This document shows, in pieces, positions 1-64,000 of a stretch of 64,000 bases of DNA. Within the stretch, counting starts at the first letter, position 1. The number at the start of each line of letters is the position of its first letter. Where the stretch lies: positions 832,001 to 896,000 of the forward strand of contig CBDBCR010000001.1 of NCBI GenBank assembly GCA_965203465.1, given 5' to 3'. The notes below the pieces were generated by a model. That model was not told where the DNA came from and did no database searches. It saw only the letters and a program-made list of their open reading frames with translations. The stretch is from Nitrosopumilaceae archaeon (GTDB lineage Archaea > Thermoproteota > Nitrososphaeria > Nitrososphaerales > Nitrosopumilaceae). Made by a program: the position numbers and the translations under genes.

Positions 1-345
1 CTTGTCGCAGGTCAGCCCCGACTTCATGGCCCGCCCCTCGGCGCTGACCCCCTCGATCTTCATCAGTTTCGGGCAGGCGAAGTTGGCCTTGCCCTTTACG
101 GGCAGCATAAAGTCCAGGTCGCGCCGGTACTGGTCCTGCAGGTGCTTCGAGGCGGTCACCACGAACGAGTCCTCGAAGTTGCGCACGAAGGCAGCCGCGA
201 TCAGCGACTTGCCGATGCCGGTGGGCGCCGACAGTATTATCCTCTTGTAGCCGGACTGGAGCCTCTGGTCTATCTCGGCCATGAGGCTCTTTTGCATCCG
301 GCGGGGCTCGTATCCGGCCGGAAAGTGCTCCAGTATGCCGGGCAA
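1..345 (-). CDS. XPD/Rad3/DinG-family helicase, N-terminal part (runs off the window edge)
   Basis: Manual translation MPGILEHFPAGYEPRRMQKSL...IILSAPTGIGKSLIA...VVTASKHLQDQY...VKGKANFAC shows Q motif, Walker A and the motif Ia/FeS entry; not in the ORF track. Confidence 0.85.
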   Translation of the reverse strand, partial: MPGILEHFPAGYEPRRMQKSLMAEIDQRLQSGYKRIILSAPTGIGKSLIAAAFVRNFEDSFVVTASKHLQDQYRRDLDFMLPVKGKANFACPKLMKIEGVSAEGRAMKSGLTCDK

Positions 346-420
346 CGGCGCGCCTGCCCGCAGGCGAGCTTAAGTTTCTTTGCGGTACGTTAATTTGCCG
401 GCTCCCGGGCGGGGCCGGCG

Positions 421-552
421 TTGAAGGCGAGATTCGCGGGCCAGTGCAGCGAGTGCGGCGAGCCCATAAAGGCCGGCAGGGAAATATCCAAAAACTCGGC
501 CGGCAAGTGGGTCCACCAGGCCTGCTCGGACGTCGAGGAAGAGATCCCCTAG
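421..552 (+). CDS. small zinc-finger-like protein (43 aa)
   Basis: Manual translation MKARFAGQCSECGEPIKAGREISKNSAGKWVHQACSDVEEEIP; CxxC...HxxC; AT-rich box about 25-30 nt upstream. Confidence 0.7.
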   Translation: MKARFAGQCSECGEPIKAGREISKNSAGKWVHQACSDVEEEIP

Positions 553-1340
553 ACGGGGCGCCCGCAGTGGGGGCACGACCTGCCGCCGGGCCGCTTGCGG
601 CGCAGCTCCTCTATGAAGGCCGAGGCCATGATGCCGGTCGGTATGGCGTACACGGCGATGCCCGTCACCGAGACGGCGCCGGCCACCACGCGGCCCAGCG
701 CGGTCACCGGGTAGGTGTCCCCGTACCCTATGGTGGTCAGCGTGATGACGCCCCACCACATGGACGCGGGTATGCTCGAAAAGACGTCCGGCTGCGCCTC
801 GTGCTCGGCGAAATACATCAGGCTCGACGAAAATATCAGGGCTATGAACAGTATGAAGAACGCCACCGACAGGTCGGCGGCCTTTGCGCGGAAGACGTCG
901 CCGAGCATCTGCATCGACTCCGAATAGCGGCCCATCTTGAAGAGGCGGAACATCCGCAGCAGCCGCAGCATCCGCATGAACCGCGTGTCGGCGACCACGA
1001 ACGGCAGGAAGAACGGCAGTATGGCCGCAAGGTCGACTAGCATCATGGGCGAGAGCGCGAAGCGCAGGGCCCGCCAGCGCTGCCCGCCGTCGGGGCCCAT
1101 CTTGCACGTGGCCAGGCGGGCCCCGTACTCTGCCGTAAAGACGATTATGGAGAACACCTCGAAGGGCGTGAACAGGTACCCGTACTCGTCGAGCACCGAC
1201 TCCTCGGTCTCTATGACCACGACCATCACGTTGACGGCTATGAGCGAGACGATGAAGATCTGAAAGACCCTGGCGGGCAGGTACTCGCGCGGGCCCTCCA
1301 TCACACGGTAGACCTTCTCGAGCGGGCCCACTAGAGCCAC
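549..1340 (-). CDS. voltage-gated-type potassium channel (ion transporter)
   Basis: TTIGYGD filter, Arg-rich S4 (RMLRLLRMFRLFK), C-terminal CPHCG. Confidence 0.92.
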   Translation of the reverse strand: MALVGPLEKVYRVMEGPREYLPARVFQIFIVSLIAVNVMVVVIETEESVLDEYGYLFTPFEVFSIIVFTAEYGARLATCKMGPDGGQRWRALRFALSPMMLVDLAAILPFFLPFVVADTRFMRMLRLLRMFRLFKMGRYSESMQMLGDVFRAKAADLSVAFFILFIALIFSSSLMYFAEHEAQPDVFSSIPASMWWGVITLTTIGYGDTYPVTALGRVVAGAVSVTGIAVYAIPTGIMASAFIEELRRKRPGGRSCPHCGRPV

Positions 1341-2962
1341 CCCCTGCTCCGAAACCAGGCGAGCATGGCCGCGGCAAGCGCCCCCATCGTGGCGAGCATG
1401 GCGAAATACCCGCCCTCCCAGCGCAGCTCGGGTATGTACGTGAAGTTGGTGCCGTAGATGCCGGCGATGAACGTGATGGGTATGAAGATGCTCGCTATCA
1501 CCGTGAGCGTCTTCATCACCTCGTTCATCTTGTTGCTCACGCTCGACAGGTACGTGTCCAGCATGCCGCCCACCACGTCGCGCAGCGATTCCAGGTTGTC
1601 CATGACCTGGACGGTGTGGCTGTACACGTCGCGCAGGTACTTTTTGGTCTCGTCCGAGACCAGCTCCGACGAGGTGCGCTCGAAGGCGCCGATCTCCTCG
1701 CGCAGCGGGCGCACGGTCTTGCGCATCAGTATCAGCTGCCTCTTGAGCGCGTATATGGTCTGCAGGGTCGACGGGCTCGGCCTGTCCATGAGCTCCTCCT
1801 CGAGGCGCTCGGTGCGCTCGCCTATCTTTTCGAGCACGGCGAAGCAGTTGTCCACGAGCGCGTCGACGAGCAGGTACGCGAGGTAGTCGCCGCCCATGCG
1901 GCGCACCTCGGCGCCGCCCTCCTCTATCCGGTCGCGTATGCGGCCGAAGACGTCCTCTGGCACCTCCTGGAACGAGACCACGCGGCCCGGGCCGAGCACC
2001 AGGCTGACCTGCTCGACGGACAGCTCGCCGCCCTCCAGGTGCGGCATCTTTAGGATCGCGAAGACGTAGCCGTCAGAGGACTCGATGCGCGGGCGCAGGT
2101 CAGTGTTCATGATGTCGGCCCGCACCAGCTTGTGGAGGCCGAGCATGCCGCCGAACTCTTCTATGACGGCCGCGTCGTGTATGCCCACCACGTTCGTCCA
2201 CGAGACGCCGCCGCCGCGCGGCGCGCAGTCCGACGGCGAGGCCGCCTCCCTCCTGCTGAAGTGACCCTCGCCGTACTCTATGACCTCGAACGCGACGTTC
2301 TCGACCTTGCGCCTGCCCACGTGGACCATCTCGCCGGGGCTCATGCCGACGGTGTCTGCCACCGTGGTGCGCGCGCGGCCCCGCCGCAGGCCCGCGGCGA
2401 TGTCGGACAGGCCCACGTTGCGGGTCATCTCGCGCACCCTGCCTGTCCTGCTGCCCACGCCCACGATGATGAACCCGGCGGCCACCGAGAACAGAAGGCT
2501 GGCGGCCAGCGGCTCAAAGTCGCCGGACAGCGCCGCCTGGTAGGCAGACTGCACGTCCTGGCCGCCCCCGTAGAACGCGCCCACCGCCAGGTCTAGCAGA
2601 AAGAAGAGCAGCGAGATTATGGCCCCGGTCACCACGGCCGTGACGGCCGTTATCCTGGACGGTATGTCCAGGTCCGGCTCGCCCCTGTACGGCGAGATGT
2701 ACCTTTTGAAGCGCAGTATCAGCATGGCGACGGACGTGATTATCATGGTCGACGCTATCCACCACGCTATGAGCAGGTAGCCGGTGCCGGTCTCTATCTC
2801 CTTTATGCCGACCAGCAGGTCCCCGATGTCGCCGGTCAGGGGCAGCGAGATGAGCGAGGTGGCGAGGCCGACTATCGACTGGTACGCCGCCGCGAAGACG
2901 AACCCGACGGTGAGCCGGTTGGCCACCACGCCCACGCGCGAGAGGCCGGCGCGCCCCGACAA
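1331..2962 (-). CDS. corA: CorA-family divalent cation transporter with extra N-terminal membrane domain
   Basis: C-terminal MNEVMKTLTVIASIFIPITFIAGIYGTNF...PEL; about 190 aa hydrophobic N-terminal extension. Confidence 0.9.
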   Translation of the reverse strand: MSGRAGLSRVGVVANRLTVGFVFAAAYQSIVGLATSLISLPLTGDIGDLLVGIKEIETGTGYLLIAWWIASTMIITSVAMLILRFKRYISPYRGEPDLDIPSRITAVTAVVTGAIISLLFFLLDLAVGAFYGGGQDVQSAYQAALSGDFEPLAASLLFSVAAGFIIVGVGSRTGRVREMTRNVGLSDIAAGLRRGRARTTVADTVGMSPGEMVHVGRRKVENVAFEVIEYGEGHFSRREAASPSDCAPRGGGVSWTNVVGIHDAAVIEEFGGMLGLHKLVRADIMNTDLRPRIESSDGYVFAILKMPHLEGGELSVEQVSLVLGPGRVVSFQEVPEDVFGRIRDRIEEGGAEVRRMGGDYLAYLLVDALVDNCFAVLEKIGERTERLEEELMDRPSPSTLQTIYALKRQLILMRKTVRPLREEIGAFERTSSELVSDETKKYLRDVYSHTVQVMDNLESLRDVVGGMLDTYLSSVSNKMNEVMKTLTVIASIFIPITFIAGIYGTNFTYIPELRWEGGYFAMLATMGALAAAMLAWFRSRGWL

Positions 2963-2963
2963 T

Positions 2964-3482
2964 CTAGATCCTGTCCAGCAGGTCTTTCTTCTTTTCCCGG
3001 AACTCTTTTGCCGTGATCACGCCCGACTTTTGGAGCTCGCCAAGCTTTGCGAGCAGGTCGGCGTTCTTTTGCGAGACGGTCATGCGCCGCGCCGTCTTTA
3101 TGCCCCCCGATATGCCGGCCTGCGTCTCGGACACGAGCTGCCCGCCCACCTTGGAGCCGGCGCGCGCGGCGGCCTGCCCCAGATCCGACGTGGCCTGCGT
3201 GGCCGCGGACGCGTACTCTGAGACCATCCTGCTCAGGGCGCCGGCGTTGGTCGAGAGCCGCTCGAGTATGTCGTCCCTGTGCCTGGCCAGGCCCGGCGGG
3301 GGCTGCATGCGCTCGAGCACCTTCTCTGCCGGCGTGCCGCGGAAGCGCCTGCCGTACTCTTTGGCTATCATCTCGGGGAACCGGCGCGACTCTTCGATGC
3401 CCAGATAGTACCCGGCCAGATCCTCGTCCGAGAGCGAGCGGAGGTACTCGCGGAAACTGGACGCGGGCCTGAACGCTGCCAT
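2964..3482 (-). CDS. SHOCT-domain protein
   Basis: C-terminal LAKLGELQKSGVITAKEFREKKKDLL. Confidence 0.8.
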   Translation of the reverse strand: MAAFRPASSFREYLRSLSDEDLAGYYLGIEESRRFPEMIAKEYGRRFRGTPAEKVLERMQPPPGLARHRDDILERLSTNAGALSRMVSEYASAATQATSDLGQAAARAGSKVGGQLVSETQAGISGGIKTARRMTVSQKNADLLAKLGELQKSGVITAKEFREKKKDLLDRI

Positions 3483-3513
3483 GGGGCGCGCCCGCGCGGG
3501 CTCCTTTTAAAAT

Positions 3514-3924
3514 CTAGCCCTTTATCCGCATTACCTTGGTGCGGTCCATGACGCGCCAGTACTCTACGTTCTGCCCGTTTTCCAGCTTGCCCCGGGCCTC
3601 GTCGTCTACCTGCGTGACGTCTATGGTCTCGAAGGTCTCCGAGTCCATCAGCTGCACCACGTCGCCGGTCATGGATATCACCTGGCCGGTCCTCTTGTCT
3701 ATGAGGGGCACGTGCACCTGCATGCTGACCGGCCCCACGTGCGGGCGCTTTTGGCCGTCGAAGACCCCGACGCCGACTATGCGCGCCTTTGCGGCGCCGT
3801 GCTTGCCCGGCTTCGAGGTCTCGTATTCGGATATGCGGCAGGGCTCGCCGGTCGCCTGGTCGCCGACCGGCAAGAGTATGTACGAGCCCACCTTGAGGCC
3901 CCCCAGGTCCATGGGCTTGCTCAC
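3514..3924 (-). CDS. eif5a: translation factor aIF-5A
   Basis: SKPGKHGAAKAR hypusination motif. Confidence 0.97.
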   Translation of the reverse strand: MSKPMDLGGLKVGSYILLPVGDQATGEPCRISEYETSKPGKHGAAKARIVGVGVFDGQKRPHVGPVSMQVHVPLIDKRTGQVISMTGDVVQLMDSETFETIDVTQVDDEARGKLENGQNVEYWRVMDRTKVMRIKG

Positions 3925-3957
3925 GGGGCCGGCGGCCGGCGGCGAATATTTAACCGT

Positions 3958-4539
3958 TCACTTGAGCTTTTCCAGTATCGACAGGCCGACAAGGCCTGTC
4001 AGCGAGTACCCCCTGCGGGCGATGTCCGAGCGCGTCTTTTCGCAGTACTTGTTGACGCTCTGGTGGCCCTTTTGGCTTACCACCTCGAGCACCACGATGC
4101 TGCCGCTGTACGGGAAGCGGAACTTTGGCGGCTCGGCCCCGTACGTCTCCATGCTGCCCACGCCGGCGCGCGATATGTTCTCGCGCTTGGCGACGATGTC
4201 GGCGATCTCGGCCATGTCGTCGTCCTCGCCGTACTCCAGATAGTACGCCGAGACGAAGCTGGTGCCGCCGTCCACCTCCCGCTCGAACAGATCCTCCACC
4301 TCGAAGACGAACGCGTCGGCCGGCTGCCGGCGCGCAGAGACCTGGCCGGCGGCCTCGGCGCTGTCGGCCACCCGGGCGAGCAGGTAGTGGTTGGACTGCC
4401 TAAAGTACGGCTTTGCGCCCTGCGCGAACGTGGCGGTGGCAAAATGCACAGAGTCCACGTTGCCCGATGCCCCCCACTCTTCCTTGAGGCCTATGGAGTC
4501 GTGGGTGTGGTTGTACGGGTAGCACGCGTATCCGGGCAC
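3958..4539 (-). CDS. conserved hypothetical protein
   Basis: Protein-like composition, fills the gap between neighbours, TATA-like box upstream. Confidence 0.75.
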   Translation of the reverse strand: MPGYACYPYNHTHDSIGLKEEWGASGNVDSVHFATATFAQGAKPYFRQSNHYLLARVADSAEAAGQVSARRQPADAFVFEVEDLFEREVDGGTSFVSAYYLEYGEDDDMAEIADIVAKRENISRAGVGSMETYGAEPPKFRFPYSGSIVVLEVVSQKGHQSVNKYCEKTRSDIARRGYSLTGLVGLSILEKLK

Positions 4540-4618
4540 GGCCGGCCCGCCGGCTGCGCGTATTTAACGCTTGGTCGGCCGATAGTTATTTAACGGATCG
4601 GGGGCCGGCGGTGCCCGT

Positions 4619-4738
4619 CCCAAGCTAGCTCAGCCTGGTAGAGCTTCCGGCTGTAGTCGTCGGCCCTGGCTGACAGAAGAACAGCCCGACCAGGCAACAG
4701 AAACCGGGTTGTCGAAGGTTCAAATCCTTCGCTTGGGA
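4619..4738 (+). tRNA. tRNA-Tyr(GTA) with a 46-nt intron at 37/38 (4657-4702)
   Basis: Acceptor stem CCCAAGC/GCTTGGG+A, D arm GCTCAGCCTGGTAGAGC, anticodon CT-GTA-G, BHB (CTGT/ACAG helix, AGT and AAA bulges), T arm GAAGGTTCAAATCCTTC. Confidence 0.95.
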
Positions 4739-4740
4739 CG

Positions 4741-5052
4741 CTAAAAGTCCCTCGGTATGTGGTTGTTGGCCTTTAGCCACTCGACCTGCGGCAGGGTGAA
4801 CCTCCAGACGATGTCGCCGCGCGCGTCGCTGTTAAAGTCCCACGGGGCGATGACTACTATGTCGTTGTCGCGTATCCAGACGCGCCGCTTTAGCTTGCCG
4901 CGTATGCGCCCGCGCCGCGTGATGCCGTCCATGCACTTTATCATGACGTTCTCGCCGCCGAGCATCTTTAGGACTCGCCCGAACAGCTCGCCCTCGGCCG
5001 GGAGGCGTATCTGCTTCAGCGCGCTCTCGTTCTTTACCTGACGCTTGCCCAC
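4741..5052 (-). CDS. eif1a: translation initiation factor aIF-1A
   Basis: GRVLKMLGG...RGRIRGKLKRRVWIRDNDIVVIAPWDF. Confidence 0.96.
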   Translation of the reverse strand: MGKRQVKNESALKQIRLPAEGELFGRVLKMLGGENVMIKCMDGITRRGRIRGKLKRRVWIRDNDIVVIAPWDFNSDARGDIVWRFTLPQVEWLKANNHIPRDF

Positions 5053-5102
5053 GCGCGGGAGGCGGCCGGCTCACAATATAAGCCATGCAAACCCGGGCCC
5101 GC

Positions 5103-6134
5103 CTACGGGTTTATGACCGCGCGCCCCACTATCCTGCCCGCCTTCAGGTCCGAAAGCGCCTCGTTGGCGCCGTCCAGCCCGTACTTTTTGGAGACGACCG
5201 GCTTTACCGTCCCCTTTCTTGCAAGCTCGACCAGCTCTTCCAGCGCGCCGAACGTCCCAGTGTAGGCGCCCTCTATCGTCATGGCCTTGAGCGGGACCGT
5301 CACGAGGGGCAGGTCCACCGAGCCTCCGAACAGGCCCACCATGACGAGGCGGCCGCGCTTGCGCAGGACCGAAAGAGCCAGCTTTGCTGTGGCCGGCGCG
5401 TTGACAAAGTCGACGACCGCGTCGGCCGCGCCTATCTGGCCGGCGGCGTCCTGCGATTTCGAGTTGACGGCGCGGTCGGCGCCCATCTTCTTGGCCGCGT
5501 CGAGTTTGGCGTCGTCGATGTCGACGCAGACCAGCTCCGCGCCGGTCACGGCGCGGGCCAGCTGCACGCCCATGAGGCCCAGCCCGCCGGCGCCGATTAC
5601 TGCGAGCGAGCGCGGCGAGCCCGACGCGGCCTTTTTGACGGCAGTGTAGGCGGTCAGGCCGGAGCATGCCAGCGAGGCGGCCCCGTCGCTCTCGAGGCCC
5701 GAGGCGCTCGCCAAATACCTGTAGCTTGGCACCAGCACGTACTCTGCGTACCCGCCGTCCCTGAATATGCCGAGCGAGCCGGGCGTGTCGCACAGGTTCT
5801 CCGAGCCGCCCGAGCAGGCCGGGCAGCTGCCGCAGCCGCCCCACGGGTACACCAGCACCTCGTCTCCCTCGGCGAAGCCGACCGCGCCGGGGCCGGCCTC
5901 GTGGACGGTGCCGACTATCTCGTGGCCCGGCGTGACGGGGTACTTTACGCCGCGGTCGGTCACCTTCATGAAGCCGTCGCCCAGATCGTAGCCGCCCTCC
6001 CACAGGTGCAGGTCGCTGTGGCAGACGCCGGCCGAGCGCACGCGCACGAGCACCTGCTCGCCGGTCGGGCGGGGCGCGTCGGTCTCGGACACCTCGAGCG
6101 GCGCGTTGGGCGCGGTGATCCTGGCGGAGCGCAT
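5103..6134 (-). CDS. zinc-dependent alcohol dehydrogenase
   Basis: GVCHSD, GHE, CGSCPAC..C, GAGGLG. Confidence 0.95.
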   Translation of the reverse strand: MRSARITAPNAPLEVSETDAPRPTGEQVLVRVRSAGVCHSDLHLWEGGYDLGDGFMKVTDRGVKYPVTPGHEIVGTVHEAGPGAVGFAEGDEVLVYPWGGCGSCPACSGGSENLCDTPGSLGIFRDGGYAEYVLVPSYRYLASASGLESDGAASLACSGLTAYTAVKKAASGSPRSLAVIGAGGLGLMGVQLARAVTGAELVCVDIDDAKLDAAKKMGADRAVNSKSQDAAGQIGAADAVVDFVNAPATAKLALSVLRKRGRLVMVGLFGGSVDLPLVTVPLKAMTIEGAYTGTFGALEELVELARKGTVKPVVSKKYGLDGANEALSDLKAGRIVGRAVINP

Positions 6135-6222
6135 GGGCCAAGACCCCGGCGGTTATCATATAAGTCGAACGGCGCGTTTTCCGGCACAGGATTTAATTAT
6201 GGTCTTGCCGGGGCGCGCGCGC

Positions 6223-6876
6223 ATGTATAGCGGCGAGCTCGAAGTCCAGGCCAAGCGAAAGGCCGTCGCGGTGCTGCAGGACGAGATAAACCGCATACTC
6301 AACGCGGCGCGCGAGCTTGCCGCGATACCGGGGCTGGTGATGGCGCGCGACAAGGCGGGCGTAAAGTCGTGCCTCGAGCAGATATCGTCCATCGAGGAGG
6401 AGGTAGAGAGCCTGCGGCGCAAGATAACGCGCGAGGTCGCCGAGGTGGGCGGGCTCATAATGAACCGCGAGAACCTGCTCAACACCGCGTACACGATGGA
6501 CGAGATCGCCGGCCACATAACGGGCATCGCCTTCAAGCTCTCCAACGTAAAGCCGGTCACGATAAAGAACTCAAAGATGGACAAGGACCTGAAGGTGCTC
6601 GTAGACCTGGTGGTGGACGAGGTGTACAAGCTCAACGAGATAATACGCAACCTGACGAGCAACTCTGCGGCGGCCATCGAGCTGGCCCAGGAGACGCAGA
6701 AGATAGAGCGCGAGATAGACACAAAGTACAGGCAGGCCACCATAAAGATACTCGGCGGCATAACCAACACCAAGGAGATGATACTGATGAAGGACATCGT
6801 CGAGGGCATAGAGGAGATGGCAGACAAGTGCCAGCGCGTCTCTGATTCTTTCATAATGCTGGCGCTGAGCCTCTGA
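6223..6876 (+). CDS. DUF47/PhoU-like phosphate transport regulator
   Basis: Helical repeats IEEEVESLRRKI / IEREIDTKYR / IEEMADKC; start placed at ATG 6223. Confidence 0.85.
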   Translation: MYSGELEVQAKRKAVAVLQDEINRILNAARELAAIPGLVMARDKAGVKSCLEQISSIEEEVESLRRKITREVAEVGGLIMNRENLLNTAYTMDEIAGHITGIAFKLSNVKPVTIKNSKMDKDLKVLVDLVVDEVYKLNEIIRNLTSNSAAAIELAQETQKIEREIDTKYRQATIKILGGITNTKEMILMKDIVEGIEEMADKCQRVSDSFIMLALSL

Positions 6877-6877
6877 C

Positions 6878-7411
6878 ATGAAGGCCGAGCTGGTCGAGAA
6901 CCGCCTGGTGGTCTGGAGCAGGCGCGATTCGCGGCGGCTCTTTTCGGACGGCTACTACGGCAAGCCGGTCGGCGTGCCAAAACCCAAGCCGGGCCAGATA
7001 GACGTGCCGCTCATACTGGATCTGATGGAGGGGCTGTACCTGCTGGAAGCGGGCCGCCTCGAGGTGCACCGGGGCGGCAAAAAGGTGGGGCCGGCGGCGA
7101 TGCGGCGCGCCTGCGAGCGCGAGTACCGCGGCTTCGAGGGCAAGTACCGGGTGTACGGCGAGTTCCGCGACAGGGGGTACGTGGTGAGCCCGGGCATAAA
7201 GTTCGGCTGCGACTTTGCCGTCTACGAGCGCGGGCCCGGCATAGACCACGCGCCGTACCTGGTCGAGGTGTACGATCCGCGCCAGACGCTGACTAGCACC
7301 GGCGTGATACTGGCGGGCCGGCTCGCATCCACCGTAAAGAAGCAGTTCATACTGGCCGTGCCGCGCGCCGGGGGCGTCGAGTTCGTGGCGCTAGACTGGT
7401 GGCGGGCCTAG
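6878..7411 (+). CDS. endA: tRNA-intron endonuclease catalytic subunit
   Basis: RGYVVSPGIKFGCDFAVYERGPGIDHAPYLV...RLASTVKK (Y/H/K triad). Confidence 0.95.
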   Translation: MKAELVENRLVVWSRRDSRRLFSDGYYGKPVGVPKPKPGQIDVPLILDLMEGLYLLEAGRLEVHRGGKKVGPAAMRRACEREYRGFEGKYRVYGEFRDRGYVVSPGIKFGCDFAVYERGPGIDHAPYLVEVYDPRQTLTSTGVILAGRLASTVKKQFILAVPRAGGVEFVALDWWRA

Positions 7412-7780
7412 CGACTTTACGTGGCCGGCTATGCGGTCGTAGACCTCGAAGGCCTCCTTGGTTATGCCCAGTTCGCGGCGGTTCTGCCACTTGCCGTGTA
7501 TGCGCACCGCGTTGCCCGTCGGCTCGACGGTTATCGAGGCGTGCGGCAGGGGCAGCTTTTCTATCATGGACGTCAGCTGGGAGTCGGCCGAGAGGGCCTC
7601 GGCGAGCCTGCCGCCCTCCCATTGCGCGGAGACTATCCTTTTGGCGCCGAAGCGGCCGCTGGTGCGCAGCCGCACGCGCGCGTAGTGGCCGTGGTCCGAT
7701 TCCGTCCTGACGATGTAGTGGGCCTGGTACCTGTCCAGCGCGCCCCAGTGCGACGGCTCCTGCTCCTGCACGCCCATCAC
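7391..7780 (-). CDS. hypothetical protein
   Basis: Protein-like ORF coupled to the upstream ORF. Confidence 0.7.
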   Translation of the reverse strand: MMGVQEQEPSHWGALDRYQAHYIVRTESDHGHYARVRLRTSGRFGAKRIVSAQWEGGRLAEALSADSQLTSMIEKLPLPHASITVEPTGNAVRIHGKWQNRRELGITKEAFEVYDRIAGHVKSLGPPPV

Positions 7781-8013
7781 CCCTTTTGCACGATGTGCAC
7801 CAAGTCTATGTTGGCGCCCGAGACCTCCACGCAGCCCCTGTTGGTTATCATGCGAGGCGAGCTGGCCTGGTACCTGCTGTAGTAGTCGGTCTTTTCCACC
7901 TCGTCGGAGCCGGCCTCCTTGGCCGAGGCCCGCACGCCTATGGTGCCGAGCATCTCTGCGTATTCCTCTTGGAGCGTGAGGGGCTCGAATGTGTCGGGCT
8001 CGTCGTCGTGCAC
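7777..8013 (-). CDS. hypothetical protein
   Basis: Protein-like C-terminal part of track ORF 7777..8175; start placed at GTG 8013 downstream of an AT-rich box. Confidence 0.65.
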   Translation of the reverse strand: MHDDEPDTFEPLTLQEEYAEMLGTIGVRASAKEAGSDEVEKTDYYSRYQASSPRMITNRGCVEVSGANIDLVHIVQKG

Positions 8014-8083
8014 GGGCGGCGGCCCCGGCCCCCTCAAATAAACCTCCCGCGGGAATTTATACGGCCGCCGCCGGGGGGAGGAC

Positions 8084-8206
8084 GTGTGGTCGCGATCCAA
8101 CCTGCTGGTGATACTGCCCCTGGCAGCCTTCGGGGCCCTGATATTCGGCTTCGGCATATACAACACGGTGTGCAAGAACTCGAGCCTCTGGGTGCTGGAC
8201 TGCTAG
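8084..8206 (+). CDS. small single-pass membrane protein (40 aa)
   Basis: MWSRSNLLVILPLAAFGALIFGFGIYNTVCKNSSLWVLDC; TATA-like AATTTATA about 25 nt upstream. Confidence 0.6.
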   Translation: MWSRSNLLVILPLAAFGALIFGFGIYNTVCKNSSLWVLDC

Positions 8207-8235
8207 TTTAATAGCGGCCGGCGCGCCTGCCCGCC

Positions 8236-8562
8236 GTGGCCCGGATATCGCTGGAGTCGCGCGAGGCGCCCACCGACGAGCAGCTGCGCGAGCTGCGCGG
8301 GTACTTTGCCGGCATGCCGATGTCGGAGGTGCTCTCGGGCCTGCGGTTCGCCGAGCGGCGCTGGGCCGCCAAGGATTCGGGGACGCTGCGGGTGGGCCGC
8401 AAGAGCATCATACGCGGCGAGGTGCATTCGGTCACGCGCGAGCAGGCGCGCTGGCGGCTGGACAACTGGCCGCTGATGCGGGCCGAGTACAGGCGCCGGG
8501 GGTACAGCTACCCGACCATATCCAGGATAAAGCGGGCGCTGGCCGAGCTGCGCGACGGGTGA
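8236..8562 (+). CDS. conserved hypothetical protein
   Basis: Protein-like ORF with TTTAATA box upstream. Confidence 0.75.
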   Translation: MARISLESREAPTDEQLRELRGYFAGMPMSEVLSGLRFAERRWAAKDSGTLRVGRKSIIRGEVHSVTREQARWRLDNWPLMRAEYRRRGYSYPTISRIKRALAELRDG

Positions 8563-8593
8563 GGTTAAATTACGAGCGGGCGAGGCCCCGCGC

Positions 8594-9202
8594 GTGGACG
8601 TCTTCGAGGCGGTCTCGGGCAGGAGGTCTGTCAAAAAGTTCGACCCGTCGTTTCCGGTCACCGCCGAGCAGAAAGACAAGCTGATGGAGATGGCCCTGCT
8701 CTCGCCGACCAGCTACAACCAGCAGAACTGGCGGTTCGTCACGGTGACCGGCACCGAAAAGAGGGCGATGCTGAGCGAGGCCTCGTACGGGCAGCGGCAG
8801 CCGCGCGACGCGCCGCTCGTGGTGGTGCTGGCAGCCGACCTGCTCGCCTGGAAGCGCGGGCCTGAAAGGTACTGGAGGAACCACGGGCCCGAAAGGCAGG
8901 CGGCCGTGGCAGAGGCGCTGCGCGGCGAGCACGCATCGAACCCGCTGGCCGCGCGGGAGGAGGCGTTCCGCTCGTGCGGCATCGCGGCCCAGACGATAAT
9001 GCTGTCGGCAAAGCAGATGGGGCTCGATTCGTGCCCCATGAAGGGCTTCGAGCACGACCGCGTGGCGCGGATAGTGAACCTGCCGCCGGATCACATGGTG
9101 GTGATGATGGTCGCAGTCGGCAGGGCCGCCGGGCCGGCTCCGCCGCGCGGCGGGCAGCTGCCAAAGTCCGAGGTCGTCTTCGAGGAGGGCTTTGATGGAT
9201 GA
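8594..9202 (+). CDS. nitroreductase family protein
   Basis: RRSVKKFD, SPTSYNQQNWRF, GLDSCPMKGF. Confidence 0.93.
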   Translation: MDVFEAVSGRRSVKKFDPSFPVTAEQKDKLMEMALLSPTSYNQQNWRFVTVTGTEKRAMLSEASYGQRQPRDAPLVVVLAADLLAWKRGPERYWRNHGPERQAAVAEALRGEHASNPLAAREEAFRSCGIAAQTIMLSAKQMGLDSCPMKGFEHDRVARIVNLPPDHMVVMMVAVGRAAGPAPPRGGQLPKSEVVFEEGFDG

Positions 9203-9299
9203 GCCGTGGATCCGGCAGAACCGGCGCTTTGCAGCCGCCGTGGCGGTTGCCAGCCTCGCGTGCGCGTGCGCGCTAGGCGCGCTTTACCTGCTGAGGTGA
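9195..9299 (+). CDS. small membrane peptide (34 aa)
   Basis: MDEPWIRQNRRFAAAVAVASLACACALGALYLLR, overlapping the nitroreductase stop. Confidence 0.4.
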   Translation: MDEPWIRQNRRFAAAVAVASLACACALGALYLLR

Positions 9300-9428
9300 G
9301 CTTTGCCCGATGCCCAGCGGACGGCGGAGCCTTGCGTCCGGCACTCCGTGGTTTGGGGCGCCGACAACTCAGCTAGGGGCCTGTGGCCCTAGAAAAATAT
9401 ATTATTGCCCCCCGAGAGATGACGGTAG

Positions 9429-9560
9429 ATGGGCAGGAGGTATAGGGAAAGCGGGTACGGCGGTTATAAACGGGCTACGAGAGACTATTACGAACACGAC
9501 TATGACGACGACGGGGACGAGTTCGACATAAACCGGGTCGGTTTGAGTTCGCATTCTTGA
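9429..9560 (+). CDS. small charged peptide (43 aa) upstream of SDH protease
   Basis: MGRRYRESGYGGYKRATRDYYEHDYDDDGDEFDINRVGLSSHS; strong AT-rich promoter at about 9392-9405; stop lies 1 nt before the next start. Confidence 0.55.
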   Translation: MGRRYRESGYGGYKRATRDYYEHDYDDDGDEFDINRVGLSSHS

Positions 9561-9561
9561 C

Positions 9562-10486
9562 TTGCCCAGTTTCCGTGAAATCCAAAAGGAGATAGAGGGC
9601 AAAGATCCCGAGACACCGTACGATGTGGTCAGAAGAAAATACCTCGGGAGACTATCCGAAAAGACGGAGAAACACAATACTGTACTATTCGGGATGGTTG
9701 CAAAAACCAAAAAACGTCGGCACTCTGATGTCTATCAACGACGACGACAAAAACGGATTCATGAGTGTTGTCCACGGACTGGATGCTTCAAAAGGGCTTG
9801 ACCTAATACTGCACACTCCGGGTGGTGACATTGCGGCTACCGAATCGCTGGTTGATTATCTGCGCCAAAAGTTTGGCGAAGACGTGAGGGCGATCGTGCC
9901 ACAACTGGCGATGTCGGGAGGGACGATCATGGCATGCGCGTGCAGGGAAACCGTCATGGGAAAGCAGTCGAGTCTGGGGCCCATCGATCCGCAGATAAGC
10001 GGCCTGCCAGCATCGGGGATCGTGTCCGAGTTTCGCAATGCGCATGAGGAGATCAAGGAGGACAAGGACAAGATCAACGTGTGGGGTCCCGTAATCTCCA
10101 GATACTACCCGTCCCTGATCGACAGCTGCAAAAAAGCAATACAATGGTCAGAGGATCTTGCAGGAAACTATTTGTTGGACTCGATGTTTCGCGACGAATT
10201 GCAGCAGGACGCCAGAAACACAGGAAAACGCATCGAAAAAATAATAAAACTCTTGACCGATCAGGACATAACAAAGTCACACAACCGGCACATCTCGACG
10301 CCTGTATGCATAGAAGCTGGACTGAAAATAACCCAAATGGAAGAAGATCAAGAGCTGCAAGACATCATTCTTTCTGTCCACCACGCGTCCGCGCTCACCA
10401 TCGCAAACACGACCGCCGTCAAAATAACGGAAAACCAGAATGGAAAGTCGTACGTTACAAAATACTTTGCTGAGCCAAGAGGCTAA
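9562..10486 (+). pseudogene. SDH-family ClpP-class (S49-like) serine protease, frameshifted near 9667
   Basis: N-terminus (DVVRRKYLGRLSEKT) in one frame; RNTILYYSGWLQK...LILHTPGG...AMSGGT...SLGPIDPQ...SHNRHI in another. Confidence 0.8.
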
Positions 10487-10721
10487 AACGCGTCCGCAGG
10501 ATCCGACCGCGCGCCCCCGGCCGGCCCTTGAACCAGCCGCCGGTCTCGGCCTGTCCTGTCCCGCCGCGCACCATCCTGCATGCAGTGCAAGGTCGGATCT
10601 CCCGCGGCTTGCGTTCCGGGCGGACGGACTGCGAGACACGAATCCGCGTCCGGGGAGCGGCAGGCGCCCGGACGTCCCGGCCGGTTAGGCTTTTATTTGG
10701 ACTGCGGGGGCCGCGCCCCGA

Positions 10722-11354
10722 TTGTCATCGCTCGACGTGGTTAGCAGGGACGGCAACGTCATGTCCGTCAGGCTAAAGGGCGTGCCCCTCCAGTACGCCA
10801 ACGCGATACGGCGCATCTGCCTAAACGGCGTGCCCGTCTTTGCGGTCGACACGGTGGACATCATCGAAAACACCTCGGTGCTGGCAGACGAGGGGCTGGC
10901 CCACCGCCTGGGCTTGGTGCCGCTGCGCACCGACTTGGAGCGCTACGCGGAGCCCTCGAAATGCTCGTGCGGCACGCAGGAGGGCTGCTCCAACTGCCGC
11001 GTCCGGTTCGTGCTGGATTCGGGGGACACCGAGCAGACGCGCACCGTGCTTTCCGGCGAGATAAAGTCCGAGGATCCCGACATCGTGCCCATATCTGCCG
11101 ACGTGCCGATAATAGATCTGGCCCCCGGCCAGAAGGTAAAGGCCGAGGCGTACGCCCGGCTGGGGCGCGGCTCTGACCACGCAAAGTGGAACTCTGCCAA
11201 CGTGGCCACCCTGACTGACGGCAAGGGGGAAGAAAAGATACTGACCGTCGAGACCACCGGCGCGCTCGACCCCGAGGGCCTCGTACAGGCGGCCGTCGAC
11301 GAGCTTGCCTCCCGGCTGGCCGTCCTAAAGACGGCCGTGGCCGAGGCGAGCTGA
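10722..11354 (+). CDS. rpoD: DNA-directed RNA polymerase subunit D (Rpo3)
   Basis: ANAIRR..., ENTSVLADEGLAHRLGLVPL, HAKW. Confidence 0.96.
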   Translation: MSSLDVVSRDGNVMSVRLKGVPLQYANAIRRICLNGVPVFAVDTVDIIENTSVLADEGLAHRLGLVPLRTDLERYAEPSKCSCGTQEGCSNCRVRFVLDSGDTEQTRTVLSGEIKSEDPDIVPISADVPIIDLAPGQKVKAEAYARLGRGSDHAKWNSANVATLTDGKGEEKILTVETTGALDPEGLVQAAVDELASRLAVLKTAVAEAS

Positions 11355-11401
11355 GGCGCGCTTCGCAGGTGTTATATTTGGGGCGCCGGGGCGCGCGGCC
11401 T

Positions 11402-11746
11402 ATGAACCCGGTCACCGAGCGCTTGGCGCGCCAGCTTCACAGGGACGCCGGCGCCTGCGAGGCGCCCATATGGGAGCGCCTCTCGAGGGAGGCGCTAAAG
11501 CCCGGCTCGGCGCGCAGGACTGTCAACGTAAAGAAACTGAGCCAGCTTACCAGCAGCGGCCAGACCGTCGCGGTGCCGGGCAAGGTGCTTGGCACCGGCA
11601 CCATATCGCACCCGATCAGCGTCTTTTCGTTTTCCATGTCGGAGCCGGCCGCCAGAAAGATAGCCGGGGCGGGGGGGCGCGTGCTCTCGCGCGCGGAACT
11701 GGTAAAGGCCAGCCCGTCGGGCAAGGGGGTCCTGCTGGTTGGCTGA
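11402..11746 (+). CDS. rpl18e: 50S ribosomal protein L18e
   Basis: APIW...RTVNVKKL...VPGKVLGTG; position after rpoD. Confidence 0.95.
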   Translation: MNPVTERLARQLHRDAGACEAPIWERLSREALKPGSARRTVNVKKLSQLTSSGQTVAVPGKVLGTGTISHPISVFSFSMSEPAARKIAGAGGRVLSRAELVKASPSGKGVLLVG

Positions 11747-12317
11747 GAGCCCGGCCGCCTCGTACGACCCCGAAAGGGTGGCGCGCGCCCTGTTGCGCGC
11801 CATCAGGGGCTTGGCCGGCGCAAAGCAGCCCGACGCGCCGGGCGCAGAGCCGGCCGCGCCCGCGCGCAAGGAGGCGCCCAAAAGGCCGCCCGTAGTGCAC
11901 ACCGTCATAGACGGCGACGGCCACGTGGCCGGCCGGCTGGCCTCCAACGTGGCAAAGATGCTGCTCCAAGGCAGGCGCGTCTCGGTGGTGAACTGCGAAA
12001 AGGTGATGATCAGCGGCACGCGCTCCAACATAGTCAAAGAGTACCGCGAGTTCCTCGAGATATCTAGCATACTTCACCCAAAGCACGGCCCCTTCCACCC
12101 GCGCAGGCCCGACACCATCCTTGCCCGCATGATCCGCGGCATGCTGCCCCGCTCCAAGCCGTCGGGCAAGGCGGCCCTTTCGCGCCTGCGCACGTACGTG
12201 GGCACCCCGCGCGGCCTCGGCTCAAAGATCCGCATCGAAAAGGCGCTCATACGCAGGTCCGCCTCGGGCTACACGACGATGGCCGACCTTGGCAGGACGG
12301 TGGGGTGGACCGAATGA
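11739..12317 (+). CDS. rpl13: 50S ribosomal protein L13
   Basis: VIDGDGHVAGRLASNVAK, GPFHPRRPD, IRGMLP. Confidence 0.95.
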   Translation: MAESPAASYDPERVARALLRAIRGLAGAKQPDAPGAEPAAPARKEAPKRPPVVHTVIDGDGHVAGRLASNVAKMLLQGRRVSVVNCEKVMISGTRSNIVKEYREFLEISSILHPKHGPFHPRRPDTILARMIRGMLPRSKPSGKAALSRLRTYVGTPRGLGSKIRIEKALIRRSASGYTTMADLGRTVGWTE

Positions 12318-12760
12318 CGACAAAGACGCAGATCTACTTTGCCACGCGCAAGACGGCTAGCGCGCACGTGTACATCACGCGCGGCAAGGGGCGCGTGCGC
12401 GTCAACAACGTGCCCGTCGAGATGATACCGCAGGAGCACGCGCGCGCCACCATAATGATGCCGCTGGAGATAGCCGGCGAGGCCCGCTCCAAAGTCGACA
12501 TATCGGTGCGCGTGCGCGGCGGCGGGTTCATGGGGCAGGCAGGCGCGGCGGCGACGGCCATCTCGCGCGCGCTGGTCGGCTGGACAAAGTCAAAGGGCGA
12601 GCCGCGCGACCACCCGCTCACCAAGACCGCCCGCGCCGACCTGCGCAAGCGCATATCTGACTTCGACAAGTACCTGATCAGCGGCGATGCGCGCCGCAAG
12701 GAGCCCAAAAAGTTCGGCGGTCCGGGCGCGCGGCGGCGGCGCCAAAAGTCGTACCGTTGA
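12314..12760 (+). CDS. rps9: 30S ribosomal protein S9
   Basis: GGGFMGQA, DARRKEPKKFGGPGARRRRQKSYR. Confidence 0.97.
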   Translation: MTTKTQIYFATRKTASAHVYITRGKGRVRVNNVPVEMIPQEHARATIMMPLEIAGEARSKVDISVRVRGGGFMGQAGAAATAISRALVGWTKSKGEPRDHPLTKTARADLRKRISDFDKYLISGDARRKEPKKFGGPGARRRRQKSYR

Positions 12761-13524
12761 AGGCCGTCGTCCTCGCCGGCGGGCGGGGCTCGCGGGGCAG
12801 GCCGTACACGGAGTACATCCCAAAGGCAATGTTCCCGGCCGGCGGCGCGCCGCTGGTCAGCCACGTGGTCGGCCACCTGCTCTCGTACCCGTTCGTCGAG
12901 GAGGCAGTCGTGGTGGCCGACTTTGCCGGGCTCGGCTCGCAGATACGCCTCTACATGGAGGGCTCGTTCGGGGGGCGCGTCCGGTTCGCGCAGGATTCGC
13001 AGCGCGGCACCGGCGGCGACCTGCTCTGCGCCGCGCCGCGCCTGCGCGGCACCGGCCCGTTCGCGCTGTGGTTCGTAGACAACCTGTGCGCGCTCGACCT
13101 GGAGGCCATGCGGGATTCGTTCGAATCGTCTGGCAGGCCAGCCTGCGTGGCGGTGCGCTCGCAGAGGCGGGAGGAGACCGGCTTTGCGCGCGTGAGCGGG
13201 GGGCTCGTCGAGCGGTTCTACGAAAAGCCGGTGCTCGATCTGCCCCTCTCCGAGTGCCTCGGCGTGTACATGCTGGACGGCAAGGTGCTCTCGAGGCTGC
13301 GCGCGTGCGGGCCCGGCCAGGTCAACCTGTCCTACGACGTGCTGCAGCCGATGGCCGCCGAGGGCAAGCTCGCAGCGTACGACATCGGCAGGTCGGGGTG
13401 GCTCGACGTGGAGTCGCCTGCGGTGCTCGAGCGCAACGCGGCGTACGCCAGGCGCATCATCTCACGGATGGGACGGGGCGGGATCTCTCGTAGGCGGCGA
13501 TCTCGGCCTCGAGCTCGAGCGTGA
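12757..13524 (+). CDS. sugar-phosphate nucleotidyltransferase family protein
   Basis: KAVVLAGGRGSRGRPYTEYIPKAM. Confidence 0.9.
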   Translation: MKAVVLAGGRGSRGRPYTEYIPKAMFPAGGAPLVSHVVGHLLSYPFVEEAVVVADFAGLGSQIRLYMEGSFGGRVRFAQDSQRGTGGDLLCAAPRLRGTGPFALWFVDNLCALDLEAMRDSFESSGRPACVAVRSQRREETGFARVSGGLVERFYEKPVLDLPLSECLGVYMLDGKVLSRLRACGPGQVNLSYDVLQPMAAEGKLAAYDIGRSGWLDVESPAVLERNAAYARRIISRMGRGGISRRRRSRPRARA

Positions 13525-14041
13525 GGTCTATCTCGTCGAGCCCCTCGAGCAGCATGCGGCGGCCGTGCGCGTCGGCCTCGAACCGGTGCTCTTTTCCGCC
13601 GAACTCGACCGTCTGGCGCGCCAGCGAGACGCGCGCCCTGCCGCCGACCGATATCATCGCCTCGGCCGCGCCGCGCTCCACTCTGGCAGGCAGCAGGCCG
13701 TTCTTGTAGCAGTTGGAGGCGAAAATGTCTGCAAACGAGGGGGCCACCACCACGTCGAAGCCGTAGTCTTTCAGGGCCCAGACGGCGTGCTCCCTCGACG
13801 AGCCGCACCCAAAGTTGTCCATGGCCACCAGTATCCTGGAGCCGCGGTAGCGCGGATCGTTGAGCACGAACGAGGGGTCCTCGGAGCCGCCGGGGCCGTA
13901 CCTCCATCCGTGGAACAGGTGCTCCCCGAAGCCGGTCCTCTTTACCAGTTTGAGGAACTGCTTGGGGACTATCTGGTCGGTGTCTACGTTGGGGCGCGCA
14001 AGCGGGGCGATCTCCGATTCCACGTCCTGGAACTTTTTCAC
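13457..14041 (-). CDS. leuD: 3-isopropylmalate dehydratase small subunit
   Basis: [25 protein letters not shown]; start GTG 14041. Confidence 0.93.
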
Positions 14042-15444
14042 ACCCACTCCCTCACGTCCACGAACCTGCCGGCCACCGCGGCGGCCGCGGCCATGACGGG
14101 GCTGACCAGGTGCGTGCGGCCGCCGGCCCCCTGCCTGCCCTCGAAGTTGCGGTTGGACGTGCTCGCGCACCTCTGGCCGGATCCGAGCACGTCGGGGTTC
14201 ATGCCGAGGCACATGCTGCAGCCCGATTCGCGCCACTCGAAGCCGGCCTCGGAGAATATCCTGTCCAGGCCCATCTTTTCGGCAGCGCGCTTTACGGCCT
14301 GCGATCCGGGCACCACCATGGCCCTCAGGCGCGCGCTGGCCCGCCTGCCCTTTATGACCATGGCCGCGTCTGCCAGGTCCTCTAGCCTGGCGTTGGTGCA
14401 CGAGCCTATGAAGACCCTGTCGAGCCTTATGTCGGTGATGTGGGTGCCCGGCTCCAGCCCCATGTACTCCAGCGCCTTCCTTGCGCCCGATGCCCTCGAC
14501 TGGTCGCCGCCGGCGAACTCGTCGGGCTCGGGCACCGCCTCGGTCACGTCGCACGTCATGGCCGGGTTGGTGCCCCAGCTGACCTGCGGGGCTATGCTGC
14601 CCGCGTCGGCAGAGTACTTTCTGTCGAACCGGGCGTCGGCGTCGCTGCGCAGCTCTTTCCACCCCTCGACCATCTTTTCGTAGCCGGGCGGCGTGAACCG
14701 CCTGCCGCGCAGATACCCGAAGGTCTTTTCGTCGGGCGCCACCAGGCCCGCGCGCGCGCCCCCCTCGATGGACATGTTGCAGACGGTCATGCGCTGCTCG
14801 CACGAGAGGGCCTCTACGGCCTCGCCCCTGTACTCTATGACCGCGCCGGCGCCGCCGTCGGTGCCTATCCGGCGTATCACGTACAGTATCATGTCCTTTG
14901 AAGTGACGGCGAACGGATCGCGCCTGGACCCGTCGATGCGCACCTCGAAGGTTTCGGGCCTGCCCATCCACAGCGTCTGCGAGGCGAGCACGTGCTCGAC
15001 CTCGCTGGTGCCTATGCCGAAGGCGAGCGCGCCGAACGCGCCGTGCGTGGAGGTGTGGCTGTCCCCGCACACTATCGTCGAGCCGGGCAGGGTGATGCCC
15101 AGCTGCGGGCCTATCACGTGGACTATGCCCTGATCGGGGCTGTCCATCCCGAACAGCCGTATGCCGAACCTGCGGCAGTTCTCCTCCAGCGCGCGCACCT
15201 GCTCGGCGGACGTCTCGTCGAGCATCGGGAGCGACCTGTCCGATGTAGGCACGTTGTGGTCGACGGTGGCCACCGTCAGGTCGGGGCGGCGCACCGGCCG
15301 GCCCGAGGCGCGCAGGCCCTCGAAGGCCTGCGGCGAGGTGACCTCGTGGACCAGGTGCCTGTCCACGTACAGGAGAGACTGCCCGTCGCCCGACGCGCGG
15401 ATCTCGTGGGCGTCCCAGATCTTGTCAAAGAGCGTCCTGCTCAC
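14038..15444 (-). CDS. leuC: 3-isopropylmalate dehydratase large subunit
   Basis: [46 protein letters not shown]. Confidence 0.96.
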
Positions 15445-15913
15445 GGAAGCGGAACAGCCCGCCTGCGCAAATAATCTTTTCGACGATGTCCGGAAACGGC
15501 TCTATGGGGTACGAAGCGCCGGTGCCCTCGACCGCGACGGTCCCGGCCGCCGTGTCCAGCGATATCCTGTAGCCGTCGCCGATGCCGGCGTACGCCTCGG
15601 GGCCTATCTCGACGGGCAGCAGGAACGCGCCGTCGACGCAGTTGCGGTAGAATATGCGCGCGAACGAGAGCGCCAGCACCGCCTTTACGCCCGAGCGCGA
15701 CAGGGCTATGGGGGCGTGCTCCCTCGACGAGCCGCACCCGAAGTTCTTTCCGGCCAGCACAAAGTCGGCCTTTTTGGCGGCAAAGCCCGGATCGAGGCCC
15801 TCCATGGCGTGCCTGGCAAGCTCGTCGTAGTCGTGTATCTTTAGGTACTGCCCCGGTATGATCACGTCCGTGTCGATGTTGTCCCTGCCGTACTTGGCCA
15901 CGGTGCCGTTCAA
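15425..15913 (-). CDS. archaeal-type isopropylmalate/homoaconitate hydratase small subunit
   Basis: [26 protein letters not shown]; start TTG 15913. Confidence 0.9.
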
Positions 15914-17181
15914 CGCAGATCCCTCGGATCGGTTATCCTGCCGGCGACGGCCGAGGCTGCCGCGACCATCGGCGAGGCCAGGTACGTGCGCGATTCGACG
16001 TGGCCCATCCTGCCCGGAAAGTTGCGGTTGGTGGTGCTCACGCAGACCTCGCCCTTTGAGAGCACGCCCATGTGGGCCCCGCAGCAGGCCCCGCAGGTGG
16101 GCGGGCCCACCGTGGCGCCCGCGTCGGTGAATATCTTGACCAGGCCCTTCTCGAGGGCCCTCTTGTATATGGATATGGCCGCCGGTAGCACCTCGGTGCG
16201 CACCCTGACCTCGCGGCCCTTCAGCACGCGCGCGGCGGCCTCCAGATCCTCCATCTTGGCGCCGGTGCACGAGCCGATGTACGCCTTGTCCAGCTCGACG
16301 GTCCCGGCCTCGCGCACGGGCACCACGTTGGACGGCGAGAACGGCTCTGCCACGCACGGCTCGACCGACGATCCGTCGTACTCTATCACCTGCGAGTACT
16401 CGGCGCCCGCGTCGCCCGAGACCGCCCCGAACGGCCCCGCGCCGCGCTCCTCGAGGTACCTGAACACCTTGGCGTCGGGCTCTATGATGCCGTTCTTGGC
16501 GCCGGCCTCGGTGGTCATGTTGGTCAGCGTCAGCCTGCCCTCTACGGACATGGCGTCTATGGCGGGCCCGCCAAACTGCATCGCCTTGTAGGCGGCCCCG
16601 TCGGTGCCGATGTCGCCGATTATGCGCAGTATCAGATCCTTGGCCATGGAGTGATCGGGCAGGCTCCCCTCCACCCTCACGTAGAGCGTCTCGGGCACCT
16701 TGAACCAGATGCGGCCTTTCAGCATGACGTAGGCCACGTCGGTGTGGCCCAGGCCGCAGGCGAACGCGCCGAGCGCGCCGGTGGTGTTGGTGTGCGAATC
16801 GCCGCCGACGTAGACCTGGCCGGGCAGCACCATGGCCTCCTCGTGGGAGAGCGTGTGGCATATGCCGTACTGGCCCATGCCGTACTTGAAGTGGCGCGCT
16901 ATGCCGTGCTCTTTTGCGAACTTGGACAGCTTTGCGACGTTCTCCGCCGAGATCTGATCCGCCGAGGGCACAAAGTGGTCCTCTGCTATCCACACCCTGG
17001 ACGGGTCGTGCAGCGCGCCCGTCTCGATGCCCTGCTCGCGCAGCTTTTCAAAGACCTTCATGACGCCGGGACCCGAGACGTCGTGGACCATGACCCTGTC
17101 CACGTCGGCGAACACCACATCGCCGGGGGCGACGCGCTCCCTGCCCGAGGCGCGCGCCAGTATCTTCTCGGTTATGTTCAA
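15910..17181 (-). CDS. archaeal-type isopropylmalate/homoaconitate hydratase large subunit
   Basis: NITEKILARA, DSHT, IGSCT, CGACCG, STTNRNFPGRMG; start TTG 17181. Confidence 0.92.
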   Translation of the reverse strand: MNITEKILARASGRERVAPGDVVFADVDRVMVHDVSGPGVMKVFEKLREQGIETGALHDPSRVWIAEDHFVPSADQISAENVAKLSKFAKEHGIARHFKYGMGQYGICHTLSHEEAMVLPGQVYVGGDSHTNTTGALGAFACGLGHTDVAYVMLKGRIWFKVPETLYVRVEGSLPDHSMAKDLILRIIGDIGTDGAAYKAMQFGGPAIDAMSVEGRLTLTNMTTEAGAKNGIIEPDAKVFRYLEERGAGPFGAVSGDAGAEYSQVIEYDGSSVEPCVAEPFSPSNVVPVREAGTVELDKAYIGSCTGAKMEDLEAAARVLKGREVRVRTEVLPAAISIYKRALEKGLVKIFTDAGATVGPPTCGACCGAHMGVLSKGEVCVSTTNRNFPGRMGHVESRTYLASPMVAAASAVAGRITDPRDLR

Positions 17182-17332
17182 CGCCGGGGCGCGGGCGGGG
17201 CGGATTAAAGTACCTGTCGGACGGCGCCGGCGGCGGGACGCCGGATTTGCGTAGTGCCAAACCTGGCGCGCGGGCGCGGAAACGCGCCCGCCCTCAAAAA
17301 CCTTTAAAGCGGAACCCGGCGCGGCCGCCGCC

Positions 17333-17641
17333 GTGATCACAAAGTCGGTGGATGTAAACGGGACGAGGTTCACGGTCACGCTCACCGATCAGCTCATACA
17401 GCAGGTGCACCACCTCAAGAGCCTGTACGAGACCGCGTACGAGGATCCGGAGAGCTTTGAGCAGGTCAGCTCGGACATCTCGGCGGCCATACGCGAGATA
17501 TCGACCGCCGCGGATCCGCCGCCCTCCGACGGCGACTTGGACAGCCTCATGCAGGAGATAATACGGGTCGTAGACAACAAGTCCGCCGAGATCCAAAAGC
17601 AGCTGGACGCAAAGCCGGACAGGGGCCCGGGCCCACACTAG
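17333..17641 (+). CDS. conserved hypothetical protein
   Basis: Protein-like ORF, TTTAAA box upstream. Confidence 0.75.
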   Translation: MITKSVDVNGTRFTVTLTDQLIQQVHHLKSLYETAYEDPESFEQVSSDISAAIREISTAADPPPSDGDLDSLMQEIIRVVDNKSAEIQKQLDAKPDRGPGPH

Positions 17642-17669
17642 ATATATGGAAAGGCGCCTAGCCGCGCCG

Positions 17670-17786
17670 ATGGCTAGCAGTTGCGAGTGCGGCATATGCG
17701 GCCACCACAGCGAAAAAGAGTGCATGCGCGACATGTGCCGGTGCTGCATAAACTTCCACGAGCGGTCGGGGCCTAGGCGCCACTGA
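17670..17786 (+). CDS. Cys/His-rich metallothionein-like microprotein (38 aa)
   Basis: MASSCECGICGHHSEKECMRDMCRCCINFHERSGPRRH; TATA-like GATATAT about 25 nt upstream. Confidence 0.65.
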   Translation: MASSCECGICGHHSEKECMRDMCRCCINFHERSGPRRH

Positions 17787-17861
17787 AGCAGCTGCAGCGC
17801 CGCGCCGCGTGCCGGGCGCACCCCACCAGGCGGTGGTCGGCGCAGCCGCACAGGACGCACT

Positions 17862-18242
17862 TCACGCGTCCATCTCCTCCAAAATGTACCTCAGCCTGCC
17901 CGCGAGGCCGCCGTCTTCGAGCGACTCTATCATCTTCAGCCGCATGTTGCGCACGCGCGCCGCGTCGTCGGCGTACAGGGCCGAGAGCGTCTCTATCTCG
18001 CGCGCGAACGAATAGTCGCGCAGGTACTTTTCGGCCGCCGAGGCAAGCTCCGCGTGCGTCCTGCCCGGCTCGCGCTCGGCCCTGACCCTCGAGGAGATGG
18101 CGCCGAACAGGGCGCTGATGCGCGCGGCCTCGCGGCCCAGCGACTCCAGCGAGCCGGGCCCGTCGGACATGGACCGAAGCGACTCGTGCGATCGGAGCAC
18201 CTGCCCGGCCACGTCCGAAAGGTACTGCGCGTAGGTGACCAC
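17862..18242 (-). CDS. hypothetical protein
   Basis: Protein-like C-terminal 126 aa of track ORF 17862..19031; start GTG 18242. Confidence 0.7.
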   Translation of the reverse strand: MVTYAQYLSDVAGQVLRSHESLRSMSDGPGSLESLGREAARISALFGAISSRVRAEREPGRTHAELASAAEKYLRDYSFAREIETLSALYADDAARVRNMRLKMIESLEDGGLAGRLRYILEEMDA

Positions 18243-18302
18243 GCCGGGCGCCGGAGGGCCCCGAATAAAATGGTTAAATCCGGCGCCGGGCGGCCCGGCG
18301 CC

Positions 18303-19244
18303 GTGGACGTGCTCGAGGTGGAGGGGCTGCGGCGGCACTTCGCCGCGGGCCCCGCGCTGGGCAGGAAGGAGGCGGTGCGCGCGTGCGACGGCGTCTCGTT
18401 CCGGATAGGGCGCGGCGGGGTCCTGGTGCTCGCCGGCGAATCCGGCTCGGGCAAGTCGACGGTGGCCCGCCTGATACTGGGCCTGATACGGGCCGACTCG
18501 GGCCGCGTGGTATTCGAAGGATCCGACGCGCTCTCCGGCCGGGGGGCCATGGCGGCGCTGCGCCGGCGCTGCCAGATGGTGCAGCAGGACCCGTACGATT
18601 CGATAAACCCGCAGATGCGCGTCTTTGACATCGTGGCCGAGCCGCTCCGCCTGCACGGGCTGGACGGGTGCAGGCGCCGCGTGCTCGAGGCGCTCTCGGA
18701 GGTGCGCTTGGAGCCGGCCTCCGAGATAGCCTCCAAGCACCCGCACTCGCTCTCGGGAGGGCAGCGCCAGCGCGTCGTGCTCGCGCGCGCGCTCGCGCCC
18801 GAACCGGCCCTGATAATAGCCGACGAGCCCGTCTCGATGCTCGACGTGTCGGTGCGCGCCGAGATTCTGGGCCTGATGGACCGGCTGCGCCGCGGCCGCG
18901 ACATCGCGTTCCTGTACATCACGCACGATCTTGCGACCGCGCGGTTCTTCGGCGACCGGATAGCGCTCATGTACAAGGGCCGCATAGTGGAGGAGGGCCC
19001 GATAGACAGCGTGCTCTCGGCCCCGGAGCATCCGTACACCAGGGCGCTGGTCTCTGCCGTCCCGCTCCCCGATCCGGCGAGGAGGGCCGGGCGGCCGGCC
19101 ATCCCGATACTGGACGGCGGGCCCAGCCCCGGCGGCTGCGCGTTCCGCGGCAGGTGCCCCGAGGAGATCGGCATGTGCGCCGGCGAGCCCCGGCTAGAGG
19201 ACAGGCCCGGCGGCGGGCGCGTGGCCTGCTTTGCGGCGGGCTAG
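18303..19244 (+). CDS. oligopeptide/dipeptide ABC transporter ATP-binding subunit
   Basis: GESGSGKST, LSGGQRQR, ADEP, HPYT, C-terminal Cys motif. Confidence 0.93.
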   Translation: MDVLEVEGLRRHFAAGPALGRKEAVRACDGVSFRIGRGGVLVLAGESGSGKSTVARLILGLIRADSGRVVFEGSDALSGRGAMAALRRRCQMVQQDPYDSINPQMRVFDIVAEPLRLHGLDGCRRRVLEALSEVRLEPASEIASKHPHSLSGGQRQRVVLARALAPEPALIIADEPVSMLDVSVRAEILGLMDRLRRGRDIAFLYITHDLATARFFGDRIALMYKGRIVEEGPIDSVLSAPEHPYTRALVSAVPLPDPARRAGRPAIPILDGGPSPGGCAFRGRCPEEIGMCAGEPRLEDRPGGGRVACFAAG

Positions 19245-22200
19245 CTTATGCGCGGGGCGCGCCTGTCCTTGTAGGTGACTATCTGCGAGACGCCGTTGCG
19301 CCCGTACACGCCGTATATGAGGCGGGCCTTTTCCACCACGGAATCTTTGAGCGAGACCATGATGAACTGGCTCTCGGCGGCGCGCTCTTCGAGTATCTTG
19401 GAGAGGCTCTCGGAGTTGGGCGCGTCGAGGTGGGCGTCGACCTCGTCGAACAGGTAGAACGGCGAGGGCTGGAGGCGCTGCAGGGCCAGCACGAAGACCA
19501 CGGCGGCCAGGGTCTTTTCGCCGCCGCTTATCGAGGAGGACTCGCGCTTTGTCTTGTTCTTGAACTGGATCATGTACGATATGCCCGACGAGAATATGTC
19601 GTCCTCGCTCTGCAGCTCCAGCCACGCCGAGCCGCCGGTCATCTTTGAAAAGATCGCGCGGATCTCGCGGTCCACCTTGTCGAACGCCTCGAGGAACGTC
19701 TGGCGCTTTTCCTTCTCGACCGATTCTATGAAGCGCACTATGGAGTTGCGCTCGCCCTCCAGCGAGTTCTTGCGCTCGGACATGGACCGGTACCCCGAAG
19801 ACACCTCCGCGTAGGCCTCGGGCGCCCTTGCGTTTATCTGTGAAAGCGAGCGCAGTTCCGCCTGCAGGCCGGCCAGCAGGGGGCCCACCTCGAACGTATC
19901 GGAGCCGGGATCGAAGCCGCTCGACGCAAGCTTTTTGCGCAGCGCGTCCCGCTCGCCCGTCATGTCGCGCACGTCGCGCTCCAGCGCGTCGTGCCTCCTG
20001 TCCAGCGCCGAGGTGCGCCGCCCGAGGGCGCGCTCCTGCTCGACGAGCTCGCGCAGCCGCTCGTCGTACATGCGCAGCTGCTCGACGGGCACCTCGGAGG
20101 CTATCAGCTCCTGCTCGCGCGCGCGCGCCTCCTGCAGGCGCGCGTCGCACCCGAAGCGCGCCCACGCCGACGAGCGCACGCGCGCGACCAGCTCCGCGCG
20201 CTCCGAGCGCAGCGACCCGCGCTCCGAGGCCAGCTGCTCGGCCCTCGACGACATCCTGGAGGCGGCCTCGCGCTCGGCTGCAAGCTCCGCCGAGTGCCCG
20301 CCCAGCGCCGACGAGGCCTCGCGCACGTCCCGCTCGGCCCGCGTCTTTGCGGCGTTGAGCCTCTCGAGGTCGTCTGCGACCGATTCGTGCCCGCCCGGGC
20401 CCGCCTCGGCGCGTATCCGCTCGGCCTCCTCCTCCAGCCGCGAGGCGTCCCCCATCTGGTCCGAGGCTGACTTGCGCATCTGCCCGGCCGCGAGCTCGCA
20501 CGCGCCCGCCCTCCTGCCGGCGGCCTCGAGCGCCTTTGCCACGCCGGCCGCGCGGTCGCGCAGATCCGAGAGGCTCTGCTCCGCCGAGACGAGCGACTTT
20601 TCTGACAGGAGGCGCCTGTCGCGCAGCGCGGCGACCGACGCGTCTATCTTTTGCACGGCGGCGCGGCGCCGGGCCGCGTGCCTCTTCAGCTGGGAGATGG
20701 AGCGCAGCAGGCCGTCGACCGACGAGCTCATCGTGATGAAGCGGGTCAGCTTTGATATCTTTGAGCTGATGTCTATCACCACGGCGCCCGCGCGCGCCTC
20801 GAACAGGTCCCCTTCCAGCGTGACCGCCCGCTGCCCCGAGGCCGCGGCCCGCTGCGCGGCCTCGCGCGAGGAGGCGAGCACCACGTCGCCGAACAGGAAG
20901 GTGGCAAGCTTTTCGTAGCCCTTTTGGGCGCGCACGTGGGCGGAGAGCGGGCCGAGTATGCCCCGCCCCTCGGCCTTGGGGGGGTCCAGGTCGGGCACCG
21001 CCTCCATGGGTATTATGCGCAGGCGCGGCAGGCCGCGCGAGCGGGCCGCCTCGGCCAGCCCGAGCATGGTGGACATGTCGCTGACCAGCAGGGCCTTGAA
21101 CCAGTCCGAGCCCGCGGCCAGCACGGCCCTTTCGTAGCGCGGCTCCCACGATATCTTCTGGTACGCCAGGCCCTCGACCCCCAGGCGGGCCGCGTCCTCC
21201 TGTATGCGCGCCACCGTGTAGTCTTCGTGCATTACGCCGCGCATCACGCGTATCTTGGCCTCGTACTGCGAGGCGGCCTTTGAGGATCTTTCGAGTATCT
21301 GCCCAAGGTCCTGAATCTCTGCCGACGCCTTTGCGCGCCGCGCCGCGAGCGCCGACTTTTGCGCGTCGATCCCGTCCAGAGCCGCCCTGTGGCTGCGTAT
21401 CCTGCGCTCGTATCCGGACAGCAGGCGCGCGAGCCGCTCCGATTCGGATGCGTAGCTGGAACGCTGCTTGGCCGCGTGGCCTGCGATCTTTTCCTTCTGC
21501 TCGGCCTCTGCCTCGAGCCGGGCGAGCGAGACGCGCAGCTGCGCCGCCCTGCCTGACATCTCCCTCGCGCGCGTTTCGTGCTCTGATGCCCTGCGCGCCT
21601 CTTTTGCCTGGCGCGCGAGCACGCCTGCGCGCTCCGCGTCTATCTCCTTGAGGCCCGACTCGTGGACCTGCAGCCGGGCGCGCGCCTCGTCCGCGAGGCG
21701 CCCGGCCTCGGCGGCCCTCGAGGCTGCCTCTTTCCGCCCGGCCTCGGCCCGCCCGATCTCGGCGTCCACCTTCGGGGCGCGCGCGCCGATCTCGGCCAGC
21801 CTCCTCTGCGCGGCCGCGATTGCCCCCGAGGCGCGCTCGTGGATCTGCACCTGCTCTGATATCTGCGACGAGACGCGCGTGCGCTCCCTGCCGTGCTCGC
21901 CGGCCTCGGCGACCACCGAGTTTTTGGCCTTCTCTATCCGGGCGGACTCTGCGCTCACGCGCCCCATCTCGGCCTTTAGTTCAGAGCTCCCCTCGTCGAC
22001 TTTTCTCAGCTCCGCCCTGCGCGACTCCAGCGACTCCAGAACCCCGCGCAGCCTGCGCGCCGCGGCCACGGCCTCCAGCCTGGAGACCTCGGACTCGACG
22101 GCCTCGCGCCGCAGCTTTTGGTTGCGCTCTTCTTCGAGCTCGTCTATCCTCTTTTTTATCTCGCCCATCCTGGCGAGCGCCACCGCGAGGCGCTGGTCCG

Positions 22201-22756
22201 CCTCGGCCAGCTGCTTTTCGGCCTCTTGCTTTTTGTCGTCAAAGTACGACAGGCCCACCAAGTCCTCGATCGTCTTGCGGCGCTCTTCGGACGTAAAGTC
22301 TGATATGCGGGTGACCGTGCCCTGCTGCACCGCGTTGAGCTGGCCCAAGCCGGCGTTGGCCATGTCGAGCGTGTCAAGTATGTGGGTCCGGGTGACCTGC
22401 TTGCGGTTCAGAAAGTACGTGTTTTCGCCCCCGTCGGACATCTCGCGGGTGATCTCCACCGAATCCGAATCGACGGGCAGGCGCCTGTCCGAATTGTCGA
22501 ACGTCACGCTGGCCCTGGCCATCTTGGGGCCGCGCCGCCTGGCCCCCTCCACGTCGTGGAGCAGCGAGTGGAGCTTGTCCACGCGCATGACCCGGGGCCG
22601 GTTCTCGCCCATGGCGAACATTATGGCGTCCAGCACGTTGCTCTTGCCCGATCCGTTGGGGCCCGATATGGACACGAGGCCCGGCTCGAACTGGACGGTG
22701 GTGTTGGAAAAGCCGAAGGACTTGAACCCGAATATCTCGACCTTTTTGATATGCAC
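19241..22756 (-). CDS. smc: chromosome segregation protein SMC
   Basis: GFKSF, GPNGSGKSN, coiled coils with hinge, SGGEK, FDEVDAHLD; start GTG 22756. Confidence 0.96.
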   Translation of the reverse strand: MHIKKVEIFGFKSFGFSNTTVQFEPGLVSISGPNGSGKSNVLDAIMFAMGENRPRVMRVDKLHSLLHDVEGARRRGPKMARASVTFDNSDRRLPVDSDSVEITREMSDGGENTYFLNRKQVTRTHILDTLDMANAGLGQLNAVQQGTVTRISDFTSEERRKTIEDLVGLSYFDDKKQEAEKQLAEADQRLAVALARMGEIKKRIDELEEERNQKLRREAVESEVSRLEAVAAARRLRGVLESLESRRAELRKVDEGSSELKAEMGRVSAESARIEKAKNSVVAEAGEHGRERTRVSSQISEQVQIHERASGAIAAAQRRLAEIGARAPKVDAEIGRAEAGRKEAASRAAEAGRLADEARARLQVHESGLKEIDAERAGVLARQAKEARRASEHETRAREMSGRAAQLRVSLARLEAEAEQKEKIAGHAAKQRSSYASESERLARLLSGYERRIRSHRAALDGIDAQKSALAARRAKASAEIQDLGQILERSSKAASQYEAKIRVMRGVMHEDYTVARIQEDAARLGVEGLAYQKISWEPRYERAVLAAGSDWFKALLVSDMSTMLGLAEAARSRGLPRLRIIPMEAVPDLDPPKAEGRGILGPLSAHVRAQKGYEKLATFLFGDVVLASSREAAQRAAASGQRAVTLEGDLFEARAGAVVIDISSKISKLTRFITMSSSVDGLLRSISQLKRHAARRRAAVQKIDASVAALRDRRLLSEKSLVSAEQSLSDLRDRAAGVAKALEAAGRRAGACELAAGQMRKSASDQMGDASRLEEEAERIRAEAGPGGHESVADDLERLNAAKTRAERDVREASSALGGHSAELAAEREAASRMSSRAEQLASERGSLRSERAELVARVRSSAWARFGCDARLQEARAREQELIASEVPVEQLRMYDERLRELVEQERALGRRTSALDRRHDALERDVRDMTGERDALRKKLASSGFDPGSDTFEVGPLLAGLQAELRSLSQINARAPEAYAEVSSGYRSMSERKNSLEGERNSIVRFIESVEKEKRQTFLEAFDKVDREIRAIFSKMTGGSAWLELQSEDDIFSSGISYMIQFKNKTKRESSSISGGEKTLAAVVFVLALQRLQPSPFYLFDEVDAHLDAPNSESLSKILEERAAESQFIMVSLKDSVVEKARLIYGVYGRNGVSQIVTYKDRRAPRIS

Positions 22757-22816
22757 GGATTCGGGCGGCGCGTCCACCCTAATAACCTCTGTTGGCCCGC
22801 CTTTTCCCGGCGCGCG

Positions 22817-23083
22817 GCCGCGGCGATCGGGTCTTCGCGGCCCGGCCGCGCCCCCCGGGGCCCCGCCCGGGTGCGATCCGCGCCTGCGCGCGGCCGCTTT
22901 GGGCCGGGCCCGGCGCGCAGGCGGACCGCCTGGGCCGCCGCGGCGATCGGCTTTTTTCCGGCCCCACGGCCGGGTTCGGCCGGCGCAGGCCCGCAAGAAC
23001 CGGGCGATCGCGCGGTTCGCCGCGGCCCCACGACGCGGGGCGTCCGTTGGACGACTCGTTGTTTCGCAAGAACCGGGCGATCG
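22817..23083. repeat. cluster of short direct repeats built on GGCGATCG
   Basis: GCCGCGGCGATCGG at 22817 and 22937; CGCAAGAACCGGGCGATCG at 22992 and 23065. Confidence 0.75.
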
Positions 23084-23087
23084 AAGT

Positions 23088-24179
23088 TCACTGCGGGCCG
23101 ACGAACCGCTCGCACGCGGCCTTTGCCTTGGGATCGGGCATCTGCTCGATGGGGTGCTTCATCAGGTACGCGCTCGCCTCCCTGACCGGGCCGCCGAGGC
23201 CGCGATCTAGCGATATCTTGGCCAGCCTCACCGCGTCCACCACTATTCCGGCCGAGTTGGCCTTGTCGTCCACCTCCAGCCGGACCTCCATGTTGTACGG
23301 TATGTTGGCCCACTGCCTGCCCTCTATCCTCATGAACATGACCTTGGTGTTGCCCAGGAACGGTATAAAGTCCGACGGCCCGACGTATATCTGGTCGTCG
23401 TCCAGGCGCGCGTCAAGCTGGCTCTGGACGCTTTCGGTCTTTGAGATGCGCTTGCTTGCGAGCCTCTCCTGCTCTTTCATGTTGAGAAAGTCCGTGTTGC
23501 CGCCCACGTTGATCTGGTAGGTCTTTTCGACGCGCGTCCCGCGCTCGCTGCAGAGCCGGGCCAGCGTCCTGTGTACTATGGTGGCGCCCACCTGGCCCTT
23601 TATGTCGTCGCCTATGCACGGTATGTTCTTCTCCTGAAAGCGGCGCGCCCACTCCGGATCCGAGGCGATGAAGGACGGTATGCAGTTGACAAACGCCGCC
23701 CCCGTATCGAGGCACGCCTCGGCCCAGAACCGCGTGGCCCTGTCCGAGCCCACCGGCAGGTAAGAGACGACGACCTCGGCGCCCGTCTCCTTTAGCACGC
23801 GGCGCACGTCCGAGGCGAGCTGCTCGTCGGTCTTGCCGCTCTTTATCGGGTTGACTTTGTTTTCCACCCATATGCCCACGCCGTCCAGCGCCGGGCTCTC
23901 GTGGACCGTCGCGTCGGAGCGCGGCATCTGCTCGCGCGGGATCCAGTCGACCATGTTGGGGCTCTCGTAGATGGCCTCGTGCAGGGGCTTGCCCACCTTG
24001 TTGGCCCCCACGTCAAAGCCGCACACAAAGTCGATGTCGTGTATGCCGTAGCCGCCAAGATTCTCGTGTATTATGCCGGTGACCTTTTGCGAGGGGTTCT
24101 GCCTGTAGTATTCTATGCCCTGCAGCAGGCCCGCAAAGCAGTTGCCGATGCCCACCAAGGCCACGCGTATGCGTCCCAC
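23088..24179 (-). CDS. ino1: myo-inositol-1-phosphate synthase
   Basis: GIGNC, YLPVGS, GDDIKGQVGAT, GGNTDFLNM, DDKANSAG. Confidence 0.95.
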   Translation of the reverse strand: MGRIRVALVGIGNCFAGLLQGIEYYRQNPSQKVTGIIHENLGGYGIHDIDFVCGFDVGANKVGKPLHEAIYESPNMVDWIPREQMPRSDATVHESPALDGVGIWVENKVNPIKSGKTDEQLASDVRRVLKETGAEVVVSYLPVGSDRATRFWAEACLDTGAAFVNCIPSFIASDPEWARRFQEKNIPCIGDDIKGQVGATIVHRTLARLCSERGTRVEKTYQINVGGNTDFLNMKEQERLASKRISKTESVQSQLDARLDDDQIYVGPSDFIPFLGNTKVMFMRIEGRQWANIPYNMEVRLEVDDKANSAGIVVDAVRLAKISLDRGLGGPVREASAYLMKHPIEQMPDPKAKAACERFVGPQ

Positions 24180-24203
24180 GCCGAGATCCCAGATTTTGCA
24201 ATT

Positions 24204-24772
24204 TTAAGTCTTGCGGGGGGCCCGTCCCCGTTCTTCCAGACGGCGGATGCGGACTGGCGTGCCGGGCAGCGGAGCCGAAGCGGCGTGCGGGCAGAAGTCG
24301 CCATGCGGGATCTCGCCGCTGCGCCTGAACATGTCCAGGACTTGGATTGATTCTATGCCGTATTCCAGAGGTGTGAAAGGGATCCTGTGCTGCCTGCCCC
24401 CGGCCTTTTCCTGCGTGGCTCTTGCTGCCTGCCCGGCAATTTCTTGCCCTACAATCTGGCAAGATCTATGACCCACAAGCCGTCTGTACGTTCTTCATCC
24501 TTTACCGTGCTGGGCCAGTCCCGTCCCACAGCGACCGAGACTTTCTTCGGATCGGCCGAGTCTTTTACGAGCGTTCCCGGGTGCTCGGATATCCACTGCG
24601 AGAGGGCGTCGTTCTTTTTCTCGATTTCTTTCCGGACTTCTCTGGGCGCGATCAGCCTGCCGGCATTGATATCGGATTCCAGCCTGCCCCGCACGCTGGG
24701 AAAGACATCTGTTGGAATCTGGCGATGCGGGTTTGTCAGCGACGACGAGTCTGCCACGTAGACGGACATCAT
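24204..24772 (-). pseudogene. DUF4411-like PIN-domain protein, disrupted
   Basis: VYVADSSSL...PTDVFPS...EVRKEIEK, then a stop at 24449; C-terminal TQEK...RIP...YGIESI..LDMFRR in another frame. Confidence 0.7.
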
Positions 24773-25886
24773 ACCTTCAGCACGACCTTGTCGAACATGT
24801 GTGATTTTATCGATAGGCGGCCAAGCGCGTCTGCGTACGTTATGAATCCATCGTCCAAGCTGTCTCCTACCAGCGACAGGATTGGCTTTCCCATCTCGGA
24901 TATACATCTCTGGCCCCAAGGCTGGCAGCCTCTTGGCGGCTTGGCGCGCTCGCCCGCGCGCCTAGGCCTCGCAAGGACGCGCTCGCATTCGGCCCTCGAG
25001 ATGCGGCCCAATTCGGCCATTTTGAACAAAAGAACCGCCTTGCTGACCTTGCACGCCTTGGGCATGCGCTCGAGCGTCTCTGCACCTGTTGGGTTTTCCT
25101 GCGCATCGAACAGTTCCTCCGCGACGGGGTCTGGAAGCAGGACCGACGACGCGAAATCGTTGCACCGCCTCTCGCGCTCGTGCTGCGCCCGTCCCGCCTC
25201 CTGTAGGTCGATGGACGCGTCCCCCAAAAGCACGTGGCCGAACTCGTGCGCGAGGGTGAACAGCCTGCCTTCCATCGAGTCCGACGCGTTGACCACCGCG
25301 ACGGCTGGCAGCTGATCGGATGGCGCAAACCCGCGCGCATCGTCCACCGGCATGGCGAGCTTGAAGACTAGCATGCTCGATCTTTCTATCTCGGCCCTCG
25401 GGTGCCCAAAGAGCGCGTAGGCGTCTTTTGACTTTTGGATCAGTTCGTAGATCTCCATCGCGCCACCGTATTTCGAAGCTGCCGCCTTGGGGCCGTCGGA
25501 CAACGAGGCTTTTTTATTCTGGGGCGCACCGGCCTGCCCAAGTTCTCGGACATCTCCAAGCCGACAGACTGCAAATGCCTAGATCTCCGTATTGCGCGGA
25601 TTGTCTGCTTGTCGAACACGCCGGATTTGTTGGTTCATGCCAGCAGATCCGTGGACCGGGGATCTTGCTCGAGCGGCTCGTCCAGCATCAACGATATTGC
25701 CGGGTAACCGAACGCTTCTGCCATCTTTCGGAGCTGCGCCAGCGTCGGGCGCCTGCGGCCAGACTCGATGCCCGATATCGCCCCGGCCGGAACGCGTATC
25801 CTCTTTGCCACCCCGTCCGCCTTCCGCCCAGACATCCCCCGTATGCGCCTGACCACGGGCGGCTCTACGTCGACCATCGCGGACAT
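24769..25886 (-). pseudogene. XRE-HTH + ImmA/IrrE metallopeptidase fusion, disrupted
   Basis: HTH (IESGRRRPTLAQLRKMA), in-frame TGA at 25635-25637, frameshift near the T6 run at 25510-25515, then FTLAHEFGH and ERRCNDFASSVLLP. Confidence 0.8.
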
Positions 25887-25934
25887 GGATGCACCGTGTG
25901 TACGGCCGGACGCAAAAACGTGCCGGTGGGCGTC

Positions 25935-26603
25935 CTACGCGCCCAGATGCGAGTCAAAGGCCCGCTCGAAGACCTCGTACGGCTGCGCCCCGAAGATGCC
26001 CGTCACCTGGCCGCCGGGGCCCACCACAAAGAACGCAGGCGTGCCGGTGATGCCGAGCGCGCGCGCATCGGAGTTGCTCGCCTCGATGGCGGCCACGTGC
26101 CTGCCCTCCGCCATGCACTGGGCAAAGGCATCCAAGTCCAGCCCCACGTCCGCTGCCATCGCGTCAAGGTTGGGCAGCGAGGCCCAGCCGGTGTTCTCGC
26201 CGGCCCACCTGCCGTACAGCTCGTCGTGGTATTCCCAAAACATGCCCTGCTCTCCGGCGCAGCGCGCCGCGTGCGCCGCGCCGACAGAGTCCTGGCCTAT
26301 TATGGTAAAGTCCTTGAACGACATCTTCACCTTGCCCGTCTGCACGTAGTCGCGCACCACCAGGGGCTCGGTGTCGTGGAAGAACACGTTGCAAAAGTGG
26401 CACTGGTAGTCACCAAACTCGACCAGCGTGACCGGCGCCCCGGGGTCGCCCAGGAACGCCGAGCCGCCGCCCAGCAGCGCGAGCCTGGCGTCGGGCGCGG
26501 GCACCTCCTCCAGCGCGCTCTCTTGGGGCGAGAGGGCGAACGACGCCAGTATGGCAACGGACGCCACCGCGGCGCCGAGCCCCAAGGACGGGCCGTGTAT
26601 CAC
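25935..26603 (-). CDS. DsbA-family thioredoxin-fold protein
   Basis: EFGDYQCHFC, GITGTPAF, N-terminal anchor. Confidence 0.93.
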   Translation of the reverse strand: MIHGPSLGLGAAVASVAILASFALSPQESALEEVPAPDARLALLGGGSAFLGDPGAPVTLVEFGDYQCHFCNVFFHDTEPLVVRDYVQTGKVKMSFKDFTIIGQDSVGAAHAARCAGEQGMFWEYHDELYGRWAGENTGWASLPNLDAMAADVGLDLDAFAQCMAEGRHVAAIEASNSDARALGITGTPAFFVVGPGGQVTGIFGAQPYEVFERAFDSHLGA

Positions 26604-26710
26604 GGGCTTGCCCCGAACGCGCCTGATTTAGGGGTTGCTGGCAGAGCCGGGTGCCCGGACCGGCGGGCGCCAGCTTCGGTTTATTTATGGGCCGCCGGCG
26701 CGCGCGCGCG

Positions 26711-27985
26711 TTGGCCGGCACCGCTGTCTTGGTCGTGGGAATTGCGGCGCTGGCCGCCTCCATGGCCCTGCTGTACGCGCTGTACCCGGCGGGGCAGGCG
26801 GCAGTCGAGACCGAGCCGCCGGGCGGGCTTTCGGGAACGGTGACGGTGGGCCAGCTGGTCTCGCTTTCGGGCGACGCCGCCCAGGACGGCCGCAACGTGG
26901 CAGCCGCCGTGGAGTTTGCGGTCTCGGAGTTCAACGCGCGGCCCGGCGCCGAGTGGACGCTCGAGTTGGTCACCGAGGACACGGCCACCGACCCGCGGAC
27001 GGCCGTGCAAAAGGCCGCAAAGCTGCGCGAGGCAGGAATACGTGTGGCGGTCGGCCCGATAACGAGCGCCAACCTCGGCGCCATCCTGGAGGATCCCGAC
27101 GCCGGCGGCATGGTGCTCGTCTCGTGCTGCTCTTCTGCGCCGTCGCTTGCCTCCGAGGACGGCGCGTTCCGCATGACGCCCGACGACTCGCGCGAGGCGC
27201 TGGCCCTGTCGGCTATGATAGCAGAGCAGGGAGTCCGGGCCGTGGTGCCGGTCTGGCGCGGCGACCTGTGGGGCGACGGCTTCACGGAGCCGGCGATGGC
27301 GGCCCTGGAGCGGGCGGGCGTGCGCGCGGAGCCCGGATTCAGGTACGATCCGGCGGACCACCGGTTCGGGCAGCTGGTGCCCGACCTGGCAGACGCGCTG
27401 GCCTCGGCGGGCCCCGGCGCCGCGGTGGCCGTGTTCGGGTTCGACGAGGTCGACGAGCTGGTCGACCTGGCCGCGAGGCACGGCGGGCTGGACGGATACG
27501 CATGGTTCGGCACCGGCGTCAACACCGGCGGGCCGATACTGGACGATCCGGTCAGGCGCGACTTTCTTTCGTCCGTGCGGTTCGGCACGGTGGGCGTAAA
27601 GGCCGAGACCAACCCGGCGCAGCAGCGGCTCGGCGAGCACCTTTCGTCCGAGGCGGGCCTGGACGTGGCGCACGCGTTCCTCAGCGGCGCGTACGACTCG
27701 GTCTGGCTGGTGGGCTTGGCCATGGAGGAGGCGCAAAGCTCGGATCCGGCAGCCGTACGGGAGGCGCTGCCGCGCGTGGCAGGCTCCTACGAGGGCGCCC
27801 TGGGCCGCATAGCGTTCAACGCGGCGGGCGACCTGGATTCGTCCGAATACGAGTACTGGATGGCCGGCCAGGAGGGGGCGCGCCCGGCCGGCTCGTACGA
27901 GCCCGAAGCGCCGGCCGGCCCCGGTCAGGTCTCGGTATCCGACTCTGTGACCGTCACGATAAACCGCAACCCCGAAGGGCCATGA
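26711..27985 (+). CDS. branched-chain amino acid-type ABC substrate-binding protein
   Basis: N-terminal TM segment, VGQLVSLSGD, EDTATDP, FRMTPDD, AYDSVWL, GRIAFNAAGD; start uncertain. Confidence 0.88.
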   Translation: MAGTAVLVVGIAALAASMALLYALYPAGQAAVETEPPGGLSGTVTVGQLVSLSGDAAQDGRNVAAAVEFAVSEFNARPGAEWTLELVTEDTATDPRTAVQKAAKLREAGIRVAVGPITSANLGAILEDPDAGGMVLVSCCSSAPSLASEDGAFRMTPDDSREALALSAMIAEQGVRAVVPVWRGDLWGDGFTEPAMAALERAGVRAEPGFRYDPADHRFGQLVPDLADALASAGPGAAVAVFGFDEVDELVDLAARHGGLDGYAWFGTGVNTGGPILDDPVRRDFLSSVRFGTVGVKAETNPAQQRLGEHLSSEAGLDVAHAFLSGAYDSVWLVGLAMEEAQSSDPAAVREALPRVAGSYEGALGRIAFNAAGDLDSSEYEYWMAGQEGARPAGSYEPEAPAGPGQVSVSDSVTVTINRNPEGP

Positions 27986-29019
27986 AGCGCGTCTTTGTCA
28001 ACGGATACGGCTCGATAGGCAGCCGCATCGCCGCGTTCGTCTCGGACGACCCGCAGGTGGAGCTGGTCGGCGTGGGCAAGCACTCGCCCGGCCCGGCCGC
28101 CGCCCGGGCCGCGGCCCGGGGCCTGAAGGTCTTTGCGCCCGCCTCCAAGATGGCAGGCTTCGGGGGCGCCTCGGGCACCATCGAGGAGGCGCTCGACTCG
28201 TCGGACATCGTCATAGACGCCTCGCCGGCCGGCTCCGGATACGCCAACAAGACGGGGCTGTACGGCCCGCGCGGCATCAAGGCCATATACCAGGGGGGCG
28301 AGAGCGTCTCGGGCCCAGAGGCCGTCTCGGACCTGCTGTTCAACTCGCGCGCAAACTACGACGAGGCGGTGGGCAAGAGCCACGTGATGCAGGGCAGCTG
28401 CAACGTGACCGGGATGGGGCGCATGCTCGGGCCGCTGCGCGAAAAGTACGGCGGCAGGCTGGCGCGCTTCGACGTGACGCTGGTGCGCAGGTGGGCAGAC
28501 ATCGAGCAGGACGCCGAGGTGCCCGACACCGTCGAGATGGCGCAGGATCCGCACCACGGCAGCGACGCAAAGCAGTACCTGGGCCCCGACGCCCCGCTGC
28601 ACGTGCGGGCCATAAAGGTGCCCACGCGCCAGATGCACCTGCACATACTCGACGTGCGGTTCCGGGGCGGGGCGCCGCCGCCCGAGGAGGTCCACGGGGC
28701 CCTCTCGGGCGAGCTCGGCGTGGCGCTGCTCTGGACCGCAAAGGGGACGGCCCAGGTGCGCAGCTGCGCCTCGCAGATGGGGTTCGGCTTTGCGGACACC
28801 AACATGATACACGTGCACGCCAACATGACGCGCACCGTCGGCGACACCGTCCACATGATGTACTCTGACGATCAGACCGGCATCGTGATACCGGAAAACC
28901 ACATGCTCATGCAGGCGATGCTGTTCGGGCGGCCCAGGGCCGAGGCGGCGGCCCACACCGAATCGGTCTTCCACATGGAAGAAAAGAAGCAAAAGCTACA
29001 GGACGCGTTCGCCCGTTAA
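27982..29019 (+). CDS. gap: type II (archaeal) glyceraldehyde-3-phosphate dehydrogenase
   Basis: VNGYGSIG, YQGGE, SCN, VRRWAD, IVIPEN. Confidence 0.92.
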   Translation: MKRVFVNGYGSIGSRIAAFVSDDPQVELVGVGKHSPGPAAARAAARGLKVFAPASKMAGFGGASGTIEEALDSSDIVIDASPAGSGYANKTGLYGPRGIKAIYQGGESVSGPEAVSDLLFNSRANYDEAVGKSHVMQGSCNVTGMGRMLGPLREKYGGRLARFDVTLVRRWADIEQDAEVPDTVEMAQDPHHGSDAKQYLGPDAPLHVRAIKVPTRQMHLHILDVRFRGGAPPPEEVHGALSGELGVALLWTAKGTAQVRSCASQMGFGFADTNMIHVHANMTRTVGDTVHMMYSDDQTGIVIPENHMLMQAMLFGRPRAEAAAHTESVFHMEEKKQKLQDAFAR

Positions 29020-30270
29020 ATCCCACTCGCCGGTCCTTTCTATGCGGATCTCTTCGGACTTGTTCTTGCGCGCGCGCTCGACTATGATGCGCAGCGGCCC
29101 CACCTCCACCTTGTCGCCCTCGCTCGGTATGTCCTGGAGGCGCTCGTGGAGCAGCCCGTTCAGGCTGGAGTGGGATTCGGGCAGCCGCGTCGCGAATATC
29201 TGGTTTACCTCGGCTATCGTTATCTCGCCGGTCGTGATCACCGTGCTCGCGTCGATGCGCCTGTACGCCGCCTTGCGCGCCTTGTCGCTTTCGTCCTCTA
29301 TGTCGCCGACTATCTCCTCTAGCAGGTCCTCGAGGGTCACGAGGCCCTCGACGCCGCCGTGCTCGTCGACCACTATCGCCATGTGGGTCTTGCGCCCCTG
29401 CATCTCGCGCAGCATCGCGTTGATGGGCTTTTCGGGGGAGGTGAAGACGGGCTCGCGCGCTATCTGCTCGAGCGTGACCGCGCGCCTGCCGTCCTCGATG
29501 GCCTTGAGCGCGTCGCGTATGTGGACGAACCCGACTATCTCGTCGCGCGTGCCGCCGTGTATCGGTATCCGGGAGTGGCCGCTCTGGTTTATGGCGTGCA
29601 GCGCCTCGAACAGTATCGTCTTTGCGTGCATCGTGAACATGCGGGTGCGCGGGACCATGACGCTGCGCACCGCCTTGTCGTCGAAGCGCAGCGCGCCGTG
29701 GACCAGCTCGGTCTCTTCCCTTTCCAGCGCCTTTTCGGCCAGGCCCTGGTCTATGACGCCGCGTATCTCCTCTTCGGTGATCGGGGGCGGGACGTAGCTG
29801 CTGCCGGTAATCTTCACCACGCCGCGCGTGATGTACTCGAACATCTTGACGACGGGGTACAGCGCGTAGCTGAACGCGAGCAGCACGGGGGCGAACCTCA
29901 GCGATATCTTGGTGGCGTTGGCGTTGCAGTACGTCTTTGGGGTGATCTCGCCGAAGACCAGTATCAGAAACGTCATGATGCCGACGGCTATGCCGAGCCC
30001 GTCGTCGCCGAACATCCGTATGGCCACGCTGGTGGCCAGCGCCGAGGCGCCCACGTTGACCAGGTTGTTGCCCAGGTTCACGCTGGCCATCATCCAGCCG
30101 GGGTTGGACTTTAGGCGGTGCAGGGCGCGCGAGCCCTTTTTCTTGTCGCGCAGCAGCTGGGCCACCTTGGAGCTGCTCGTGCCCACCAGGGCCACCTCGA
30201 GGCCGCTGAAAAACCCCGACAGGCCCACCAAGACTGCTAGCGAGGCGGCCTCCGCCCAGATGTCAACCAA
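28996..30270 (-). CDS. hemolysin/CNNM-family CBS-domain protein
   Basis: SGFFSGLEVA, FGEITPK, SRIPI, VDEHGGVEGLVTLEDLLEEIVGDI. Confidence 0.93.
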   Translation of the reverse strand: MVDIWAEAASLAVLVGLSGFFSGLEVALVGTSSSKVAQLLRDKKKGSRALHRLKSNPGWMMASVNLGNNLVNVGASALATSVAIRMFGDDGLGIAVGIMTFLILVFGEITPKTYCNANATKISLRFAPVLLAFSYALYPVVKMFEYITRGVVKITGSSYVPPPITEEEIRGVIDQGLAEKALEREETELVHGALRFDDKAVRSVMVPRTRMFTMHAKTILFEALHAINQSGHSRIPIHGGTRDEIVGFVHIRDALKAIEDGRRAVTLEQIAREPVFTSPEKPINAMLREMQGRKTHMAIVVDEHGGVEGLVTLEDLLEEIVGDIEDESDKARKAAYRRIDASTVITTGEITIAEVNQIFATRLPESHSSLNGLLHERLQDIPSEGDKVEVGPLRIIVERARKNKSEEIRIERTGEWDLTGERVL

Positions 30271-30497
30271 GCTTGCCTGCTCCCGCTCCCGACGCCACTT
30301 CGCCTACCAAATGCCCTGCCCCCGCATGGCTTGCGATATTATTTAATGATTGGCCGGGGCCGGCCCCCCGGCCGCCGCCGTCCGTGCCTGCGCGCGGCCG
30401 CCCAGGTTCTGCGGGCGCGCGAAAACGCGCCGCCGGGGCCGGCGCCCCGCCGCGATCCCGTCTATCTATAAATTGGAAACGGCGCCCCGCCGCGCCG

Positions 30498-31805
30498 TTG
30501 CGCGCGTACCTCAAATGCATCGATCCGGGGTGCGGCCTAGAGTACGGCGTCGGGCAGGCGCGCGTGGAGTGCGAAAAGGGCCACCTGCTCGACGTGCTCT
30601 ATTCGGAGGCGCCGCCCGAATCCCTAAAGGAAAAGTTCCTCGCCAGGCGCGATCCGGGCGGCAGCATATTCAACGAGAGCGGGGTGTGGCGGTTCCGCGA
30701 GCTGCTCAACTTCTGCCAGATAGACGCCGAGGACGCCGGGCAGTGCGCAGGCTCGCTCGTCTCGCTCGACGGCGCCGAGGGCCGCCAGTCCAAGCCGTAC
30801 CGCATGTCGCGCGCCTCTGAATTCGCCGGCCTCGGGAGGGGATCGCTGTGGCTGCAGCCGGAGGGGTACAACCCGAGCGGCTCGTTCAAGGACAACGGGA
30901 TGGCCACGGCCGTCACGCACGCGCGCATGGTCGGCGCCGACAGGCTGGTGTGCGCCTCGACGGGCAACACGTCGGCCTCGGCGGCCATGTTCGCGGCCAA
31001 CGAGGGGCTAAAGTGCGAGGTGTACATACCGTCGGGGCAGATAGCGCCGGGCAAGCTGGGCCAGGCCTACCAGTTCGGCGCGCAGATAGTCGAAGTTGAC
31101 GGCAACTTTGACGACGCGCTCGAAAGGTCGCTCTCGGAGGCGCGCGAGCGCGGCGGGTACACGGTCAATTCGGTAAACCCGTTCCGCATAGAGGGGCAGA
31201 AGACCATACCGTTCCGGGCGCTGGAATACCTGGGGTGGGAGCCGCCCGACTGGATAGTGTACCCGGGCGGGGCCCTGGGCAACACGTCCAGCTGCGGCAA
31301 GGCGCTCTCGGAGCTGCTCGAGTGGGGCTGGATAAAAAAGGCGCCGCGCATAGCCGTGATCAACGCAGAGGGCGCATCGACGCTCGCCGACCTGTACAAC
31401 GGCGAAAACCTGAGGTGGAATGGGGGGAGGCCCGACGCGGACCTGCTCGCCGGGTACCTCGCCGGCCAGGGCTCGCGGCCCAGCACGCGGGCCACGGCCA
31501 TACAGATAGGGCGGCCGGCCAACATACTCAAGGGGCTGCGGGCGCTCGAGCTGACCGACGGCGTGGTCGCCACCGTCTCGGACTCCGAGATGCTCGACGC
31601 CATGTCGGTGGTGGGCCTCAACGGGTTCGACTGCGAGATGGCCTCGGGCGCCTCGCTTGCGGGCATACGCAAGCTGGTATCGGACGGCACCATCGCCCCC
31701 GACGAGACGGTCGTCGGGGTGCTGACGGGCCGCCAAAAGGACGCCATGCTGCCGGTCGAGTACCACAACGATCCGTCCAACGCGTTCGCCAGGCCGCCGC
31801 GCTGA
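30498..31805 (+). CDS. thrC: threonine synthase
   Basis: EGYNPSGSFKD, CASTGNTSAS, NSVNPFRIEGQKT; start TTG 30498. Confidence 0.93.
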   Translation: MRAYLKCIDPGCGLEYGVGQARVECEKGHLLDVLYSEAPPESLKEKFLARRDPGGSIFNESGVWRFRELLNFCQIDAEDAGQCAGSLVSLDGAEGRQSKPYRMSRASEFAGLGRGSLWLQPEGYNPSGSFKDNGMATAVTHARMVGADRLVCASTGNTSASAAMFAANEGLKCEVYIPSGQIAPGKLGQAYQFGAQIVEVDGNFDDALERSLSEARERGGYTVNSVNPFRIEGQKTIPFRALEYLGWEPPDWIVYPGGALGNTSSCGKALSELLEWGWIKKAPRIAVINAEGASTLADLYNGENLRWNGGRPDADLLAGYLAGQGSRPSTRATAIQIGRPANILKGLRALELTDGVVATVSDSEMLDAMSVVGLNGFDCEMASGASLAGIRKLVSDGTIAPDETVVGVLTGRQKDAMLPVEYHNDPSNAFARPPR

Positions 31806-31865
31806 AGAACCTAGTGCGCAGGCGGCTGCCAAACGTTAATACCGGCGCGGGGCCCGGAGCGGGGC

Positions 31866-32483
31866 ATGGAGCCGGCCATAAAGATGGAGCCGGGCAAGGG
31901 CCCGGAGCACTACGTCCGCATGTACCTGACCGATCCCGACTACAAGGTCTGGTTCCACCGCACGCACCCCGGCATCACCATATTCGAGGGCCTGGGCATA
32001 ACCGAGCCCGAGTTCGAGAGGATGGCGGCCGGGCTCGAGCCGGCAGAGCCGCGCGACGAGCGGGGCGAGGCTCTGGCAAAGACGGTCTTCGACTCGGAGC
32101 CGGAGACCTACGAGAGGCGCACGTTCGAAGAGTTCGTCGACGAAAGGACGCTGACGAGCCGCGACCTGTTCGGCAAGAAGGAGATGAAGATAAAGGTGCT
32201 GGAGGTCTCTGACGAGCTGCAGCAGTCCAAGATACGCTGGAAGTTCGGCGACCGGGTAAAGGTGGACAAGATCGTGGTCACCATAAAGCACCTGGACACC
32301 ATGCAGGTCGAGGAGGGCGAGTTCGACATCGCGGCCATCGAAAAGGAGATCTCCGAAAAGCGCCACTATTCGTCCACCAACAGGTGGATACCGGTCTCGG
32401 ACATCAAGAACGGGTACGTGGTGAGCTCAAAGCACACGGCCCTGATCAGCGACGCGGTCGCGCTCGACTACATCGCGTTTTAA
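31866..32483 (+). CDS. conserved hypothetical protein
   Basis: Protein-like ORF with strong coding bias. Confidence 0.8.
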   Translation: MEPAIKMEPGKGPEHYVRMYLTDPDYKVWFHRTHPGITIFEGLGITEPEFERMAAGLEPAEPRDERGEALAKTVFDSEPETYERRTFEEFVDERTLTSRDLFGKKEMKIKVLEVSDELQQSKIRWKFGDRVKVDKIVVTIKHLDTMQVEEGEFDIAAIEKEISEKRHYSSTNRWIPVSDIKNGYVVSSKHTALISDAVALDYIAF

Positions 32484-32517
32484 ACCCTAAAATCCGGCGC
32501 GCCGCCGGGCCGGGCCC

Positions 32518-33276
32518 GTGGAGGTGATACCGGTGCGGGCCGGCCTCAAGACCGGGCCGTTCGATCTGTACGAGGATCTGGCCGCCGCCTCGGAGGCGGC
32601 AGGCGGGGTGCGCGAGGGCGACGTGGTGGCCGTCTCCAGCAAGTACGTCTCGGTCTCGCAGGGCAGGACCGTCCGGCTGGGCGGGGTGCGCCAGTACCCG
32701 GGCGGCAGGGGCCTGGCGTCCGGGTACCGCGTGCGCGCCGGGCTCGCCGAGCTGATACACCGCGAATCCGACGAGGTGCTCGGCGGCGTGGCCGGCTTCG
32801 TCATGGCGTCCTGGCGGGGGACGCTGGCGCCCAACGCCGGCATAGACGCGTCCAACTCGGGAGGGGACGCGGTGCTGTACCCGCACGAGCCGCCCCGCGC
32901 GGCCGAAGACCTGCGGCGCCGCATATTCCTTGGAGGTGGGGTGCGCGCCGGGGTGATATTTTCGGACAGCCGGCTGATGCCGTCGCGCGCCGGCACCGTG
33001 GCGGTGTCGGTGGCGTGCGCCGGGATGCGGCAGGTGCGCGACCTGCGGGCCGTGCCGGACCTGCACGGCAGGCCGCTGCGCGTGACCATGGAGGCCTCGG
33101 CGGATTCGCTCGCGACCGCGGCCAACCACGTGATGGGCGAGGGGGCCGAATCGATCCCGTACGCCCTGGTGCGCGGCTCGGGTGCGGTGCTCACGGCCGG
33201 GCCGCCGGGGCCGGGCCAGGGCGTGGCGCCCGGCTCTTGCGTGTACGAGCGCAGCTTTGAAGACAAGTACGGGTAA
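32518..33276 (+). CDS. cofE: coenzyme F420-0:L-glutamate ligase
   Basis: VSSKYVSVSQGR, PNAGIDASN, DLHGRPLRVT, MGEGAESIP. Confidence 0.9.
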   Translation: MEVIPVRAGLKTGPFDLYEDLAAASEAAGGVREGDVVAVSSKYVSVSQGRTVRLGGVRQYPGGRGLASGYRVRAGLAELIHRESDEVLGGVAGFVMASWRGTLAPNAGIDASNSGGDAVLYPHEPPRAAEDLRRRIFLGGGVRAGVIFSDSRLMPSRAGTVAVSVACAGMRQVRDLRAVPDLHGRPLRVTMEASADSLATAANHVMGEGAESIPYALVRGSGAVLTAGPPGPGQGVAPGSCVYERSFEDKYG

Positions 33277-33301
33277 ATATGGCCGCCGGAACCAGGGCGC
33301 C

Positions 33302-33844
33302 GTGTACAGGACAAAGTACCCGAGGACGATGCTGCTCGAGGGGGGGGCCGAGAGCAGCACGCGCTCGGGGGGCGAAGGGCTCGACGAGATGAACGTGGAG
33401 GCCTGCTCGGGCCGGCGGGAACTGTTCGAGGCCCTGCGGCGCGAGGGGTTCGCCGAGGTGCGCTTCGAGCACCGCCGGCCCGGGCAGGTGGGGCGCGGCA
33501 TGTCCCTGAGGCTGGCAGGCTCGTGGGAGATGCACCTGCGCGTCTCGCGCAGCGGCGGGAGGCTGCTGATACACGCAGAGGTCGAGGTCTCGCGCGACTA
33601 TATGCAGCACCTGTTCACGCAGCGCACGCCCGTAGTCTACGAGGTGGTCCGGATACTGGAGCGGCACGGCATAGGGGCGCACATCTGGGATCCGAGGCAC
33701 GGCCGCAGGGTGGAGGCTGTCAGGAACACGTGGCGCGTCTCGCTGGCCCCGCCGGTCCTGCCGCCGCTGGCATGGAAGCCGCTCGTCTATTCGATAGGGG
33801 CGATAGGGGTGCTGTACCTGGCAAAATACCTGGCTACCGTCTAG
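33302..33844 (+). CDS. conserved hypothetical protein with C-terminal TM helix
   Basis: WEMHLR, HAEVEVSRDYMQHL; start GTG 33302. Confidence 0.75.
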   Translation: MYRTKYPRTMLLEGGAESSTRSGGEGLDEMNVEACSGRRELFEALRREGFAEVRFEHRRPGQVGRGMSLRLAGSWEMHLRVSRSGGRLLIHAEVEVSRDYMQHLFTQRTPVVYEVVRILERHGIGAHIWDPRHGRRVEAVRNTWRVSLAPPVLPPLAWKPLVYSIGAIGVLYLAKYLATV

Positions 33845-34158
33845 ATGCCCAGGCCGTCGGCCTTTGTGATGTCCAGGTACACCTTGTCGCCCACGCCCAG
33901 CTCCAAGTCCTTGTACTCGTGCATGTCCAGCTTTATGGAGGTCACGCCCACCTGGGAGCCGTTCATGCTGGCCATCATCTTGTTGATGTCCCTCATCATG
34001 TCGCCCATGTTGGAGACGCCCATCACCTTGGGGCCGAACGGGCTCTGCAGCTGATCCTGATCCTCGCGCATCTCCTTTGCGCCCATGAGCGAGACTATAA
34101 CGTACGGGTTGCCGTCCGACGAGGAGTCTATGCTCTTGACCACGTACTCTTTCCTCAT
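33841..34158 (-). CDS. conserved hypothetical protein
   Basis: Protein-like ORF ending LELGVGDKVYLDI; TATA upstream. Confidence 0.8.
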   Translation of the reverse strand: MRKEYVVKSIDSSSDGNPYVIVSLMGAKEMREDQDQLQSPFGPKVMGVSNMGDMMRDINKMMASMNGSQVGVTSIKLDMHEYKDLELGVGDKVYLDITKADGLGI

Positions 34159-34189
34159 GCGAACCGGGGGCGGGGCGGTTATATTTTAA

Positions 34190-34322
34190 GCCTTGGCAGG
34201 GCATTCGCCGGACTCGCCCCCGCCATCTCTTGTGCCTTCAACTTGTCTGGCTACACTCTAGCATGTTTCATCGGCGCTGCCCGTATCGGGCTTGACTGCG
34301 TGCAGCCGCCCTGCCTTGGCAG
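34190..34322. ncRNA. candidate structured non-coding RNA
   Basis: Non-coding gap closed by the GGCAGGGC(34195)/GCCCTGCC(34308) stem, with internal hairpins GCCCG-TAT-CGGGC and CTGC-GT-GCAG. Confidence 0.35.
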
Positions 34323-34386
34323 ACGATGGGCGCCCGCGCCGCCCCCGTCAGCACGCTTTATTTACGCAGGCCCCGCCCGGCAGGCC

Positions 34387-34923
34387 GTGTCAGAGACGCC
34401 TTCGGCGCGCATGGACTACTACGGGATATCGCCGTGGGAAGTCGAGGTGGCCTACGGGTACCTGAGCGGCAAGTTCCGCGTGGAGCAGCGGGAAGAGGAG
34501 CAGACCGGCGAGGAGGAGTTTGTCAGCTGCCTGCGCCTGTCCATGCCGGTGCAGTTCGGCGAGCGGTTCTTCAAGTGGTTCGAGCTGCGCAGGTGGGAGC
34601 GCCTAAAGGGCCTGTTCAAGGAGATGAAGCGGCGGCGCGGCTCGGGCAACGCCATAAGGATAGATGTGATCTTCGAGGGGGCCCCGTCGGTGGAATTCTC
34701 GGTCGACGCGCACGACAAGGCCAGCTTTGACAGGGCCGTGGAAAAGATGGACTTTGTGGCAGAGCTGCTGCCCTACCACCTGGCCCCGGGCAGCCTGCCG
34801 CCGGGCGCCGAGGCCGTCTCGTATTCGTTCGACGCCGAATCTGCGCGCTGGGCCGTCGGCTCTGCCCGCGCGGGCGGATCAAAGTTCGTGCGCGCCGGCG
34901 ACGGCTGGGCCAAGGCGGCCTAG
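34387..34923 (+). CDS. conserved hypothetical protein
   Basis: Protein-like part of the track ORF (YYGISPWEVEV...KEMKRRRGSG); start GTG 34387. Confidence 0.78.
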   Translation: MSETPSARMDYYGISPWEVEVAYGYLSGKFRVEQREEEQTGEEEFVSCLRLSMPVQFGERFFKWFELRRWERLKGLFKEMKRRRGSGNAIRIDVIFEGAPSVEFSVDAHDKASFDRAVEKMDFVAELLPYHLAPGSLPPGAEAVSYSFDAESARWAVGSARAGGSKFVRAGDGWAKAA

Positions 34924-35873
34924 ACTTCCATGGAATCGAGTATCCCCGAGACGTCGGTGGACGGGCGGCCGCCCGAGGATATCCTCTGCTCGGAGGGCGG
35001 GTTTTCCAGGTAGTCGGGCACGCGCCCGGATATGCGCTCGGCGTACGGCGATATCAGGTCGTTGCGGTAAAAGACCCCGGTGGGTATCTTTGTTCCCCAT
35101 TCCAGCGACTTTACCATCGCCTGGGCCAGCTTTTCGTCCAGATCCGAATCGTCGCGCACGTTGCCGTCGTAGCCGGTCTCTTCGAGCTTGTATATGCGCG
35201 AGTGGCGCTCGGCGGCCTCCGAGAGGCCCTCGCCGGCGAACCAGTCGCGCGTGTTGATGTCGTTGTAGGTGGGGCACGGCTGCAGCACGTCCAGGAACGA
35301 GAGGCCCTCGTGTTGCACCGCCTGCTCTATCAGGTCCTTCAGCTGCCGTATGTCGTAAGAGTACCCGCGGCCCACGAAGGTGAACCCGCTCGTGACGGCA
35401 AGCCCTATGGCGTTGACCCCGTAGTTGGGGTTGGGCGACGAGAGCGACTTTGTCTTTTCGCCCAGCTTTAGGGTGGGCGAGGCCTGCCCCTTGGTGAGCC
35501 CGTACACCCCGTTGTCAAAGATGATGTACGTCATGTCCACGTTGCGCCTGCCGGCGGCCACGAAGTGGCCCGCCCCTATCCCGAGGCCGTCGCCGTCGCC
35601 GCCGACAGCGACCACCGTCAGGCCGGGGTTGGCTATCTTTGCCCCCTGCGCGAAAGTCAGCACGCGCCCGTGCAGGGTGTGCACGCCGTACACGTTGACG
35701 TAGTGCGAGGTCTTGCCCGAGCAGCCTATGCCGGAGAACAGCGCGGCCCTGTCGCGCTCTATGCCCATCTCGGCCAGGGCCATCTGTATGGCGTTGACTA
35801 TGCCAAAGTCGCCGCAGCCGGGGCACCAGTCGTTGTGCACGCCGGTCTTGTAGTCGGCGAACTTAAGCGCCGT
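34920..35873 (-). CDS. 2-oxoacid:ferredoxin oxidoreductase beta subunit
   Basis: WCPGCGDFG, GIGCS, GGDGD, YGLTKGQASPT; start probably ACG 35873 (alternative GTG 35840). Confidence 0.95.
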   Translation of the reverse strand, partial: TALKFADYKTGVHNDWCPGCGDFGIVNAIQMALAEMGIERDRAALFSGIGCSGKTSHYVNVYGVHTLHGRVLTFAQGAKIANPGLTVVAVGGDGDGLGIGAGHFVAAGRRNVDMTYIIFDNGVYGLTKGQASPTLKLGEKTKSLSSPNPNYGVNAIGLAVTSGFTFVGRGYSYDIRQLKDLIEQAVQHEGLSFLDVLQPCPTYNDINTRDWFAGEGLSEAAERHSRIYKLEETGYDGNVRDDSDLDEKLAQAMVKSLEWGTKIPTGVFYRNDLISPYAERISGRVPDYLENPPSEQRISSGGRPSTDVSGILDSMEV

Positions 35874-37761
35874 AGGTGAGCACCTCCCTCTCGCCGGCCC
35901 GGCCCGACGCCGCGCGCTTTATCGAATCGTACAGTTCCGTGCTGGTCATGGCGCGGCCCGTGTATTTGAGTATGTTGCAGTCGGGCGAGCGGCCCGTGTG
36001 CTGCCTGAAGATGGCCCCGAACTGCGCGGCGTAGTTGGCCTCCACGTTGACTATCGTCTCGGCGCCCTCCACCATCGACGAGACCAGCTTTGCGGGGAAC
36101 GGGTGTATCAGCTTTACCTGCACGAACCCGACGTCGAGGCCGTCGGCGCGCAGCGCCTTGAGGGCGTCGAGCAGGGGGCCCTTCGTCGAGCCCCACGAGA
36201 CCACCATGACTTTCCCGCCAAAGTGCCTGACGGCCTGCTCGCCCTCGGGCACCCCGTCGAGCACCATCTCCAGCCTGGACATGCGCTTGTCCATCATCCT
36301 GACGCGCAGGACGGGATCCTCCGTAATGTGGCCCTCCTCGTCGCTCTCGTCGCCGGTGTTCCAGAACACGCCGCCCTTTAGGCCCAGCCGCGAGCGCGGC
36401 GAGACACCGTCGTCGGTGAACTCGAACCGGCGGTAGCCCTCCTGCGCGGATTCTAGCAGCTTGCCGCGGTCTATCGAGACGCGGGAGGGCTCGAAGCGCG
36501 GGCACGTGGCCACCGAACTCGCGAGGAACTTGTCCATCATGTGTATCACCGGGATCTGGAACACGTCGGCGTAGTTGAAGCAGCGGCCCGTGTCGTAAAA
36601 GCTCTCCTCTATGTCGCCCGAGGCGTAGACGATCTTTGGAAAGTCGCCGTGGCCCGAGTTGACCGCGAACGCCAGATCGTCCTGGCCGTGCCTGGTGGGC
36701 AGGCCCGTCGACGGCCCGCTCCTCTGGTAGAGCGTGAGCACCATGGGGACCTCGTTGATGCCGGCCCACCCGAGTGCCTCGGTCATGAGCGCAAAGCCGG
36801 GCCCGGACGTCGAGGTCGAAGAGCGCGAGCCGGTCAGCGACGCCCCTATCATCATGCCGATGGCCGATATCTCGTCCTCGACCTGGACGACCACCGTCGA
36901 GCCCGAGCCGCCGCCGTCGAGCGAGAGGCGCTCGTGCGACTCCAGGTACATGCTCTCGTCCGAGGCCGGCGTTATCGGGTAGTAGGACTGGAACCGGCAC
37001 CCGGCGACTATCTTGCCCAGCGATGTCCCCTCGTGGCCCATGACGAGCATCGTGCCGGGCCTCTTTTCCGTGCCGGGGATCTTTTGGGACGCAAAGTTTG
37101 CCGCCGCGTGGTTGTACGCGTACTCTGCGGCCTCGCGGTTGAGGCGCGCGACGGCCGGCTTTTTGGCGAATATCTCGGACACGGCCTCGGACATCTGCGG
37201 GTAGGGCATCCCGAGGTACCCGGCGGCGAGCGCCACGCCCAGCACGTTGAACATGCGCACCATGCCCTTTAGGCGCTCGTTGCCCGTCTGCTCCGCGAGC
37301 CTGGCGAGCAGGTCGCGGAAAGGCACCGGTATCAGCTTTACGCCGCGCTTGCGGGCTATCTCCAGGGCCGAGGCGACGGTGCCGTCCGCGCCGTGCGATT
37401 CGAGGTCGGCGGCGAGCCTGCCGCGGAACTGCGGGTCTATGGTGCCCACCTGCCCGTGCGTCGTCCCCTCCATGGCAGAATCGTAGATGATGGCCTCGCG
37501 CACGTCGTCGTAGTGCCTGAACACGGTCTCTGCGTCGAAGCAGGTCATCAGGTCCACGCCGGTCACGTTGGAGGATATGGGCTCGTCCGAGACGCGCACC
37601 ACGAAGTAGCTGTGCTCGCCCTTTATGTTGGAGTAGAATTCGCGCTTGCCGAAGACGTGGTACCCGAGCCGCGCGCACGTCTTTGAGAATATGCTGGCCC
37701 CCGACTCCACGCCGCTTCCCTGCTGCCCGCCTATCAGCCAAGAATAGTCGACCGGCATCAT
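35863..37761 (-). CDS. 2-oxoacid:ferredoxin oxidoreductase alpha subunit
   Basis: YYPITPASDE, EDEISA, STSGPGFALM, QRSGPSTGLPT; start ATG 37761. Confidence 0.95.
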   Translation of the reverse strand: MMPVDYSWLIGGQQGSGVESGASIFSKTCARLGYHVFGKREFYSNIKGEHSYFVVRVSDEPISSNVTGVDLMTCFDAETVFRHYDDVREAIIYDSAMEGTTHGQVGTIDPQFRGRLAADLESHGADGTVASALEIARKRGVKLIPVPFRDLLARLAEQTGNERLKGMVRMFNVLGVALAAGYLGMPYPQMSEAVSEIFAKKPAVARLNREAAEYAYNHAAANFASQKIPGTEKRPGTMLVMGHEGTSLGKIVAGCRFQSYYPITPASDESMYLESHERLSLDGGGSGSTVVVQVEDEISAIGMMIGASLTGSRSSTSTSGPGFALMTEALGWAGINEVPMVLTLYQRSGPSTGLPTRHGQDDLAFAVNSGHGDFPKIVYASGDIEESFYDTGRCFNYADVFQIPVIHMMDKFLASSVATCPRFEPSRVSIDRGKLLESAQEGYRRFEFTDDGVSPRSRLGLKGGVFWNTGDESDEEGHITEDPVLRVRMMDKRMSRLEMVLDGVPEGEQAVRHFGGKVMVVSWGSTKGPLLDALKALRADGLDVGFVQVKLIHPFPAKLVSSMVEGAETIVNVEANYAAQFGAIFRQHTGRSPDCNILKYTGRAMTSTELYDSIKRAASGRAGEREVLTYGA

Positions 37762-37901
37762 TCGCCCCCGGTGGCCGCGTCGAAGAGGGCGCACTCGCAC
37801 TTGTCGCGCTCCCCGCAGTACGGGCAGACGCACCCGCACTGCTCTATGGAGTTGCCGCACTCTACGCATATGGCAAACTCGTCGGCGTCGCCCGAACCCA
37901 T
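37758..37901 (-). CDS. Cys-rich microprotein (47 aa, 8 Cys)
   Basis: MGSGDADEFAICVECGNSIEQCGCVCPYCGERDKCECALFDAATGGE; stop overlaps the alpha-subunit start. Confidence 0.8.
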   Translation of the reverse strand: MGSGDADEFAICVECGNSIEQCGCVCPYCGERDKCECALFDAATGGE

Positions 37902-37977
37902 GGCGGGTTTGGAGGATGTTGGTATAAATGGGTTGCACACGGGCGGCATATAATGGAACCCGTTCGGGGGGAGGCGC

Positions 37978-38922
37978 ATGCCGGCCAGAGCCGTGCTCAC
38001 GAGCCGGTTCCCGCGGAAGCCGCTTGAGCGCCTGCGCTCGCGGTGCGACCTTTTCGAGCACCGCGGCGCGCTGCCCATGCCGCGCGGCTCCCTGCTGCGC
38101 GCCGTGGAGGGGGCCGAGGGGCTGCTCTGCTTTCCGTACGACTTGGTCGACGCCGAACTGATGGAAGCTGCCCCGCGCCTGCGCGCCATAAGCACCTTCA
38201 GCGTGGGCCTGGATCACATAGATCTGGGGTACGCGCGCCGGCGCGGCATCGGGGTGGGGTACACGCCGGACGTGCTGACCGAGGCCACCGCCGACCTGAC
38301 GCTGGGCCTGATGCTGGACGTGATGCGCCGCGTCTCGGAGGGCGACAGGCGCGTGCGCGCCGGCAGGTGGCGGAGCGTGGACGGGGCGACCGACTACGTG
38401 GGATCGGATCTGGGCGGCAAGACGCTGGGCATAATAGGGATGGGCAGGATAGGGCGGGCCGTGGCGCGCCGCGCCGCCGCGTTCGGCATGAAGATAGTGT
38501 ACTGCGGGGGACATCTGGAGGGCGCGCAGAGCGTAAGCTTGGGGGAGCTTTGCGCGCGCAGCGACGTGGTGTCGGTGCACGCGCCCCACACGCCCGCGAC
38601 CGACCGACTGGTGGGCGGGGACTTTTTCAAGTCGATGAAGAGCACGGCCTTTCTGGTGAACACGGCGCGCGGCCGCATAGTAGACGAGCGGGCGCTTGCC
38701 GAGGCGCTCGAGGGGGGGCGGATAGCCGGCGCCGCGCTGGACGTATTCGAATCCGAGCCGCTGCGCCCCGGCCGCCTCTCGAGGCTGGACAACGCGGTGC
38801 TCTGCCCGCACATGGGGAGTTCGACGCGCGAGACGCGCGAGGCGATGGGGTGGGCCGCCGCGGAGAACCTGCTGTGCGCGCTTGACGGCAAAGATCCGCC
38901 GCGATCAGCCTATGGCGACTAG
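37978..38922 (+). CDS. D-isomer-specific 2-hydroxyacid dehydrogenase (glyoxylate reductase-like)
   Basis: GIIGMGRIG, VNTARG, LDVFESEP, PHMGS. Confidence 0.94.
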   Translation: MPARAVLTSRFPRKPLERLRSRCDLFEHRGALPMPRGSLLRAVEGAEGLLCFPYDLVDAELMEAAPRLRAISTFSVGLDHIDLGYARRRGIGVGYTPDVLTEATADLTLGLMLDVMRRVSEGDRRVRAGRWRSVDGATDYVGSDLGGKTLGIIGMGRIGRAVARRAAAFGMKIVYCGGHLEGAQSVSLGELCARSDVVSVHAPHTPATDRLVGGDFFKSMKSTAFLVNTARGRIVDERALAEALEGGRIAGAALDVFESEPLRPGRLSRLDNAVLCPHMGSSTRETREAMGWAAAENLLCALDGKDPPRSAYGD

Positions 38923-39168
38923 GTCGTCGGGGTCGCCGCGCACGCAGTCGGTCCCGACGGCCCTGAGCCGCTCGAAGCGCACGCGTCCGGGCGGCATGCG
39001 CCCCTGCTTTTGCAGCTCTTCGGCCCTGCCGCCTATGGCCCTGCGGTGCGCGCCGCAGGCCACCCCTATCATGTACTCGTCGGGGCCGTCTGCCACCGAG
39101 ACCACGAACTCGGGCGGGCTGGGGCACCTTTTGCCGCCGCGCGAGACCGAGCACCTGTCGGGGAGCAC
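38905..39168 (-). CDS. small conserved hypothetical protein
   Basis: MLPDRCSV...CPSPPEFVVSV...EYMIGVACGAH...VGTDCV; start GTG 39168. Confidence 0.72.
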   Translation of the reverse strand: MLPDRCSVSRGGKRCPSPPEFVVSVADGPDEYMIGVACGAHRRAIGGRAEELQKQGRMPPGRVRFERLRAVGTDCVRGDPDDLVAIG

Positions 39169-39232
39169 GGCGCGCCCTCCCCGCGCGGCTATTAATCTGT
39201 AGGGTAAAATTACGCGCGCCCGTGCCCCGTCC

Positions 39233-40525
39233 GTGAAGGTCTGGCTTGCCGTGGTCGGAGGGGGGCTGGTAGGCACGGCGCTGGCCTTCTTTGCCGCCTG
39301 CACGGGGGGCAGGCCGGTGTGCGTCGTGGAACGCGAGGCCGACGTGGCGAGGCACGCGAGCGGGCGCAACACCGGCAAGGTGCACGCGCCGTACCTGTAC
39401 GATCCGCAAAAAAAGGGCGGGTTCGCAAGGGCGGCCCTAGCCGGGTTCGGCATGTGGAAGGCGTACGCCGGATCGAAGGGCCTCGCGTTCAGGGAGGACG
39501 GAGTGCTAGAGGTGGCCCTCGACGGGCGCGGCTCCAAAATGCTGGAAAAATACCGCGGGTGGGGCCTTGCCAACGGGCTGTCCGAGTCGGACATGGAGGT
39601 GCTCGACGGCCGGCAGGTGAGGGGCCGCGAGCCGTCCGTGCGCTGCGAGTCGGCGCTGTTCTGCTCGCGCGACGCGTCCGTCGACTACGGCCAGCTTGCG
39701 CGCGCCCTGCGATCCGACGCCGAAAAGTCCGGCGCCCGGTTCCTGACCGGCCGGCGCGTGTGCGGCGCCGGGCCCGGCTCGCTGGAGCTGGACGGCGGCG
39801 GGTCCGTCGAGGCCGACTTTGTGGTCAACGCGGCCGGCGGCGAGGCCGTCGACATCGCGCACATGATGGGCGCCGGCCTGGAATACACCGACGTCCACTT
39901 CCGGGGCGAGTACTGGAGGGCGCCGCGCGAGTACGAAAAGCTGACCTCGACGAGCGTGTATTCTGCGCCCGAATTCCCAGAGTACCCGTTCCTGGATCCC
40001 CACTGGGTGGTGCGCTCGGACGGCTCGTGCCTGGTGGGGCCCAACGCGGTGCCCGTCTTCAGCCCGTACGGCTATGACAGGGCCGAGAACGCGCGGGCGC
40101 TGCTGCCCAAGATCTTGGAGATGCTCGGCTCGGGCGCGCGCAAGACGCTGCTGGACGGCAGGTTCCAGGCGCTGGCGCTGCGCGAGATGGCCTCGTCGGT
40201 CTCAAAGTCGGCCATGATATCGCGGGTGCGCAGGTTCCTGCCCGGCCTGGATCCCGGAAAATTCGACGAGCGCGGCCTCGCGGGCATACGCTCGCAGGTG
40301 ATAGGGCCGCGGGGCGGCTTCGAGCCCGAGGCCCTCGAGCTGCGCGCGGGGCCGTCGCTGAGCATACTGAACTACAACTCGCCGGGGGCCACCGGCGTGC
40401 TGCCCTTCTGCGCGGCCCTGCTCGGCCGGCTGTACTCTGACGGGAGCCTGGGCGCGGGGCCCTCGGGGGAGCGGTGCGGCCCGTGGAAGTTTTCAGAGAT
40501 CCAGGGCGTCCAGGATGCGGCCTGA
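39233..40525 (+). CDS. FAD-dependent oxidoreductase, L-2-hydroxyglutarate oxidase-like
   Basis: GGGLVG, HASGRNTGKVH, FRGEY, GPNA, NSPGAT. Confidence 0.88.
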   Translation: MKVWLAVVGGGLVGTALAFFAACTGGRPVCVVEREADVARHASGRNTGKVHAPYLYDPQKKGGFARAALAGFGMWKAYAGSKGLAFREDGVLEVALDGRGSKMLEKYRGWGLANGLSESDMEVLDGRQVRGREPSVRCESALFCSRDASVDYGQLARALRSDAEKSGARFLTGRRVCGAGPGSLELDGGGSVEADFVVNAAGGEAVDIAHMMGAGLEYTDVHFRGEYWRAPREYEKLTSTSVYSAPEFPEYPFLDPHWVVRSDGSCLVGPNAVPVFSPYGYDRAENARALLPKILEMLGSGARKTLLDGRFQALALREMASSVSKSAMISRVRRFLPGLDPGKFDERGLAGIRSQVIGPRGGFEPEALELRAGPSLSILNYNSPGATGVLPFCAALLGRLYSDGSLGAGPSGERCGPWKFSEIQGVQDAA

Positions 40526-41533
40526 GGCCCTGCCGTCGCCAAGGGGGCTCTTCCATCCGCCCAGCTTTAGGGCGCGCCCGGCCGCCTCCGTTATTCCCCG
40601 CCCGGACGTGCCGGCCACTATGTTGGCCCCCGCCTCGACGGTCTCGGGCCTCTCGGTGGAATCGCGCATGGTCACGCAGGGCACGCCGAGCACGCACGCC
40701 TCCTCCTGCACGCCCCCCGAGTCGGTCAGGATCAGGGCCGCGTCCTTCTCCAGGCCCAGAAACTCAAGGTAGCCTGCCGGCTCCCTGACGCGCAGGCCGC
40801 CCATGCCTACGCCGAACCTGCGCGCCATCTTCCTGGAGCGCGGGTGCAGGGGCAGCACCACGGGCACCCCGTGGATCCTCTGCAGGTCTTTGAGCGCCGC
40901 CGTTATGCCGGCCAGCGTGGAGCGCTCGTCCACCGATTCCTGCCTGTGCAGCGACGCAAGAAAGTACCTCCCGGCCGGCGCCGGGCCCGCGCGCCCCGCG
41001 TTCCGCATGACCGAGTCCACCACGGTGTTGCCCGTCACAAGTATCCTGCCGCGCACCCTCTCGCGCCTCAGGTTGGAGGCGGCGTGCGCTGTGGGGGCGA
41101 ACAGCAGGTCCGAGATACGGTCGGCCATTATGCGGTTGAACTCTTCGGGCATGCGCGCCTCGCCGCTGCGCAGCCCCGCCTCGACGTGCCCCAGCCTGAT
41201 GCCCAGCTTTTGCGCCGCCAGGGCGCCGGCAAGGACCGTGTTCGTGTCTCCCTGCACCAGGACGGCCGGCGGATCCTCGCGCGCAAAGGCGCCCTCGAGC
41301 GCGGCTGCCGCGCGCATGACCTGCCTCTCGCGCGAATCCGATCCCACGCGCAGCCGGCGGGCCGGCTTGGGCAGCCCGATCTGCTCGAAAAACACCGAAT
41401 CCATGGAGCGCGTATAGTGCTGCCCGCTGTGTATGACGGCGAACGGAATATTCCTTTCCTGGCACTCAAAGACGACGGGGGCCATCTTTATGATCTCGGG
41501 CCGGGTACCCACCACTATGGCCAGGCGCTTCAC
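40493..41533 (-). CDS. wecB: UDP-N-acetylglucosamine 2-epimerase (non-hydrolysing)
   Basis: GTRPEIIKM, HSGQHY, QGDT, HVEAGLRS, TDSGGVQEEA; start GTG 41533. Confidence 0.96.
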   Translation of the reverse strand: MKRLAIVVGTRPEIIKMAPVVFECQERNIPFAVIHSGQHYTRSMDSVFFEQIGLPKPARRLRVGSDSRERQVMRAAAALEGAFAREDPPAVLVQGDTNTVLAGALAAQKLGIRLGHVEAGLRSGEARMPEEFNRIMADRISDLLFAPTAHAASNLRRERVRGRILVTGNTVVDSVMRNAGRAGPAPAGRYFLASLHRQESVDERSTLAGITAALKDLQRIHGVPVVLPLHPRSRKMARRFGVGMGGLRVREPAGYLEFLGLEKDAALILTDSGGVQEEACVLGVPCVTMRDSTERPETVEAGANIVAGTSGRGITEAAGRALKLGGWKSPLGDGRASGRILDALDL

Positions 41534-41571
41534 GCCGCGCCCCGCTGGCGTCCCGTTAATAACGGCGCGCC

Positions 41572-42936
41572 TCACGGCAGGCGCTGCACCAGAAAGCCGT
41601 ACTCTTTGCAGCCGTCGTAGTGGCCGCGTATCTCGGGCTGCCACCCGCGGCCCGCGTCGAGCATGTCCAGCGAGCGCCTCAGCTCCGGGATGGAGCCGTA
41701 GCACCGGCCGTTGCGGCGCACCAGGCCCTCGAGGAACTCCTCCTGGGGCAGCGAGTCGCTCTTTTTGCAGTTGCAGTCCCTGCAGGACAGCACCAGGTTC
41801 CAGGGGTCGTCTTCGAACATGTAAGACCACGGTATCAGATGATCCACGTCTGTGCGGCCCTCCTCCAGCCTGCTCCGGCAGTAAAAGCAGTGGCGCGTGT
41901 GGTCCAGGTACAGGCGCCTGTACGCGGCCAGGCTGCCCCTGGCCGCGTCGTACCTTTCCAGCTTTGCTATCAGCATGGGCATCGAGTTTATCCTTTCCAG
42001 GAATTTTGCCCACTCTGCGAGCACCGCCGACGAGAGCACGTTGTAGTTGTCCCTGAAAAAGGAGAACGCCTCGGGCTTGAGCCAGATCTTCTGCTCGTCG
42101 TCGTCGTACCCGTAGAACATGTCGGTGCGCACCGCCCCGGAGCGGTGCCTGAGGTTCTGGAACCGGGGCACCACCAGCGACGTCTTGCTCCTTGCGTGGC
42201 CAAAGACCGTCTTTAGTATCTCGGACTCTGCCCTCCGCACGTCCGCCCTGTCCAGCTTTGCAAAGTCGCCGGGCGCGCTGCCGCCGAAGACCCGGCGTAT
42301 CGCGAGGATGGCCTTGGGGTCGCTTTCGGTCCTGAAGTCCTGCTTTATGCGGAACTTGCACTCTTGGTGCCAATAGTACCGCAGGAACCTCGAGGCGAGG
42401 TACCTGTAGGGTATCTCCAGCGCGCCCGCGGAGTCGGGGGAGGCGCGCGCGTTCTCCCGGCAGTGATCCAGGATGGCGCGCGCCAGCGCGAACTTGTACG
42501 TGTTGGCCTTGCCGCCCCTGCGCAGTATGGCCATGAACGCGTCGTCCATGTCCGGAAGGTCCGGGGCCGCGCCGGGATCGGAGACGTCGGCCCAGCCGGG
42601 GGGCAGCTCTTTTGCCAGCCGGAACACGCCGCTGCCTTTTTTCCAGTCTGCCAGCGCGCCTTTGCCGCGGAGCTTTGCAAGCTCTTGGTCGACTGCGTTG
42701 TAAAAGTCGCTCGACTTTCTGGCCCCGCCCCACAGGCTCGGGTGCAGGTGGAGCCGCTCTGCGATCGGCTCCAGGAACTCGCTGCGGGCGTGCCAGACCG
42801 GCTCGTCGCGCAGCGCGCCCTGCCCCCGCGCCGCGGCCCCGCCGATCTCTGATATCGTCCTGCCGCCGCCCCCGAACACGTCGGCCATGGCGGCCCGCAG
42901 GTGGTCCCTGCGGATGGCGCCCTCGTAGTGAGCCAC
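41572..42936 (-). CDS. HNH endonuclease with N-terminal putative winged-helix domain
   Basis: NTYKFALARAIL central motif; C-terminal CFYC...VDHLIPWS...WNLVLSCRDCNCKKSD. Confidence 0.88.
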   Translation of the reverse strand: MAHYEGAIRRDHLRAAMADVFGGGGRTISEIGGAAARGQGALRDEPVWHARSEFLEPIAERLHLHPSLWGGARKSSDFYNAVDQELAKLRGKGALADWKKGSGVFRLAKELPPGWADVSDPGAAPDLPDMDDAFMAILRRGGKANTYKFALARAILDHCRENARASPDSAGALEIPYRYLASRFLRYYWHQECKFRIKQDFRTESDPKAILAIRRVFGGSAPGDFAKLDRADVRRAESEILKTVFGHARSKTSLVVPRFQNLRHRSGAVRTDMFYGYDDDEQKIWLKPEAFSFFRDNYNVLSSAVLAEWAKFLERINSMPMLIAKLERYDAARGSLAAYRRLYLDHTRHCFYCRSRLEEGRTDVDHLIPWSYMFEDDPWNLVLSCRDCNCKKSDSLPQEEFLEGLVRRNGRCYGSIPELRRSLDMLDAGRGWQPEIRGHYDGCKEYGFLVQRLP

Positions 42937-43129
42937 GGGTTTTGGCTACCGGCCCTGCGTAAATGTGTGACGGGGCAGGGCGCGCCCCTGCCGATTTGCC
43001 GCGCCGTACCGGGCATGGCCCCTGCCGCCCGAAGCCCACCCGTGCTCGTGGTCGAAGGCACGTCTCTTATACGAAGCCCGCAATCTGCCCCTCCAACACT
43101 ATTATGCCTGGAAATGCGTTGGTTGAGCG

Positions 43130-44629
43130 GTGGCCACCATCCAAGCGAGCAGCCGTGACGCCGGGCCGGGGCACGAGGCGGGTGCGAAAAACGGCGTCTT
43201 TGCGACCGATGAACCGGGCGCACCAGGACGGTCTCCCCGGCGCGGACAGAGCTTGGAAATCGGCATGTCGCCCCAAGAGGTGATTCGGTTCCTGCAATCA
43301 CGCGAATCAACAGACTACGACAAAAACTACTACACGCTCAAGCGCATCGTATCTGAAAACCCCGCGGAATACTCTCGGCTCGCAAGGCGCATGCCAAACA
43401 TGTCTGGCGTGTTCCGCAGCGGGTTGTTTGAGGCGCTGTCCGCATCCGACGCCGCCCTGGACTGGGAGTCGGTTCTGGAGCTTTGCGGTACGATGCTAGA
43501 CGGTGCCGGCCGCACAGAAAGCATCGATTCCCTGCTGGACGACTGCGGGACTCTGTTGCGCAAAAATCTAAAGCCTGGCAGGATCCCGTTCGAATTGCGC
43601 CAGAACGCTTGGAGCGTGCTGGATCGAGCCACAAAACTTGCGCTATCTGATCCCAGTCCGTACGAATCCCGCGGCTCGAATCCCAGCGCATTCATTGCGT
43701 GCATAAACAGCGGAACGGGGGAAACTGCGCTTGCAATAGTCCAATATTCGGTCTGGTGCTACTTTGGCCTAAAAGCCGGCGGCCATGCGCCCGACCGGTT
43801 GCCCGAAGAGGCGAAGACCGCGCTTGAATCGCTGCTGGGCAGCGGCGGATCCCCCCTCGTCCACGCTGCCATGGGGCTCGGCTTTGCCGAGTTGATGTCG
43901 ATCGACCGTGCCTGGGCCTCCAAGCGCGCAGGGACGGTGTTTGTGCGCGGGCATCCGGCGGGGGACGCCGCGTGGGAGTCGTACGTCCGGAATCGCGTGC
44001 ACCCGGCCAGCTTCAAGGCGCTTTTTCAGGAATACGTGTACCGGCTGGGCGCCACTTCCAGGCTCGAGACCCTTGAAATGACCGCGGATCACGTGGTCGT
44101 AGCGCACCTGCACTGCCTTGGAGACACCGACGTGCTGATCGACTCGATCATCGAAAAGAAGGACGGCGCCTTGCTGTCGTATCTGGTGCGGCGCATGGGA
44201 CAGTCGGCAAACCGCTGGCCCGGCAGCGGATCCGGGGCGGACGTGGGCGCGTTTGCCCTGCGCAAAGAGGTGCTGGCAAACCCGAGTGCGGGATGGCTGT
44301 TTCTGAACAAGCGCATGGCAGACAAAGATCGCCTGGATATGCTGGACCGCACACTGGCCGCGACGGGGGGAAAGATCGATCCCGCATCCCTCGTACTCGA
44401 GGATCTCAAACCAATGGCCAGTTCGTACCCGGCCAAGACCGTCGCCTGCGTAGAAAGGATAGCATCCATACGCAAGGCGGACGACGGAATCTTCAGCCTG
44501 CTCGCGGTAATCTACGAGACGCTCCAGGCCGCGCTTGAGACGAAAAACGCCGAGGCGGAACGGGCTGCGAGGCGGGTGGCCAACGCTCTGGGCGCGTACG
44601 GGTTTGAGAGGTTCCGCAGACTCTCCTAA
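43130..44629 (+). CDS. alpha-helical hypothetical protein, possibly the C-terminal remnant of a larger defence protein
   Basis: Long protein-like ORF with lower GC3; start unclear (ATG 43265 possible). Confidence 0.65.
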   Translation: MATIQASSRDAGPGHEAGAKNGVFATDEPGAPGRSPRRGQSLEIGMSPQEVIRFLQSRESTDYDKNYYTLKRIVSENPAEYSRLARRMPNMSGVFRSGLFEALSASDAALDWESVLELCGTMLDGAGRTESIDSLLDDCGTLLRKNLKPGRIPFELRQNAWSVLDRATKLALSDPSPYESRGSNPSAFIACINSGTGETALAIVQYSVWCYFGLKAGGHAPDRLPEEAKTALESLLGSGGSPLVHAAMGLGFAELMSIDRAWASKRAGTVFVRGHPAGDAAWESYVRNRVHPASFKALFQEYVYRLGATSRLETLEMTADHVVVAHLHCLGDTDVLIDSIIEKKDGALLSYLVRRMGQSANRWPGSGSGADVGAFALRKEVLANPSAGWLFLNKRMADKDRLDMLDRTLAATGGKIDPASLVLEDLKPMASSYPAKTVACVERIASIRKADDGIFSLLAVIYETLQAALETKNAEAERAARRVANALGAYGFERFRRLS

Positions 44630-44656
44630 ATCCGAGCGATCCCTACCGGACAGTCC

Positions 44657-45082
44657 GTCACGCCCTTGCATCTTGCGACCTGCCGATTACGTCCAAGACA
44701 AGTTCCGGCCCTCTCATGTTTGCTACCAAGGACGTCCATTTGGACGCTTGGATCGTCTGTTCCGATTCTACGCACAAACGGATCCTGGTCTTGTTTATAG
44801 TCTCGGATGCATGTCGACCGTCCGTTTGTTCTGCAAAGCGTGGTTCTGGGATCTGCCAACCCGGTGCTGGAACTTTTTCGGATCCGCCACGTCGTCTCTT
44901 GCAGCTCCGGGCTGTTTCATCGGATCCGAGACAAACGGCGCGCTGCTGGTCGGAACCTCGATCATGGCGTCCCGCCCGTGTCCTCTTGTCTTGTTCAGCG
45001 CCGCAAAATGTAGAAACGTACCGCTCTCGTTCAGGTATTCGGACATCTTTTTGAAATCGTCGCGATCACTTTCCTTGCTCAT
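44657..45082 (-). pseudogene. degraded PD-(D/E)xK-like nuclease-domain gene
   Basis: YLNESGTFLH...IEVP...RTVD, then shifted frame TINKTRIRLCVES; fragments only. Confidence 0.4.
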
Positions 45083-45202
45083 TACTGCGCCCCGAACGGC
45101 GGAAACGGGTATAAAAGCGCCGCTTCGCCAAAGGCCGGAGCCGCCTGACCCGCGCGCCGGGCCCGGCGCATAGGATATTAACGGCGCGCCGGGGGCGCCG
45201 GC

Positions 45203-46774
45203 GTGAAAAAGCGCACAAAGGGGATACTCGCCTTTGCGTTCCTCGGTGGCATCATGGTCACCTCCGGGGTCACCATCGCCATACCGGGCATCGTGCCCGA
45301 GGACGAGAGCATGAGGATAACCGAGACGGGCACGCCTGCGGACAACTTTCCGGACGTGCAGCGCCCGCAGTTCTGCGGCGAGGGCGTGCCGGGCCGGACC
45401 CCCTACGTGACCGAGTACGGGGTGCCCACGCCGTGCACGCTGCCGCTGGCCATCACGTCGGATCCGTCAGGCAAGCTGTGGTTCGTGCAGACCAACACGG
45501 GCATGGTGGCAAGCTTTGATCCGCTCACCGAGCAGTTCGAAGAGTTCGAGAACCCGACGTGGCCGGCGCGGGCGCGCTCGATGATGTGGGGCGCCGACTA
45601 TTCGGCCGACAACTCGATCTGGTACTCGGACGAGGTCAACGACGCGGTGTGGCGCTTTTCCATAGACGACGGGCAGTACCGGCGGGTGGACTTTCCGGCG
45701 GCCGAGCGCCAGGGGGCCTCGATGCCCGACCCGCTGCCGCAGCGCGTCATGGCCGACGGCTCGCAGATAATAGTCAACGACCTTTTCGGCAACAAGATAA
45801 CCCTGCTCGACGCGAGCCTGTCCGGCGACGATCACGTGGACGTGCCCTCGCCGCTGCCGTCCGGATTCACCGGCGGGTTCGCCAAGGGGGCCGGCTCGCA
45901 GCTGTGGTACACGTCGTGGAACCCCGGCGCCGGCGGCCTGCTGGTCAGCCTGGACATGGACCAGTACCGGCGGGCGGTGGCCTCGGGGGAGGATCCGTCC
46001 GGGAGCATGCGCACGTTCGAGTTCCCCGCGTCCGTGCAGACTGTCAACGGCATCGTGGAATCGGCCGGCCGGGTGTGGATGGCCGACACGTCCACGTCCA
46101 ACTTTTACTCGTTCGAGCCGGCCGGCGAATCGTTCACCCAGTACACGCTGGCGCGCCCCGCCGAGGCCTCGTACGGCAACCAGACCGGCATAGTCGCCTC
46201 GCCGCTGGCAAGGCCCTACTGGGCCGACGTCCACCGCGACGGCCGCATAATATTCAACGAGCAGACGGCCAACCGGATATCGCTCTTCGACCCTTCCGAC
46301 GAGTCGCTCACCGGCTACGACATACCCTCGCGCAACCCAGTCTGGGCCGACTGCGGGGACTTGCCCGACTGCGGCCTGGCGCAGGCGTTCGACTTTGAGC
46401 CGGTCGGGGACAAGATATGGTACACGGGGTGGGTCACCAACACCATAGGGGCCGTCGATACGTCCGTCGAGCCGCCAGTCTCGGTCTCCGTAGAGCCTCG
46501 CACCGTCGTGTACGGGATAGACGAGGCCGTCGTGATGACAGTCTCTGCCTCCGAGCAGGTAAGCGCGGCCGTCGAGGCCAACGCGAGCACCTCGTCGCTG
46601 GCCGCCCAGATACCCGGCGAGTTCGGCGCGTTCGAGCTGGAGGCGGGCGGCCGGGAGGCCATACCCATAGGGGTGTTCGCGCCCGACCCCGAGCCGGGGA
46701 CCTACAAGATGCTCGTCGGCGTGAGCACCGACGGCCTAGTGGTCGGCCAGTACGTCACGGCAGTAGTCCCATGA
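45203..46774 (+). CDS. secreted Vgb-lyase-like beta-propeller protein
   Basis: Signal/TM segment, repeated G.LWF/IWY...DP blades. Confidence 0.85.
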   Translation: MKKRTKGILAFAFLGGIMVTSGVTIAIPGIVPEDESMRITETGTPADNFPDVQRPQFCGEGVPGRTPYVTEYGVPTPCTLPLAITSDPSGKLWFVQTNTGMVASFDPLTEQFEEFENPTWPARARSMMWGADYSADNSIWYSDEVNDAVWRFSIDDGQYRRVDFPAAERQGASMPDPLPQRVMADGSQIIVNDLFGNKITLLDASLSGDDHVDVPSPLPSGFTGGFAKGAGSQLWYTSWNPGAGGLLVSLDMDQYRRAVASGEDPSGSMRTFEFPASVQTVNGIVESAGRVWMADTSTSNFYSFEPAGESFTQYTLARPAEASYGNQTGIVASPLARPYWADVHRDGRIIFNEQTANRISLFDPSDESLTGYDIPSRNPVWADCGDLPDCGLAQAFDFEPVGDKIWYTGWVTNTIGAVDTSVEPPVSVSVEPRTVVYGIDEAVVMTVSASEQVSAAVEANASTSSLAAQIPGEFGAFELEAGGREAIPIGVFAPDPEPGTYKMLVGVSTDGLVVGQYVTAVVP

Positions 46775-47919
46775 TCGGCGTGCCGCCGGCGGACCGGGCG
46801 GTCGGCATGCTCTGCTACAGCACGCAGAACCCGGGCTGCGGCGGCGCGCTGCGCTCGGCGCCGGGCGACTTTGCGGTCCAGGAGGTGCTGCAGCCGGGCG
46901 CGCTCGACGGGGTGGGCCCGTCTGGCCCGTACCCCCTCTACGCGCTGTACAAGGCCGGCACGGACACCAACGGGGCCCTGCGGCAGGTGCGCAAAAAGAC
47001 GGGGCTGCGCCTGCTGGCCATGGGCCTCAAGGATTCGGACGCGTACACCCGGCAGTACCTGTACTCGGTCTCGCGCGCGCGCGGGCCCCCGCGAGCCTCG
47101 GGCCGCCGGTGGCGCCTGCGCAGGCTGGGCTTCACGCAGAGGCCCCTGTCCAAGCGGCACATGTCGGGCAACAGGTTCGTAGTGCGCGTCGAGGGGGCCG
47201 GCAAGATGCCCGACAAGATGCCCGACCCCGGGCCGGTCGCAAACTTTTACGGGTACCAGCGCTTCGGCCTGCCCTCGCCGGTCACGCACCTGGTAGGCAG
47301 GGCCCTGGTGCGCGGGGACCTGGACGGGGCTGTGCGCGCCCTGCTGGGCGCCGACGCGTCGGACCCCGAAATGGCGCTGCGGGAGCTGCCGCCCGGCGCC
47401 GGGCCCGAAAGGGCGGTCCTTTGCGCGCTCGCGCGCGGCTCGGATCCCGTCGGGGCGCTGCGGCAGCTGCCCGTCTCGCTGCGCCGCCTGTACGTCAACG
47501 CCTACCAGTCGTACCTGTTCAACCTGTCGCTCAGCGCGGCCCTCGAGGCGGGCGAGCGGCTCGGCCCGTCCGAGGGCGACGTGTGCTACGGGCCCGGCGG
47601 GGACCTCGGGAGGTACTCGGGGCAGAAGCACCAGCGCCTCGCGATCCCGGTGGCCGGCCACTCTTACTACGCAAAGACGCGCTTCCACCGGTACGTCTCG
47701 GAGGCTGCCTCCTCGGAGGGGGCCAGAATGCCCGACTTTAGGGTGCGCGCGCTGCCCGAATCGGGCGCCGAGGGGGGCTTCCGGCAGGCGCTCATCTCGG
47801 TGCGCGGGTTCGGCGCGGGGGGGCAGTGGGCCTGGTTCGAGCTCTCGCGCGGCTCTTACGCCACGGTGCTGCTGCGCGAGCTGATCAAGCCCCGCGATCC
47901 GGCCCTTGCCGGTTTCTGA
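46771..47919 (+). CDS. truD: tRNA pseudouridine(13) synthase
   Basis: DFAVQE, GLKD, GNRF, NFYGYQRFG, AYQSYLFN, FELSRGSYATVLLRE. Confidence 0.93.
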   Translation: MIGVPPADRAVGMLCYSTQNPGCGGALRSAPGDFAVQEVLQPGALDGVGPSGPYPLYALYKAGTDTNGALRQVRKKTGLRLLAMGLKDSDAYTRQYLYSVSRARGPPRASGRRWRLRRLGFTQRPLSKRHMSGNRFVVRVEGAGKMPDKMPDPGPVANFYGYQRFGLPSPVTHLVGRALVRGDLDGAVRALLGADASDPEMALRELPPGAGPERAVLCALARGSDPVGALRQLPVSLRRLYVNAYQSYLFNLSLSAALEAGERLGPSEGDVCYGPGGDLGRYSGQKHQRLAIPVAGHSYYAKTRFHRYVSEAASSEGARMPDFRVRALPESGAEGGFRQALISVRGFGAGGQWAWFELSRGSYATVLLRELIKPRDPALAGF

Positions 47920-48118
47920 GCAGGAACGCCAGGGCGGCGAGGCCGGCGCCGGCCGAGGCTATCTGGAGGCCGTACGCCTCCCAGTCGGGGCTTGCGTACA
48001 TGAAGGAGTATTCGGGGCCCACCAGCGCGAGGCCCTGCAGGTGGAAGACTATGCCGGCAGCGCACAGGGCAGCGCCGCCTGCCACGGCCGCCCGGGCCGG
48101 GCTAAAAGATTTGACCAT
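47885..48118 (-). CDS. small membrane protein
   Basis: Two hydrophobic segments around GPEYSFMYASPDW. Confidence 0.65.
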   Translation of the reverse strand: MVKSFSPARAAVAGGAALCAAGIVFHLQGLALVGPEYSFMYASPDWEAYGLQIASAGAGLAALAFLLRNRQGPDRGA

Positions 48119-48162
48119 TGCTCAAAGGGGGTGCGCGCGGCCCCTTTAATTACGATAGCGCG

Positions 48163-48855
48163 ATGGGGGCCGTGGAGGACTGGGACGGGACCGGAAAGCG
48201 CCGCTCGGGGCACGCCGACATTGTGCTGTTCGTGATCTCGGCTGCGGCCGCCGTGCTCGCATTCCTGGTCTTCGCGCCCCAGATAGAGAGGATAAACTCC
48301 GAATCGCCGGTGCTGCTGACGGTGCTGTTCGCGCCGGCCATGGGGATAGGGCTGCTGTACGGCATGAGGATGACGGAGCTGGCGGTGCGCCCGTCCGAGA
48401 CGCGCGGGGCCCTCAGGCGGTCGGCCACCAAGGTGTTCCTGTTCTTTTTCGTGATCGGCGGCCTGTTCAGCTCGGTCAACTTTGCGCTCAACGGGGGCAG
48501 CATAATGCCCGAGCTGGACATTTTGGAGGACGGGCTGCTGGCCTGGGCCGAGGCGTTCGTGTACGCCAACGGCGGGGCCACGTTCCTGATACTGTCCAGC
48601 ATAGCCTTGATGGCCTCTGCCACCAAGAGGATCGTGGGGATGAGCTCCGGGCTGCTCAACCGGGCCGTCACGTGCGTGAGCACGTTCATCTTTTTTTCGA
48701 TGCTGGCCCTCGGCTTCACCGGCTCGGACCCGACGCACTCTGCGGTGTTCCTGTACACGTTCTACCACGCCGGCATAATAGGCGGGGCGTTCATCGCGAT
48801 GAACCGCCTCACGCGCAACCTCAACACCATGGAAGACTACGCCAACGGGTACTAG
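48163..48855 (+). CDS. multi-pass membrane protein
   Basis: About 6 hydrophobic segments. Confidence 0.78.
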   Translation: MGAVEDWDGTGKRRSGHADIVLFVISAAAAVLAFLVFAPQIERINSESPVLLTVLFAPAMGIGLLYGMRMTELAVRPSETRGALRRSATKVFLFFFVIGGLFSSVNFALNGGSIMPELDILEDGLLAWAEAFVYANGGATFLILSSIALMASATKRIVGMSSGLLNRAVTCVSTFIFFSMLALGFTGSDPTHSAVFLYTFYHAGIIGGAFIAMNRLTRNLNTMEDYANGY

Positions 48856-48950
48856 AGGGCACCCGTGCATCGGGGCCCAAGGCGCCGGATCAGAGCGGCG
48901 CGGGAGGGGAGCCCCGCGGGGCGCCCCTTTTCCGAGCCTCCGAAAAAACT

Positions 48951-49040
48951 CTACTTGTGCGGGTTTTTGCCCGACGGGTTCCCCGTCTTGCTGGCGCCGC
49001 CGGCCTTGCCGGAGCCGCCGCCCTTTCCTGCTTTGGCCAT
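48951..49040 (-). CDS. Lys/Gly-rich 29-aa peptide
   Basis: MAKAGKGGGSGKAGGASKTGNPSGKNPHK; TTATTA box about 25 nt upstream. Confidence 0.4.
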   Translation of the reverse strand: MAKAGKGGGSGKAGGASKTGNPSGKNPHK

Positions 49041-49092
49041 GGATGGCTTGCGCGGGCGGGCGTAATAAGGAATCCGCACGATCAGTCCGGCG

Positions 49093-50091
49093 TTACAGGA
49101 TGCGGCCGTCCAGCGAGGCCGAGCGGAAGAGTTTCTCGGCCTCGAGCAGGCCCGAGTACCACCCGACCGTGCGCGTCTGCGGCAGGTCCGCCGTGCGGCC
49201 CGACCGGAGGGCCGAGAGGATCTCGCGGACCCCGTCGGCCACCGACAGGCGGGCCGAAAAGCCGGCCTCTTTGGCCCTTGCAAAGCTGGCCCTGTAGGAG
49301 CGCGCGTCGGCGCCGCCGTACCACCTTCTGCGCGGCGCCACGCCGGCGGCCCGGGCCACCTCCGAGGAGAGCTGCCGGATCTGCCAGTTCTGCGAGCCCA
49401 CGTTGAACGTGCCCGACGCGTCCGAGCCCACAAAGTGCGCGTAGGCGCGCGCCGCGTCGCGCACGTGGATTAGGGGCCTCCACTGGCGCCCGTCGCGCAT
49501 GACCTGCATGCTTCCGTCCCTCCAGAGCCCGAGCGCCATGGCGTTGACGGCCAGGTCGAAGCGCATGCGCGGCGAGAGCCCGAAGACGGTGGCGAAGCGC
49601 AGCGAGACGGTCCTGAACCCGGCGGCGTCCAGCTTTTCCGCGGCCGCCTCGGCTGCCAAGTTGGCCCGGGCGTACGCGGTCAGGGGGCGGGTTCGGGAAC
49701 CCTCGTCGAGCACCCCGCCGGCCGCGCCGTACACGGAGCAGCTCGACGCGAGCACGTACCTGCCGACGCCCATCTGGCGGGCCAGCCTGGCCGTGCGCGC
49801 CCGCCCGCGGTGGTTTATCTGGTCGGTCTTTGCGGGGTCGAGCTGGCCGGCCGGATCGTTGGATATGGACGCCATGTCCACCACCGCCTGCACGCCGCGC
49901 AGCAGGCGCTTGTCGAAACTGCGCGAGTCGGCCCTGATCAGCCTCAAGCGCGGGTTCCTGGAGACCGGTGCGAGGGATCCGGCGCCGAAAAAGAACCTGT
50001 CCAGCACCCTGACCTCGTGCCCCGCGCGCAGCAGGTGACGCACCAGCACCGAGCCGACGTAGCCGGCCCCGCCGGTCACCAGTATCCTCAC
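49093..50091 (-). CDS. NAD-dependent epimerase/dehydratase (extended SDR)
   Basis: ILVTGGAGYVG, SSCSVYG, RFATVFGLSPRMRFDL; start GTG 50091. Confidence 0.93.
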   Translation of the reverse strand: MRILVTGGAGYVGSVLVRHLLRAGHEVRVLDRFFFGAGSLAPVSRNPRLRLIRADSRSFDKRLLRGVQAVVDMASISNDPAGQLDPAKTDQINHRGRARTARLARQMGVGRYVLASSCSVYGAAGGVLDEGSRTRPLTAYARANLAAEAAAEKLDAAGFRTVSLRFATVFGLSPRMRFDLAVNAMALGLWRDGSMQVMRDGRQWRPLIHVRDAARAYAHFVGSDASGTFNVGSQNWQIRQLSSEVARAAGVAPRRRWYGGADARSYRASFARAKEAGFSARLSVADGVREILSALRSGRTADLPQTRTVGWYSGLLEAEKLFRSASLDGRIL

Positions 50092-50195
50092 GGCAGGCCT
50101 CGGCCGCCTCGCGTTTTGAATGTTGGCCCGCGCCAGTTCGGTCGCCCGAAAGGCGGGGTGCCCGGGGCGGCCGCCCGTCCTGCCACAGTAGGTAT

Positions 50196-50552
50196 ATGTG
50201 GAAGTCTTTGGCGCGCCTTGCATTGGCAGACTTTGATTACGGATCGGTGCTTACGAGTTCGGCGATACTGGCTGGGCTCATCGGAATGGGGTTCGTTGCA
50301 AGCTTTAGGATAATGGACGTAGGCAAGTACATCGAAATGAAGGGACGGGTAAAGGGCCTGTACGCGCTGGGGTTTGTTGCAACGTGCTGTCCGTTCGCGG
50401 TCATTCTGACCGTCGTCTCTGACCATTACTCGCCCCTGGCCCACTTTTGGCTGTTTGTCTCAATGCTGGGCCTCATCGGCGCGTTCATGTACACCATGTG
50501 GTCTATAAGAGACGCCGAGCACAAGCCCGACAGGTGGACAAGCAAAGTCTAG
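50196..50552 (+). CDS. small three-TM membrane protein
   Basis: Three hydrophobic segments, lower GC. Confidence 0.6.
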   Translation: MWKSLARLALADFDYGSVLTSSAILAGLIGMGFVASFRIMDVGKYIEMKGRVKGLYALGFVATCCPFAVILTVVSDHYSPLAHFWLFVSMLGLIGAFMYTMWSIRDAEHKPDRWTSKV

Positions 50553-50827
50553 CAAGAGGGCCGACTGCCAGTATTCAGATTTCCCTTGTCTGCAACCACG
50601 AGGCGCATCTGCTCAAGTTCCTGCTTCACTTCCGTAAAGTTCCTTTCAAGCTCGTAAAACAGATCCACTCCGAACTTGTACTCTTTTGTGTACAGGATCT
50701 CGTCCAAGGCGCGGCGCGCTACGCCGAGGTGTCTTTTCCCGCCGTCGTTCTCCGATCTGACATCCCTCATCCGCCTGATGGTGTGTTCGATTCTTATTTT
50801 GTCGACGACTGGCACGGTCTTGCTCAT
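50549..50827 (-). CDS. hypothetical helical protein, divergent from the Ubl operon
   Basis: 92-aa protein-like ORF; AT-rich promoter at 50851-50864. Confidence 0.6.
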   Translation of the reverse strand: MSKTVPVVDKIRIEHTIRRMRDVRSENDGGKRHLGVARRALDEILYTKEYKFGVDLFYELERNFTEVKQELEQMRLVVADKGNLNTGSRPSC

Positions 50828-50945
50828 ACGTGCCTGATCTGGGAAGCCTCATAAATAAGTATATGGCGATCAGACCGGGTTCTGGCCGGGGCACGGCGTG
50901 CCTGCCTCGAAAGGAATTATAGCCCGGTGCGCGTGATCGGGAAAC

Positions 50946-51242
50946 ATGGAGGACACGGGCGTTGCGGCCGGTTCTGGCACGGCGGAAAGCGGCCCTGCGG
51001 TGCCGTCTGCCGGAATAGACGTCAAGATTGGCGGCAGAAAAATCCACATCGGCGGGGCGGATCTGGGGCGCGTCACCGTCGATCTTTTGCTGAAGGAGGG
51101 CGGCTACGGGGAAGGCGAGATCAACGACTACGATCTTTTTGTGGCCGGCCAAGACGAGCCGCTGGACAGGGACGCCCCGGTCCGGATCACGGAAGGCATA
51201 CAGCTTCGCCCGATAAGGCGATCGAACCCGTACGGCCGATGA
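50946..51242 (+). CDS. ubiquitin-like (beta-grasp) protein
   Basis: Beta-grasp pattern IDVKIGGRKIHI...VTVDLLLKEGG...YDLF...EPLDRDAPVRITEGIQL, tail ending NPYG-R; context with E2 and E1. Confidence 0.75.
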   Translation: MEDTGVAAGSGTAESGPAVPSAGIDVKIGGRKIHIGGADLGRVTVDLLLKEGGYGEGEINDYDLFVAGQDEPLDRDAPVRITEGIQLRPIRRSNPYGR

Positions 51243-51628
51243 ACCCCGACAAACTGCGCTCCGACGCGTCCCGCTTCGCAGGTGCCCGCGGCCTTGCGCT
51301 CGGGTTCGAGGAAAAAGACGGCCTAGTGTATGTGACGTTCGACCGCTACCCGATACCGTCGCCCGCGTACGACCGGGATCGAACGCGGCTGATGATATTC
51401 AACACGGTCGAATACCCAAAGACCGCGTTCGACATGTTCTTCACGGATCCGAGCGTGAGGCTTGCCAGCGGCCGGATGCCGGAAGGCACGTCGATCGCAA
51501 ACCACCTCGGCAGGGAATGGCTGCAGTGGAGCATCCACCCGTACAACGACGGCAGGTGGGATCCAGGCAGGGACGACTTGGACGGATTCATGGACTACGT
51601 AGAGCGCAGGTTCAAGAACGGTGATTGA
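51239..51628 (+). CDS. prokaryotic E2/UBC-fold protein (Prok-E2_E-like)
   Basis: YPIPSPAY, EYPKTAFDMFFTDP, GREWLQWSIH...WDPGRDDL; ATG overlaps the Ubl stop (ATGA). Confidence 0.85.
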   Translation: MNPDKLRSDASRFAGARGLALGFEEKDGLVYVTFDRYPIPSPAYDRDRTRLMIFNTVEYPKTAFDMFFTDPSVRLASGRMPEGTSIANHLGREWLQWSIHPYNDGRWDPGRDDLDGFMDYVERRFKNGD

Positions 51629-52995
51629 CGGTGGAAAGCAAGTCTTCAGATCCGGGCGTGACGGCGGATAGGCGCCAAAAGAGCGCCGGCTCGGGGCCGC
51701 GATGGACTGTGTCGTTCCCGGCGGGACTGTACCGCAGGCTCACGAGTTTTCTAGAGAGCGCCGAACCTCTCGAAAACGGGTGCTATCTGACTGCCGACTG
51801 GCACGCGGCGGGGCGGGTGCGGCGCATGCTTGTCAGGTCGGCAGTACTGCCGAACGAGCGCTCGTGGAACGCCCAAGGGAAGGGGAGCCTGAACCCGTCG
51901 TCGCAGTACCTCAACCGCGCGGTAGGCGAGGCTGAACGGGCAGGATCGTCCCTGCTGTTCGTCCACACCCACCCGTCTTCCGACCACCCTCCCGCCTTCA
52001 GCAGCATAGACGAGGCGACCAACGAAGTGTTTTTCCGAGACATGTCGTCCCTGCTGCACGGCCGCCCGGTAGGCAGCGCGGTCTTGAGCAGGGCCGGCAT
52101 GCACGCGGTCGTGCACCACGAAGGGAGGGCGCATCCGGCGCACCGGATAGAGGCGGTGGGCAGCACGCTGGAGCGCGCCGATCGAGCGCGGGACGGCGCC
52201 GCCAGACATTCGCCCGCGCACGTAAGGCAGGCGGCGATGCTGGGTCCGGTACACGAGCGCATCTGCGGCCTTGACGTGTGCATCGTGGGGGCCGGAGGTG
52301 TAGGATCCTGCGTCGCGGCGCAGGTCGCGAGGCTGGGTGCGGGCCGCATCAGGCTGGTCGATCCAGATGTGCTTGAGGAAAGCAACGTCTCGCGGGTGTA
52401 CGGATCGAGGCCCGAGCAGGTCGGAAGTCACAAGGCGGATGTGGTGGCCGAATACATGCGGTCGTTTTCGAGCTCGGAGGTGCGTGCCGTGCGCGGCGAC
52501 ATCTGCGACGATGAGCACCTTGCATGCGCCCTTGAGGCGGATGTCGTCGTGTGCTGCACGGACAACATGAGGAGCCGGGACAAGCTGAACGAGGCGTCTC
52601 TTCGCTACTACCGGCCCCTGATCGACGTGGGCTGCAACGTGGTGACGGAGAACAGGCTAGAGTCCACCGCGTACGCGCAGTCGGTCACGCCGGAGACTGC
52701 ATGCCTGTGGTGCACGGGGCAGATGGACGGCAAGAGGCTTGGAGACGAGCTTCTTACCGGGGAGCAGAGGCTGGCAAAGGCCAGGCTCGGCTACTACGAG
52801 CCGCACCAGCCTTCGACCGTCGCGCTCACCACTTGGGCCGCCTGCCTGGGCGTGGACAAGCTCTTTTCGCTGCTGGGTCTCTACGGCAGAGGGCGCAGTT
52901 CCGTCTCGTACGTGGACATTACGGGGGAATTCTGCCAGCACCGCACCCCGCCCGTCAAAAAAGGGTGCGTCTGCGCAGAGTTCAGGTTCGACTAG
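51625..52995 (+). CDS. JAB/MPN metallopeptidase fused to ThiF/E1 adenylation domain
   Basis: ENGC...HTHP...FSSID JAMM motif; IVGAGGVGS, DPDVLEESNVSR, CTD, CLWC and C-terminal CVC. Confidence 0.92.
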   Translation: MTVESKSSDPGVTADRRQKSAGSGPRWTVSFPAGLYRRLTSFLESAEPLENGCYLTADWHAAGRVRRMLVRSAVLPNERSWNAQGKGSLNPSSQYLNRAVGEAERAGSSLLFVHTHPSSDHPPAFSSIDEATNEVFFRDMSSLLHGRPVGSAVLSRAGMHAVVHHEGRAHPAHRIEAVGSTLERADRARDGAARHSPAHVRQAAMLGPVHERICGLDVCIVGAGGVGSCVAAQVARLGAGRIRLVDPDVLEESNVSRVYGSRPEQVGSHKADVVAEYMRSFSSSEVRAVRGDICDDEHLACALEADVVVCCTDNMRSRDKLNEASLRYYRPLIDVGCNVVTENRLESTAYAQSVTPETACLWCTGQMDGKRLGDELLTGEQRLAKARLGYYEPHQPSTVALTTWAACLGVDKLFSLLGLYGRGRSSVSYVDITGEFCQHRTPPVKKGCVCAEFRFD

Positions 52996-53414
52996 CGTCT
53001 GCATGGCATCTGGATCAGCGAGTACTTTGCGTCCGCTAGGATCTCCTACCCGGGCCAACCCGGGACGGGCCGGATCTTCCCCTCGATCTCGGGCACGAGA
53101 TTGCGCGCTGCGGGATGCGGGCGGCTGCGGCAAAAGGCCAGAGCCGGGCCTGCAAACACAAATTACGCGCCGCCGGGCCCGCGCGATTCCCCCGGCGCGC
53201 CAGTCTTGCCCGGCCGGCAAAAACGGGCACGCGCAAAAATAATCCCCGGCACGGTTACCAGCAAACTGGGAGTTGAGTCGCTTCAGGCACATTTTTCCCG
53301 CAAGGAGCATATGCGCGGGCAGGGACCGACCTAGTGCGCGCGCCCGTCTTGAGCGGATTGGCCTCAGCGGCCCCTGTCCGCAAATACAAATATGCCCGCC
53401 GGCCGGGCGCGTCC

Positions 53415-54359
53415 GTGGCGTCCGGACCTGCGGTACTCGTGACCGGCGGGGCGGGGTACCTGGGCTCGGTGCTGGTGCCGTCGCTCCTTGCCGGGGGCTG
53501 CCGCGTCCGCGTGCTGGACAACTTCAGGTACAGGCAGGCCAGCCTGCTAGACTGCTGCCACGATCCGAACCTGGAGATAGTGCGGGGCGACGTGCGCGAC
53601 TCCGAGGCGCTGTCCTCTTCGCTCGAAGGCGTGCGGTACGTGGTGCATCTGGCCGCGCTGGTCGGCGCGCCCGTCTGCGATTCCGATCCGAGCGCGGCGG
53701 CCTCGACGAACCTGGAGGCCACGCGCCTGCTGCTCTCGCTGCGCTCGGAGGATCAGCGCGTGCTGTTCCCGTGCACCAACAGCGGCTACGGGGTGGGGGA
53801 GAAGAGCATCGAATGCACCGAAGAGACGCCCCTGCGCCCCATATCGCTGTACGGCCGCACGAAGGTGGAGGCCGAAAAGGCCGTGCTCGAGGCGGGCTCC
53901 TCGATAAGCCTCCGGCTGGCCACCGTCTTCGGGGTCTCGCCGCGCATGCGCCTGGATCTGCTGGTCAACGACTTCGTGCACCGGGCCGTGCGCGACGGCT
54001 TCGTGGTGGTCTTCGAGGGGCACTTCAAGCGCAACTACATCCACGTGCGGGACGTGGCGCGCGCGTTCATCCACTGCATGGACAACTTCGAGGCCATGGC
54101 CGGGCGCCCCTACAACGTGGGGCTGAGCGACGCAAACCTCTCGAAGCTGGAGCTGTGCGCGGCCATACGGGAGCGCGTGCCCGGATTCGTGTTTTTGGAA
54201 TCGCAGATAGGCGAGGATCCCGACAAGCGCGACTACATCGTCTCCAACAGGAGGATCGAGGAATCCGGCTTCGCGCCCCAATTCTCGATACAGGACGGCA
54301 TAGACGAGCTTGCCAAGGCCTACAGGGTGCTGCCCCGCCCGGCGTTCGGCAACGCCTGA
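53415..54359 (+). CDS. NAD-dependent epimerase/dehydratase (extended SDR)
   Basis: VLVTGGAGYLG, YGRTK, RLATVFGVSPRMRLDLLVNDF; start GTG 53415. Confidence 0.93.
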   Translation: MASGPAVLVTGGAGYLGSVLVPSLLAGGCRVRVLDNFRYRQASLLDCCHDPNLEIVRGDVRDSEALSSSLEGVRYVVHLAALVGAPVCDSDPSAAASTNLEATRLLLSLRSEDQRVLFPCTNSGYGVGEKSIECTEETPLRPISLYGRTKVEAEKAVLEAGSSISLRLATVFGVSPRMRLDLLVNDFVHRAVRDGFVVVFEGHFKRNYIHVRDVARAFIHCMDNFEAMAGRPYNVGLSDANLSKLELCAAIRERVPGFVFLESQIGEDPDKRDYIVSNRRIEESGFAPQFSIQDGIDELAKAYRVLPRPAFGNA

Positions 54360-54394
54360 CTTAGGGTTATATTGATTCGCCCCGGGGCGCTCGC

Positions 54395-55334
54395 GTGCCG
54401 AAAATAGTGCTCACCGGGGCCACGGGGTTCCTCGGCTCGCACACCATGCCGGTTCTGCGCGCAAGGTACGGCCCCGAGAACGTCCGGGGGGTATCGTCGA
54501 AGGACTACGACCTGACCGCGCCCGGCGATGTGCGCAGGATGTTCGACGAGCTGGAGCCGGACGTGCTGGTGCACTTTGCCGCGTACGTGGGCGGCATTGG
54601 GGCCAACTCGGCCCTTCCGGCGGACTTTTTCTACGTCAACAACCTGATCACGAGCCTGGCCTTCGAGTACGCGGCGCGCAAAAAGATCCGCAAGATGGTA
54701 TACCCGATAGGGGGGTGCTGCTACCCGCACGACGCGCCCTCGCCCATATCCGAATCGCAGATGTGGAACGGCTACCCGCAGGCCGAAAGCGCGGGGTACG
54801 CCATGGCCAAGAAGGTGGGCGTGGTGGCTAGCAGGTCGTACCGCGAGCAGCACGGCCTCGAGTCGGCGATCATCGTGCCCGGCAACATGTACGGCGAGCA
54901 CGACAACTACAGCCTGTCCGATTCCCCACGTCATACCGGCGACGATCCGCAAGATGTACGAGGCAAAGCGCGACGGGCTGCCGCGCGTGTCCATGTGGGG
55001 CTCGGGCGCCGCGCAGAGGGACTTCGTGTACGCCGGCGACGTGGCGGCCACCGTGCCGTTCTTCATCGACTCTTACAGCTCGGACGGGTACGTCAACGTA
55101 TCGACGGGCACCACCACGTCGATACGCGAGCTGGCAGAGACGGTCCGCGAGCTGGTCGGCTACGAGGGGGAGATAGCCTGGGACACCTCGAAGCCGGACG
55201 GGCAGATGGTCAAGATATTCGACACCGCGCGGATGAGGGAGGCGGGCATAGGCTGCCCCACCCCGCTGCGCGAGGGGCTGCGCCGCACCGTCGAGTGGTT
55301 CTCGGCAAACTACGGCTCCGGGGTCCGGCTGTAG
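54395..55334 (+). pseudogene. fcl: GDP-L-fucose synthase, frameshifted at 54924-54927
   Basis: AAYVGGIGAN, YAMAK, PGNMYGEHDNY; removing one C restores DSHVIPA...WGSGAAQRDFVY...WDTSKPDGQ. Confidence 0.85.
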
Positions 55335-55354
55335 GGCCGGCCGAGCCCGCGAAG

Positions 55355-55432
55355 GACGGAACCGGATTCGCCCGTCTTGGCCGATCCGCGGCCGGAAATC
55401 ATCCGCCCGCCGGCGGGACTTTCGGGTCGACT
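55355..55432 (+). repeat. dispersed degenerate repeat, copy A
   Basis: AACCGGATTCGCC..TTGGCCGAT..CGGAAATCATCCGCC..CTTTCGGG, shared with 56990-57122 and 59617-59752. Confidence 0.7.
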
Positions 55433-55476
55433 GTGAACGACGTTTGAGATTTATGCCCCCGTTCGACGGGCAGGCC

Positions 55477-55860
55477 ATGCAGAATGACGAGCCCCCCGAG
55501 TTTGCCAACACGGTGGAGAGCGCCATCAACACCCCGTGGGAGGTAAGCGACAGGAAGGCCAGATCCGCCGAATACTTTGAGGCCTGGAAAAAAGTCGCGG
55601 AGCGAAAGGCGCACTTGATATTCGCCTCTATTCCGCTTTGCGGTCCGACCATACCCGACGAGCTCAGAAAGGAGGCTTCGGATGAGGTACTCAGGGTCAC
55701 TTGGCAGCACGCCTGCAAGTACATGACCGACGAGGAAAAGCTCGCGGCCTGCCGCGTCAAGCGCAAAGAGATCGACGAGTACGCGTGGCCGCTTGCCCAA
55801 AAGGCGGCCGCGGAGCAGTGGAGACGGGTGCTGGACGCCTCTAAACGAAGGGCGCCGTGA
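55477..55860 (+). CDS. hypothetical protein
   Basis: Protein-like helical ORF; start uncertain. Confidence 0.6.
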   Translation: MQNDEPPEFANTVESAINTPWEVSDRKARSAEYFEAWKKVAERKAHLIFASIPLCGPTIPDELRKEASDEVLRVTWQHACKYMTDEEKLAACRVKRKEIDEYAWPLAQKAAAEQWRRVLDASKRRAP

Positions 55861-56019
55861 CCGCGCCGGCCCGAAGCGCCGCGCGCGCAGACGAAGGCGA
55901 GCGGCCCGGATCAGTCGCGTACAACGTCTGGAATTTGCGCGACGGGCCGCATCGCCGCCAAAGCCCGCCGCTCTCCGGCCCGGACGCGTTTTTTCACCCG
56001 CGCCAAGCGTTAGTCTCGG

Positions 56020-56487
56020 TCACGGCAGTACGTCCACAAAGCCGAGGTAGTCTTTCGCCTCAAACTGCTCCGATTTGACGTAGCTGAAACCAAGACGGGA
56101 GCCCGGAACGCCGTCTTCGACTGCGCCAAAGCAGATCCTCGACGCTTCGAACGCTTCGCCGTGTGTCTCGTATTCGTGCACTACGATCACATGGACGGCA
56201 CCCTCGCCTTCCGGACGCGCCATGACCCTGCTTATCCGTTCCGGAAAGTTCAGGCCCGAGACGAAACTTCGGATTTGTGTAATTTCCTCCGACGCGCCGG
56301 CCGACCCGTCCATGAATGAGCGCTGCGTTTTAACCCACGCGTCGAATCCTTTTTTCAGGAGTTTGTCGTTTTGGTCGGCGATCTGCGCCATGGTCGCGTC
56401 TGACAGGTACAGGTATTCCTTGGCCGCCTCGGTATCTTTTGCTGCCTGACGGCGCTTCAAATTCAGACCCGGAGAACCGCGTTCCAT
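56020..56487 (-). CDS. hypothetical protein
   Basis: 155-aa protein-like ORF, lower GC. Confidence 0.65.
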   Translation of the reverse strand: MERGSPGLNLKRRQAAKDTEAAKEYLYLSDATMAQIADQNDKLLKKGFDAWVKTQRSFMDGSAGASEEITQIRSFVSGLNFPERISRVMARPEGEGAVHVIVVHEYETHGEAFEASRICFGAVEDGVPGSRLGFSYVKSEQFEAKDYLGFVDVLP

Positions 56488-56989
56488 TCACGCCACCGCG
56501 CCGCGACCCGGAAGGCTCGCGTCTGCAATCCTGCCCCTTGGCTCGCTCACGTGATCCGGTGCAGGCTTTCTTGTAATAAACATAACTTGGCGGATTCTTC
56601 CCAATTTCGGCGATCTGGGCCCGACCGTACGCCAAGCGTGGGGTTTGGGCGATCGGGTTCTGCGGCGGTTTAGGCGTAGCCTCGTCCCGCAGAAAACGGC
56701 AGACGGGGGATCAAGACAGATTTCCGCAGAAAACCGGCACGGCATCCGGGGCATGCCCGATATCATCGGAGGCCACCATCGCGCCGGGCCGTCTTTGCCA
56801 AGTCCGCAAGGGCGGCTCCCCTCCACTAAGGCGGGGTACACCGGGCGGGCGCTCGTGAAAAACGCCGCGGCCTCCAGGGACGGGATCGGCAGGCTCCGCG
56901 GCCGGCATATCGGACTGGCCAGCCCGGGACGGGCCGGGACGCTGCGCGCTGCGGCGGCTCGGTTCATGCCTGCGCCCCCGTCCGGACGG

Positions 56990-57122
56990 CGGCGCGCGCG
57001 CCGGCCTGCCCGGGCCGCGCCCGGAACGGAACCGGGCGAGCCCGCCTTTCGGATTCCGCCGTTTTGGTCGATTCGCGATCGGGGATTGTCCGCCCGCCGG
57101 AAAAACTTTCGGGCCAACCGGT
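56990..57122 (+). repeat. dispersed degenerate repeat, copy B
   Basis: GCCTGCCCGGGCCGCGCCC..AACCGG..CGCCGTTTTGGTCGAT..CGATCGG..TCCGCCCGCCGG..CTTTCGGGCCAACCG. Confidence 0.7.
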
Positions 57123-57127
57123 CAGCA

Positions 57128-58220
57128 TGTGTTGTCCGAAAAAGAGTATCGCCCCTTGAGTAGGCGTGGAGGGGCAGGTAAGAGTGCGGAATGCACGGCG
57201 CGGGCCGCGTGGAGTGGAAATGGAGGTGGGTGGGTCGCCGGGCGCCCGGGCCGACAGGAATACATTGGGGGGCTCCGGGCGGGGGCACTTGAAACTGAGC
57301 CAGTCGCAGGTGCAATGGATAGTCCGCGAAAAGGCGAGGGGGGAAATGACCAACTCGGAGATAGGCAGGCTCGTGGGGGTCTCTGCAGTGTGGGTCAGAA
57401 AGCTGTATGCCCGGTACCGGCACCAAAAGCCCAGCAGGATCTCTTATCCTGCGCCTTTGGGCAGGCCGGCCGGCAGCCTGCCCGGGCGCAGGGAGCACTC
57501 GGCCGTGCTGACTTCGAGGTACGCCGCGGAGAACGGGGCGGTGCGCCTGGTAGATTACATAGAAGAGAGCACCGGATTACATATACCGCACAACGCCATA
57601 CACAGGATCTTGCGGGACGAGGAACTGGCCGATCGGCAGCACAGGAAGAGCGGGCAGCGCAAGTGGGTCAGGTACGAGCGCAAGTACTCCAACTCCATGT
57701 GGCACACCGACTACAAGCAGCTGGACGACGGTATGTGGTTCATCGCGTACCAGGACGACGCGTCGCGCTTCATAGTGGGGTACGGCGTGTTCAAAGAGGC
57801 GACCGGAAAACACGCCGTCGAAGTCCTAAAAGAGGCCATTTCCAGGCACGGAAAGCCGGCTTCGGTGCTCACCGACCACGGATCCCAGTTTTACGCCAAC
57901 GAAAAAGAGTCGGCCGCCCGGGGCGAGGCGATGTTCGAAAAGGAACTGGCCGCGCTCGGCGTGAGGCACATACTCGCTAGGGTCAACCACCCGCAGACCA
58001 ACGGCAAGCTGGAAAGGTTCCACGGCGAGCTGCAGCGCAGGCTGCCCAACTTCATCGGCGCCTCTGCCGACAGGACCACCCGCGCGACGGGGTCCGGGGG
58101 CCACGTGGGCAGCCCGTTCTATTCGGCCGGGCCCACCGACCCGGTGGCCCGGTTCGTGCGCTGGTACAACCACGACCGCGCGCACATGTCGCTTAACAAG
58201 GGCGAGACGCCGGCGCGGGC
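57128..58220 (+). mobile_element. IS481-family insertion sequence, 3'-truncated (transposase from TTG 57289)
   Basis: HTH plus DDE core WHTDYK, DDASRF, TDHGSQF, HPQTNGKLERFH, WYNHDRAH; TGT-starting left end; no matching right end seen. Confidence 0.88.
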
Positions 58221-58310
58221 GTGTTTACGGTCACCGCGTTCTTGTGGAAGAGCATGGACAACCCTGTCCCCCTCTGCGGGCCGGTCTCGAAAGAGGTCAA
58301 CGTGGTATGA
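58221..58310 (+). pseudogene. 3' remnant of a thaumarchaeal surface-protein Ig-like domain
   Basis: VFTVTAFLWKSMDNPVPLCGPVSKEVNVV* directly abuts the truncated transposase in another frame. Confidence 0.55.
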
Positions 58311-58423
58311 CGTGCGAGCGGGCGCGGACTTGGTCGCGTCGGCCGGTGCCGGCTGGGCTGGGATTTTGCACGTGTGCGAAATTCCCGCTCCAACTCTACA
58401 AGCGCCCTACACAATTTACAGCC

Positions 58424-59380
58424 ATGCCCAATACGCCGGACGCGCGCAAGGCGGGCGGATGCAGATCCGCGCAAAACACAGAAACTGCATCCGCGATCCC
58501 TCTACCGTCACATCTTTTTAATGGATTCGAGAGAAAGATGCAGGCCAAGCAACTCGGTTTCATAAGCGACCACATCCGCTCGTACGAACTCTTCGAGAGG
58601 ACGATGGGCTTCCAGTATTTCCTCAACGGCAAGATCATCGACGCGTCGAGCCAGATCCGGGAGCCCAGAGACACCTCTGACCAGGCCATGACCGACGACG
58701 CCATTCTCCAGATCTTGGAGCAGAACCTGCTGTATCTGTTTTCCGCCCTCCGCCCCCTGGAACAAGAGTCCATACACGCCCACCGCGCACTGGTGCGCCC
58801 GGTGCTCGAATCCGTGCCCAAGTGCTTCTTCCTCATGAGGCATCCGGAAAGCACCAGGATGTTTCTGTTGGCAGAGAAACGCGACGCGTGGGAGGCGGTC
58901 GGCAAGCACGAAAGCAGGCCCAAGTCCGAGAAATTTTTAGAATCTGGAGCATCTCGGGAAGTTCCAAGGACGCAAGAAATCACGAACGAGGAATTTGCCG
59001 AGTTCAGGAACCGCAAGAATCGCGAACTGAGATCCAAAATCTACGGCACGAAGACGGTAAAATTGCAGGATCGGCTCTATTCGGTGCTGAGCACCAGCTC
59101 CCACTCGAACATACTCAGACACCACCCTTTGGAAGTCCGCCGGGCGGCCAAAGAGCTGTCCTTTAGGATTCTTGCCGAATTGTCTTTTTTCAACCTGTTC
59201 CTGATGGTCAATTCTCAGCACAGGGCATTGGGAGGCTTGGGCCTCATGGAAACGGCAAAACTGTTCACTTTGGATGCGCAGAAAAGACTGCAACCCCATT
59301 CTGAACTCACGTATTTGTATCCAGACAACAAAGAATACGTGAAGAATCTGATTCTAAAACCCCCGCGGCGGAAAAACTGA
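58424..59380 (+). CDS. DUF5677-like helical protein (paralogue 1)
   Basis: RPVLESVPK and LYSVLSTSSH motifs; colinear with 61894..62880; start uncertain. Confidence 0.7.
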   Translation: MPNTPDARKAGGCRSAQNTETASAIPLPSHLFNGFERKMQAKQLGFISDHIRSYELFERTMGFQYFLNGKIIDASSQIREPRDTSDQAMTDDAILQILEQNLLYLFSALRPLEQESIHAHRALVRPVLESVPKCFFLMRHPESTRMFLLAEKRDAWEAVGKHESRPKSEKFLESGASREVPRTQEITNEEFAEFRNRKNRELRSKIYGTKTVKLQDRLYSVLSTSSHSNILRHHPLEVRRAAKELSFRILAELSFFNLFLMVNSQHRALGGLGLMETAKLFTLDAQKRLQPHSELTYLYPDNKEYVKNLILKPPRRKN

Positions 59381-59616
59381 CCGACGCCATACTTCGGATA
59401 CGTGTAAAACCAGCTATAGACGAGCGTGCCAGAATGCGGCCATTGGGACGGTCGGCGTGACGGGGCCCGGCTCCCGCCGGAGCAGGCCGGGCGCGAACCG
59501 CACGAACGGGAAGCCGGCCTCTGGGCCTGACGGCCATCGACAAGAACGGGGCTACCTGAGTCGGCCGGGGCCAGCCGCCTGAAGGCTGCCGGCTACCGGG
59601 CCCCGCGCCTTTCAGC

Positions 59617-59752
59617 CGGCGCGCGCCTGCCTGCCCGGGCCGCGCCCATGGCGTAACCGGATTCGCCGTTTTGGATGCCGCCGTTTTGCCCGTTTTGGCC
59701 GATTTACGATCGGAAATCATCCGCCGGTCGGAGGAGCTTTTGGGTTAACCGA
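59617..59752 (+). repeat. dispersed degenerate repeat, copy C
   Basis: GCCTGCCCGGGCCGCGCCC..AACCGGATTCGCC..GTTTTGGCCGAT..CGATCGGAAATCATCCGCC..CTTTTGGGTTAACCG. Confidence 0.7.
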
Positions 59753-59894
59753 GATTCGGCTTTGTTCAGTAATTCCGCGATCCGTGCCTGAGCGGAGCCG
59801 TTTTTTGGCCGATCCGGCTACAGCGCAGGCACGAAAATGTGAATTGTCGAACAAAGCTGCGCCAAGTTTAAAACCGCGCAGGCTACCGCCAAGC

Positions 59895-60629
59895 ATGGAT
59901 TCCATCCGGGTGGACGATCTCGTGGTACTGGGCAACGCGGTGCCAGACATCATGAAAGATTCCAGGGTGACCGTCTGCACCGTGGGCTATTCGGAGAGCC
60001 ACGGGCTGATGCGGGTCTATCCGGTGCGGCCCGACGCCAAAATGCTCAGGTGGGACGTCGTGGAGGCGGAGCTTGAAAGAAACCCCAAAGACACGAGGGG
60101 CGAGAGCTGGAAGGTAAAGGGATCAAAGCAGGAATGGGACAAGATGGCCGGCAAAATCCTCCACCACGGAAAGCTGAGCCCAGGCAGGCAGAAGAAACTG
60201 CAGCGCGAACTGCAAGAAAGGTTCGCGGCGGGATGCATACGGGATCTGAACGACGAGAAACGCAGCCTGGGCATCATAAAGCCCACGGTGCTGGGGTACC
60301 GGATGGAAGAGCGCGAGTCATACGACAGCACGATACAGACAAACCTGTTTTCCACAGATCCGTTCAAGACCATCCACAACTACAAAAAGCAGCCGAGGAT
60401 AGAATACGAATGCTCGGACTGCAGGGCGAAAAACCCGCACGATCAGCAAGTGCTGGAATGGGGCATTTACGAGTGGATGAGGAAGAACCCGTCCCAGCCG
60501 GAGCGGGCGTGGGCCAACCTGCACCTTGACGATCCGGGATACGAAAAAAGGTTCCTCGTAGGCAATCTGGCAAAACACAGAACGTCATTCGTGATCGTCA
60601 GTGTATTCAGGAGAAAAATCGGCCTCTAG
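59895..60629 (+). CDS. conserved uncharacterised protein (VCTxG...RxYP...DxRxES type)
   Basis: VCTVGYS, MRVYPV, PKDTRGES, CxxC...H, FLVGN. Confidence 0.8.
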   Translation: MDSIRVDDLVVLGNAVPDIMKDSRVTVCTVGYSESHGLMRVYPVRPDAKMLRWDVVEAELERNPKDTRGESWKVKGSKQEWDKMAGKILHHGKLSPGRQKKLQRELQERFAAGCIRDLNDEKRSLGIIKPTVLGYRMEERESYDSTIQTNLFSTDPFKTIHNYKKQPRIEYECSDCRAKNPHDQQVLEWGIYEWMRKNPSQPERAWANLHLDDPGYEKRFLVGNLAKHRTSFVIVSVFRRKIGL

Positions 60630-60974
60630 CAGAGACGGGTTCGCGATTATCTCCCTCAGCAGGTGGCGGTGGCAGTGAGCTCCGGCAGGCTCGTAGCACA
60701 GAAACGTCACCGTCGTGCCTCTGGATTCGGAATGCAGATCCCGTATCAGGGACGCCGCGCTCCCGTCCCGCAGCTCGCGCTTGAAGGCGCGGGAAAACTG
60801 CCCCCAGGTCACGTCGTTGTCCTTGTATTTTTTGAGCAGCTGCGCGCTCGGCGCGAGATCCCGAACCCACCTGTCAAAGTGCGTCTTTTTGACGCCCCGG
60901 GGGTAGAACCTGGTCACCAGTATCCGGATTCCGTCCTTACGCTCTCTGGGCTTGTAGATACTCTTTGTCCTCAC
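60585..60974 (-). CDS. DUF488 (YeaO-like) protein
   Basis: KSIY...DGIRILVTRFYPRGVKK...WVRDLAPS...CYE...HCHR; start uncertain. Confidence 0.88.
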   Translation of the reverse strand: MRTKSIYKPRERKDGIRILVTRFYPRGVKKTHFDRWVRDLAPSAQLLKKYKDNDVTWGQFSRAFKRELRDGSAASLIRDLHSESRGTTVTFLCYEPAGAHCHRHLLREIIANPSLLEADFSPEYTDDHE

Positions 60975-61268
60975 CGTGGCCCGCGCGGAGACCGCCGTGA
61001 CCGCGCGCAGGCAGGCAGCGGCAGCTTTGGGGCGCCTCGGCTTGCAGGGCAACTCGGCACGCCTCCAGGGGCCACGGTATAAGTTGAGATAGTGAAGCAG
61101 AATACACAAAGTGTCAATTTTCTGCCCCTGCTCGGCGTTCATCAAGGCGCCTTTTGTAGCGGGCCCCGCCCGGCCGTTGGCGGCAAGAGATGCCGATCGC
61201 CGGGTTCATAGCTGTATATAATACAAAAAAGCAGAAATTGTTAATAACGGGCGAGGTTTTGCCGATGC

Positions 61269-61664
61269 GTGAATTGTGCGAAAAAAGCGTGGGACGAAGC
61301 GGGCCCCGAATGGCGCAAGAAGATGCTGGAGAGCTCGCGCGCGAGAAACCGACCAGATCTAAAGTACCTGGCGTTTGACCGTCTGCCCGAATCGATCAGG
61401 GGGATTCTGGTCAGGGCGCGCCTCGGAGAGGACGTGAAGTCAAAACCCGGGTGCAAGGACACAAAGACGCAGGTTCTGGACCGTATAAACTGCGCCGCCA
61501 TGGCAGAAGAGTGCGGGCGCGCCATGCTGAAAGGCGGGAAAGAGAGCCGGGGTAGCCGGACGGCGGGCGATCCAAACGGCCAAATGCCGATCTGGACTGC
61601 GGCCGACACCTTTCTGAAAACCGCGGCAGAGAACCAAATGCGCGATCCGCCGTGGATGTCGTAG
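61269..61664 (+). CDS. hypothetical protein
   Basis: 131-aa ORF downstream of an AT-rich region. Confidence 0.45.
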   Translation: MNCAKKAWDEAGPEWRKKMLESSRARNRPDLKYLAFDRLPESIRGILVRARLGEDVKSKPGCKDTKTQVLDRINCAAMAEECGRAMLKGGKESRGSRTAGDPNGQMPIWTAADTFLKTAAENQMRDPPWMS

Positions 61665-61893
61665 ATCGGCAAGAGGCAAGACGAGAGCGCGCCCGTGCCT
61701 CGTTTCTCCCGGCACTCGCGCGCGCCCCGGGCCGGGCCAAGCCGGGGACGTGCCTTCCGGCTGGCGCCGCCTGCGGCTGTCCGGCTACCTGCACGTGTTC
61801 GGCCGGCCGATGATCCGCCCCGCGAATTTGCAACGGTGCCGTACTCCCAAGTCTCCGAAAGGTATATTACTCTAGAAGGAACGGCGGCGGCAG

Positions 61894-62880
61894 ATGGACG
61901 AGAATGAGCGCGCCGCGGCCGAGCGGGTCGCCGGAGCGGCAGAGGCGGGCGGCGCGCCGGCCCGCGCCGAGCCGCGCCCGGACGGACGCGCGGCCCCCTC
62001 CCCGCACGCCGTCTTCGGCGGGTTTGAAAAATTGCGGCAGAGACGCCAGCGGGAGTTCATAGCGCGACACATCGGGGCGTACGATCTTTTCGAGCGCCTG
62101 ATGGAGTTCCAGCACTACGTTCACGGAGAGGTTTCGAAAAAGCACTCAGAATCTGCGAGCCGCCGGACGGGCAGGGCCACGGACTACATATTGACGGAGA
62201 TCTTTCTTTTGGGCGTGCTGAACCAGAACATCGATTACGTATTTTCGGCGTGGCGCGCCCTAGAACACGGCCTCCCCCACATCTGCGGGAGCCTTATGCG
62301 CAACGTGGTCGAATCCGTCCCCAAATCGTTCTATCTTTTGGCCAACCCGCACGCCGTCAAAAAATTCAGGTTGGGTGAGATGTATCTGACATACAAGTCT
62401 GAAAATCCGCCGGCAAAGAACAGCTATCTGGCCACCGAGTTTCTCAAATCTCAAAAGGCTCAAAGAGCCCTCGACGGAGAGCAGATCAAGTCAGAAGCGT
62501 TTCTAGAGTTTTTCTACGGACACAAGCACCTAGACATCTGCGAAAAGATCTACGACAAAGATGCCGTTCAGCGTCAAAGAAAGCTCTATTCCGTGCTCAG
62601 TTCTAGTTCCCACGCGTCCATGGATAGGTTCGCGACTCCCTCGCGCGACCCTGTATTGGATGGGAGTTTTGCAAAGATGCTCACCGATCTGTCTTTTTTC
62701 AGCCTGCTTCTGACGGCCAACTCCCAGCACCGGTTGCTGCGCGACATGGGGCTGGTACGGGACGTCGAGCGGTTCGTCAACGCGGCTTGGCGCGACTTGG
62801 GCCGCCCGGATCCGCTCACCGACATGTATCCGGACGAGCCCGAATACCGGGACTGCCTGCCGCTAAAGCTCCCGCCGTGA
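61894..62880 (+). CDS. DUF5677-like helical protein (paralogue 2)
   Basis: RNVVESVPK and LYSVLSSSSH motifs; TATATTA box about 25-30 nt upstream. Confidence 0.75.
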   Translation: MDENERAAAERVAGAAEAGGAPARAEPRPDGRAAPSPHAVFGGFEKLRQRRQREFIARHIGAYDLFERLMEFQHYVHGEVSKKHSESASRRTGRATDYILTEIFLLGVLNQNIDYVFSAWRALEHGLPHICGSLMRNVVESVPKSFYLLANPHAVKKFRLGEMYLTYKSENPPAKNSYLATEFLKSQKAQRALDGEQIKSEAFLEFFYGHKHLDICEKIYDKDAVQRQRKLYSVLSSSSHASMDRFATPSRDPVLDGSFAKMLTDLSFFSLLLTANSQHRLLRDMGLVRDVERFVNAAWRDLGRPDPLTDMYPDEPEYRDCLPLKLPP

Positions 62881-62967
62881 TTTCCGCGTAGCCCGGGCCG
62901 GAGCCGGCGCGCGGCCAGCCTGCATACCTGCAAAGACGCTCGCGGGCCGTCCAGACGCGGATCGCCG

Positions 62968-63990
62968 GTGCGGCCCCAGATCGCAAAGGCACATTACGCC
63001 CTGACGAAAGGCGTTCGCGTGCAACACGAAGTGAAAAGTTCGTTGGCAGGCCGCCCGCACGTCGTCATATTGGGCGCTGGGGCGAGCCGCGCGGCGTGCC
63101 CGGAAGGCGACAAGAACGGGGAAAAACTCCCCCTGATGAAAGACCTCGCAGAGGTCGTAGGGGTCAAGGACATGCTCCGAGGGTGGGGGATCGACTGCGG
63201 GAGGAACTTCGAGTACATCTTCAGCGAGCTGTACGAAAAGGGCGAGGCGGGCAAGATAAAAGAGTTGCAACGCAGGGTGGAATCTTACTTTGTCGGGCTG
63301 GAGCTTCCCGACGAGCCTGCGCTCTACGATCTATTGGTGCTCTCGCTCGGAAAAAACGACATCATCGTGACGTTCAACTGGGATCCGCTGCTGGCTATGG
63401 CGATGGAACGGAACGTGCAGTCGGGCCTGGCCATGCCACAAGAGGTGTATCCGCACGGCAACGTGAGGATCGGGTACTGCGAGCGGGACAAAAAGTACGA
63501 CAGCGCCGGGCGTCGGTGAACGACGTGCGGAGAGCCGTACAAAAACACCCCGCGGCTCTACCCGATCAGGCAGAAAGACTACGACAAGGAGCCTTTCATC
63601 CGGGCCCAGTGGGCTACCGCGCAGCGGGGGCTGAGGCAGGCGCCCGTGCTGACCGTCTTTGGGTACAGCGCCCCGAAAACGGACGTCGCGGCTGTCAAGC
63701 TCGTGCGGGACGCGTGGAAGAACAACAAACTGCGCGAGATAGCGGAGGTCGAATTCATAGTCGGCCCGGATGCTGTACCCGAGGAGGTGGAAAAGGCGTG
63801 GGAACCCATCATAGGCACGAACCACTACCGGGTACTCGAGCGTTTCTCCGAATCCTCGATAGCGCACTATCCGAGAAGGACATGCGAGGCGTACTACGAG
63901 AGGTCCGTGGCCGGAAGGCCCGTCAAGACAAACCCGGTACCGGACAATCTGGGGCTTGAGCGGTTGTGGGAGTGGATGCGGCGCCTCTAA
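62968..63990 (+). pseudogene. SIR2-like domain protein interrupted by an in-frame TGA at 63517-63519
   Basis: ILGAGASRA, IVTFNWDPLL, PHGNV, VFGYSAP; the two track ORFs share one frame. Confidence 0.8.
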
Positions 63991-64000
63991 AGGCCAGAGC

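Follow-up and report, generated by a model that had tools for sequence, protein, structure and literature searches.

The window, that is, the whole stretch of 64,000 nucleotides of the Nitrosopumilaceae genome analysed here, contains at 50946-52995 three separate, overlapping genes of the forward strand, which encode, in this order, a ubiquitin-like protein (Ubl), an E2-fold protein and a fusion of a JAB domain with an E1 (see Table 1). The stop codon of the Ubl gene and the start codon of the E2 gene overlap in the sequence ATGA, the two genes being in different frames; all three reading frames are intact and their catalytic residues are all in place. The separation of Ubl and E2 is not an assembly error, because the junction is crossed without an indel by contigs of four public sequencing runs belonging to three studies (of these runs, one may be the source of the present DNA and one represents a variant). 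The variant contig is 98.6% identical and carries 27-29 substitutions, no indels and no change in a catalytic residue; among the substitutions listed, 14 are non-synonymous as against 13 synonymous, which shows that the constraint is only moderate. In X4, a contig with a depth of only about 4, codon 130 of the E1 is a stop. A search of the window against Rfam gave no match. The operon is flanked by two NAD-dependent epimerase genes; the G+C content of the operon stretch is 0.59 as against 0.65-0.71, and a gene for a transposase is found 4 kb downstream.

Table 1. Features of the three-gene operon, of the small genes next to it and of the type II Bub locus of the same genome; positions are those of the window, except where locus L005 is named.
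Feature	Position	Strand	Remark
118-aa predicted membrane protein	50196-50552	+	possible accessory gene
92-aa predicted helical protein	50549-50827	-	tail-to-tail with the membrane protein gene
Ubl ORF (BubA-like), 98 aa	50946-51242	+	ends NPYGR
E2 ORF (BubB-like, Prok-E2_E), 129 aa	51239-51628	+	without Cys
E2 Asp65, codon GAC	51431-51433	+	corresponds to BubB D299 by alignment
E2 Ser98-Ile99-His100, AGC ATC CAC	51530-51538	+	S98 aligned with BubB S333, H100 with H335
JAB-E1 fusion ORF, 456 aa	51625-52995	+	overlaps the E2 stop region
JAB active-site residues E50, H114, H116, S126, D129 (E...HxH...SxxD)	51772-52011	+	
E1 C360-x-x-C363 (CLWC)	52702-52713	+	
E1 Tyr390, codon TAC, crossover loop	52792-52794	+	corresponds to BubCD Y370 by profile alignment
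E1 C448-x-C450	52966-52974	+	
Type II locus, DUF6791+ThiF	L005 7088-8290		
Type II locus, DUF6527	L005 6727-7128		

The Ubl gives no sequence match in Pfam, NCBIfam or the PDB. In its AlphaFold2 model (mean pLDDT 81, about 90 over residues 23-95) a low-confidence N-terminal tail of roughly 22 residues is followed by one beta-grasp domain, and the top Foldseek matches, weak as they are (best E 9e-3), all belong to ubiquitin, SUMO, ISG15, NEDD8 or bacterial Ubls. The protein aligns with ORFs of 78-86 amino acids which precede the E2 gene in 10 other archaeal loci, and its Tyr96 and Gly97 are nearly invariant across the aligned ORFs. The C-terminus reads ...RRSNPYG-R, Gly97 being the presumed conjugated end once Arg98 is removed; among the 11 archaeal loci the Ubl ends exactly at the Gly in seven, while one extra residue follows in two (the window and its paralogue), two residues in one and three residues in one.

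In a preliminary description, based on the DNA letters, the second protein had been considered a Cys-free member of the E2 fold, with the segment WLQWSIH at the expected active site and the Ser of this segment as the nucleophile. The absence of Cys throughout the 129 residues and the presence of the motif (residues 94-100) are exactly as described, and the fold assignment is borne out by the match to Pfam PF14462 (Prok-E2_E, residues 17-125, with an E of 8.4e-18 and 64.8 bits, the cut-off being 25) and by an AlphaFold2 model built with 79 relatives (pLDDT 95.8), whose top fold match in the PDB, according to Foldseek, is the BubB of Citrobacter, chain 9eae_C (TM 0.77, rmsd 2.0 Å over 118 columns, E 2.8e-7; 18% identity in the structural alignment); the next matches are chains of Ubc13, with a TM of about 0.47. 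Residues D65, S98 and H100 align with D299, S333 and H335 of Citrobacter BubB in a phmmer comparison which is insignificant alone (E 0.5), the mapping being backed by the Pfam and Foldseek matches; homology supports the proposed role of the Ser of WSIH, and Ser98 is presumed to be the Ubl-accepting nucleophile of this E2. The catalytic Cys and HPN motif that characterize canonical UBC-type E2 enzymes do not describe the 129-aa protein, in which there is no Cys; its pattern is that of type I Bub E2 proteins, with Ser at the position of the catalytic Cys, His two residues on and Asp upstream.

The conservation of these positions was assessed on the best 150 of 401 relatives retrieved from a library whose representatives number 1.84 billion. 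Among these 150, the column of S98 contains Ser in 130, Cys in two, His in four, Ala in one, Leu in one and a gap in 12, the column of H100 contains His in 128 and that of D65 Asp in 144; S98 and H100 are likewise nearly invariant in the alignment of 79 E2 sequences. The same best 150 of 401 comprise 98 proteins shorter than 170 aa and 52 longer ones, and only 42 of the 98 short, standalone proteins are Cys-free; the intact paralogous E2 of the same genome has two Cys. Absence of Cys from the whole protein is by itself not a family trait of the E2; the non-random feature is the residue found at the catalytic position.

The third protein is composed of a JAB domain (approximately residues 27-180) and a ThiF-type adenylation domain (approximately residues 190-456), the latter being recognized by the match to ThiF at 3.8e-30. 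In the PDB, its best sequence match is to Citrobacter BubCD (9ea4_A); the protein searched alone gives an E of 2.3e-24, and a five-sequence profile one of 1e-54, in a match which covers chain residues 10-407 and both the JAB and the E1 domains; the Pfam Prok-JAB match taken alone stays under the cut-off (15.8 vs 25 bits), NCBIfam gives ThiF/MoeB-type models only, all far under their cut-offs, the C-terminal third of the protein, used by itself as a query against the PDB, returned chance matches only, and PADLOC (2023; no Bub models) found only matches of Cap2 to the adenylation core. Of the JAB active-site residues, E50, H114, H116 and D129 are kept in all 15 E1 sequences having the N-terminal domain and S126 in 14 (it is Gly in locus L007); they align to the stretch which holds the E28, H91, H93 and D104 site of the Citrobacter protein.

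Moving on to the E1 domain, C360-L-W-C363 and, 24 residues on, RLGYYEPHQPST (387-398) are found just as had been described beforehand, and Cys does not occur between residues 363 and 407; the expectation that the catalytic residue lies shortly after CLWC appears to be right as well, the candidate being Tyr390. The earlier suggestion that a Tyr of the GYY segment might be a nucleophile probably holds for the first Tyr, Y390, which is invariant in 17 of 17 E1 sequences and corresponds to Y370 of BubCD; the second Tyr varies. In the profile alignment (E 1e-54), Y390 falls on index 372 of chain 9ea4_A, which is taken as Y370 on the assumption of a tag of two residues, the chain being 458 residues long and the published numbering ending at 456. 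Y390 is presumed to be the first acyl acceptor of the E1. All 17 E1 sequences compared keep the CxxC pair, and 13 of the 17 keep the C-terminal C-x-C pair (the L009 protein has C-x-H, and three bacterial proteins have gaps), whereas Citrobacter BubCD has no Cys at the positions aligned to C360, C363, C448 and C450. Given the pairing of CLWC with C448-x-C450 and the analogy with MoeB and ThiF, to which UBA5 may be added, the four cysteines most probably form a site for structural Zn like that of MoeB/ThiF, and CLWC would not be where a catalytic Cys sits. A complex prediction with E1 residues 185-456, the E2 and Ubl residues 20-97 gave a score of 0.49, and the control in which the E1 was replaced also gave 0.49.

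The system against which the operon is to be compared is the type I Bub system (formerly 6E.1/DUF6527) of Citrobacter sp. RHBSTW-00271, composed of BubAB, BubCD and BubE (Ye, Gong, Chambers & Corbett, bioRxiv 2024, PMC11601596), for which the structures PDB 9ea4, 9ea5, 9ea8, 9eae and 9eav are available. According to the same preprint (PMC11601596), type I operons are without catalytic cysteines; BubCD carries an invariant Tyr370 in its crossover loop, and BubB an invariant Ser333 together with His335 and Asp299. The change Y370F in BubCD abolished conjugation both in vitro and in E. coli, the changes S333A/H335A in BubB abolished it too, and in the crystal structures Y370 is found beside S333, H335 and D299; from mutants and structures Ye et al. 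concluded that the pathway proceeds through Tyr and Ser oxyesters, intermediates which, in the available text of PMC11601596, are inferred rather than chemically trapped. It is this work that corresponds to the bacterial oxyester pathway mentioned in the preliminary description.

The three genes of the window share with Citrobacter type I Bub the JAB-E1 fusion, the Cys-free crossover loop with its invariant Tyr, the Prok-E2_E-type E2 whose site combines Ser-x-His with an Asp, the Ubl with a predicted beta-grasp fold and Gly as the presumed conjugated end, and the order Ubl, E2, JAB-E1. Several differences are also evident: in Citrobacter the Ubl and the E2 are made as one pre-protein, whereas in the window they are separate genes joined by the ATGA overlap; the Ubl has one predicted beta-grasp domain instead of three; BubE, present in the Citrobacter operon, is missing; the CxxC...CxC motif of the E1 is found in the window and not in Citrobacter; and the host is an archaeon. 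Since both the Ubl-E2 fusion and BubE are missing, the published scheme is inapplicable in part, namely as regards the processing of a pre-protein and the deconjugating step assigned to BubE. As stated by Ye et al. (PMC11601596), every type I operon has a Ubl-E2 fusion and every Bub operon encodes BubE (DUF6527); the underlying data set (Table S1, 544 operons), however, was assembled from DUF6527-containing operons, as described in the companion paper, and BubE-less forms would for this reason have been missed by design. In the available text of the two Bub preprints of 2024, the word "archaea" occurs once in one, in connection with a JAMM structure, and not in the other.

Notwithstanding these differences, the operon is of the type I kind and not of type II. 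The latter, studied in E. coli ZDHYS365, consists of BubA, an E2-E1 fusion (BubBD) and BubE; it shares with the window operon the proposed Tyr-then-Ser oxyester chemistry, but differs in the fusion of E2 to E1, in the absence of a JAB domain and in a Ser accompanied by Lys and His. The Bil system (BilABCD), Cap2/Cap3 of CBASS and the eukaryotic cascades likewise combine adenylation by a ThiF-type E1, an E2 fold and a JAB peptidase; in contrast to what is proposed for the window operon, Bil, Cap2/Cap3 and the eukaryotic E1-E2 pairs work through Cys thioesters. The E2-like family itself has a longer history: Iyer, Burroughs & Aravind (2006; PMC1779556) described a "6e" E2-like domain without a conserved Cys, which they considered an inactive E2/RWD-like fold because this Cys is lacking, and which belongs to the same family as the E2 of the window (Pfam PF14462). 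In their account the domain sometimes forms a standalone gene between those for the polyUbl and the JAB+E1 protein, so that a standalone E2 is not new in itself; the hosts named there are proteobacteria, cyanobacteria and actinobacteria only, unlike the archaeal host of the present operon, and a fourth, metal-binding protein (now DUF6527/BubE) is described which is absent from the window operon (PMC1779556). The idea of a serine/oxyester chemistry, too, is already published, and the window operon adds one more member to the Bub family.

On the whole, we consider it probable, at roughly 85%, that the three genes are an archaeal operon for ubiquitin-like conjugation of the Bub type (formerly "6E"), working by the proposed Tyr/Ser steps. 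The analyses described above establish that the E2 and E1 belong to their families, which residues they carry and how far these are conserved, what fold the E2 has and how the genes are arranged; the Tyr/Ser oxyester chemistry is supported, for these proteins, by homology. On the Citrobacter model, the JAB domain would trim Arg98 off the Ubl, exposing Gly97, which would then be adenylated by the ThiF-type E1 domain with ATP; Tyr390, in the Cys-free crossover loop, would attack the adenylate to give a Ubl~Tyr oxyester; the loop would pass the Ubl to Ser98 of the E2, activated by His100 and Asp65, to give a Ubl~Ser oxyester; and the E2 would finally transfer the Ubl to a lysine of the target.

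An alternative to these Tyr/Ser steps is that the Cys-free E2-fold protein is a catalytically dead adaptor of the UEV/RWD kind and that the E1 transfers the Ubl directly; in the archaeal SAMP systems, the E1 does transfer the Ubl without an E2. An inactive adaptor was, moreover, the original reading of "6e" (Iyer et al. 2006, PMC1779556), but the presence of Ser-x-His and Asp in 128-144 of 150 sequences (the best 150 of 401 relatives) is not what would be expected of a mere adaptor, and the abolition of conjugation by S333A/H335A in Citrobacter (PMC11601596) speaks against it as well, so that we regard this explanation as very unlikely. It might also be argued that the operon serves not the tagging of proteins but a pathway of sulfur carriage or adenylation like those of ThiS/MoaD-ThiF/MoeB, given that the CxxC...CxC motif of the E1 resembles MoeB/ThiF, that the NCBIfam matches, though far under the cut-offs, are to ThiF/MoeB-type models only, and that the Ubl would end in Gly once trimmed. 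On the other hand, no gene for a sulfurtransferase or for cofactor synthesis adjoins the operon, the E1 is translationally coupled to an E2-fold protein and carries a JAB peptidase, the best relatives of the two proteins are BubCD and BubB and not MoeB, and the distribution, at 13 of 180 genomes of the family, is sporadic, unlike that of a housekeeping pathway; of the three alternatives weighed here, this is the one to which we assign the slimmest chance.

The remaining alternative concerns the state of the operon rather than its kind: the copy in the window might be the decaying, non-functional remnant of a mobile system, as might be thought in view of the transposase genes nearby, of the stop at codon 130 of the E1 in the low-depth contig, and of the paralogous E2 of locus L007, which is split over two frames and has its Asp and His replaced. 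The window copy, however, has three intact, overlapping ORFs with a complete set of catalytic residues, and contigs of three other runs span the junction without a change of frame; decay of this copy thus seems hardly probable.

The distribution of the operon among Archaea is patchy. The same three-gene form, with the Ubl and the E2 split and a JAB-E1 fusion, was found in 10 other archaeal loci, in all 10 of which the split is present. A search of genome contigs with the E1 alignment returned 13 loci, which include one Thermoplasmata MAG and four bacteria, and the corresponding search with a close E2 alignment found no locus; the closest relatives of the E1 come from records under the titles Cenarchaeum (56% identity), Nitrosopumilus, Nitrosotenuis and Thaumarchaeota, and on this basis the host is taken to be an archaeon like the Nitrosopumilaceae. 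Prok-E2_E is present in 14 of the 301 genomes of the class, the genome of the window included (13 of 300 when one genome flagged as unpublished is left aside); the 13 others all belong to the same family, where they are 13 of 180, as against none of 120 in other families, and the domain is absent from the four genomes of the same genus that were examined. Among viral contigs, the E1 alignment retrieved 36 loci which match in the ThiF core only, none of the 36 having an E2 or a Ubl of the window's kind; there is no sign of viral carriage of the operon in the viral-contig collection searched. As to the habitat, contigs containing half or more of the sampled words of the stretch were found in two sponge-metagenome runs and one marine-metagenome run (the latter possibly being where the present DNA came from), as well as in three runs with coded organism names; the genome is apparently sponge-associated.

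The operon of the window is not the only one of its kind in this genome (2.26 Mb, 96.9% complete), which contains three type I-like loci, one of them decayed, and a separate type II Bub locus. L006 is an intact paralogue, whose E2 and E1 are 55% and 64% identical to those of the window; L007 is the decayed locus, in which the E2 is broken over two frames and the Asp and His are replaced. An ORF resembling ribosomal protein eS19, archaeal as read off its translation, lies at L006 9181-9633. The genome has a single match to PF20137 (DUF6527), at C1:730855-731031, about 152 kb from the window operon, and this lone DUF6527 gene adjoins the type II E2-E1 fusion (DUF6791-ThiF); no DUF6527 (BubE) gene is found in the window operon itself, nor does DUF6527 give a match in seven further genomes of Archaea which carry the split operon, the completeness being 95% and 99% for the two of the seven in which it is stated. 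The published guess at the role of Bub systems is defence or stress response, and a function of this sort would fit the patchy distribution, at 13 of 180 genomes of the family, together with the multiplication in one genome.

As the chemistry is already published, the window copy adds nothing as regards mechanism and answers no open question about it; its value is comparative, in that it represents a Ser/Tyr Bub cascade in Archaea, in a minimal form without BubE and without the Ubl-E2 fusion, the two features by which, in their available text, the two Bub preprints define Bub operons. The archaeal host, the unfused genes, the lack of BubE and the retained Cys4 motif are all of interest for comparative studies; the minimal form offers a natural test of the roles of JAB and BubE, and the small, soluble-looking proteins (98, 129 and 456 aa) may be offered for trapping the oxyester intermediates. 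Since the JAB active site is intact in operons whose Ubl already ends in Gly, and where the genome lacks BubE, the JAB domain suggests itself as the deconjugase of this archaeal lineage. A broader proposal, which we put forward tentatively, rating its chances as somewhat short of even, is that the Nitrosopumilaceae have a distinct third form of Bub, made of three genes and independent of BubE, with a Ubl whose C-terminal Gly is free from the start in most cases (7 of 11 loci) and a JAB domain which deconjugates; if the Gly is already free, the JAB domain would not be there mainly for the cleavage of a pre-protein, the role proposed for it in Citrobacter, and would have to act in deconjugation. 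If this proposal is correct, the operon would be a simpler, self-contained cycle of E1, E2 and DUB on Ser/Tyr oxyesters, and the first such conjugation system in Archaea; it would also have a host in which the loci have multiplied (three type I-like and one type II in 2.26 Mb) and would be coupled to a small membrane protein.

The membrane protein in question is the 118-aa product of a gene upstream of the operon, for which no family match was found in Pfam or PADLOC; homologues with 35% and 36% identity adjoin the paralogous operon of L006 and the operon of L018, respectively, and its possible link to the operon comes from this co-location. A small membrane protein lies beside both intact loci of the genome and beside the Cenarchaeum locus. 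The 92-aa helical protein encoded next to it, likewise without a family match in Pfam or PADLOC, is 48% identical to an ORF of 85 aa at the paralogous locus (L006 7877-8134) and is possibly an accessory gene product or a regulator. The orientation of this pair of membrane and helical protein genes with respect to the operon is inverted between the window and the L006 locus.

Both intact operons for bacterial-type ubiquitin-like (Bub) conjugation in this genome, that of the window and its paralogue at locus L006, are adjoined by a tail-to-tail pair of genes (see the table below), one encoding a membrane protein (118 aa in the window, 112 aa in L006) and the other a helical protein (92 and 85 aa, respectively; 48% identity); a search for family matches returned none for either protein. 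The orientation of the pair relative to the operon is flipped between the two loci. In a Cenarchaeum record (locus L018), too, a homologue of the membrane protein is found upstream of the operon.

Coordinates of the features discussed, by locus
Feature	Locus	Position	Strand	Content
Gene pair	window	50196-50827		membrane and helical protein genes
Gene pair	L006	7529-8134		membrane and helical protein genes
Third type I-like locus	L007 (G000:C3:194000-208000)	5903-7867	minus	Ubl, split E2, JAB-E1
Type II Bub locus	L005 (G000:C1:724000-738000)	6727-8558	minus	E2-E1 fusion, DUF6527/BubE
499-aa protein	window	43130-44629		
Epimerase-type gene, first ORF	window	54395-55447		350 aa
Epimerase-type gene, second ORF	window	54954-55334		
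rve transposase	window	57166-58521		
rve transposase	L006	3131-4162		

Two further Bub loci are present in the same genome. In the third type I-like locus, L007, the JAB-E1 is intact and the Ubl terminates in VPYG. The E2 is broken across two reading frames, with FSYS at its site and Gly at the Asp position, and is probably a pseudogene. The type II locus, L005, encodes an E2-E1 fusion protein of 400 aa (DUF6791+ThiF) and a DUF6527/BubE protein of 133 aa; a short ORF upstream, roughly 80 aa in length, terminates in ...TRADKS and not in Gly.

As to the catalytic Ser position of the window E2 (S98), among the best 150 of 401 relatives Cys occupies this column in two representatives, which could be thioester-using members within the same E2 family. 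In the sequencing run X4, one contig of low depth (~4) carries a G to T change at window position 52012, converting E1 codon 130 from GAG to a stop directly after the JAB Asp129; this may reflect either an error or a population with a broken E1.

Among the other genes of the window, a protein of 499 aa encoded ~6 kb upstream, to which no Pfam family could be assigned, gives a weak hit against the C-terminal region of Dsr1 as modelled in PADLOC (E 5e-7), a hint of a defence-related neighbour. An NAD-dependent epimerase-type gene shows an apparent change of frame, the Epimerase match being restricted to residues 4-173 of the first ORF and a second ORF, in a different frame, carrying on with a plausible C-terminal part; a frameshift or a sequencing error could be responsible. 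Finally, mutually related integrase-core (rve) transposase genes sit a few kb from each intact Bub locus.
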